Part shown: positions 1-37,913 of the stretch, piece by piece
Layout of the letters: each line of letters starts with the position of its first letter
Position numbering within the stretch: position 1 is the stretch's first letter
Source of the DNA: a virus
Taxonomy: Duplodnaviria; Caudoviricetes
DNA length: 37,913 nt
IMG/VR virus record: IMGVR_UViG_3300008085_000063
Location: 1-37,913 of that record
Reading direction: 5' to 3' (one strand)
Position numbers and translations under genes: made by a program
The notes under the pieces: generated by a model
What the model was told of the DNA's origin: nothing
The model's database searches: none
What the model saw: the letters and a program-made list of their open reading frames with translations, nothing else

Positions 1-78
1 CCACCGGTATCGCCACCGGTATCGCCACCGGTATCGCCACCGGTATCGCCACCGGTATCGCCACCGGTATCGCCACCG
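1..78. repeat. 12-bp tandem repeat CCACCGGTATCG, ~6.5 copies, running off the left edge; encodes (GGDT)n on the minus strand
   Basis: Perfect repeat directly visible; in frame with the minus-strand ORF starting at 353. Confidence 0.97.
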
Positions 79-353
79 GCAGCACTGCCTAACAGTACAG
101 GATTTGCACCGCTGAAATCATAGAGCTTTCCGTCAATTTCCTGGACACCAGGTTTGTATGGGGTACCAAGATTAGTGGCTGTTTGTAAAGAGCCGCCAGT
201 AGGGCTGCTATAAGTGCCCCCGTCTGGGAGTTTATATGTGGTAGGAACACTTGCACCTCCTGCCGACTCAGTCCAGCCCATCTCAGGCGTGTTTATACCT
301 ACACTGTGTAAAGTATTCGCTGTATTTTGCAAAGCATCTGCTATGAACCCCAT
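1..353 (-). CDS. 5' part of a Gly/Thr-rich virion (probable ejection/internal) protein, truncated by the window edge; not in the ORF track
   Basis: ATG at 353 with GGAGAAT SD; open frame MGFIADALQNTANTLHSVGINTPEMGWTESAGG...LLGSAAGGDTGGDT to base 1. Confidence 0.8.
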   Translation of the reverse strand, partial: MGFIADALQNTANTLHSVGINTPEMGWTESAGGASVPTTYKLPDGGTYSSPTGGSLQTATNLGTPYKPGVQEIDGKLYDFSGANPVLLGSAAGGDTGGDTGGDTGGDTGGDTGGDTG

Positions 354-395
354 ATTCTCCCCGTTCTCTTAGGTTAACGACATATTGTGCCTTGT

Positions 396-404
396 ATTAT
401 ACCA
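396..404 (-). promoter_or_regulatory. Extended -10 promoter (TGgTATAAT) for the virion/ejection operon
   Basis: Consensus extended -10 about 40 nt upstream of ATG 353. Confidence 0.6.
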
Positions 405-568
405 TAAACGAAATAGGAATAGTGAAATTAGGCTTGTTCAGCCAAGATTTTTATTATTTCCCGATAGATAGCGTATTCTGTCTTTTTAATCCTCTTACGC
501 CGGAGACGTAATGGAGGCTCGCTATCTAGGGGTAGATAATCGTTTCAACTCATGCCTCAATTCTAGCA

Positions 569-1552
569 CTAACCGACCATTTCGGCAACAAGCTCGGCGA
601 AAGTCGTAGTCGGCTCCCAGCCAAGCTCTACCTTAGCTTTAGTAGCATCACCTTTAAGATATGGAACTTCATTCGGGCGGTAAAACTCGGGGTTAACCCT
701 GACTGCAACACATCCGTTAACGGTGCCAATTTCATCGACACCAGCGCCAGTCCATACGACTTTTTGGTTAATGGCTGCGAAGGCGGCGTTCACAAAATCA
801 CGGACAGTATGAGCTACCCCAGTAGCGACAATAAATTCATCTGGCGTGTCTTGTTGAAGCATTAGCCACATGGCACGAACATAATCACGGGCGTGGCCCC
901 AATCACGGATTGAGTTCATATTGCCAAGTTCAATCGGCTCGGCGGTACATTGCCAATTCTTAACTCCTAAAGCAATTTTCTGGGTAACGAAATTAGACCC
1001 ACGGAGCTTACCCTCGTGGTTAAACAAAATACCGCAAGAAATAAATCGACCTTGGGAACGTTTCGATCGGGCGTAAAAATGAGCGGCCGTTTTAGCGATA
1101 GCATAAGGACTGTTCGGGTTGAGTGGTGTATCCTCTGATAAAATCGGTGTGCCAGTCTTATCACCGAACATCTCGCTTGTGCTTGCTTGGTATAAGCGCC
1201 AATCGCCATTATGCTCGCTCTCAAGCGCTTGAACCAGATTGACAAAACCAGTATAGACCACGTCAGTCGTCAAAGCTGGCTGTTCGAAACTAACGGCGAC
1301 ATGACTCTGAGCGGCAAGATTATAAATTTCGTCTGGTTGCCACTTTTTGACGATGCTAGCCAGCGACTTGTAATCTGTCATATCGCCCTCGACAATATGG
1401 AGCTTATCTGTGCAAAAATCTAATCTGTGACATCTAGGGTCAGTGCTAACACGGCGTATCATAGCCACGACTTCATAACCCTTATTTAGTAACAACTCGG
1501 TCAAATATTGGCCGTCCATACCAGTAAACCCGGTGACAAATGCTCGTTTCAT
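569..1552 (-). CDS. gmd: GDP-mannose 4,6-dehydratase
   Basis: TGFTGMDG nucleotide-binding motif, YNLAAQSHV, YQASTSE, SPYAIAK, GILFNHE, RDWGHARDYV, FYRPNEV. Confidence 0.95.
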   Translation of the reverse strand: MKRAFVTGFTGMDGQYLTELLLNKGYEVVAMIRRVSTDPRCHRLDFCTDKLHIVEGDMTDYKSLASIVKKWQPDEIYNLAAQSHVAVSFEQPALTTDVVYTGFVNLVQALESEHNGDWRLYQASTSEMFGDKTGTPILSEDTPLNPNSPYAIAKTAAHFYARSKRSQGRFISCGILFNHEGKLRGSNFVTQKIALGVKNWQCTAEPIELGNMNSIRDWGHARDYVRAMWLMLQQDTPDEFIVATGVAHTVRDFVNAAFAAINQKVVWTGAGVDEIGTVNGCVAVRVNPEFYRPNEVPYLKGDATKAKVELGWEPTTTFAELVAEMVG

Positions 1553-2535
1553 AATTCGTAGCTCCCATTATTTATTTCATTATCGGTGGTTATTTTAGTT
1601 CCATACCACTGTTGGTTAGTGAACGGCACAAAACGTAAATCACCCATGCTTATCTCAGCGATGCCAGATGTAATGTCTTTGACCCCTAACGACACGAGCA
1701 ATTTCTCGTCCTGCTTTAGCCAAATAGCGCCAGACACGAACTCGACACTTTCGTTAAGTTTAGGGGTTGAATCTCGACAATCACCGACACCAAAATGGAA
1801 TAACTGGCTAACATGAGTGATAGTTCCCTTTTCATCCCTGATAACAGCAATAGAGGCGTAGAATCGGTGCATAAGATATGGGTGTTTAATGCTTTGGAGG
1901 ACGTGGGCAATAGTTATCCATTGGTTATCTTTATAAGGTAGCAGCTGCGAACCACCATGGATTTTAGAGTTAGTCGGCTCGCCATAGACCTTATCGTCAA
2001 CGACAACTTGAGTTAGCGAGTAAGTGTAATCAAACCAGCGAGTGGGCACGGTTGGCGGAGACCAGTTCTTTTCAGCCATCTCTGTCGGCTGGGGGTAATC
2101 CTTAATATGCTTATATGTGTGAGTCTTTGGGTCAATCTCAATAAGCGTTTGCCCGATACCCATCTTGATACGTCCTAGCTTATCATAAGTAGTATAGATT
2201 CGCGCCCCAATGCCGCATAACTTATCATCACGGCTAAAAATACGGACATCTTCAATGCCAAAATCGGGGTTTTCAGGCGTCATTTTAACGATTTTCGGCG
2301 AGTATTTCAGCTCCAAGGTTTTTGGGTCGAGTTCTGATAAGAGCAAGAAATTCTGGTAATGGCGTTTGGTCGGGTCGTAGCCTTTATTGACCTTATTACC
2401 ACGAAAAGTAATGTACAGATGGTCATTACACCACGCCATCGACGGGTTGTGGGTGAAATCCACCGTATCAGGTAACTTAAAATCAAGAACCTTTACTTCG
2501 GTTGGTATCTGGTAAACAACGCCGCTTTCCATCAT
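1549..2535 (-). CDS. Five-bladed beta-propeller glycoside hydrolase/transferase-like protein (GH130 / GT91 / GT108-like)
   Basis: Motifs HNPS, GIEDVRIF, EKNWSP, IHGGSQL, VEFVSG, VSLGVKD; ATGA-coupled to gmd. Confidence 0.65.
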   Translation of the reverse strand: MMESGVVYQIPTEVKVLDFKLPDTVDFTHNPSMAWCNDHLYITFRGNKVNKGYDPTKRHYQNFLLLSELDPKTLELKYSPKIVKMTPENPDFGIEDVRIFSRDDKLCGIGARIYTTYDKLGRIKMGIGQTLIEIDPKTHTYKHIKDYPQPTEMAEKNWSPPTVPTRWFDYTYSLTQVVVDDKVYGEPTNSKIHGGSQLLPYKDNQWITIAHVLQSIKHPYLMHRFYASIAVIRDEKGTITHVSQLFHFGVGDCRDSTPKLNESVEFVSGAIWLKQDEKLLVSLGVKDITSGIAEISMGDLRFVPFTNQQWYGTKITTDNEINNGSYEL

Positions 2536-2819
2536 ATAAACATTTCCATTTCTTTTTTAGTTTTATTCCAATTTTCTGGGTAAACAGCGCGAGAAAAGTA
2601 CATTCTATCTAACTTCGCAATAGTAGGCTTTTGCAATGGTTGGAACGGCTCATCTTTTGACTTCTTTATTTCAAGCGCAAACCAACCGCCACCGTCCATA
2701 AGAGCAATAATATCAGGACAGCCGTTGGGAGTACCGAGCCCACCAGTTTTAATAACATAACACCCTTTATTTTTAAGATATTTAATTATTTTCGATTGAA
2801 ATGCTGACTCTTTTATCAT
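2532..2819 (-). CDS. VRR-NUC domain nuclease (Holliday junction resolvase-like)
   Basis: ESAFQSKIIKYL, GCPDII, ALEIK, QPLQ signature. Confidence 0.88.
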   Translation of the reverse strand: MIKESAFQSKIIKYLKNKGCYVIKTGGLGTPNGCPDIIALMDGGGWFALEIKKSKDEPFQPLQKPTIAKLDRMYFSRAVYPENWNKTKKEMEMFI

Positions 2820-3027
2820 ATCTTCCCCTTTTATAATGGTTACGTTTCAGTTTGTCAAGCTTATTTGAATTCCCTATGTGGTAGTAGTGGCAGGAAAGGC
2901 AACGGTAGAAATCAAGTGATTGCTGCGCCCTCTCTATGTGCCGAGACCGTTTCATGCACCATACTTTCTTTTTTACTTCTTGATAAGTATGATATTTAAC
3001 CTTCCCGTCACACCCGACTCTAACCAT
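2782..3027 (-). CDS. Small basic putative zinc-binding protein
   Basis: CDGKVKY...FYRCLSCHYYHIG; overlaps both neighbours. Confidence 0.65.
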   Translation of the reverse strand: MVRVGCDGKVKYHTYQEVKKKVWCMKRSRHIERAQQSLDFYRCLSCHYYHIGNSNKLDKLKRNHYKRGRYDKRVSISIENN

Positions 3028-3721
3028 TACTGCCCTGCCCTAGTTTCAAAGCCCAACTGTCAGTGATATTCTTACTTTCTATGATATAGACCCCATCAGT
3101 ATCTAAATAACCGCCAGCAGGGGCAATAGTATCGTAGTTATTCATATAGACATCATCACCCAATAATTTATAAGTTGTAGCGACTTTTCCATCTATTTGG
3201 TTCAAGAGTTCTTCCATCGCACCTTGTTTGGTCTTACTAAGCATAATCAGAGCCGAGGCGATAACATGCTTAACTTTCACCGCTGCTTTCGACTCGTAAG
3301 TCGGGTCGATTATAAACCGACCAGCAATCTCAAGCACTTTAGCAGCCGCACCCTTCGGTCGGGACGACACCTCAGCGATTGCGCCCCGAATACCAGCAGT
3401 CGCCATCTCGGGCGCTGGGATATTGACTTTAGGTGGTGCCATCGGAGCAACAATAGCGTTTTTACTATTAGTGGCATTGACATTTATCGCATTTGGGTAG
3501 CAAATGATAAATCTAGGATACTCAACCTTGATATTCTCAGCCTGTTTGCCATCAACTCGCTCAATCGCCCGACGGATAGCAGATAATGACGTCTTTTCGT
3601 CGGCGATCGAGTAAATCAACTCCAAAATCGCATCTTCGTACTCGGTTTTGTCGTCGTCCTTGTAGGCTTTGATAAAGTCCTTCCAATGCCACTCTGCCAC
3701 ATCTGACAAATTGTAACCCAT
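3020..3721 (-). CDS. Hypothetical protein with a duplicated A..(R/E)..(ER/NQ).DGK helix motif; candidate terminase small subunit-like
   Basis: AIRRAIERVDGK and AMEELLNQIDGK; SD inside the end of the upstream gene. Function inferred only. Confidence 0.6.
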   Translation of the reverse strand: MGYNLSDVAEWHWKDFIKAYKDDDKTEYEDAILELIYSIADEKTSLSAIRRAIERVDGKQAENIKVEYPRFIICYPNAINVNATNSKNAIVAPMAPPKVNIPAPEMATAGIRGAIAEVSSRPKGAAAKVLEIAGRFIIDPTYESKAAVKVKHVIASALIMLSKTKQGAMEELLNQIDGKVATTYKLLGDDVYMNNYDTIAPAGGYLDTDGVYIIESKNITDSWALKLGQGSNG

Positions 3722-3722
3722 T

Positions 3723-5141
3723 TTACTTCTCCTCTTTCATATCAGTAAAGCCTAATTGCACCAACTCGTCATCTAAATCGTCGGTACTCATATTCTTCAA
3801 CTCAGTCGCAACCTCAGGGCCGACTTTCAAACCTATTCGCATAGGCATTTGTGTTAAGTCACCTGGCGCAGTTTTACTATCGTAAAAGAAATACCAGTTA
3901 ACCCGATTATCGCCAATCCGAACCGTACGGGGCTTATCGGCCGTAAACGGCTTAAACACTCGCCTAACGTTAGTGATACCAAGTGGCACCAAGCCATGCT
4001 CCGAACACCACTCTTGATAGTCGTTGTAAAGCTGGGCATAATTAGAAAACGCCTCAACCCCAGTAATAACCAAGTCTTTGCGATACGCCTCAGCCGAGTT
4101 AGACTCCTCGTCGTATTCGCTCTTAGCAACTTGAGTCGCTGGTGAAAACGCATAACGGTAGTGGTTGTCTCGTAAAAATTGTGCCTTATCGAGTATCAAA
4201 AATAGCAGTCCCGATAAAAATTCCGGCGTGAATGTCCGGTCGTTAAATTCCTCGTCAGCCTTAAATTTATTTGGGAACGGCACGATCACTGTACGGCGCC
4301 TAGTGCCATCAGTCTTATCGGCAAAAGTCGGGATGTTGTTGGCGTTAAAAATCGTATGAAAGTCAGCATCAATCATGAACCCTTCCTGGGAATGGAACTT
4401 GTGCACCGAAAACGGCTCGTGGGTACCAAGGGCTTTATAGCGCTCCGTGTCATTGACTCGAACCTCACTACTCTCTCGCACCAAGTTGCCAAGTATCGCG
4501 TTCAGTTTCAGCGCATCCCGCCCATCCTCGAGGGCACTGGTAGTGACGCTAGTCAAAAACGGTCCGACAATCCGATAAACGGCGTCAATAAGTGAGGACT
4601 TGCCATTCGCCCCGTCACCGACGAACCAAATCACACCCGTCGGGCGTCGGCTCATAAATAGTGGCGCCAATGCCTGTAAATAGTCTTCAACTAAGTCAGT
4701 GTCACCCTTCGCCAGATCAAGTAAAAACTTCTGTGGCGCCTCAACCTGGTCGACATCCGGCGTAATCGGCGACGAGTAAACAACCAGCTCGTCGTCGCGC
4801 ATCGGGCGCTGAACCAGCTTGTCCATCTCCCACACCGAGTAGTCACCTAGCAGTATCTTACCCGACGCCTCGGCCGTCACGTCAACCGCCTTCTTCTGGA
4901 AAGCATCATACAGTTCTTTGATATCCTGTATCTTCGGAAAGCCTAGGTAGGCGTAGCACAGCTCAGCGAAGCGATCGTAGTTCACCCTACCGAGCGCATT
5001 ATTCAAATAAAGCTGCTGCTTAAACCGAAAAAACCGATTGTTCATCGCCAACAGCTCGTATTTCTTCTGCTTAGCGTTAGCCGACCCGATATTCTCAGGT
5101 GTTTCCGGTGGTTGAACTACTATTGCAACGTTATCATTCAT
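3723..5141 (-). CDS. SF3 / D5-like (P4-primase C-terminal type) replicative helicase
   Basis: Walker A GDGANGKSS, IFNANNIP, DGTRRRTVIVPF, C-terminal winged helix (LYNDYQEWCSEHG); no clear primase catalytic domain. Confidence 0.88.
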   Translation of the reverse strand: MNDNVAIVVQPPETPENIGSANAKQKKYELLAMNNRFFRFKQQLYLNNALGRVNYDRFAELCYAYLGFPKIQDIKELYDAFQKKAVDVTAEASGKILLGDYSVWEMDKLVQRPMRDDELVVYSSPITPDVDQVEAPQKFLLDLAKGDTDLVEDYLQALAPLFMSRRPTGVIWFVGDGANGKSSLIDAVYRIVGPFLTSVTTSALEDGRDALKLNAILGNLVRESSEVRVNDTERYKALGTHEPFSVHKFHSQEGFMIDADFHTIFNANNIPTFADKTDGTRRRTVIVPFPNKFKADEEFNDRTFTPEFLSGLLFLILDKAQFLRDNHYRYAFSPATQVAKSEYDEESNSAEAYRKDLVITGVEAFSNYAQLYNDYQEWCSEHGLVPLGITNVRRVFKPFTADKPRTVRIGDNRVNWYFFYDSKTAPGDLTQMPMRIGLKVGPEVATELKNMSTDDLDDELVQLGFTDMKEEK

Positions 5142-5212
5142 TTTACCCCTATTCTAGTCAATGCAAAATTGTCACTACCCGCGACATTGGTTAGAGCACT
5201 GGAACTGCCACG

Positions 5213-5242
5213 ATAGTACCATGTAACTTAGTGCCGGCACAA
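5213..5242 (-). promoter_or_regulatory. Promoter of the helicase-gmd operon
   Basis: TTGTGC-18-TACTAT with TG extension; palindrome GTGCCGGCAC (5231-5240) overlaps the -35. Confidence 0.55.
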
Positions 5243-5296
5243 CGCTATATATATCAAAATTGGTAACGCTCAAACGCTATACTAGTTATGCCAGAA

Positions 5297-5331
5297 TATA
5301 GAAATCCCCCCACCGAGATACGATGGAGGGA
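5297..5331 (-). terminator. Intrinsic terminator for the sRNA and the 5368-6063 gene
   Basis: Stem UCCCUCCAUCG/CGGUGGGGGGA; its two G-U pairs form only on the minus strand; U-rich tail. Confidence 0.75.
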
Positions 5332-5345
5332 AGGCTCTAACCAGT
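5297..5345 (-). ncRNA. Predicted small RNA with a single-stranded 5' seed UGGUUAGAGCC and a terminator hairpin
   Basis: Own promoter at 5350-5378, no ORF, 11-bp stem followed by UUUCUAUAUU. Confidence 0.6.
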
Positions 5346-5349
5346 TATT

Positions 5350-5378
5350 ATTGTAGCATCTATGGTGTTATTTATCAA
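5350..5378 (-). promoter_or_regulatory. Sigma70-type promoter of the predicted sRNA
   Basis: TTGATA-17-TACAAT with TG extension. Confidence 0.7.
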
Positions 5379-6063
5379 GTATCTCGTAATACTTACGGTA
5401 TTTCGTTGGCAGACTGATATCAATGCCCTCCTCAGCCGCGTAGTTCTTAGCAAAATATTTAGCCTTATCCTCAGAGTCGAACGAGTCAATCTCCGTTGCA
5501 TAAAACCTGTTGCCGTTGTCTAGTAATGTCTGATTGGCTGGATCATCTTTGTCGATGCCAGTCATATCCTGAAAAGCTGGTATCATATCAGCTTTCTCTT
5601 TGTCGGACACTAGCAACGTTCTAGAGTCCTTCACCCCAGGCGGGTAAAGCGACGGCTCGACTTCATAAACTTGCCATCTGGTTTCCTTCTCTACTAATGG
5701 TCCTGGTGCAGTTTTTTCTTGTAGTGATGGCATTATATCTCGCATTGTCGGGCGATATTCTACTGGGGGGACCACCGCCTTATTAGGTTTGTTATCTACA
5801 AGTTCCTCTTTGGTTAGTTTTGTAATATCAATTCCAATAAATACCGATTTAGGTGATAATATAACTCCTCCGGCTTCATTGACCGCAACTTTCACCGGCT
5901 TTTTATATTCCTTAGTTTTTCTATCCCAGAAACGGCATAAATCACCTTTGATTCCTAAGCTGGATAAAAACATATAAGCTCTTTGCGGAGCTATACCAGC
6001 GGTTATTACATCGGCTACTAATTCGTGGTAAGTGTACTCTTTTTCTATATCTAAACGTATCAT
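5368..6063 (-). CDS. Hypothetical protein (231 aa), probably on a leaderless mRNA
   Basis: Long ORF, no SD, ATG 6 nt from a consensus -10. Confidence 0.8.
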   Translation of the reverse strand: MIRLDIEKEYTYHELVADVITAGIAPQRAYMFLSSLGIKGDLCRFWDRKTKEYKKPVKVAVNEAGGVILSPKSVFIGIDITKLTKEELVDNKPNKAVVPPVEYRPTMRDIMPSLQEKTAPGPLVEKETRWQVYEVEPSLYPPGVKDSRTLLVSDKEKADMIPAFQDMTGIDKDDPANQTLLDNGNRFYATEIDSFDSEDKAKYFAKNYAAEEGIDISLPTKYRKYYEILDK

Positions 6064-6069
6064 GTATTT

Positions 6070-6098
6070 AGTATAGGGTATATAGGTATATATGTCAA
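6070..6098 (-). promoter_or_regulatory. Strong leftward promoter
   Basis: TTGACA-17-TATACT. Confidence 0.85.
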
Positions 6099-6367
6099 TG
6101 CCCTAGTTGATTTTATTTTAAATTTCGGGGTTAATGTGATAATAAGGGTTCCCTCGTCCCCAAGATTACACCCCCCCCACTATCTACACCGCCACCACGC
6201 CGGGCCCGGCCCTTGCCCTGCGCTGCTCGCCCACTAACATAATAGACAGGTGTATTATATAAAACCCTATAATATAGCAGTGCTTGCGCCCTGGCTGCTG
6301 ATTCACCGCTAAGCAAGCGAAGCCGGTACTATCTCTTGCTTTTCTTCTAAAAATATTATTTATTGTG

Positions 6368-6660
6368 TTTTGTCATAACGAGTCAGTTATATCCATATAA
6401 CTCTAGGGGGTAGGTATATACCTTATATAATAGTATTGAATAAGTAAGGTACTTATGACATTTTGGAATAACAGAGGAAAATGGGGGTGTTGTGTCAATA
6501 ACTAGAGGCCCAAAACACCCCTGTTAGCCATTGACGTATCACCACTATCGTGTTATTGCTAGATTTGTCACAATGGGTTTTTTTGACATTTTTTGACATT
6601 CTTTTTGACATATTGACAAACCTTAATAATCTAACACAATTTAACTAAATACTATTGACA
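6368..6660. repeat. Cluster of TGACA/TGTCA iteron-like repeats; candidate replication origin
   Basis: TGACA at 6456, 6584, 6594, 6606, 6614, 6656; TGTCA at 6371, 6493, 6566; AT-rich non-coding strand-switch region. Confidence 0.55.
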
Positions 6661-6684
6661 AACTAACCCCATCCGTGCTATTAT
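6655..6684 (+). promoter_or_regulatory. Strong rightward early promoter
   Basis: TTGACA-18-TATTAT with TG extension. Confidence 0.75.
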
Positions 6685-6828
6685 TAGAGTATGAGAATAA
6701 ACCACTCCGACGGTAGCCATTAAGCGATACGCTAGGCACCATCTAAACGGCTCTAACCACAATAACAAGTGTATCCGGTAGCACTGCGAGGCTATCGGAT
6801 ACACACCAAGCCCAAGGAGGGCAACAAT

Positions 6829-7134
6829 ATGACAATAGCAAAAACAAACACTATAGACGCTATCGACGATATAGACAATCTATATATCGAGGCATCAAAC
6901 GTCAAGCGTAATCATACCCGCAAGACCAAGACGGCCAAACGTATTAAAGTTCGAGGCTCTGTCGAAGTGGCCCGGGACAATTACCGAGCAGCTAAACGCC
7001 TACAACGGGCTAACATCAAACGAGCGAAGCAGAATATCAAAAGTTATAAACTTTTGATTGTACAGGCTAAGACATCATACAAATTGATTAAGCTTAGCGA
7101 CGGCCACAAAAAGTGGTTTCAGTTCTGGAAATAA
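6829..7134 (+). CDS. Basic coiled-coil early protein ending KKWFQFWK
   Basis: AGGAGG SD before ATG 6829, preferred to GTG 6769. Confidence 0.8.
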   Translation: MTIAKTNTIDAIDDIDNLYIEASNVKRNHTRKTKTAKRIKVRGSVEVARDNYRAAKRLQRANIKRAKQNIKSYKLLIVQAKTSYKLIKLSDGHKKWFQFWK

Positions 7135-7168
7135 TATATAGCAAGTAGCGTCTAGGAGGCGCAAAACT

Positions 7169-7474
7169 ATGAGCAAATACAACGACAACGACATTAAAAT
7201 TATCAACACATCTTATCACAAGCACATGACGGATCGTCATCTAGCCCAGGTCAACTTTACGGCCGGAATACCACGCAATATGTGGGACGAGTATACCAGC
7301 AAAACATCTATGGACCACCAAAATCTTGGCCGCATCCGCTTTATGCAATTAGTTGGGCCAGACAACGAGAGCGATGGGGTGGTGGTCTTTGGCCGTGTCT
7401 CGCATGGCTACGGCTACGAGATATCACAAGACATCAGTGGCGCGATTGAGTTTAGCAAAGGGGTGCAAAAATAA
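7169..7474 (+). CDS. Hypothetical protein
   Basis: AGGAGG SD; operon packing. Confidence 0.8.
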   Translation: MSKYNDNDIKIINTSYHKHMTDRHLAQVNFTAGIPRNMWDEYTSKTSMDHQNLGRIRFMQLVGPDNESDGVVVFGRVSHGYGYEISQDISGAIEFSKGVQK

Positions 7475-7475
7475 T

Positions 7476-7757
7476 ATGGCGTACACTTGCCCATACTGTA
7501 AAGATGTAGATTTTAGTTATAACAACGGCAAATGTATGCGCTGCGGTCATAAACGTGAACGCGATGACGCCAACATTAAAGAAATAATCGCACCTAGCAA
7601 ACGCTTAAACGTGGCCCAGGCCATTGCCGACAACCCAACACTTAACAGTACCGAGTTAGCCCAAAAGCTAGCGGGTGGCTATAGTGGCGGTTCATACCCT
7701 AAATACACCACAATCTTATTGAAAATTAATGAGATAAAAGGAGTAACAAAGTCATGA
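7476..7757 (+). CDS. Zinc-ribbon protein with possible C-terminal HTH
   Basis: CPYC...CMRC; ATG 7476 follows the upstream stop. Confidence 0.75.
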   Translation: MAYTCPYCKDVDFSYNNGKCMRCGHKRERDDANIKEIIAPSKRLNVAQAIADNPTLNSTELAQKLAGGYSGGSYPKYTTILLKINEIKGVTKS

Positions 7758-7867
7758 CCGCCCACAACCCACCAAAAGGCATCGTTCGCAAATATATGCG
7801 CGACCAATTACGCGGCGAGCGCAAGCACGCCAAGACCATCAAAACTAATCTAAAAAGGAGTAAATAA
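7754..7867 (+). CDS. 37-aa basic peptide (MTAHNPPKGIVRKYMRDQLRGERKH...), not in the ORF track
   Basis: AGGAG SD; ATGA and TAATG overlaps on either side. Confidence 0.7.
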   Translation: MTAHNPPKGIVRKYMRDQLRGERKHAKTIKTNLKRSK

Positions 7868-8067
7868 TGGTCATACAAATCATTATCCACGACGGTATCA
7901 AAACCCGCACCCGGACTTATCGCGACATCGTACCCGCTAACGGCGGATTGGCGCGGCTACGCGAGGGCTTTCAGGCTCAGGCAGCGTTTAGTAAGTGGGG
8001 CGAGATGGTGCAACTAAAAGGTAAAGAGCGGCTAGTGCTATCTAGCTTCGGAAAGGTTGAAAAATGA
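7867..8067 (+). CDS. Hypothetical protein
   Basis: AGGAG SD; translationally coupled. Confidence 0.75.
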   Translation: MVIQIIIHDGIKTRTRTYRDIVPANGGLARLREGFQAQAAFSKWGEMVQLKGKERLVLSSFGKVEK

Positions 8068-8444
8068 GTAAACAGGCTTGGCGATATGCAGCCCTTGAAA
8101 ACAATACACGGCTGATTGAGGCGTTTTGCAAAAAGCACCGCTTAACAATCGAATACCTGAACGATGGCTATCAGCTCCGCATTAACGGCGTGATTGATAT
8201 CTACCCGGTACGCCTTAAATATCACTACTTGAAAAACGGGCAGCGGGGCGAATTTGAAACTATGGAACATCTTGACTTGAGTATCTTCGATAATGTTATA
8301 ACAGTCCGCAATGGTGTAATGAGTACGCCGCCTAATGACGGTATTTATACACCTGATTTTAGCATGCCGAGCCGTGTATTAAAAAACTTACCAAAGCCAA
8401 CCACGAGTAAACGCAAATGGTGGCAGATATGGAGGAAAAAATAA
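8064..8444 (+). CDS. Hypothetical protein ending KRKWWQIWRKK
   Basis: ATGA overlap with the upstream gene. Confidence 0.75.
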   Translation: MSKQAWRYAALENNTRLIEAFCKKHRLTIEYLNDGYQLRINGVIDIYPVRLKYHYLKNGQRGEFETMEHLDLSIFDNVITVRNGVMSTPPNDGIYTPDFSMPSRVLKNLPKPTTSKRKWWQIWRKK

Positions 8445-8800
8445 TGCGCGTATATATTAACGAACCAATAGTGCAACCACTCCCGGTCTTCTTTAACTTC
8501 ATGGGCGGCCTAGACTTCATTGGAAGTGTCCAAAAGCTAAACAAGCTCACGGCTGCACCACGCCACTGGCGAGGACGCAAGATACCGATTCGTAACGGCT
8601 ATGCGGCACCTCACTATATACCAATTACTGTTTACCAAGACGACATTTTGGTATACTGTAACCATATGAATCAGGAAATCGAGCAGGTCAGTTTCTACGC
8701 CGGTCTTGATGACGAATATACTCGGCCTGCTTCTGTATGCCAGAAATGTGGCGCCGGATGGGACGAAAACGGCGAGCAGGTGTTAAATACTTCGAATTAG
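8444..8800 (+). CDS. Hypothetical protein with a CNH...CQKC putative zinc site
   Basis: GGAGG SD; TAATG overlap at 8444. Confidence 0.7.
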   Translation: MRVYINEPIVQPLPVFFNFMGGLDFIGSVQKLNKLTAAPRHWRGRKIPIRNGYAAPHYIPITVYQDDILVYCNHMNQEIEQVSFYAGLDDEYTRPASVCQKCGAGWDENGEQVLNTSN

Positions 8801-8964
8801 AAGATGCTGCATATCACTCCAATGATAGTAGGGCATCATTACAGCTAGATGCAGTTAACGCTATTATGAAACTAATCGACACCTACACCACCAACCTCCA
8901 AGCCGAGTCCTACAAACAAGGCTTTATAGCTGGTAGTATTGAACAAATAAATAAGGGGGAATAA
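8737..8964 (+). CDS. Hypothetical protein (start uncertain)
   Basis: Fills the operon gap; ESYKQGFIAG motif common in small phage proteins. Confidence 0.55.
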   Translation: MPEMWRRMGRKRRAGVKYFELEDAAYHSNDSRASLQLDAVNAIMKLIDTYTTNLQAESYKQGFIAGSIEQINKGE

Positions 8965-8965
8965 T

Positions 8966-9175
8966 ATGAGTAAAACATTAATTGATAGGCTATATATTTA
9001 TGAAAAGTATAATATTCACCTAGATAATATGAAGGCTACTGAGATAAGTGAATTAATTGATTTATTAGTCGAGGAGATGGCTTATCGTATTGATAACCCG
9101 AATGGCAGTTCTAACCCAGAGGCGAAAATTATGACCCACCTAAAACCAACCACTAATACAGGAAGTGAGGAGTAG
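8966..9175 (+). CDS. Hypothetical protein
   Basis: GGGGG SD; tight packing. Confidence 0.7.
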   Translation: MSKTLIDRLYIYEKYNIHLDNMKATEISELIDLLVEEMAYRIDNPNGSSNPEAKIMTHLKPTTNTGSEE

Positions 9176-9178
9176 GGT

Positions 9179-9403
9179 ATGAACAAAGATGTATATTATA
9201 AAATTTATAGTCATTCAAGAAACTCTAGTGGAACGAATGATTTTAAAAACCTATTCCAAGTATTTGTGTTTTTATTTAGAGAATTAGCTTTTAACAAATA
9301 TCCTAGTAGTAAAACATTTGAAGTTACACAGGATTATGGGTATGAATTAGTTGAAAAGCGTGAGTTAAAACGTCTTAAAAAGAAATATGAGGTGAAAAAA
9401 TGA
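9179..9403 (+). CDS. Hypothetical protein (AT-rich)
   Basis: GAGGAG SD; tight packing. Confidence 0.7.
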   Translation: MNKDVYYKIYSHSRNSSGTNDFKNLFQVFVFLFRELAFNKYPSSKTFEVTQDYGYELVEKRELKRLKKKYEVKK

Positions 9404-9684
9404 ATTCCCAACCACCTGAGAATATGACTTCTAAATCCCAAGCTAGTGTAGATGAGGTGCTGTTAAACTGTGCCTGGTGGGGTTCTGATACTCACGCTGG
9501 TACCACAGGAAAGCACGTCCCAGCAGATTATAATGTCCAAGCCAAACAGCAACTAAAACAGTTAATACTAGGGGCTGTACCTCAAAAAGCTACCAAACCA
9601 TTCTCAGATATGAATATGGGATATAACAACGCTATCGACCAATTCGAAGCTAACATTAACCAATTATTCGAGGGGGAATTATGA
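9400..9684 (+). CDS. Hypothetical protein
   Basis: GAGGTG SD, ATGA overlap, GYNNAI motif. Confidence 0.7.
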   Translation: MNSQPPENMTSKSQASVDEVLLNCAWWGSDTHAGTTGKHVPADYNVQAKQQLKQLILGAVPQKATKPFSDMNMGYNNAIDQFEANINQLFEGEL

Positions 9685-9809
9685 CTGATAAAGCAACAAA
9701 TGAAGCAATAGTTATACTGAATCAAATACTAGGCGGTGATATATCATACAAAAAAGCTTGCGAGATAATAGAAAACGCTATTAAGTTATTGAAAGAAGAC
9801 GAGTCATGA
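9681..9809 (+). CDS. 42-aa protein (MTDKATNEAIVILNQILGG...), not in the ORF track
   Basis: GAGGGGG SD; ATGA overlaps at both ends. Confidence 0.7.
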   Translation: MTDKATNEAIVILNQILGGDISYKKACEIIENAIKLLKEDES

Positions 9810-10192
9810 CCTCTAAAGCAACAAGCAGAGTAATAAAGTTTAGAGCGTATGGAACTAAAACTAAAATGATGTTTGGTAGTGAACATCTTGGTCATTGGTC
9901 TATCGGTAGAATTGAAAAAGGCGATACTGATGAGTTTATATTTATGCAGTTCACTGGACTCCTCGATAAAAATGGCAAAGAGATATGGGAAGGTGACGTA
10001 GCAAAATGCCAGTATTGCGAAAGGCACAAATTAGAAGTGTTTTACGATACTAGAATCTCTGCTTTTGCCCTAAAAAGTGTTGGCGGTGAACCATGTGCGA
10101 ATAAACACCTTATTAAGATTGATAACTGGTTAGAAGTTATCGGCAATGTCTTTGAACACGGTCATTTACTTGAAAATGAAAGCAAGAAGTAA
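9806..10192 (+). CDS. YopX family protein
   Basis: IKFRAY, MQFTGLLDKNGKEIWEGD, LEVIGNVFE. Confidence 0.92.
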   Translation: MTSKATSRVIKFRAYGTKTKMMFGSEHLGHWSIGRIEKGDTDEFIFMQFTGLLDKNGKEIWEGDVAKCQYCERHKLEVFYDTRISAFALKSVGGEPCANKHLIKIDNWLEVIGNVFEHGHLLENESKK

Positions 10193-10274
10193 AACATTCC
10201 AAGGTATAGCAGACGCTATGGCTGAACAATGGAGTGTTGAACACCCTAACCTATTACAAAAGAAAGGAAATTAA
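10176..10274 (+). pseudogene. 32-codon ORF matching the C-terminal tail of phage cytosine-methyltransferase-like proteins
   Basis: MKARSKTFQGIADAMAEQW resembles the RSKTFxGIAxAMAxQW terminal motif; the rest of the gene is absent. Confidence 0.6.
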
Positions 10275-10344
10275 TAATGTCTAAAATGTCTAAAAACAAG
10301 CAAATAATGTCTAAACTAGTATCAACTAAAGGGGGTAAGTAATA

Positions 10345-11595
10345 ATGATAGAAGCAAAGTTATACCCCTATCAGGAAAAATATATAGAAAAACTCCCGAT
10401 GCGCGGGATCGTCGACGCCGAGCTGGGCCTCGGCAAATCAATCATGTCGCTCGAATACTACAAGCGCCACAACCAGGGGGAGCCACTCCTGATCGTTGCT
10501 CCTGCTGCTAAAGCTCGCTCCGGTGACTGGGAACGCGAGTGCGAAGCAGTTGGGCTTAGCCCATTCCAATACACTATCGTCAGCCGTGAACGCCTTGCAG
10601 TCGCCAAGATAGCCGGCAAACCACTCTGGCACCAGTTCGCCCCGAAATACGGCGGCACGCAGCACTCAGTCATTTACGATGAGAACACTGGACTCCGCAA
10701 CGCGAGCACAAGCATATTCAAAAAGATTAAGCTTATCGTTGACGAGGCCCCGATATTCCTAATACTGACAGGCACGCCGATGAGCAACGGCTGGAAAGAC
10801 ATGACCGGCTACGCTGTCCTATTCAAGCTGGTCCGTAACCAAACTGAGTTCAAACAACGCTTCTTCATTATCAGTCGTGCCAAACCATGGCCCGAGATTG
10901 TCGGCTACTACCACGAGGACGTGCTGCACACTATGTGGAAGAAAATTAGCCGTCATCTGACCCGTGAAGACGCCAAGCAGTATCTGCCTGATCGCCAAAT
11001 CCTCCCACTCGATATTCAACCTATGGGCAAAGACTTAAATGAGTACGATCGCATCAAGAAAGAGAAAACGATTGGTGATAACCTGCTCGATACCGCCAGC
11101 GCAGTGTTCCACGCCCAGCGCCAAGCTCTCACCGACCTGAAATTAGGTCAACTAGAGTACATTTTGAACGATACCGAGGAAAACGTGATTATATTTTATA
11201 ATTATAAAAGTGAGTTGGAGGCATTAAAAATTTTGCTTAAAAAGCTTAAAGATAAGACAATTTATGAAGTCAACGGTGACAATAAGACTGCACCAAGTAA
11301 ACAAAACTGGGGAGGAGTCAAAAACTCTGTCACTCTGGCCCAGTATAAATCGGCTAGCCGTGGGATTGAATTAACATATGCAACCATAACTGTATTTTTT
11401 GGCTTAACTTATTCTTATGAGGAATATGCTCAAGCACTTGGAAGATCTTATAGAAACGGTCAAACTAAACCTACTATCGTTTATTGTATGCGGGTTAAAA
11501 ACACTATTGAGGAAGCTATTTGGTCCGTGCTTGCTAAAAAACTTGACTTTTCTGATAAATTATACGAGAATGGTAAGTATGGTAGAGTGTTATAA
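10345..11595 (+). CDS. SNF2-like SF2 helicase
   Basis: LYPYQ, GLGKS, VIYDE, LTGTPMSN, GIELT, QALGRSYRNGQ. Confidence 0.9.
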   Translation: MIEAKLYPYQEKYIEKLPMRGIVDAELGLGKSIMSLEYYKRHNQGEPLLIVAPAAKARSGDWERECEAVGLSPFQYTIVSRERLAVAKIAGKPLWHQFAPKYGGTQHSVIYDENTGLRNASTSIFKKIKLIVDEAPIFLILTGTPMSNGWKDMTGYAVLFKLVRNQTEFKQRFFIISRAKPWPEIVGYYHEDVLHTMWKKISRHLTREDAKQYLPDRQILPLDIQPMGKDLNEYDRIKKEKTIGDNLLDTASAVFHAQRQALTDLKLGQLEYILNDTEENVIIFYNYKSELEALKILLKKLKDKTIYEVNGDNKTAPSKQNWGGVKNSVTLAQYKSASRGIELTYATITVFFGLTYSYEEYAQALGRSYRNGQTKPTIVYCMRVKNTIEEAIWSVLAKKLDFSDKLYENGKYGRVL

Positions 11596-12217
11596 ACAGT
11601 ATAAACTTTCAAGATATGCATCTGGCAAGAAGCGAGGTGTGAATAACAGTAAATCGCCAACATACCGTAGTTGGTACTCTATGTTAGCTAGATGTTACAC
11701 ACCATCTTACAAAAACTACCACAGATGGGGCGGTCGTGGTATCAGAGTTTGCGATAGATGGCTTGACGCAAAGAGCGGCTATGCTAACTTTATCTCCGAT
11801 ATGGGTGAGCGCCCAAGTGGTATGTCGTTAGACAGAATGAACATCGACGGCGATTATTGTCTAGACAATTGCCGATGGGCCACGCCAAAACAGCAAATGA
11901 ACAACACATCAAAAAACGTTCACATTAAGTATCTAGGGTTGTCATATACAGCAAGCGAACTCTCCGACCTGATTGGTATCAAGAGGGGCACGTTATTGTA
12001 CCGTTATCGTAAAAATAAGCGTTTAGATGCCCCCATCGACACGAGTGGGGTAGCAGCCAACACTAAAGCCCATTGTAGCCGTGGGCACGATCTCCGTGTT
12101 AGTGCTAATATTTTTTATAGGAAAAATGGGAGCAGGGAATGTCGTCTATGTGCTAACCAGCGCATGAGAGACCGTAGAGCTGTTGAGAAACTTTATCTGG
12201 AGAAACATTATGAGTAA
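11570..12217 (+). CDS. HNH homing endonuclease with a C-terminal HCxRGH...CxxC domain
   Basis: TYRSWYSMLARC, GGRGIRVCDRW, SLDRMN, NCRWAT; start 11570 or 11579. Confidence 0.88.
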   Translation: MVSMVECYKQYKLSRYASGKKRGVNNSKSPTYRSWYSMLARCYTPSYKNYHRWGGRGIRVCDRWLDAKSGYANFISDMGERPSGMSLDRMNIDGDYCLDNCRWATPKQQMNNTSKNVHIKYLGLSYTASELSDLIGIKRGTLLYRYRKNKRLDAPIDTSGVAANTKAHCSRGHDLRVSANIFYRKNGSRECRLCANQRMRDRRAVEKLYLEKHYE

Positions 12218-12461
12218 GTTTATTGAAGCAAGGCCCAATGTGTTCGTTAATGTCGATCATATCATTTGGGCTGGGTATACTAGGACCGAAGACGGTATGG
12301 AGTTTACATTGCGCTTGTCGGGTAATTTCAGTGTGAGTGTCCTTGATATAGATAAAATACAATCTATCAAGAAACTATTGACAAACCAACCAGACCAGAG
12401 TACAATAAAAACAAATCAGGACTCTAACCAACCTGAGAAAGGAAAAAAGAATGCTTTATAA
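12210..12461 (+). CDS. Hypothetical protein
   Basis: GGAG SD before ATG 12210. Confidence 0.7.
   Translation: MSKFIEARPNVFVNVDHIIWAGYTRTEDGMEFTLRLSGNFSVSVLDIDKIQSIKKLLTNQPDQSTIKTNQDSNQPEKGKKNAL
12378..12406 (+). promoter_or_regulatory. Internal promoter for the exonuclease-SSB operon
   Basis: TTGACA-17-TACAAT; followed by a CTCTAACCA box at 12422-12430. Confidence 0.8.
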
Positions 12462-13221
12462 ACTAAAACAAACCGACCTTGTCTATTTATCAGACGAGTT
12501 CGGCCACAGCTACGAGATTGAGGGCGAAGTTGTCGCCGGTGTAACCACCATCTTGTCGCTGGGCGTACCAGCCGACGCTGGGCTTATCAACTTTTTCAAG
12601 CAGATGTCTGCTGACGATCAAGCCGATATCCTAGCCGACGCTCAAGACCGTGGGTCAAACGTCCACCAAGCTATCGAGCAACTATTACTCGGTCGCAAAG
12701 TCCAGGTAGAAAATTTCAAACGCCCTCGAGAAAAAGCCGGCATCACCGCCTTTATTGACTGGTTTACTAAAGTTAACCCGACCGACGTCAGACCAGAAAT
12801 GGTTGTGGCTTACCTTGACACCGAAGAAGATGGCACCGAGGGTATGAAATATGCCGGTACTGTCGACTTCATCGGCACGATCAATGGTCGCCGCATCCTA
12901 ATCGACTTCAAAACCAGTGCAGTACCAAGTAAGAAAAACTCACTACAAGCTCAAGCTTACAAAAAGGCTGTCGAGCAATCACTAGGCGAAAAAATCGACG
13001 ACTGTTATATACTATACCTAGGCACAAAACACACTGGCACCCGTCCAAAGATGATTGACGATATGCCTAATACCGGCTTCGGCTGGAGCATGATAAAATC
13101 CGAAGATACATTTGATGACTTTAAGTTAGCTTATCAGATGGCAATTTGGTGCTGCGGCGGGTACCCGAAACCACCTAAAGTGTTGGTCTACCCAAAGGAA
13201 TGGGAGCTCCCAAAAGTATGA
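12451..13221 (+). CDS. PD-(D/E)XK (Cas4/RecB-like) exonuclease
   Basis: GVTTIL, RGSNVH, YAGTVD, LIDFKTS, LQAQAY. Confidence 0.88.
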   Translation: MLYKLKQTDLVYLSDEFGHSYEIEGEVVAGVTTILSLGVPADAGLINFFKQMSADDQADILADAQDRGSNVHQAIEQLLLGRKVQVENFKRPREKAGITAFIDWFTKVNPTDVRPEMVVAYLDTEEDGTEGMKYAGTVDFIGTINGRRILIDFKTSAVPSKKNSLQAQAYKKAVEQSLGEKIDDCYILYLGTKHTGTRPKMIDDMPNTGFGWSMIKSEDTFDDFKLAYQMAIWCCGGYPKPPKVLVYPKEWELPKV

Positions 13222-13661
13222 TAGTCCATGGGTACAACTCTAGGGATAGCCGCCATCCACTATACTGGTTATGGCTCGGCATGAGACAGAGGTGTAATAA
13301 CCCAAACCACATTAGTTACAAGAATTATGGCGCAAAGGGTATATCTGTATGTAAGCGGTGGGACAATTTCCCATTGTTTCTAGAGGACGTCGGCAACAGA
13401 CCATCTCCTGCTTATAGTCTAGATAGGATAAACAGTGGGGGCGATTATGAACCGCTAAATGTGAGATGGGCTACTAGACACGAACAGAATAGTCGCCGAT
13501 CCAATTCAAATGAATTTACTGGTGTACGATGGTGTCACCATAAAAATAGGTGGAAAGCCCAACTTACGGTTAACACTGTCAGGGTACTCGATAAAGCTTT
13601 CCTTACAAAAGAAGAAGCCATATTGGCACGAAGCCAAGCGGAGTCAACATTTATGCCATGA
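13218..13661 (+). CDS. HNH-AP2 homing endonuclease
   Basis: WLGMRQRC, SLDRIN, NVRWAT, then GVRW...WKAQ...EEAILAR (AP2-like). Confidence 0.88.
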   Translation: MIVHGYNSRDSRHPLYWLWLGMRQRCNNPNHISYKNYGAKGISVCKRWDNFPLFLEDVGNRPSPAYSLDRINSGGDYEPLNVRWATRHEQNSRRSNSNEFTGVRWCHHKNRWKAQLTVNTVRVLDKAFLTKEEAILARSQAESTFMP

Positions 13662-13713
13662 AGTATATTAACAATAATAGTAGAATTATAAATAATTAAA
13701 GGAGAAAAATAAT

Positions 13714-14220
13714 ATGTCAGAAGTAAAAGTAAACGGTATCAAGATCCAATTAAAAAACGTCAAGGTCATCTTCGCCAACCTCGAAGACGAGGGCTTTGGC
13801 AAAAGCATTACCATCGACGCCACCGACAAGGATATCAAAAAAGGTATCGAAGATTGGGTCAAAGAGAACAAGATCGGCAAAACCAACCCAGGCGAGGCTA
13901 ACTTCAAGACCTACGAAGATGTTATCCAATACAGCTTCCGCTTAAATGACAAAAGCAAGTTCGTCTACTGCTCTGGCGTGCCAGAAGGCTCACTTGGCTA
14001 CGGTGCTGAGGTCAGCTTAGCTGCCAACGCTTTTGAATACAACAACAAGTTCGGCAAAGGTGTAAGCGCATCACTATCAGCTATCGTAGTTGAAAAGGCT
14101 GCTTCAACTGGTGCCGACGCTGATATTGCCGACTTGCTTGAAGATGACGACGAAACCGTCGAAGTCGCTCCTGGGGTCAGCGGTACACCTATTGACATAA
14201 CTGGCGACGTGCCATTTTAA
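13714..14220 (+). CDS. Single-stranded DNA-binding protein (T7 gp2.5 / DUF2815-like)
   Basis: NKFGKGVSASLSAIVV, acidic tail ending DVPF; AAGGAG SD. Confidence 0.8.
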   Translation: MSEVKVNGIKIQLKNVKVIFANLEDEGFGKSITIDATDKDIKKGIEDWVKENKIGKTNPGEANFKTYEDVIQYSFRLNDKSKFVYCSGVPEGSLGYGAEVSLAANAFEYNNKFGKGVSASLSAIVVEKAASTGADADIADLLEDDDETVEVAPGVSGTPIDITGDVPF

Positions 14221-14229
14221 GGTATCATT

Positions 14230-14427
14230 ATGCCTAAAATAACTGTTAGAAACGTCAAAAGCAAGGCTGAACACATCACGGTGTCATTCAGCATCAACAA
14301 GAAACTAGCCCAAGTTATCAACGGTATTGCTGTGAGCGACAATAAAAGTCGCTCACTGGTAATCACCGAGCAACTTGAAGCTGGCCTAAAAGCGAATGGG
14401 ATCGGAGTCGATTATGACACTAAATAA
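14230..14427 (+). CDS. Ribbon-helix-helix DNA-binding protein
   Basis: ITVSFSI strand followed by two helices with SRSLVI. Confidence 0.7.
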   Translation: MPKITVRNVKSKAEHITVSFSINKKLAQVINGIAVSDNKSRSLVITEQLEAGLKANGIGVDYDTK

Positions 14428-14506
14428 TATCCTACACTTCTTTGGTCTTTGTAAAAAACGCCGTATAGGCTACCGATGCAATGGTCGGCCAAGTGAACAT
14501 TTGTAA
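14414..14506 (+). CDS. 30-aa His/Cys peptide, not in the ORF track
   Basis: GGAG SD; MTLNNILHFFGLCKKRRIGYRCNGRPSEHL. Confidence 0.5.
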   Translation: MTLNNILHFFGLCKKRRIGYRCNGRPSEHL

Positions 14507-14539
14507 ATTTATAGCATAACAATTATAATAGGGGACAAT

Positions 14540-15070
14540 ATGATTACATCAGAACAACTAGCACGTCAAATGGCTGTATTCAGCTATGTTACTAAAACTA
14601 AAAATGTCGGTAGTATCGCTCAGTCAGTCGGACTATCGCCACTCCAAATCACTAATGCGGTATTTGTTGGTGAACGTATGGGGCTATTCACAGTCGTCCG
14701 CGACAAGAAAAAAACTATCGACAAAATCGAGGTATCAGACGAGCAATACGCTGACATAGCACTTATACCAGCTAATTTCGGTGAAGCGGTTGAAAACCTA
14801 GTTGCTAGTATCCTTGATTTCGTCAGCAACCGAAATAGCGTCGAGCGTGACGTCGAGGAAGGTTCAGTGATGATGCTGGCTCGAGTTCCAGATGTTATGT
14901 GGACCGTTGCATCTGAGCTTGTGAAGAACTCTGGCCTAGTCCATGTCTACGAGTATGCTGACCAGCTCGACAAAGAGAGTGTCTACACTTACTTCACATT
15001 ACCTGAAAACAAGGATAAATTATGGTACCACCACGATTTCAAAAAGATAGCCAAGAAGAAAAAGAAGTAG
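14540..15070 (+). CDS. Hypothetical protein with a possible N-terminal winged HTH
   Basis: VGSIAQSVGLSPLQITNAV pattern; AGGGG SD. Confidence 0.75.
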   Translation: MITSEQLARQMAVFSYVTKTKNVGSIAQSVGLSPLQITNAVFVGERMGLFTVVRDKKKTIDKIEVSDEQYADIALIPANFGEAVENLVASILDFVSNRNSVERDVEEGSVMMLARVPDVMWTVASELVKNSGLVHVYEYADQLDKESVYTYFTLPENKDKLWYHHDFKKIAKKKKK

Positions 15071-15690
15071 CTCCGGCTGCTTCTTTTGATTTTGTAATTC
15101 CATACGTCCACTCTGGCGATGGCGGTCAAGAGCTGTGTAAGGCACTCGCAACACTTAAAAACGTCCTAGACTGGTCCGGCAAAGTTTGGATTGTCGGCGA
15201 CTACGAGAGCTGGTTCGAGGATCTGAGTGGACTGGAGCACCTGCCATGTCCACCAGCCGGTAACAAATGGCTTGGGATACAAGCAGCTTTAATCAAGGCA
15301 TGTAAAACTCATGAAGTGTCAGATGATTTCTATTACAGTAATGATGACATTTATATATGGGATCAGTTTTTCCATATCCCTCCCTTCTACCGAGAGCCTA
15401 TTGACGAACATGCCGACAAGGTAGACAGTTTATATTCTCAAAGCCTTATCGCTACGAAACGGCTGTTGATTAGGCAGGGGATTGACGACGTGTCTAATTA
15501 TGAGGGCCACACGCCACTCCCGGTCAACAAGTCTAAGCTTGCCGAGACACTTAGTACAATTACTCGGATACAAGACTCTGGTTATATGCCCCTCCAGCTC
15601 CGGACTTATTACGGTAATATGTGGGATATCGGCGGCGAATTCTATGCTGATGGCAAGCATAAAGATGGTTTAGCCATCACTAGCTCTTGA
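15022..15690 (+). CDS. Stealth-family-like hexose-1-phosphate transferase (compact form)
   Basis: DFVIPYV (CR1-like); ELCKALATL, VWIVGD and VSDDFYYSNDDIYI (CR2-like); HTPLPVNK (CR3-like). Confidence 0.7.
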   Translation: MVPPRFQKDSQEEKEVAPAASFDFVIPYVHSGDGGQELCKALATLKNVLDWSGKVWIVGDYESWFEDLSGLEHLPCPPAGNKWLGIQAALIKACKTHEVSDDFYYSNDDIYIWDQFFHIPPFYREPIDEHADKVDSLYSQSLIATKRLLIRQGIDDVSNYEGHTPLPVNKSKLAETLSTITRIQDSGYMPLQLRTYYGNMWDIGGEFYADGKHKDGLAITSS

Positions 15691-15735
15691 GGTAAAAAGG
15701 GGCGGTAATTATATTACACGCCCCAAGTACCTCAA
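15687..15735 (-). terminator. Long hairpin/terminator at the convergent transcription junction
   Basis: TTGAGGTA/TACCTCAA, GGGGCG/CGCCCC and GTAAT/ATTAC stems; U5 tract on the minus strand. Confidence 0.7.
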
Positions 15736-15771
15736 CTTTATAAGTAGAGGGTAGTGCAGTCTGCCTATGTT

Positions 15772-15975
15772 TTAAGCTAGACCGTCAAGATATGGCAAGC
15801 GTTCAGCTTTTTGCGAACAACTCGTGCAGGTATAAAAACTTTCTGTAGTTGGTGTACTACAGTCGTTCAGGTAGCAAGTCGGCACTCGTTTGCATTGTAT
15901 GCAGAGTTTTTCAACTCCGCTTATTCTGCAACCAGACCGCTCGCCACAACCGATACACAAAATGATTTGTTTCAT
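15772..15975 (-). CDS. Small cysteine-rich protein (three CxxC plus further Cys)
   Basis: CIGC, CIQC, CTSC; AGGAG SD. Confidence 0.7.
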   Translation of the reverse strand: MKQIILCIGCGERSGCRISGVEKLCIQCKRVPTCYLNDCSTPTTESFYTCTSCSQKAERLPYLDGLA

Positions 15976-15987
15976 GATGCACTCCTG

Positions 15988-16242
15988 TTAATTATAAGGG
16001 TTTCCTTGTTCGGACACTTTAGGTTCATAACCCAAAAGCCAAGCACGAGTGATGAGGATGTACTCACTTTTTATCAGTTTGCGTAACTTCGGCAGAACGC
16101 GCTCGATGTCTTTATGACACTCAGCGCAAAGTTTCAACTTGCTGTCGTTGTTGCTGTTGCCATAAAACCGTTTTGGGAACACATGATGTTCCGTTAATGG
16201 TTGCATGGTATGACACTTAGGACAAAAGCCAAATGCTTGCAT
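15988..16242 (-). CDS. Minimal HNH-fold protein
   Basis: CPKC...EHHVFP...LCAECH. Confidence 0.75.
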   Translation of the reverse strand: MQAFGFCPKCHTMQPLTEHHVFPKRFYGNSNNDSKLKLCAECHKDIERVLPKLRKLIKSEYILITRAWLLGYEPKVSEQGNPYN

Positions 16243-16373
16243 AATTCTACCCCCGATTTGTAAAAGTTCAGGGCAATATCGCCCAGTTGATAAAGGTACT
16301 GCTTAAAGGATACTCCTAATGCTTAAAATAAAATAGGGCTATCCTCAGTCATAATTTATTCTCCTATATTATA

Positions 16374-16412
16374 AAAAGAAGGGCACCCATAAGGGGTGCT
16401 CTTTTGGTTTTT
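16374..16412. terminator. Bidirectional intrinsic terminator ending the late operon
   Basis: AAAAAGAAGGGCACCC-ATAA-GGGGTGCTCTTTT. Confidence 0.8.
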
Positions 16413-16991
16413 CTAAGCCGTTCGTTTCCACATATAACAAGTGATGTATGGCATACGGTTTTCGTGGGCTTTATTCTTGCCCCACGTCCAGCTAGGGCTT
16501 TGCCTCGATGATGAGGCTGCGTATGTTGTGTGGTTGCCGTATCTGGCTATGGAAGTGCCACCGATTGTCGCACCAGTACCTCTTTGCGAGATTATGTCGG
16601 TGCCATTTTCTTGCCCATGGATACTGAAAGACATACTATGCACTGGCATTTGAGCGTTAGATATTGCTACTCTTTCAACGCCACCAGTAGCTTCAACGGT
16701 CGGATACTTGCCAACCCCGTTATTACCTATAGCTAACGGTACGCGTCCACCACCCCAAGCAACCCATGTACCGTAACCAAGAGAGGTACCTGGGTTTGTA
16801 GCACTTGTGCTAAAGTGCAAATCGCCAACAGCTATTCGCATTGCTGTTTTAGCTGCAGTAATTTGAGCATCAACATAAGCTTTAATACTCTGCTGAGAAG
16901 CCACTTTTGTGGCTGAGTCACTCACCATCGTGTCTTCATCTAGGATGAAGGAGTCTGATATTTCGTTTCTGTCGATCTTAGTTTCGCTCAT
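16413..16991 (-). CDS. Short tail fibre with a T4 gp10 C-terminal / collar-like domain
   Basis: VGDLHFS..NP...GTW....GRV, TGG, HENRMPYITCYMWKRTA. Confidence 0.8.
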   Translation of the reverse strand: MSETKIDRNEISDSFILDEDTMVSDSATKVASQQSIKAYVDAQITAAKTAMRIAVGDLHFSTSATNPGTSLGYGTWVAWGGGRVPLAIGNNGVGKYPTVEATGGVERVAISNAQMPVHSMSFSIHGQENGTDIISQRGTGATIGGTSIARYGNHTTYAASSSRQSPSWTWGKNKAHENRMPYITCYMWKRTA

Positions 16992-17003
16992 AATTTTCTC
17001 CTT

Positions 17004-18830
17004 TTACAACTTCATTATCTTAGCACTACTGCCTGCCTCTGCGCCTAATGCGAGGTATTTATCACCCTCTAGCCCACTTCTTAGTTTAATGGCAGTTTTC
17101 AATTTAATAGTTTCATTAATTGCCTCTGTAATCGTGCGGATAGCGGAATAAGTTTCGTAGCCTGCTTTGGAAATGGTGATGGTGAATGGGTTGTTGTCGA
17201 CTTCATATTGCACCCCTGGCCTGTTTCCTGATACCCAGCCATAACTATTTGTCTCGACAATTATTTCTCCGCTAAGACCACTGGCATCTGTGGCAACGAC
17301 TGAATATCGTTTTAAAGTCTGACGGTATTGTTGCTTGCAAGCTTCTGTTCCTAGTTGAGCTCTCGTGACCACAAAGTCAGGGTAAGTGCCTGATACAATC
17401 TGGCAAATCTCACCGCCTAGTTTTACATAATCGCCAATTGACCAAACATCAGTATCCACTCCCATCCCTGTGGCTGTTTCGCTATAATACATCGTTCCAC
17501 TAGTGAAATAACCTTGATGTTTCCAAGCTGCATCCACTCCACTTCCGTCTTTAATAGAAATATTCACTCCCTCAATTGGGTTGCCGTCCTCACTGATTAC
17601 TTTTAAATTGACAGTGTAATTGCGGAAAAGTTTTTCCCCCCTAGTTGTCGGGGTGTTATAATAATACATTTGATAAGTATCCGAGGTTGGGTCAACTAAA
17701 ACACTATCAAAATTAGAAGTTGCATTAAGGTTTGCGTCTCCAATATAGCCACATCCAACATTTACTAACCCTCGCAAAAAGGCATTCCACTCTGCTTGGA
17801 AAGCGAACAGAGAACCGCTCACTTGAAATTTATTTACATACGCCAATGAAGACAGTGTGTTTGAACCAAAATCTGGTCTAGAGTTTTGAAAATTTACATT
17901 ATTATAAATTGGTGGTGTCGGACTTTGAAAGATTGCTGCGTTGCAAATAGAATTATATGCCTTATATAATCCATAAGGAGCTCCGTCAGTTATTAGCGAC
18001 GAATATAACTCCCATTTTTCTCCGCCTGAACCTTGCCCAAAATGTTTCTCTAATAGTCTTAAAAAAGTCCAAGTACAACCATCTTTGCTCGAACGAGCTG
18101 TATCATCTACAAGCGTGCCAGATATAATTCCACCGCCTGACCCTTTTTTTGACCACATTGTTCCCTCAATCTGAATATTCTTTTTTGTGTCCGCAATAGT
18201 AGTAACCGAGGCATCATTTTCATAGCCTAAGAATATATGGCTAGCAAAATAATAAGCGTATGTGCCTAATTTTGTTACCACGCCCCAACCTGCCAATAAA
18301 TCTGCCTGATGAGCCAACTCGCAAAATTCATTGACTGTATTGCCAGGGTCGGAAATTGTAACGGCTAAACTCTTGCATTGTGCGACAGTAGTGGCGTTTG
18401 CTCCACCCTCGGTAATTCCCGTGACGGCAGTAATTCTACAACGGATAAACATTGCGGTTACTCCGTTTTTTGTTCCAAAAGTCCAATTAGTCGGAGGGGC
18501 GAATGTAACAGTTTGTACTCCGCTATTTTGGAAAGCATTAGTATTGTCTGTGCACGTCAACGTAGCCCAAGTACTTGACCCTGTTGAATACTCCCAGACA
18601 ACTGTAATAGTGGTAGCGACAAGTGGCGTTCCAATTGTAAAACTCAAATCGCCGTACTTAATACGGGGGGAATTAAACCCCACATAAAATGCGTCATTCA
18701 CAACAGCATTGTCAGCGAAATAATCAAAGACTAAGGTATTGGCATAATTAGCAGAAAAAACAGTACCGCCAGCCGTAGTCCGGTACACATTCTGAAATCG
18801 TATTAAATCATTATAGGTTATTACTGCCAT
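17004..18830 (-). CDS. Large beta-rich tailspike / receptor-binding-like protein
   Basis: 608 aa, Thr/Asn/aromatic-rich, C-terminal Ig-like segments (ITISKAGYETY); lies in the fibre cluster. Confidence 0.65.
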   Translation of the reverse strand: MAVITYNDLIRFQNVYRTTAGGTVFSANYANTLVFDYFADNAVVNDAFYVGFNSPRIKYGDLSFTIGTPLVATTITVVWEYSTGSSTWATLTCTDNTNAFQNSGVQTVTFAPPTNWTFGTKNGVTAMFIRCRITAVTGITEGGANATTVAQCKSLAVTISDPGNTVNEFCELAHQADLLAGWGVVTKLGTYAYYFASHIFLGYENDASVTTIADTKKNIQIEGTMWSKKGSGGGIISGTLVDDTARSSKDGCTWTFLRLLEKHFGQGSGGEKWELYSSLITDGAPYGLYKAYNSICNAAIFQSPTPPIYNNVNFQNSRPDFGSNTLSSLAYVNKFQVSGSLFAFQAEWNAFLRGLVNVGCGYIGDANLNATSNFDSVLVDPTSDTYQMYYYNTPTTRGEKLFRNYTVNLKVISEDGNPIEGVNISIKDGSGVDAAWKHQGYFTSGTMYYSETATGMGVDTDVWSIGDYVKLGGEICQIVSGTYPDFVVTRAQLGTEACKQQYRQTLKRYSVVATDASGLSGEIIVETNSYGWVSGNRPGVQYEVDNNPFTITISKAGYETYSAIRTITEAINETIKLKTAIKLRSGLEGDKYLALGAEAGSSAKIMKL

Positions 18831-18967
18831 TAGATTAACTCTTTAAGGATATTTTCTAAAGTTTCTTTTTTTAGGTTCAATTCAGTTAGCAATTGTGTTT
18901 TTAAGTCGTTCGGGTCGGGAGTGTTTTCTAAAGCGTAGACATCATCAGTTAATTTAATGTAAGTCAT
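18830..18967 (-). CDS. 45-aa coiled-coil protein, not in the ORF track
   Basis: MTYIKLTDDVYALENTPDPNDLKTQLL...; overlaps at both ends. Confidence 0.65.
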   Translation of the reverse strand: MTYIKLTDDVYALENTPDPNDLKTQLLTELNLKKETLENILKELI

Positions 18968-19089
18968 TTGATTGCCTTAATTTTAATCTTTTCATCGTCG
19001 ATGGCTTTTTCTTGTTTGACATCTAGAAGTTTGTGCTTCTTGAGCAACTGTTGGGCTTTTTCTAGGTCATATAGTTTTTGGTAATCCAT
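18964..19089 (-). CDS. 41-aa charged protein, not in the ORF track
   Basis: MDYQKLYDLEKAQQLLKKHKLL...; TAATG and ATGA coupling. Confidence 0.65.
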   Translation of the reverse strand: MDYQKLYDLEKAQQLLKKHKLLDVKQEKAIDDEKIKIKAIK

Positions 19090-19757
19090 TATAAGTTACT
19101 CATATTAAAAATATAATCGTAGGTTAATGTTGCCCGATTTGTCCAGGCCAAGGCATAAGTTGTTCTGGTGGCGTTATTACCTATGTTAGCTGCACGTTTA
19201 GTCAAACCAGATGTTTCATCAATTTCATAGATGAGGTATGTGCCGTCTAGTTTAGCGTGCCCTAGATAAGTAATAGGGGCTACTTCCTCAACGTCAATGA
19301 TTTGATATTGTTTAAGAGACGCTTGCAGGGTGGCTTCGGTGGCTAGACCTGTTTCGGGGTCAGCTGTTGGATTGGCGACTGTCACCGTTCCACTTACTGG
19401 TTGAGTGGCAGGGAAATTAGAAACTGATACTTGATGATTATCGGGTAGTTGTTTAGCTGAGGTAGCGAGGGCTGAAACATCGGTAGGGTTGGTAATTGTG
19501 ACACCGTGACCGTCGGCTAATTGTTTAGCAGCAGTAGCAAAGCCAGAAATTGCGGCAGGTGGGGTCAGTGTAACTACTTGGGCAGCAGAAAGTGGGTATT
19601 CGGTCGGTAGGTTGTTGACTGCTACTGCGTGCCCATCGGGCAATTGGTTAGCGGCAGTCGCTAGGGCAGAGGTATCGACTGTTGGGATACTCTCAACGGC
19701 TGTCTTGACTTCTTGAACTGATGCGTCTAGGGCTAAAGCGCCGAATAAATTTATCAT
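19089..19757 (-). CDS. Fibre-like virion protein with three internal ATxAxQLxDxHxV repeats
   Basis: Repeats visible in the translation; C-terminal WTNRATLTY motif. Confidence 0.7.
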   Translation of the reverse strand: MINLFGALALDASVQEVKTAVESIPTVDTSALATAANQLPDGHAVAVNNLPTEYPLSAAQVVTLTPPAAISGFATAAKQLADGHGVTITNPTDVSALATSAKQLPDNHQVSVSNFPATQPVSGTVTVANPTADPETGLATEATLQASLKQYQIIDVEEVAPITYLGHAKLDGTYLIYEIDETSGLTKRAANIGNNATRTTYALAWTNRATLTYDYIFNMSNL

Positions 19758-20512
19758 ACATTATCACTTTCTGTTAATAACCACATTGTTACTATATTAC
19801 CATCTATATCGGTTTGAACCCATAGCGACGGCTGGGTAACTGTCGGCTGGGTGACTTGGATGAATACGTTATCGTTACCTGGATCACCTTGTGGCCCTGG
19901 TACAATTGAGTCAGCCCCGGTATCACCTTTGGCCTTAGCATTAACGTCATAATCGACTAATAATCGTGTCCCTGTAACAGGTGCCGTAACCATCGTGAAA
20001 CCACCAGAAACCTCGGTGTAATCTTGGCCGCCGCCCATTAAACGAATACCATTCTTAAATACTTTGAGCGCTCCAGTAGTATAGACTTCGGCTGTAGTGA
20101 AGTTAACGTTAGACCCATTGATAGCTCCGCCTGGTACCTCATTCGGTACACCAACGAATATATCGGTACCGAAAGCTTCAATAGCTGCGGCTAGTAGATC
20201 AGCCCATAGTGTAGTCGGTTTGATGACAATAATATCACCTTCTTTATTGCCGCTGTCAGTGTATCCAGGTGCTAGCTCGTCAATCGTGATTACTGAACCG
20301 GCAAGATGACCTTTGAACACAACGTATTCACCATCAATAAATCTATCCGTGGTTGGGTCAACAGTGCCGGCCATCGCAATAAAGTAGGTATTCCAGTTTG
20401 TTGGGGTAGTATTATTAAACGCCATATCACCGACTCCACGAGGCTCAACAACAATACAGCGAACACTCTCGCCGTTACCGTCAGATGCGTGCAGATAATC
20501 GGTTAGAGGCAT
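19754..20512 (-). CDS. Tail fibre A: anchor domain, Ig-like domain and short collagen-like segment
   Basis: N-terminus paralogous to 22369-23103; GPQGDPG. Confidence 0.7.
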   Translation of the reverse strand: MPLTDYLHASDGNGESVRCIVVEPRGVGDMAFNNTTPTNWNTYFIAMAGTVDPTTDRFIDGEYVVFKGHLAGSVITIDELAPGYTDSGNKEGDIIVIKPTTLWADLLAAAIEAFGTDIFVGVPNEVPGGAINGSNVNFTTAEVYTTGALKVFKNGIRLMGGGQDYTEVSGGFTMVTAPVTGTRLLVDYDVNAKAKGDTGADSIVPGPQGDPGNDNVFIQVTQPTVTQPSLWVQTDIDGNIVTMWLLTESDNV

Positions 20513-21247
20513 CTATAATACTCCTACGATCTTAAGTAGAGCCGCGCTAGTGTTTGGGGCTGGTAATGTAGTGAACGTATAATCGCCAGTCGTCGTAGTT
20601 TTAGTTCCATTGTTAGTTATCACAAATCGGTAGTGGTAGGTTGACCCTGGCGTCAGCCCAGTTAGGGCCCAAGTATAAGGGCTTGAGCTATCTGTCGAGT
20701 TGGTGCCATAGCCAGTTGTTAGTCCGTATTGGAGCTGGATGCTCGCTATGCCAGATGAGTTAGTACCAGTCGCCGCCGTTGCTGTAATGGTAGCCGATGT
20801 GACTGCGACGTTTGATGATGACTGAGTTGATAAACTAGGGCTACCCAGTGTTGGTATAGTAAGCGTATGGTTGGCAAAGGTTTCTGGGTCGCCAGAGAAC
20901 CATGACCCAATTCGGGCTGATACGGTAGTGGCTGCTGCTGCTACTGCGATATTAAAACCTACTGCGGCTATCTGTTCAGTCTGGTCTACAGTCCTAGTGC
21001 CGCTGCCAGTGTCCGACCTCCTTAGCGTGGCCGAGTCAACGTATAATTTCCAAGCCCAACCAGGGGTATATGTAAAAGATGTCCAAGTCCCGTTTTCCCT
21101 AACATATTTAACTCGAGCATAAGTATTGCTGAAAGTCACAACGTTGTCACTTCGAGTAACTTCGTAATTGATTTCACCGTGGATACGGCATAAACCAAGA
21201 CCAGATTCGTACCAAGCCCCAGTGCTAACATATCCAGTTACTGACAT
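20513..21247 (-). CDS. Virion protein with a C-terminal fibronectin type III domain
   Basis: QYGLTTGYG, LTGLTPGSTYHYR, DYTFTT. Confidence 0.8.
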   Translation of the reverse strand: MSVTGYVSTGAWYESGLGLCRIHGEINYEVTRSDNVVTFSNTYARVKYVRENGTWTSFTYTPGWAWKLYVDSATLRRSDTGSGTRTVDQTEQIAAVGFNIAVAAAATTVSARIGSWFSGDPETFANHTLTIPTLGSPSLSTQSSSNVAVTSATITATAATGTNSSGIASIQLQYGLTTGYGTNSTDSSSPYTWALTGLTPGSTYHYRFVITNNGTKTTTTGDYTFTTLPAPNTSAALLKIVGVL

Positions 21248-21993
21248 TATTTTTTACCTAACAAGGATTTCAAAGCTATAACAAATTGTGCTATGAACTG
21301 TTTGATTATATCGCCCCAATTTATTTTAGCTGTCTTATCTGTAACATCACATTTTGCGACATTAACATTTTCGTCAGTAGATGGGTTTGAGTTTGAGGTC
21401 GTCACAACTGGCTTAATAACAGGTGTCTCCGGTACCACTGGCACGACTGGGGGTGTAACGACTGGGGGTGTAACGACTGGAGGTGTAACGACTGGAGGCT
21501 TAGGTTTGTCAGTCACAGTACCCCACATATCATGGGAAACCTTATTTTTGGCAATAGCATCAATTCTAGCCAAGTCCCAATTGCCAGGGCATCTAGTTGC
21601 TACAAAATCACTATGGCGCTTTAATGGTAGGTTCCCATAAGCGGAACGTATATCAGCAACTAATTCTGCTACAACATCATAATCTTCGTCGCGGCATCGT
21701 GGGTCACATTCAATCCCAATAGAGTGCGGGTTAGGATTTGTGGCAGGGTTAGATGTACCAGCGTGCCAGGCAGTATCCTCGGGGTTGACTAGGCAAGCTA
21801 CCCGTCGGCCTGTGCCAGTTGCGACATAGTGAGCCGATGCCCCACGGGTCGGGTTAATAAGGGTGGCAATTGTGCCTTCGTAAGTAGGCCCCTTAGCAGG
21901 GTCATCCCACCAGTGAATAATAATTTCATCAAGTGATTGTCGTCCTGGGGTGAAATTTGGCGAGTCGTACTGTGTTTCGTATTTGTAACCCAT
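21247..21993 (-). CDS. Endolysin, N-acetylmuramoyl-L-alanine amidase (Amidase_2), with a Pro/Val/Thr linker
   Basis: IIIH, ASAHY, AWHAG, SIGIE, RHSD, TRCPG. Confidence 0.92.
   Translation of the reverse strand: MGYKYETQYDSPNFTPGRQSLDEIIIHWWDDPAKGPTYEGTIATLINPTRGASAHYVATGTGRRVACLVNPEDTAWHAGTSNPATNPNPHSIGIECDPRCRDEDYDVVAELVADIRSAYGNLPLKRHSDFVATRCPGNWDLARIDAIAKNKVSHDMWGTVTDKPKPPVVTPPVVTPPVVTPPVVPVVPETPVIKPVVTTSNSNPSTDENVNVAKCDVTDKTAKINWGDIIKQFIAQFVIALKSLLGKK
21443..21498. repeat. 15-bp tandem repeat (~3.7 copies) encoding PPVVT
   Basis: ACGACTGGRGGTGTA repeated. Confidence 0.92.
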
Positions 21994-21995
21994 GA

Positions 21996-22358
21996 TTACT
22001 CCTTAAACTTAAACAATATTTGAATAACTACCCAGATAATCCCTAATGAGCCGCTGACTATTAACAGAATACCGCTTATAATACCTATGGCTTTTGCAAT
22101 TCGTCGAGCTATTTCGGCATCGCCAACTTGCTTAGTAGCAATACCTTGCAAAACTGGTATGAGCGGCTCCATTAACTCTCTAAATACTTGGTTCTTAGCT
22201 TCTAAGTCTTTATTGTCTGAAACGTGATGGTCGAGTGCCTTTTTAATGTCATTTATTTGAATAAAATCTTGGTTGTGAATAATGTCCCGTTGGTCGGTAT
22301 CATCAGAATGTATGTTTTCTCTCTGTTGTTTGGCTCCGGTGAGTTGTTTATCTTGCAT
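21996..22358 (-). CDS. Membrane protein with a C-terminal TM segment (lysis-associated)
   Basis: Hydrophobic C-terminus; directly upstream of the endolysin. Confidence 0.65.
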   Translation of the reverse strand: MQDKQLTGAKQQRENIHSDDTDQRDIIHNQDFIQINDIKKALDHHVSDNKDLEAKNQVFRELMEPLIPVLQGIATKQVGDAEIARRIAKAIGIISGILLIVSGSLGIIWVVIQILFKFKE

Positions 22359-22368
22359 ATAATACCCC

Positions 22369-23103
22369 TTATAGCACTGCTACCCATTTAGAAACAGTCG
22401 CGTTCCAGATAAATGTGATAAAATGCGTCTTGCCAGCGACCGTGGTAGTCGGGAGCGCTAACCCGTAAATACTATCAACAGCGTAGTTACTACCCCAAGT
22501 AATAGCCCTAGTTGTGCCGTTATCTTGTAGTTCGATAAGTAGACCATCACCATTGTTTGGTGTGCCGGTTGGGTTAGCTATGGTAATAGCTGCTGCTTGA
22601 GCAGTACGGCGGTAATAGTTGTAAGTGTCGATGTTAGGGCTGATGTTACCCCTGGAAGCATTTGAAATGCGTGGAGCGGTCCGTATAGTTTCACCTTGCA
22701 ATGAAGCTAGAACCTCTGTCTTAGCAGCAGCATTCAATGTGCCATCGTCATCGTGAGATACAGCGAAAAGAGCTGCTATTTCATCAGCCCAGGCGGTTGT
22801 TGGTTTGATAACCACGATATCACCCACCTCATTGCCCTGGTCAGTATAACCAGGAGCGAAACTGTCGATCTCAATACTGGAACCAGATATGTGACCAAAA
22901 AATACTTGGGGGCGGATAGTCAATTTACTGTCAGCGTCCAGCGCACCGGTTGTACTTATAACGGACGAGTTAAACCCAACGATTGAGTTCACCTGGATAG
23001 TGGTAGAGGAAATGGCACGTTGTGCCGTAACGACAGCACGGACTGTCTCATTAGTTCCGTCAGAGCCTTTGATGTTCTCGATTGATGGTGCTATCAGAGT
23101 CAT
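22369..23103 (-). CDS. Tail fibre B: anchor domain plus a C-terminal beta-sandwich
   Basis: ITIANPTGTP..G..L.IELQDNGTTRAITW motif; paralogous N-terminus. Confidence 0.72.
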   Translation of the reverse strand: MTLIAPSIENIKGSDGTNETVRAVVTAQRAISSTTIQVNSIVGFNSSVISTTGALDADSKLTIRPQVFFGHISGSSIEIDSFAPGYTDQGNEVGDIVVIKPTTAWADEIAALFAVSHDDDGTLNAAAKTEVLASLQGETIRTAPRISNASRGNISPNIDTYNYYRRTAQAAAITIANPTGTPNNGDGLLIELQDNGTTRAITWGSNYAVDSIYGLALPTTTVAGKTHFITFIWNATVSKWVAVL

Positions 23104-23107
23104 ATTA

Positions 23108-23302
23108 TTAAATATCCTCTGGCTTTTTAACGATTTGTTGGAGAGTTACGAGTAAAATATTGGCTACTGGTGTCCATAAACCGAATACTTCTGGCTGATT
23201 GGTGATGATAGCAATAAGCCCACCGATAATGGTTGACGCCGCTATCCAACCAGCTACTTTTACTATGTGCATGAATTGTTCTTTTGTTAGTCCAAACTGC
23301 AT
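23108..23302 (-). CDS. Small two-TM holin-like protein
   Basis: GGGAG SD before ATG 23302; two hydrophobic stretches; TGtTATAAT just upstream (23331-23339). Confidence 0.65.
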   Translation of the reverse strand: MQFGLTKEQFMHIVKVAGWIAASTIIGGLIAIITNQPEVFGLWTPVANILLVTLQQIVKKPEDI

Positions 23303-23348
23303 GATTGCTCCCTCTATTACATATACACACATTATAACATAATCGGAA

Positions 23349-23380
23349 TAAAAATGACCCCACGAAATGTGAGGTCATTC
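23349..23380 (-). terminator. Intrinsic terminator after the major capsid gene
   Basis: AATGACC/GGTCATT stem followed by a U tract on the minus strand. Confidence 0.75.
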
Positions 23381-23396
23381 TTAGTTCTACCCTAGA

Positions 23397-24254
23397 CTAG
23401 CTAGAGTAACCGTCTGTGATGGTAGCAAGGTTGGCAACCTTGTTAGGCAAAACGAACGTAAGTGTGCGTAGGCGGATGCGAACTTCTTTACCGTCGAAGC
23501 CTTCAACTTTGTTCAAGACTTGAACTTCACCGGTAGCAACTTTTGGACGGATGTTAACGATTGCGCGTTTATCAGCGACAATAACTTTAACATTACCGTT
23601 GAAGTATTCGTTAGGAGTTTCGATACAGATAACACCTTTGTGTTTACCTAGGTAGCCAGCTTCGGCATCTTTGTAACCAGCATCGGAACCTGTGAAGTTG
23701 ATTTGGTTAGCAAGGTTAGCAGCGAAGTCGTAGTTCATCCAAGCAATCATTGAGTTGGTGTTTGTAGAACCAGCTACACGAGCCATGTTGACAGCATAAC
23801 CGAATTTCAAGCTTAGTTTAGTCTCATCTTCAAGAACTGGTCCAACAGTAACAGTATTTGCAACAGGGACAGCGGCTACGATTTTATTCAAAGCGTATTC
23901 GTCAAAGTCAGGGATAAAGACTTCACTAACCTGTTGAGCAGCCCAGTCATTAGCTAGGTCGCTAATCGGCACGTCTTGCAACTGAGTTCGTTGGAAGCGA
24001 GTTGCAACAGCTTTATTGTAGTCGATAGTGAATGTGGTATCGGTTGGGGCTGATAATGTGATTGATCCGTAACTATCAGCAGCAGCGCTTTCGTTGTAAG
24101 TAACCAACGATTTGCTTGCGATTGCCATGATGTAAATTTCGTTTGCACCTTCAAATGCAGAACCGTAACCGTTATCACCCAAGTATTGAGTAACAACAGA
24201 TAGTTTCTTCAAAGGCATATCTAGCTTGTCAGCTACTTTTCTTCCGTATGACAT
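23397..24254 (-). CDS. Major capsid protein (HK97 fold, ~285 aa)
   Basis: Strong GGAGAAT SD at ATG 24254, biased codon use, flanking promoter and terminator, FIPDFDEYAL spine-helix-like motif. Confidence 0.78.
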   Translation of the reverse strand: MSYGRKVADKLDMPLKKLSVVTQYLGDNGYGSAFEGANEIYIMAIASKSLVTYNESAAADSYGSITLSAPTDTTFTIDYNKAVATRFQRTQLQDVPISDLANDWAAQQVSEVFIPDFDEYALNKIVAAVPVANTVTVGPVLEDETKLSLKFGYAVNMARVAGSTNTNSMIAWMNYDFAANLANQINFTGSDAGYKDAEAGYLGKHKGVICIETPNEYFNGNVKVIVADKRAIVNIRPKVATGEVQVLNKVEGFDGKEVRIRLRTLTFVLPNKVANLATITDGYSS

Positions 24255-24312
24255 AATTTTTATTCTCCAAAGTTTTGTTAAATTTGTATCCAAGCGTTAG
24301 CTTGATGGTGGT

Positions 24313-24342
24313 AGCATATCATATATGTCAACACAATAGCAA
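24313..24342 (-). promoter_or_regulatory. Promoter of the capsid gene
   Basis: TTGCTA-18-TATGCT with TG extension. Confidence 0.5.
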
Positions 24343-24350
24343 TATTATTG

Positions 24351-25754
24351 TTAGAAATCATACCCATCATCGTAAGACTCGGAATTGTCATCAGGACTAG
24401 AAACCCCAATGACTGATACCATCTCCTCACTCTCATATCTTTCCATCGTAGCTGATGAGTTATATACACACTTCCCATCCTCAAATCCCCATTTCAATGC
24501 CTGGCCAACATACCTAAAACTGTCCGCGCCGTGAGAGGCTGAACCGTGTTCTGGACCTTCGTAATTCCCTGTCATGTCATTAAACTTACGCTTATAAATT
24601 TTCAACTGGTGAATAAGGTGAGCCGTAAATGGTAAGTGGAATGTCGTTGTATCAAGGTTAAGTAGTTCAGCCGCCTCATTGATACCCTGGTCTACACCAG
24701 TTTTTGGTAGTGTCGAGCTATTTGGCAACCCATTATCTCGCCATTTCTGGAGTCGCTGGATATGGTCGCTATCATTCCTCGTACCGTCGTGGGGTAGGAA
24801 ATGCCAGCCATAAATATATGGTTTACTCTGGATAAGCTTAACCATCGGCTCATCACCGATGTTGTTTGTCTCATAATAGTCGATGATATTGAGTTTTTTA
24901 TCAATGAACTGGAACCAAGTAATAGCTGTACTATCTGCACCGCCCCCAAGGTCAACCGCCGTATAAACAGGTTGGATCGGGTCATATGCGTTATTGCCGA
25001 TCCGCCCATCTTTCTCCATCGCCATAAGTGATACACCGTAGTACGAGGTTTGGTCGGTCTGCCCCCAATCGAGCAACATCTCTTGGCGGTAGTTGAAGTC
25101 ATTGCCAGTTTCAGCGATGTCGTCTTTGCGGAACTGCTCAAGCTGGGCTTTGGTGAATATCTTACTTTTATCAGCCCGCAAGTAAATAGCATATTGGGTT
25201 TTGTCTTTGGTCGCTCCATCATAGAGCTTTTTGAACGTCATACCAGAGATACCGGTAATCTTCGGCGTCGATTGAATAATAATCTGGCCACCGTTAGCAA
25301 GTGTAATTGGTCGGACTACCCGTAATGCCTTGGCTGGGATATCGACGAACTCATCGAATATATAAATCTTAGCGTTGGCACCACGCAGGGCATCAGGCTT
25401 GGTCGCACCAAGGACACGGAACACAGAGCCATTTTTTAGCTCGATATACATACTGTCCTCAGTACCGCTGGAGCGAGCAATTAGCTCTTTCGGGATATAC
25501 TCGATAGTCTTGAAGCCATCGTTTTCCACGTTAGTCCAGAAGTTGTCGAAGCCTTGTTTCAAAGTCGGGTACACCATGATGACCGTCATCGTCTCCTCGA
25601 CCATACGCTGAATAGCATAAGCAAAAGTAGTCAGCGTCTTACCGGCACGACGGTGGATAACCAAAACGCTAAAACGGCTATGTTTCAAGCCGTTTAATAC
25701 GTCTAACTGATACGGTCGAACACTAGGATCGTAGTGGGCGGGAACTTGTATCAT
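24351..25754 (-). CDS. terL: Terminase large subunit
   Basis: RPYQ, HRRAGKT (Walker A), LRG...IFDE (Walker B), QSTP, nuclease motifs DLG..DST, LPHD, SHGADSFRY. Confidence 0.93.
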   Translation of the reverse strand: MIQVPAHYDPSVRPYQLDVLNGLKHSRFSVLVIHRRAGKTLTTFAYAIQRMVEETMTVIMVYPTLKQGFDNFWTNVENDGFKTIEYIPKELIARSSGTEDSMYIELKNGSVFRVLGATKPDALRGANAKIYIFDEFVDIPAKALRVVRPITLANGGQIIIQSTPKITGISGMTFKKLYDGATKDKTQYAIYLRADKSKIFTKAQLEQFRKDDIAETGNDFNYRQEMLLDWGQTDQTSYYGVSLMAMEKDGRIGNNAYDPIQPVYTAVDLGGGADSTAITWFQFIDKKLNIIDYYETNNIGDEPMVKLIQSKPYIYGWHFLPHDGTRNDSDHIQRLQKWRDNGLPNSSTLPKTGVDQGINEAAELLNLDTTTFHLPFTAHLIHQLKIYKRKFNDMTGNYEGPEHGSASHGADSFRYVGQALKWGFEDGKCVYNSSATMERYESEEMVSVIGVSSPDDNSESYDDGYDF

Positions 25755-25776
25755 TACACTGCCCTCCTAGTGTATC

Positions 25777-26175
25777 TTATTTAGCTGTTGTTTTGGTAGC
25801 AGTTTTAGGCTTGCTGGCATCAGCGACACGCTTCAAGTAGTCCTTTTGAGCGTCACCTTTATTGTCTCGGCTTGCTCGGGTTTCAAGTTCGTCAACCTGG
25901 AATATCTCGTCAAGCCATGCGTCAACGATGTGGTTGATATTGACGTCTAGTGGGTTCATCTTGCGCTCTTTAGCGAAGGTACGGATGAAGTTCTTGTCGT
26001 CGTAGCGGCCTTCCCATAAAGCACGGACTTCTGGGTCAACTCTCCAGCCTAGGTCATAGACGTGGGCGTTTTTGTGAACGTCACCACTCTTGATATAAGC
26101 TTCAACTTGTGGTCGGCGAGACAATTTTACTGATTGTCCTGTTACGATATTTTCAAATTTGATTGGTAGTGACAT
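25777..26175 (-). CDS. Hypothetical head-module protein
   Basis: Coupled to the scaffold gene; biased codon use. Confidence 0.75.
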   Translation of the reverse strand: MSLPIKFENIVTGQSVKLSRRPQVEAYIKSGDVHKNAHVYDLGWRVDPEVRALWEGRYDDKNFIRTFAKERKMNPLDVNINHIVDAWLDEIFQVDELETRASRDNKGDAQKDYLKRVADASKPKTATKTTAK

Positions 26176-26177
26176 AA

Positions 26178-27182
26178 TTATTTCCCTTCAAAGTACCTAT
26201 CGAAGGCACTTGTTAAATTATCTTTTTTAGCGGCTGGCGTATTGTTGTTACCAACAGGTAAGTCAGCGCGGTCAGCTTGCTTAGTCTTTTCAGCTTCGGC
26301 AGTTTTGCGAGCTGCCTCGCCCTCTGCTTTTAGCTCCATCTGTTTGGCCACACTCTGCATCGGTTTCATCGCCGTCTCGTAGTAAGCCACCACATTTAGG
26401 GGCATATCGGTGATATAACCAGCCTTAGTAACTTTAGTGGTCTTTAGATAATTGTCGAGTAGTTGTTTGGCAATCTCTGGATTAGATTTTAAGAACGTGC
26501 CATATTTCTGCTCGACGATTTGCGAACCTTCAAAGAACGACTGGTTGTTCTCGGCATAAGAGTCAATCAGTTGTTCGCGCTGTTCGATAGCCTTGTCGAT
26601 TTGCTTCTGGGCGTTGTCCCAATAGTCCTTAGCTTCTTCGTAAGTGAATAGCTCTTGAGTTTTGGGGTTAATCAACTTACCTGCTATTTGGCTCGGCCCA
26701 ACAATAATACCGTTGTCGCTATCTTTGATTTGTAGATCAACGTCAATGCCTTCTGGGAATAACTCGCTGCGGAGTTCGCTGCGGAGTGACTTACGAGTTG
26801 TCTGTTGAGCTTCGGCCATAGCAGTTTGTTCAGCTAGGGCAGCCCGAATATCATCTTTAGTAGCGAACTGTTCTTTCTTATCATCGCCATCTGGTTTAGC
26901 TTCGTCAGCCTTGTTTTGGTCTGATGAGGTATCGGTAGGTGGGACTTTATCCTCATCAGATTTCGTGGAGTCCGTTTCAGAAGTGTCCTCCCCAGCCGAT
27001 GTCTCTGTCGATTTGTCATCGTCAGTACCCTCGTCATCAGCTTTAGTATCCTCTGAAACGCTAGTGTCGGTTGAAGAAGTATCGTCAGTCTCATCGGCTA
27101 CTTCTTCTTTTTTATTTTCTTTATCTAAAACTTCCGTTTGTTTATCATCGAATAGGTTAAATTTTTCATCGTCTCCGAACAT
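26178..27182 (-). CDS. Capsid scaffolding protein
   Basis: Long acidic disordered N-terminus, helical body, short C-terminal helix; lies after the portal. Confidence 0.7.
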   Translation of the reverse strand: MFGDDEKFNLFDDKQTEVLDKENKKEEVADETDDTSSTDTSVSEDTKADDEGTDDDKSTETSAGEDTSETDSTKSDEDKVPPTDTSSDQNKADEAKPDGDDKKEQFATKDDIRAALAEQTAMAEAQQTTRKSLRSELRSELFPEGIDVDLQIKDSDNGIIVGPSQIAGKLINPKTQELFTYEEAKDYWDNAQKQIDKAIEQREQLIDSYAENNQSFFEGSQIVEQKYGTFLKSNPEIAKQLLDNYLKTTKVTKAGYITDMPLNVVAYYETAMKPMQSVAKQMELKAEGEAARKTAEAEKTKQADRADLPVGNNNTPAAKKDNLTSAFDRYFEGK

Positions 27183-27183
27183 A

Positions 27184-27468
27184 CTAAACCCCCAAACTTT
27201 CTATTGCTTCCATAAGCTCCGCTCTGATTTCAGTCAGATGGAACTTAACCTTTTTATTTATTGCTAGTTGCTGTTTAACCGTGAAGCCAATCGTCTTTTC
27301 ATCTGAGCCAAGGCTGTCAACACTGTCATAGAACCCTATCCGGTTTTCAAGTAATGCTAGTGACCTCTTAATAGCCCCCTTATCTGCCACATCCTGTGGG
27401 TCTGGGGCTGTCGATGCTAAAATGGAACTTTCCGTAGAACGGTAATCCAATTCGTCGTTGTCAAACAT
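27184..27468 (-). CDS. Hypothetical protein
   Basis: ORF abuts the scaffold gene; TTGACA at 27501-27506 upstream. Confidence 0.7.
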   Translation of the reverse strand: MFDNDELDYRSTESSILASTAPDPQDVADKGAIKRSLALLENRIGFYDSVDSLGSDEKTIGFTVKQQLAINKKVKFHLTEIRAELMEAIESLGV

Positions 27469-27489
27469 ATCGAGTCTATTTAAGCACTA

Positions 27490-27645
27490 TCAATTTGGAT
27501 TGTCAACAGTTTCTTCGTAATAATCTTCGTTGATGCCTAAAATTAAACTTATCAGCATCTCAGCCGTAATTAACTCGCCTGTCTCAATAAACTCATTATT
27601 AAGTATGAGAGCCACCGTCTCCCATACTTTAAGTGGCACACGCAT
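27490..27645 (-). CDS. 51-aa hypothetical protein
   Basis: ATG 27645 follows the portal stop; fills the gap. Confidence 0.5.
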   Translation of the reverse strand: MRVPLKVWETVALILNNEFIETGELITAEMLISLILGINEDYYEETVDNPN

Positions 27646-27649
27646 AGTG

Positions 27650-29389
27650 TTAAGCCTGCTGTCCTGCTGGTTGTGGTTGCACAGGGGCTCCGCCCATAGG
27701 GGCTGTCGGTTGTGATTGGTTAGAACTGTCCATTTGGATGCTTGGGTCGATAGCTTCAAACAGTTTGTCTTCTAGCATGTTCTTACGTTGTATCGCTACA
27801 GGGTCATTAGGGTTAGATGTTTGGCTGGCAACTGTTACAGCATCTTGAAGGTCAGCTCGTTTCTTAGCTTCGAGTGTTTCTTTGCTCATAGACAAATCGA
27901 CGTTAACTTTCCAAGTTTTGATACTGTCATAGTATTCTTCCCAGTTAATGTGAACAATATTGTCATCGCCGACCGGAGGCACGAACATAGGAGCCTCTGG
28001 TGATGGAATAAACTTGCTTTCAGATAACGAGTTGATAGCTTCTTTCGCTTCATCGTCGATAATTAAGTCTTCTTCACCTACTTGTTCACTGAGGTGGAGG
28101 TCGATTGAAGTAAGACCAATTTGCTGTAAAAAGTTCTCTAGCATGTTAGTGATTTGCGTAGAACTGATGTCTTTGACTTTGTTCTGTTCCTGCACAGCAT
28201 CTTGGTTTTGGTAAGTGCTAGGAGCGACAGCGCTACTTACACCCGACACACCCATAATAGTTAGAATTTGTTGACCGGAGAAATCCAAAACTTGGCGGAA
28301 TTGAGTTAGTGTCGTGTTGCTAAGTTCAACTAAGCGAGCATCAGCATTTGGGTCGAGTGTTTTCCAACTGGCACGTCGCTTCAACTGAATAGGAGTCGTG
28401 AATTGACCGCGCTGTATTACTGGTGGGTCGGCGTTAATTAACTGCATACGAGCAGTCGATTGTAGGTAGATGTTGGCATAGTTAGCGGCAGGGCTGGCTA
28501 GACGAGCTCGTGAGACACCGAATGGGCTACGAGCCGTTGGGTCAAGGACAAGTGATGGGACTCGTGGATAGCCGAATTTACTCTTGCTTTTCATCGTGCG
28601 AAGTGGGCGGCTAATGTTCGTAGCGAAGGTAACTATATCGTAATATGGGCCGGTACCGAACATACTAATAACATCGTATTGGTTAGATAGGGCACTTATC
28701 TGCCCCCAATTGTCACGAGGCTCGCTGACATCGTTTCGTGGGTCCTGCTCGGCGTTAGGGCCAGATTTTAGCAATTCCTCGAGAGCTGAAACGTCCCAAG
28801 TAGTGTCTGGATTGGCTTTGGCATTTTTAATAAGCTTCTTTATAGCACCAGTAGTGACACGGTTACGGACGAAATAGAAGGTGCTCTCATTCCAGTCGAA
28901 TACACCTTTTTCGATAGCCACGTCGCCGTAGCCTACCTGCTTAAGCTTTGTACCAAAATCATTCCCAATAGAACCGGTCGAAATAGTGAAAGCCTGGAAG
29001 CCACGGGTTAAAGCACTCTCAGCCCCAGTTTGGAGTGTTGATAGAATGCCTTTACCAAATGTGTCCTCATTGAACACTTTGTCGCGGAGTAGGAAACTAG
29101 CAATATAGGCCTTAATAGAGTTCTTGGTACCGTTCACAGTCATCGAGAATATAGGCACCTGTTGGATAGAATTGCGCGGTATTTGTCGTATTGCCCCAGC
29201 TAGAGTGACATCACCAACGATGGGAGCATCTTTAGCGTTGTTCAAGGCGACTCCGTCTGCAAGCTTATCTAGGGCTAGGAAATCTTGGGTATACCCATCA
29301 ATCCACTCTTTGGCAGTCTTCCACTCAGCGATTAAATCGCTGACATCTTTAGTTTCGTCTTTTATTGGTTCTTTATTCATGTTAGGCAT
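27650..29389 (-). CDS. Portal protein (start 29389 or 29380)
   Basis: Size (~580 aa), SPFGVS stem motif, ADPP clip region, Q/P-rich C-terminus, position before the scaffold. Confidence 0.78.
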   Translation of the reverse strand: MPNMNKEPIKDETKDVSDLIAEWKTAKEWIDGYTQDFLALDKLADGVALNNAKDAPIVGDVTLAGAIRQIPRNSIQQVPIFSMTVNGTKNSIKAYIASFLLRDKVFNEDTFGKGILSTLQTGAESALTRGFQAFTISTGSIGNDFGTKLKQVGYGDVAIEKGVFDWNESTFYFVRNRVTTGAIKKLIKNAKANPDTTWDVSALEELLKSGPNAEQDPRNDVSEPRDNWGQISALSNQYDVISMFGTGPYYDIVTFATNISRPLRTMKSKSKFGYPRVPSLVLDPTARSPFGVSRARLASPAANYANIYLQSTARMQLINADPPVIQRGQFTTPIQLKRRASWKTLDPNADARLVELSNTTLTQFRQVLDFSGQQILTIMGVSGVSSAVAPSTYQNQDAVQEQNKVKDISSTQITNMLENFLQQIGLTSIDLHLSEQVGEEDLIIDDEAKEAINSLSESKFIPSPEAPMFVPPVGDDNIVHINWEEYYDSIKTWKVNVDLSMSKETLEAKKRADLQDAVTVASQTSNPNDPVAIQRKNMLEDKLFEAIDPSIQMDSSNQSQPTAPMGGAPVQPQPAGQQA

Positions 29390-29412
29390 ATTATATCACT
29401 TCCGCTTATGTT

Positions 29413-31476
29413 TTACCTTATGTCCGGACTTATTCCCAAACTTTGGCCTTCAAACGACACGCTACGACCAATAAAGGCCGAGTTAGTCAGGTTGACAGCC
29501 ATAGTTACTCGGAGCTCATTAGTAATGTCATCAATCGGGATTGCGTAACGAATACTGTCTTTTTGGGAATTTTCAACGTCAGCAAGGACATCAGTCTCAC
29601 CCCAACGAAGCACGTCTGTATCACCCTTGAAGCTGTAACCAGGTGACGACCAGTTACCGCCTGAGCTTTGGGAATATGAGCCGTTGGTGATAGTGTCAGT
29701 AATGACTTGCCATTCACCTTCTTGGTCACGATAACGGACGGTGACATCAACCGAGCCGATGAAATTAGTCAAGTAGAACATGACTTGAACGACTGCGTAG
29801 TAACCGGTGTGGGCCGCATTACTGCCGATGATACCAGTAGTGACGGAGACTGGGAACGGAGCCGTAACGCCTGAGCTATCCTCGTCAAGAGCAACATATG
29901 ACTTTTGGAGCCTGAATATATGATTGTCTTGGCAGACGTAGATGAAAGCCGGCTCATCACTTGGGCTGATAGTACCGATCCATTGAGACGGTATTTCAAA
30001 TGTGTACCAAATAGGTAGGTCCTTGTTAGTGCTATCATAAACAATTATCTCGTTATTAGTATTGAAACCACGAGCTGAAATAGACCAGAGTACCCTGTCG
30101 CCCCAGGCCGTACCAACAACAGAAGCTAGACGGTTATTTTTGATAGTTGAAACTTCATTAACAATTGGGTTCGATATTTTATTGGTCGATAGAACGTTCT
30201 GGATAGAAGCCTGGGTGTCCATTTTCACGAAACCATCGGTGCTTGGGAACTGGAGAGCCCCCTTATAATTGACTACACCGTAAGGGCTTGAAACACCGGC
30301 CGCGCCGTAGTTCTGTTCGGTCGAGCCCCAGACTATGAAACTAATATCACCGTAAGTAACAGTTTGTTGTTCAACAATTGATTGCTTCGATAGACCTTGG
30401 GTATTTGAGAATAAGACAGTGATACTTGGTATGCCCTGACCGTTACGGAAACCGACAACTGACATAGGGTAGTAGTTAGTACCTTGATTAAGGACTAAAC
30501 GATAGCCACCATTAGTCGGCGAAAAGTCGAGAGCGTGTTCACCGTTGCCACCTATATTGAGTGAATAGTCATCATCAGTGACACCGAATAAGAATGGACG
30601 GCCCTCAATTTCAACACCGTATTTAGCTTTCGGACCCTCAGTTGAGTTATCACTTGGGGCGGTGCCTGCCGATAGATTGACTGCTAAAGAGCCATTATCG
30701 ACGAATGTGAGGATAGATAAGTCAAGACCAGTGGCAAGAGGCAACATATCAATATCAGCAATAGCGGCACCAGATGGAGCAGTTGAAACATATAAATTCC
30801 AAGATACAGCACCAGTTGGAGCGGTATTATTTCGAGTGACGGTTAAGTATTCGGTGCCATCAACTTTCCAAGTATCGCGCGATTTTGATACTGCTTGTGT
30901 TAGGATTGGGCTATTTTTGGTCATGCCGACGGTTGAGTTGAAAGATATTGAGTAATAGACCTTGAACGAGCCAGAGGCGGTAATACCAGTTGCAGCGGCG
31001 GTTGGGGCATTAGTAGGGTCGGTCACAGCATCATAGTGGTAAACTGTCATATCGCTCAAGTCAAGATAACCGAGTTTATCTGTGCCGTTAAGAATGAGCA
31101 GTTTATCGAGGACACGAAGGAATGTATTGACTACACCAGTTGTCGTGACTGCATCGCCACCAGCATCAGTCCAGACCGTATCACCACTCTCACAGTATTT
31201 AATCTTGCTGCCATTAGCAACAACATAATAAAGAACACCACCATAAAGAGCTGGGAATACCTGATAAACTGTTTCAACCGTGTCTGGCAACCATTTGCGA
31301 AGTCCGAAACGGTGGGTAATCAAACCCTGTTCATTAACCATCGCATTTCTACTAGCAGAAAAAGAGTTCGGAGTAATATTAGTTTCGCCACGTTGGTCAA
31401 GCCCACCGTTAAAAGAAACGATGTCCAAAGAGGTAATCTTTGACTTCGGGACTTTTTCAGGTTTGGTAATAGCCAT
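29413..31476 (-). CDS. Tail nozzle / packaged-DNA stabilisation protein (P22 gp10 / T7 gp12-like)
   Basis: N-terminal SFNGGLD...N.....G....R.G motif; beta-rich, 687 aa. Confidence 0.75.
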   Translation of the reverse strand: MAITKPEKVPKSKITSLDIVSFNGGLDQRGETNITPNSFSASRNAMVNEQGLITHRFGLRKWLPDTVETVYQVFPALYGGVLYYVVANGSKIKYCESGDTVWTDAGGDAVTTTGVVNTFLRVLDKLLILNGTDKLGYLDLSDMTVYHYDAVTDPTNAPTAAATGITASGSFKVYYSISFNSTVGMTKNSPILTQAVSKSRDTWKVDGTEYLTVTRNNTAPTGAVSWNLYVSTAPSGAAIADIDMLPLATGLDLSILTFVDNGSLAVNLSAGTAPSDNSTEGPKAKYGVEIEGRPFLFGVTDDDYSLNIGGNGEHALDFSPTNGGYRLVLNQGTNYYPMSVVGFRNGQGIPSITVLFSNTQGLSKQSIVEQQTVTYGDISFIVWGSTEQNYGAAGVSSPYGVVNYKGALQFPSTDGFVKMDTQASIQNVLSTNKISNPIVNEVSTIKNNRLASVVGTAWGDRVLWSISARGFNTNNEIIVYDSTNKDLPIWYTFEIPSQWIGTISPSDEPAFIYVCQDNHIFRLQKSYVALDEDSSGVTAPFPVSVTTGIIGSNAAHTGYYAVVQVMFYLTNFIGSVDVTVRYRDQEGEWQVITDTITNGSYSQSSGGNWSSPGYSFKGDTDVLRWGETDVLADVENSQKDSIRYAIPIDDITNELRVTMAVNLTNSAFIGRSVSFEGQSLGISPDIR

Positions 31477-31479
31477 AAA

Positions 31480-32178
31480 CTAAAACCCAACTCCCCTGAT
31501 ACCGGATAGGTTTTCGGACACAGTAGATGACGAGGTTGATGTCATATCATTTTCAGCCTTAGCGCCATTTAATAGGTCACCATATTTCTGGGTGAAGTTT
31601 GGGGTAAGCCCACCTTGAACGACATCTGGCAAGGTTTGGTTTTTAACCACTCCAAGTGTGATAAGTTCTAACGGATCAATCAGAGATAAGACATCAATGT
31701 CGGTTAGCGATATTTTTGGCAGATATTTAACGACATCAACTTTAATCTCGCCATCTATTTCTTGGTCAGTCAGGGCACGAGAAAATACTACACTGCGAGC
31801 GATAAGCGCCACTCGATTAGGGTTGTCATCAGCTCCAGCGTTCCTTATCTGGTTTGGAGAGACAACATCCCAGACGGACACTACTGCACCATCTTTTACT
31901 ATATATAGTGGTCTGTTTTCATCTTTAACTAAAGTACGATAAATAGCTGGGAGAGTATAAGAAGTCGCCGATGTTGCAGTTGCTAGGATATAATCATTTG
32001 TTCTAACCCAGCCCCAATAAGCTTCTTTATCTAGCTCTGACAAAAACTGGTTGATCTGAATAATAGTAGTCTCAAGAAACGTGGTTAGGCGCGTGCCAGT
32101 CACGTTGTTTTTGCGGTTCTTTCTAGTCACATATATTTGTTGAGCTAGGTCGGTTACTTCGGTTGTATAATCTGCCAT
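31480..32178 (-). CDS. Head-tail adaptor (tail tubular protein A-like)
   Basis: IN..L.EL....WGW...SYTLP pattern; directly upstream of the nozzle. Confidence 0.72.
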   Translation of the reverse strand: MADYTTEVTDLAQQIYVTRKNRKNNVTGTRLTTFLETTIIQINQFLSELDKEAYWGWVRTNDYILATATSATSYTLPAIYRTLVKDENRPLYIVKDGAVVSVWDVVSPNQIRNAGADDNPNRVALIARSVVFSRALTDQEIDGEIKVDVVKYLPKISLTDIDVLSLIDPLELITLGVVKNQTLPDVVQGGLTPNFTQKYGDLLNGAKAENDMTSTSSSTVSENLSGIRGVGF

Positions 32179-32187
32179 GTTTTACCC

Positions 32188-32604
32188 CTATAATGCTAGT
32201 GCCATTATAACATCTTTCTTATGCTTTTTCATATGGACATTTGAGTGACAATTACGACATAACCACACCACCCCTAATGGCTTTGAGTAGTCGTCGTGAT
32301 GTGCCTCGACATCAGTGATACTAGGACACCTTTCACAGAAGAAGGGCTTAACTAGAACACCGTTGCGGACGGCGTTTCTCACTTCAAGTCTAGCCTTGTG
32401 CCTCTCTGGGTACTTAGCCACGCTTTTCTTCATTGCGAGTGAAGTCCTCTCAGCACCACGAACTGTAGACCGATACGCCTTCAACCTCTTACGGTTACAT
32501 TCCCTACAAGAATAGTAAGAATGTACCTTTCCACTTTTCATTCTTAGGACGGCGGTAGGCTTCGGCATTAAGTTTTCAGTCGTTTTACAGTGTCGGCATA
32601 TCAT
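32188..32604 (-). CDS. HNH endonuclease
   Basis: CRHC, CREC, CERC, EAHHDDYSKPLGVVWLCRNCH. Confidence 0.88.
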   Translation of the reverse strand: MICRHCKTTENLMPKPTAVLRMKSGKVHSYYSCRECNRKRLKAYRSTVRGAERTSLAMKKSVAKYPERHKARLEVRNAVRNGVLVKPFFCERCPSITDVEAHHDDYSKPLGVVWLCRNCHSNVHMKKHKKDVIMALAL

Positions 32605-35600
32605 AATGAAACCCCACGCTTAACGCTAATATTACGTTTAACCTTTTTGGACGCTTCACCGATGCCTAATGGCTTAACAAGCGGAGTATTCCAGCTAGAT
32701 TTGATGGTCGGATTGGTGAACCCAGATTTTTCAGCATTTACAGCGGAGGTACTTGCGAATGAGAAGCTATTACCGCCAGAGCCACTACCTGAACCACTGC
32801 CATATTTCGACGCTGAATGGTCGCCATCTTTCAACGACACGCCAGCACCAGCACGTGCCTCATCCAAAGCTAGCAGAGCCTTACGGATAGGGTTTTCAGG
32901 TGCCATAGCCAACAATTCTTTTTTCGAGATGTTTTTGTACTGTTCTTCCAAAGTGGCAGTCCAGTAAGGTAATGTGGCGTTGACTTGTGATGAGATAGCC
33001 TTGTAATGGAGCGATGACGAGTTTTCGAGGTTATCATCTTTAGCCGTCAAGGTATCGTTAGCAATGGCGTTTTCGTACCTACCAACGTGATAATCGACAG
33101 CATTTGTCTTGTCTTCTAGCCACTTATCACGCTCGTCTACACCCATGAGCGTACCAATGGCAAGAGCACTCTTGGCGGTGTCAGAAAGACTGTCGTTAAT
33201 ATCTTCTAACTTACCTGAGTAAAGGGTAGACTGTAGGGCATCTTTTTTACCTTCATCGTCAAGCCCTTGGTACCACTCGGACTTGGTGATACGATTCGCC
33301 ATATCCTCAGCATTTTTCTGTGTATTTGAATTACCACTTGGTTTGAGCCCAAGGCGATTTGCCTCTGCTCCAAGTTCAGTCTCGCCCCAACCACTGCCAA
33401 CAGTGTTGAGCGGGATGATAGCTTTGAGTGGGGAGTTTGGAATTTTATTGCCGAATTGGTCTGTCTTTTCAGTGAGCATCTGTTCACGGAGCCCAGGAAC
33501 CTTAGAAGCCAGTTGCTGCATAAATTGGACGAAAGCATCATCATCCTTTGTCACGCGCTGATATGGGTCGGTAGCATTTGCAATAGAGTTAATTTCACCA
33601 GAGAACGGCGCAAAAGCAGCCAGCATATTAGGGAACCTACTTGCCAACCCACTCAAATCACCATTAAGGGCATCCCCCATTTGGCTCATCGTATCGCCGA
33701 TACTATCAGCACCGAAATTACTTAGGACTTGGCCAGTGACTAAAGCGGGGATTGAAGCAATATTGACCGCACTGTCACCTCGAGAAATAGCGGCCGCGAT
33801 CATGACAGGAACGGCGTATGGGCCGATAAAACGACCGAGTTCAACATAATCATTGCCAAGTTTTAATGAATATGGAGGCACCCATTCACCGTTTGCCTGC
33901 TTCTCAGGTTCAGAGCCAGTAATCATATCAGATTGACCAAGCAAAACGCCAAGTCCAGCCAAGCCTGTCCCGGCAGCAGCACCGTCAATCGCGTCACGAA
34001 GATGAAGCGCTTTTTGGAGGGCAGTCGCATCGTCAATCACGTTAACCTTCGAGGCCTTGTAGAGGTTGCTCATCCCAAACGTGGCATAATCCATACCCTT
34101 GCTACCGACATTCCAGACGACACGGGGGAAGCCTACAAGTGGGATGCTAATAGCATCAGCCATATTACGACGAACAGATCGTGAGAGAGTGGTAGCGAAC
34201 GTATTGTCTATAGCCTTGTTCAAGCCAGATTTTGCGCCGTCAAACCATGTATTAACAGCTCCCTTAGTAACACCAGGGCCACCTCGGACTGTGCGACCGG
34301 TAATGTCACCGATACCAGAGAAACGGTTACGGTTAGTTGAGAACTGGTTGAACACACGATCCCATTCCTTAGTCCCGACAGCTTTACGGATATATTCTGT
34401 TACGTCGGCTGCACCCTGAGTCTCAGCCTGAGCCGCGAAATAACGGGCAGTATCTAGCGTCGGAGCTGATTGACGGGAACCAAGTTCAGTAACGTAGGTA
34501 CCAGCCGCATTGTAACGACCAGCCGCTTTCTGCAGGACATTATCTGATGTAGCATCGCCTATAGCCTTATTTAATGTATAGTTATTTTTGCGCTGGTTAA
34601 GCACAGAGTCACGAGCCACAGTTTTAGCCGCCTGTTTGCCAGCTTTAGTAGTAGGACGGAAATCTTTAGTAGCCCCACGAGTAAGTGGAGAAGTTAGGGC
34701 ATCACCAACCGACTGAGTTATTTTTCCTACCTGGTCGGCGATACGACCTGGTAACTGGAACAGCATGTTGGTCTTAACGAATGACTGCTGATAAGCAGTT
34801 TGTTTGTGGGCATATTCTAGGCGGTTTTCAAGCTCAACAATACGGGCCGTTTTTTGTTCTCGTGATAGATTACTTGCCTTAGTCTCTTTGATGAGGTCAT
34901 CAATCTGCTTTTTCATTTGAGTTAGCTTATCAACAGAATTATCAATAGTTTTCTGGTTGACAGCTTTTTGCGCTTTCTTAATAATAGTCTCATCGCCGAT
35001 TTTAGCCGCGTCTGCGTAATCGCGTTGGAGAGAGACTAGTTCATCCGCATTTTTCGTTATCTGGCCACCATCAAGTTTAACTGGTTTACCGTCCATACCA
35101 GTAAGAGGTTCTTTAGACGCACCGAACATAATATCATTCATGTCAGTCTGAGATATACGAGTTGACTTAATAGAGTCGACCTGAGTATCTGATAGGTACT
35201 GGGAACCCTTGCCTCGGACGTAGTAATCAGTATAGGCGGCGCGGATACCCTCTGGCAGTTTATCACTCACCGTACCATCGGCTTTAATGAAACCACCGCT
35301 ACGGCCTTTAGAGTAATTGAAAGTGCTTGCGTTTATATCTTCTGGCGTAAATACTTTTTCAATGCTTGACTCGTCACCAGTTGGGAGGTAATCACGGCGG
35401 ATACCTAAGTCTTTATCTATAATGCCTTGTGATGTCAAGACACGCTCCGCATCGTTGATGTTCTTATTCAAGTAATCAAAAGCTTCACGCTCGGCTGGAG
35501 TGAGTTGAGCGGTAGTTTTATTAACATCTGCAACATATAGTTTCTCGCCAAGCTTACTGACATCAGAGCCTTCACGGGCCAGTATCTCATCAGCTTTATT

Positions 35601-37247
35601 GAGGTATTGCTCGGCTTCTTTGTAGAGCTTAGATATGCGTGGGTCAACATCAGGAGAGGTCTTAGTTGATATATTATTGCTATCAAGCACTTCTTTTAAC
35701 CTAGGGTTAGCAGCGGCGAGTTCGTCCATAGACACGGATTGGCGGCGACTATTCCCCTCTCCAGTAGTGAGGTGAATACTTTTATTAAATGTTTTGCCAT
35801 CACTGAATTGTTTGTCGGATATACGGCTAATTTCTGGACGCAATATTTCGGCTTGTTCAGGAGTGAGTAGAGTTTTGTTTTTGCCTATTGTCACATAAGT
35901 TTTTTGACTGTCTGGAGTCCCATCTGGGTAGCCATCTGCTGTAGGAGTACCCTGAGCCTGTGCCGTCTCATTAGCAGCTAAACGAGCGTCAGTTTCACTA
36001 ACTGGGTTAGCAGCGGCACGAACAGACTCCTGTGATATAGGAGTAGCGTTTTCAGCTATATTTCGGCTTTCCTGTGTAATTGGGCTCTCCATCGGCTGAA
36101 CGGGTTGAACAACCTCAGACACTGGGGCTTCTGGAGCTGGTGCGGTTGTTTCGGTATCGAGTTTAGTCTGAACCTCATCAAACCGACGGTTGATTTCATC
36201 AACAGCTTGAGTGTCACCAGCATCAACACGAGCTAATAATTGTTCTGGAGTAGCCTTTTGGAGGGTCAATGGCATATCTTGATTAGTGATATTTGGCGTG
36301 TCTATTTGACGGACGGGCGCTTGTGGCACGTCAACGACAATCTGCTCAGCTTGCTGGCGAAGATTGTTGGCTGCGGTTTTAGCGCTGGATATTTTGCTTT
36401 CAGCTAAGGTTGGGCTACTGATGCCATCATCAATTTTGCCGAGTTGAGAGGTTGGAGTTTCTTGGACGACTCGCTCAATATCATCAGCGGTTTTAAGTAG
36501 GGAATTTTTAGCACGACTCAATGAACTAGCCGCTTTTGTAAGCTTACTGGCGCTGGTGATAGCCTGTGCAGTTTCTAAAGGACTTACCATAGACCCAGTA
36601 GCTTCCGAGAGCGCTAAACCCCATTTCTCTGCCTCGTTGAGGTCCCCGCCATTCCTATATATCTGGTCTATGGAAAGGTCTTTAGCACGTTCTGTGTCAT
36701 CAATATATTCATTGTAGGTTTTATCGCCTATTTTTACACTGCCTAAAGTGTTAGACACCCCAGTAGACCAGTCCTCTTCAAATTTCTTGTTACCGAACAA
36801 CCCACCAACAAAAGCTGGTAGGTTAGCAATATCACGAACAGATGATTGGACGGGAGCCCACAACTGGTTCACAAGCAGGTTGGCTTTAGCCGACGATATG
36901 CTGCGCGCCTTATTGTCTGCATTTAACTTATCCATATTATCCTTGATGGCAGCACGCGGGTCAGCGGCAGCCTTCAGCTCTGGGCTGTATGGTGCATTTG
37001 GGTTATTCCTAGCGTCCATGAGCTGTTGATTAGAAAACTCAGAAGCTACTGGCTTTTGCAAGATAAAATTATTTTGTGGCAACCCTGGAGCGCCAATATT
37101 AGGCAACGTAAATTGTGGTGTGTTTGCTTGACGGATCTGAGCAGGGCCGGCTTGGGGCTGTTGTTGCGCTTTCTTTTTTTCATCATCAAGTTGGGTATTG
37201 GAAATCCAGCCCTTACCTTGAAAGAAATTGGCGAGGTTCTCAAACAT
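32601..37247 (-). CDS. Large internal virion / DNA ejection protein (1548 aa)
   Basis: Size, Ala-rich helical composition, hydrophobic segments in the C-terminal third, DQFG motif; GGAGG SD. Confidence 0.75.
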   Translation of the reverse strand: MFENLANFFQGKGWISNTQLDDEKKKAQQQPQAGPAQIRQANTPQFTLPNIGAPGLPQNNFILQKPVASEFSNQQLMDARNNPNAPYSPELKAAADPRAAIKDNMDKLNADNKARSISSAKANLLVNQLWAPVQSSVRDIANLPAFVGGLFGNKKFEEDWSTGVSNTLGSVKIGDKTYNEYIDDTERAKDLSIDQIYRNGGDLNEAEKWGLALSEATGSMVSPLETAQAITSASKLTKAASSLSRAKNSLLKTADDIERVVQETPTSQLGKIDDGISSPTLAESKISSAKTAANNLRQQAEQIVVDVPQAPVRQIDTPNITNQDMPLTLQKATPEQLLARVDAGDTQAVDEINRRFDEVQTKLDTETTAPAPEAPVSEVVQPVQPMESPITQESRNIAENATPISQESVRAAANPVSETDARLAANETAQAQGTPTADGYPDGTPDSQKTYVTIGKNKTLLTPEQAEILRPEISRISDKQFSDGKTFNKSIHLTTGEGNSRRQSVSMDELAAANPRLKEVLDSNNISTKTSPDVDPRISKLYKEAEQYLNKADEILAREGSDVSKLGEKLYVADVNKTTAQLTPAEREAFDYLNKNINDAERVLTSQGIIDKDLGIRRDYLPTGDESSIEKVFTPEDINASTFNYSKGRSGGFIKADGTVSDKLPEGIRAAYTDYYVRGKGSQYLSDTQVDSIKSTRISQTDMNDIMFGASKEPLTGMDGKPVKLDGGQITKNADELVSLQRDYADAAKIGDETIIKKAQKAVNQKTIDNSVDKLTQMKKQIDDLIKETKASNLSREQKTARIVELENRLEYAHKQTAYQQSFVKTNMLFQLPGRIADQVGKITQSVGDALTSPLTRGATKDFRPTTKAGKQAAKTVARDSVLNQRKNNYTLNKAIGDATSDNVLQKAAGRYNAAGTYVTELGSRQSAPTLDTARYFAAQAETQGAADVTEYIRKAVGTKEWDRVFNQFSTNRNRFSGIGDITGRTVRGGPGVTKGAVNTWFDGAKSGLNKAIDNTFATTLSRSVRRNMADAISIPLVGFPRVVWNVGSKGMDYATFGMSNLYKASKVNVIDDATALQKALHLRDAIDGAAAGTGLAGLGVLLGQSDMITGSEPEKQANGEWVPPYSLKLGNDYVELGRFIGPYAVPVMIAAAISRGDSAVNIASIPALVTGQVLSNFGADSIGDTMSQMGDALNGDLSGLASRFPNMLAAFAPFSGEINSIANATDPYQRVTKDDDAFVQFMQQLASKVPGLREQMLTEKTDQFGNKIPNSPLKAIIPLNTVGSGWGETELGAEANRLGLKPSGNSNTQKNAEDMANRITKSEWYQGLDDEGKKDALQSTLYSGKLEDINDSLSDTAKSALAIGTLMGVDERDKWLEDKTNAVDYHVGRYENAIANDTLTAKDDNLENSSSLHYKAISSQVNATLPYWTATLEEQYKNISKKELLAMAPENPIRKALLALDEARAGAGVSLKDGDHSASKYGSGSGSGSGGNSFSFASTSAVNAEKSGFTNPTIKSSWNTPLVKPLGIGEASKKVKRNISVKRGVSL

Positions 37248-37258
37248 TGAGAAACCTC

Positions 37259-37913
37259 CTAACTTAACTCATCTTTACGCTTTTGGACAGTAGCGACCAC
37301 ACTTGGAGAGTTCGGTTGCGAATTCCCAGTTTGGGTTTTAACTTGAAGATTGTTAGTGCCAGAAAGATATTTAGCCAGATTTTGTGGGCTATATAGGCTA
37401 GAAACTGGCGTGTAGGAAACAGCTTGGCCTTGTGGTATTTTAGCAACATCGGCATAAAGACCAGCAGCCTGGTTGGAATAATTAGCACCCTCTGAGGTAT
37501 CAGCCCCATAAACATTGGCAAGTTTGCCAAGAATATCAATCTTATTATTATAGAAGCTAGTGTCAGCGTTGTTAAACGATGATTGTAATGCTGCATCAGC
37601 TTGCGCGCGACGTTGTTTGTCTTGGGCCTCAGTATCAGACCAAGCGTTCTGTAGAGTAGAAGCGTTGGTCTCAAAATTATTCTGAGCGTCGCCAATGTCT
37701 TTGTTAGCAGCTTGACCAATAGCACGGTCAGCAAGGACTGAACCGGTACCGTTTAATGCGCCCATAGCGGCAAGAACCGCACGAAGCCCTTGGCCACCTT
37801 GAGCAGCTTGAAGCATAGCGGCTTGACGATTACCAGTTAAGTTTTGTTCGTTCTGAGTAGTTTGACCCGTGTACCTAGTTCGGTCGATATCGAGTTGGTC
37901 GTTGTACTGCTTA
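37259..37913 (-). CDS. 3' part of an Ala/Gln/Asn-rich ejection-like protein, open to the right edge
   Basis: Frame stays open upstream of ATG 37816 (KQYNDQLDIDRTRYTGQTTQNEQNLTGNRQAA). Confidence 0.8.
   Translation of the reverse strand, partial: KQYNDQLDIDRTRYTGQTTQNEQNLTGNRQAAMLQAAQGGQGLRAVLAAMGALNGTGSVLADRAIGQAANKDIGDAQNNFETNASTLQNAWSDTEAQDKQRRAQADAALQSSFNNADTSFYNNKIDILGKLANVYGADTSEGANYSNQAAGLYADVAKIPQGQAVSYTPVSSLYSPQNLAKYLSGTNNLQVKTQTGNSQPNSPSVVATVQKRKDELS

Follow-up and report, generated by a model that had tools for sequence, protein, structure and literature searches.

To our knowledge, RNA-based phage immunity has been studied experimentally in just a few enterobacterial cases (C4, CI and sar). 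The termination caused by the CI RNA of phage P4 is Rho-dependent. Small RNAs of the Hfq class consist of a 5′ seed plus an intrinsic terminator, with IstR-1/tisB as a standby-site blocker, and in FasX-type activation the RNA protects the mRNA 5′ end or opens a leader structure.

Trans-acting antisense repressors of phages are known (PMC12197685; PMC4825925). The C4 RNA of P1 and P7 is phage-encoded and blocks translation in trans via short complementary boxes, its specificities underlying heteroimmunity (PMC12197685), and P4 CI is described as an RNA-only control of phage replication genes through short leader boxes (PMC4825925). The operators and stoperators of L5-type mycobacteriophages are short asymmetric sites oriented with transcription (PMC9283540).

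The locus described here lies in a 37.9-kb virus record (the window, that is, the whole stretch of 37,913 nucleotides that was analysed), the DNA of which was detected in groundwater and aquifer sequencing runs, the three best of which may be its source; no RNA run was among those listed. A minus-strand unit of this phage is predicted to encode a small RNA which, by analogy, likely works like P1 C4 and P4 CI, being a member of neither. Covariance-model matches to C4 and related Rfam families were absent for the window RNA, for eight related loci and for a second RNA from a sister clade. Complementarity to short boxes is present, together with co-variation, and a pairing in trans of the kind known from C4 is predicted. 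The single target of C4 is the mRNA of an antirepressor, close to the ribosome-binding site, whereas the predicted targets of the window RNA are the leaders of an early, an exonuclease and a helicase operon, and the Shine-Dalgarno (SD) sequence was not covered by the box in the five leaders tested from the window and its relative L002. Unlike in C4, the seed is at the 5′ end of the predicted primary transcript. The closer analogue of C4 is the RNA of the sister clade, the hairpin loop of which displays a two-part seed and the boxes of which precede short ORFs.

The boxes are positioned before primase-helicase, exonuclease and SSB genes, for which a control like that by P4 CI is predicted, and the order promoter, box, seed, terminator and replication genes in another relative, L139, is similar to that of the P4 immunity region. 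In contrast, P4 CI is processed from the transcript that it regulates (seqA, seqC), whereas in the window, L002 and L139 a separate predicted promoter immediately precedes the seed, and the predicted targets of the window RNA are on both strands. P4 CI causes premature termination; past the window boxes no conserved intrinsic terminator was found, and Rho was found in 0/61 genomes of the candidate host class. The analogy with P4 and P1 drawn in a preliminary description of the locus likely holds for the way of working, the fit to P4 being loose if that class is the host.

The minimal seed-terminator anatomy, with pairing predicted some way upstream of the SD, resembles that of Hfq-class sRNAs and IstR-1/tisB; the differences are that the predicted targets belong to the phage itself, its operons sharing a tag built into their leaders, that the tail of the RNA masks part of the seed, and that Hfq was found in none of the 61 genomes. 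L5-type stoperators comprise more than 20 protein-bound DNA sites, all oriented along transcription, whereas the window has three boxes and one inverted copy in an RNA gene-like unit, with five to six copies of the motif, the one at the RNA promoter being inverted. No account of the window or sister RNAs was found among the papers listed in literature searches; 38 phage sRNAs without a function are given in Supplement S1 of PMC12197685.

The window encodes a primase-helicase, an SNF2 helicase, an exonuclease, a gp2.5-like SSB, a GDP-mannose dehydratase, an amidase, a capsid protein and a terminase. In agreement with the preliminary description, which had noted the lack of a recognisable CI repressor or integrase, PHROGs and Pfam searches of the 49 ORFs, most of them without a family, revealed no integrase, CI-type repressor or antirepressor, nor was any HTH or RHH family match found. 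Annotated phages gave no DNA match to positions 3000-9000 and no match to the capsid, and the helicase gave just 24-28% matches among the 20 matches listed; by these searches, no annotated phage is related to the window. In four DNA runs the coverage was patchy, and informative variants were not seen. A 12-nt tandem repeat at positions 1-80 probably lies within a coding region cut by the record end. About 20 helicases (P0002-P0022) are at 72-82% identity. Three close helicase homologues (P0014, P0019 and P0024) lie on contigs that exceed the phage in length (195, 85 and 64 kb) and are possibly integrated copies or chimeric contigs.

The only evidence on the host came from binning, which points to the class of a Saccharibacteria MAG as a candidate. 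Helicases of the family were found in MAGs labelled Saccharibacteria, Dechloromonas and 'bacterium', in 3/401 genomes of the candidate class (the centre genome included) and in 1/401 genomes of a phylum sample, this one being the centre genome itself. One of the class-genome helicases lies on a stand-alone phage contig of 37,354 bp, the ends of which share sequence, with RNA and boxes as in genome G006. The window seed pattern was present in 0/401 genomes of the class. The anti-SD is kept in the class, and, with Rho found in none of the 61 genomes, a Rho-dependent, P4-style termination is unlikely if this class is the host.

The predicted small RNA and its leader boxes

The features of the RNA unit and of the three leaders were as follows (window coordinates).

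5350..5378, minus strand: sigma70-type promoter of the small RNA, TTGATA-17-TACAAT with TG extension, conserved in L002 and L139
5297..5344, minus strand: predicted small RNA of ~46 nt, its ends placed from promoter spacing and the U-tract
5333..5343, minus strand: 5′ seed UGGUUAGAGCC (sequence, folding)
5295..5331, minus strand: terminator hairpin 5331-5305 plus imperfect U-tract (terminator scan, folding)
5368..6063, minus strand: upstream leaderless 231-aa ORF, promoter 6098-6070, no family
5213..5249, minus strand: helicase-operon promoter, TATAGCG upstream element and TTGTGC-18-TACTAT with TG, inferred from conservation
5188..5197, minus strand: box in the primase-helicase operon leader, 15 nt past the -10, kept in L002
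3723..5141, minus strand: primase-helicase gene, the first gene past the helicase-leader box
6655..6684, plus strand: first early promoter, TTGACA-18-TATTAT with TG
6709..6746, plus strand: structured 5′ part of the early leader (folding; compensatory pair versus L002)
6749..6759, plus strand: early-leader box, 11/11 complementary, then a 13-14-bp hairpin at 6769-6803
12378..12406, plus strand: promoter of the exonuclease-HNH-SSB operon, TTGACA-17-TACAAT
12419..12430, plus strand: exonuclease-leader box, 9 nt extended by GG over a 1-nt bulge

The elements of the unit claimed from inspection were all recovered: the promoter with its extended -10 by promoter scan (5378..5350), the stem of 11 pairs at 5331..5305, which was the first of 26 in the terminator scan listing, and the strand-specific fold, with -22.2 kcal/mol (z -3.4) for the minus strand vs -12.2 (z -1.9) for the plus strand. 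The unit is also free of ORFs between promoter and terminator, a 54-aa alternative-frame ORF (5337-5501) having its stop codon inside the seed. The first 4 nt of the seed are predicted to be free and the following 5 to be paired with the tail of the RNA. As a sequence anatomy, the feature is confirmed. Rfam gave no gathering-level match for the whole window or for 5130-5450, just weak chance-level hits.

The 231-aa ORF ends within the -35 of the small-RNA promoter, the two sharing nucleotides of the stop codon, and the mRNA of that ORF may thus be terminated at the hairpin as well. At this position L002 has a 93-aa ORF, to which tblastn gave no match and which showed weak feature matches to CcdA/DUF5371 clusters (score at most 0.80, a lead only). 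No related loci were obtained with the 231-aa ORF as query, nor any usable family from atlas searches with the two upstream ORFs (window and L002). Leaderless genes pointing away from the early operon are found at 6063-6098 (minus strand) of the window, L002:8290-8330 and L139:7210-7245; their proteins differ in each genome, and they are candidate regulators.

An exhaustive motif scan of the window bore out the five copies of the 9-mer CTCTAACCA that had been counted by eye, at 3018 (plus), 5196 (minus), 5335 (plus, the seed), 6751 (plus) and 12422 (plus), and the three leader boxes were found where they had been placed. The motif CTCTAACC has 6 copies vs 0.99 expected, a number reached in 0/100 shuffles. 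When both strands of the window were scanned for duplexes, the three best non-self partners of the seed were the three leader boxes (early box -20.4, exonuclease box -17.4 and helicase box -17.4 kcal/mol); the fourth-best site, in coding sequence, was nearly equal to two of the boxes at -17.3 kcal/mol. In a test devised after the motif had been seen, 17/20,000 shuffled RNAs found complements of 9 nt in two out of the five remaining leaders with strong promoters. The same 2-of-5-leader level was reached by 40/14,552 overlapping 41-nt windows of the genome, 21 of them motif copies and 19 from five unrelated places.

The boxes begin 12-15 nt past the -10 at two of the three window promoters. The helicase promoter is weak and absent from the promoter-scan listing; it was placed by its conservation with L002 and L139. 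The early leader fold has a z of -4.8, with one compensatory pair in 12 vs L002, which for two sequences is not significant alone. A hairpin of 5 bp (12416-12436), conserved in L002, holds the 9-nt core of the exonuclease box within its 11-nt loop, where the core is predicted to be exposed (unpaired probability 0.98-0.99).

The copy at 3018, in coding sequence, is seed-sense on its own mRNA and is thus not a target. An extra 8-nt box at 20501-20508 (minus strand), directly past the start codon of the ORF 19754-20512, is also in coding sequence, with a predicted duplex of just -12.6 kcal/mol. An intrinsic attenuator past the helicase box was discarded, as L002 does not keep the hairpin 5186-5170.

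Seed and boxes in relatives, and a parallel pair in a sister clade

L002 has ~80% DNA identity to the window in shared regions and retains the promoter, the seed, the hairpin and all three boxes; it differs by a DNA methylase-like ORF inserted before the helicase and by the changed upstream ORF. Its three leader boxes are again the three best non-self duplex partners of the seed. The box cores are identical at 9/9 positions, and the next 25 nt downstream at 8 (helicase box), 13 and 16 positions; on the upstream side, the early and exonuclease boxes have conserved flanks as well (24/25 and 23/25). Another record, L108, encodes proteins 100% identical to those of the window and was left out of the count of relatives.

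L139, with a helicase 38% identical to that of the window, carries a promoter-seed-hairpin unit with an altered seed, UGUUAGUGAGCC. Its helicase-leader box matches this altered seed at 12/12 positions and lies 14 nt past the -10 of the conserved helicase promoter. Conservation and co-variation of seed and boxes, to which the preliminary description had looked in related phages, were found, with all four sites kept in L002 and seed and helicase box changed together in L139; co-variation is supported at the sequence level by this single case. The second-best non-self site of the L139 seed lies in the early leader and matches imperfectly (G-U/bulged); apart from the helicase-leader box the contig showed no perfect box, and none at an exonuclease-type leader. 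The L139 box precedes the RNA and shares its strand, which makes pairing in cis possible, and in one transcript box and seed fold together beside the terminator (-38 kcal/mol). No ORF of at least 50 aa ends at the L139 RNA promoter. In the helicase tree, which was a quick tree only, L139 is a long branch of unsure place. The hairpins of L002 and L139 differ in sequence from that of the window and the stem stays paired; pairing of the 3′ half of the seed with the tail is likewise predicted in each of the three RNAs, through sequences that differ, and leaves 4 nt as a toehold.

No fourth genome with the window seed type was found by pattern, protein-based, metagenome- and genome-contig scans or by profile search, the latter from sequence only over 93 sources (1.17 Mb). 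One pattern scan of viral contigs gave 104 loci, none with the unit. A second gave 41 loci, of which L002 and the L139 contig alone were relevant, and a third gave 110, comprising L002, the L139 contig, the sister-type phage L307 and unrelated phages. The motif was absent at the promoters of the exonuclease relatives L228 and L229. Neither RNA unit was seen in nine relatives (G002, G003, G009, G010 and G014-G018) by a pipeline that also missed the L139 unit and the boxes of G008.

An unbiased search for promoter-terminator units in helicase relatives revealed a second RNA in a sister clade (type A), of ~55 nt, with the loop GCGUUCC-N2-5-UUGC. The complement of this loop, GCAA-N0-6-GGAACGC, forms a box downstream of early and middle promoters. 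All five near-complete sister genomes have two matches in box orientation and one opposite-strand seed (reversed control, 0), with 9/10 boxes downstream of a TTGACA promoter; in two other sets of five genomes this arrangement was found in 1/5 and 0/5. The pattern was counted over 147 fetched loci (redundant, 1.75 Mb), made up of family loci and two drawn in by the pattern itself. The 45 distinct matches were 20 boxes near promoters, 18 opposite-strand seeds and 7 that were neither, vs 6 matches of the reversed pattern, 0 of them downstream of a promoter. The boxes lie 11-17 nt past the -10 (19/20 at 11-13 nt) with a 0-6-nt spacer, and the seeds 27-31 nt past their own promoter, inside the hairpin, with a 2-5-nt spacer. 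Twelve seeds were known before the seed-based scan, which gave 20 loci, 18 with clear family proteins, and which adds part of the seed count.

The type A hairpin stem has compensatory changes at 9/13 pairs, whereas the seed is invariant. The RNA lies kilobases away from both boxes, and in L154, L166, L173 and L190 the box ends at or within 2 nt of the start codon. As in the window, the middle operon is downstream of an SNF2 helicase gene; that of L183 encodes an AAA ATPase, an RHH gene and a primase-helicase. Carriers of type A form one group in the helicase tree, separate from that of the window. Rfam gave no match for the sister-clade RNA nor for eight related loci. As the sister RNA has no sequence homology to the window RNA, it backs the regulatory logic and not the window RNA directly.

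Type A, at L172:9760-9830 and 17 other loci, is sampled better than the window RNA. Mostly ~250 nt past it sits a second conserved ORF-free unit, type B, at L172:10025-10095 and also in L154, L167, L173, L174, L183, L185, L186, L188, L192 and L224. It begins with GUGAG or GUGAA at the 5′ end, followed by a hairpin that has AGAGG/AGGGG in its loop, a run of A and a terminator whose loop reads UGCGAG; a search for its targets among the leaders found none.

Proposed pairing in trans and alternative explanations

Since the seed is the exact complement of the leader tag, and RNA and tag are kept or changed together in relatives, the RNA likely turns the operons down. With moderate confidence, it is proposed from sequence comparison that the predicted RNA (5378-5295) represses the early, exonuclease-SSB and primase-helicase operons by pairing in trans with their leader boxes, through blocked ribosome loading or decay. 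The free 5′ UGGU of the RNA would nucleate on a box shown single-stranded near the mRNA 5′ end, the tail of the RNA would be displaced and a 10-12-bp duplex would form. Less firmly, this duplex might lower expression independently of Hfq and Rho, either because ribosomes could no longer load on the A/C-rich leader or because decay would be set off. When the box was blocked in silico, SD accessibility was unchanged in 5/5 leaders (window and L002), with box-to-SD gaps of 8-54 nt; simple occlusion or sequestering of the SD is therefore not supported for the window seed type. The purpose is most likely to hold down the lytic genes in a non-integrating carrier state, which would also confer superinfection immunity; alternatively, it may be a timed shut-off during lytic growth. 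Of the claim that a trans-acting RNA coordinates the operons by leader pairing, the pairing is backed by conservation in L002, by co-variation in L139 (one case) and by the RNA/box pair of the sister clade.

The same pairing in trans could instead activate, the RNA protecting the mRNA 5′ end or opening the leader structure as FasX does. sRNAs pairing in leaders are able to stimulate expression (PMC12360218), no SD masking is predicted, and the boxes, shortly past the -10 both in the window (12-15 nt at 2/3 promoters) and in the sister clade (11-13 nt in 19/20 cases), are consequently close to the mRNA 5′ end. Activation is nonetheless unlikely, as the box covers the ribosome-binding region in the four sister leaders where it reaches the start codon or ends up to 2 nt from it, and as a phage RNA boosting its own strong sigma70 early promoters would have no obvious purpose.

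The position of the boxes, fixed relative to the promoter and not to the start codon as for a DNA operator, is a point against the proposed RNA pairing and the best one for the boxes being asymmetric operators or stoperators of a phage repressor. The inverted copy would then be a further operator and the hairpin, which in both the window and L002 comes after the stop of a leaderless ORF, would simply end the upstream gene. Orientation-dependent asymmetric sites exist in mycobacteriophages (PMC9283540), and possible binding proteins are the L002 ORF, from its weak CcdA/DUF5371 feature matches (at most 0.80, a lead only), and the RHH gene of the sister clade. Against this, a promoter-terminator unit carries the copy inverted relative to transcription in the window, L002, L139 and the five near-complete sister genomes; the half-site spacing of the sister pair varies (spacers of 0-6 nt for boxes and of 2-5 nt for seeds), which does not resemble a site bound by protein; and the boxes are identical beside different upstream ORFs in the window and L002, with no ORF of at least 50 aa ending at the RNA promoter of L139. 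The variable sister spacing on both sides, the loop display, the inverted copy in a promoter-terminator unit and the identical boxes beside different ORFs favour RNA-RNA pairing, and control by a DNA operator is distinctly unlikely.

It is very unlikely that the seed acts in cis alone, whether by contributing to an attenuator when transcription reads through into the helicase operon or as the 3′ UTR of the upstream gene. The imperfect U-tract, the same-strand location of the unit ahead of the helicase operon and the joint fold of the L139 box and seed next to the terminator (-38 kcal/mol) agree with a cis role, which would leave unexplained the opposite-strand boxes 1.4 and 7 kb away that are conserved in L002, and a sister RNA kilobases from both its boxes.

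Chance, with a short motif conserved since it lies inside conserved promoter regions, is highly improbable. The matches are of 9-11 nt and were picked after the fact, the copies at 3018 and 20501 are in coding sequence with weak or wrong-strand pairing, and L002 is ~80% identical in shared regions; against this stand the motif shuffles (0/100 reaching 6), the RNA shuffles (17/20,000), the boxes as best duplex partners, the fall of conservation just past the boxes and the co-variation in L139.

Least credible of all, an anti-boxA RNA cancelling antitermination at boxA-like NusB/NusE sites is not supported, since the window boxes resemble the boxA consensus GYTCTTTAANA (PMC5725501) in part and fail it, the sister box is not boxA-like, and, with NusB present in 60/61 genomes of the candidate host class, 0/30 of its rRNA leaders had CTCTAACC, GCTC-N0-3-TAAC or the GGAACGC core, making such action unlikely if this class is the host.

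Taking pairing in trans as the preferred reading, it is tentatively suggested that a ~37-kb family of non-integrating phages, probably of Saccharibacteria (CPR), may have replaced the protein repressor by exchangeable RNA/leader-tag pairs, with at least two unrelated seeds at equivalent operons in different clades and without Hfq or Rho. If true, one RNA of less than 60 nt would set both carrier state and immunity group. This would be a multi-operon RNA switch in an uncultured phage family without annotated phage relatives, possibly infecting CPR hosts in which Hfq and Rho were not found (0/61), and would bear on the way in which phages that have neither integrase nor repressor persist. Equivalent operons served by two unrelated seed/tag pairs amount to a natural swap experiment. 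As the parts are short and the promoters of sigma70 type, the idea is testable in a laboratory host without phage culture.

Other motifs in the family

An ACAG(A/G)GGT-type motif, possibly a family-wide DNA site, recurs at window positions 6460-6470 and 6517-6527 of the divergent control region, in the divergent regions of L113, L119, L123, L137 and L149, in the spacers of type A promoters and in the type B loop. Between divergent operons, TGTCT(A/C)CA-type repeats, direct as well as inverted, form clusters (L139:6920-7140, L113:4215-4460, and in L123, L137, L141, L149 and L151) that are likely replication origins.

A GCAAGCAAAG-type motif was found shortly past promoters in the helicase leaders of L111, L113, L115, L118, L135 and L141 and in the early leader of L139, all relatives without the type A unit, and the similar AGTTAGCAAGCAA past promoters of the unrelated phages L274, L285, L302, L314 and L371. 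Most rRNA leaders of the candidate class (L431-L460, upstream of 16S) have a boxA-like (C/G)TT(T)GA..AA motif followed by a GTGC-type motif, and GTGCAGTG is present in 12/30 of them. The early leader of L113 contains repeated TTCAACC motifs. Upstream of the helicase operon, L113 (4940-5072) and L118 (3660-3780) share a structured promoter-to-terminator segment that is possibly another non-coding RNA.
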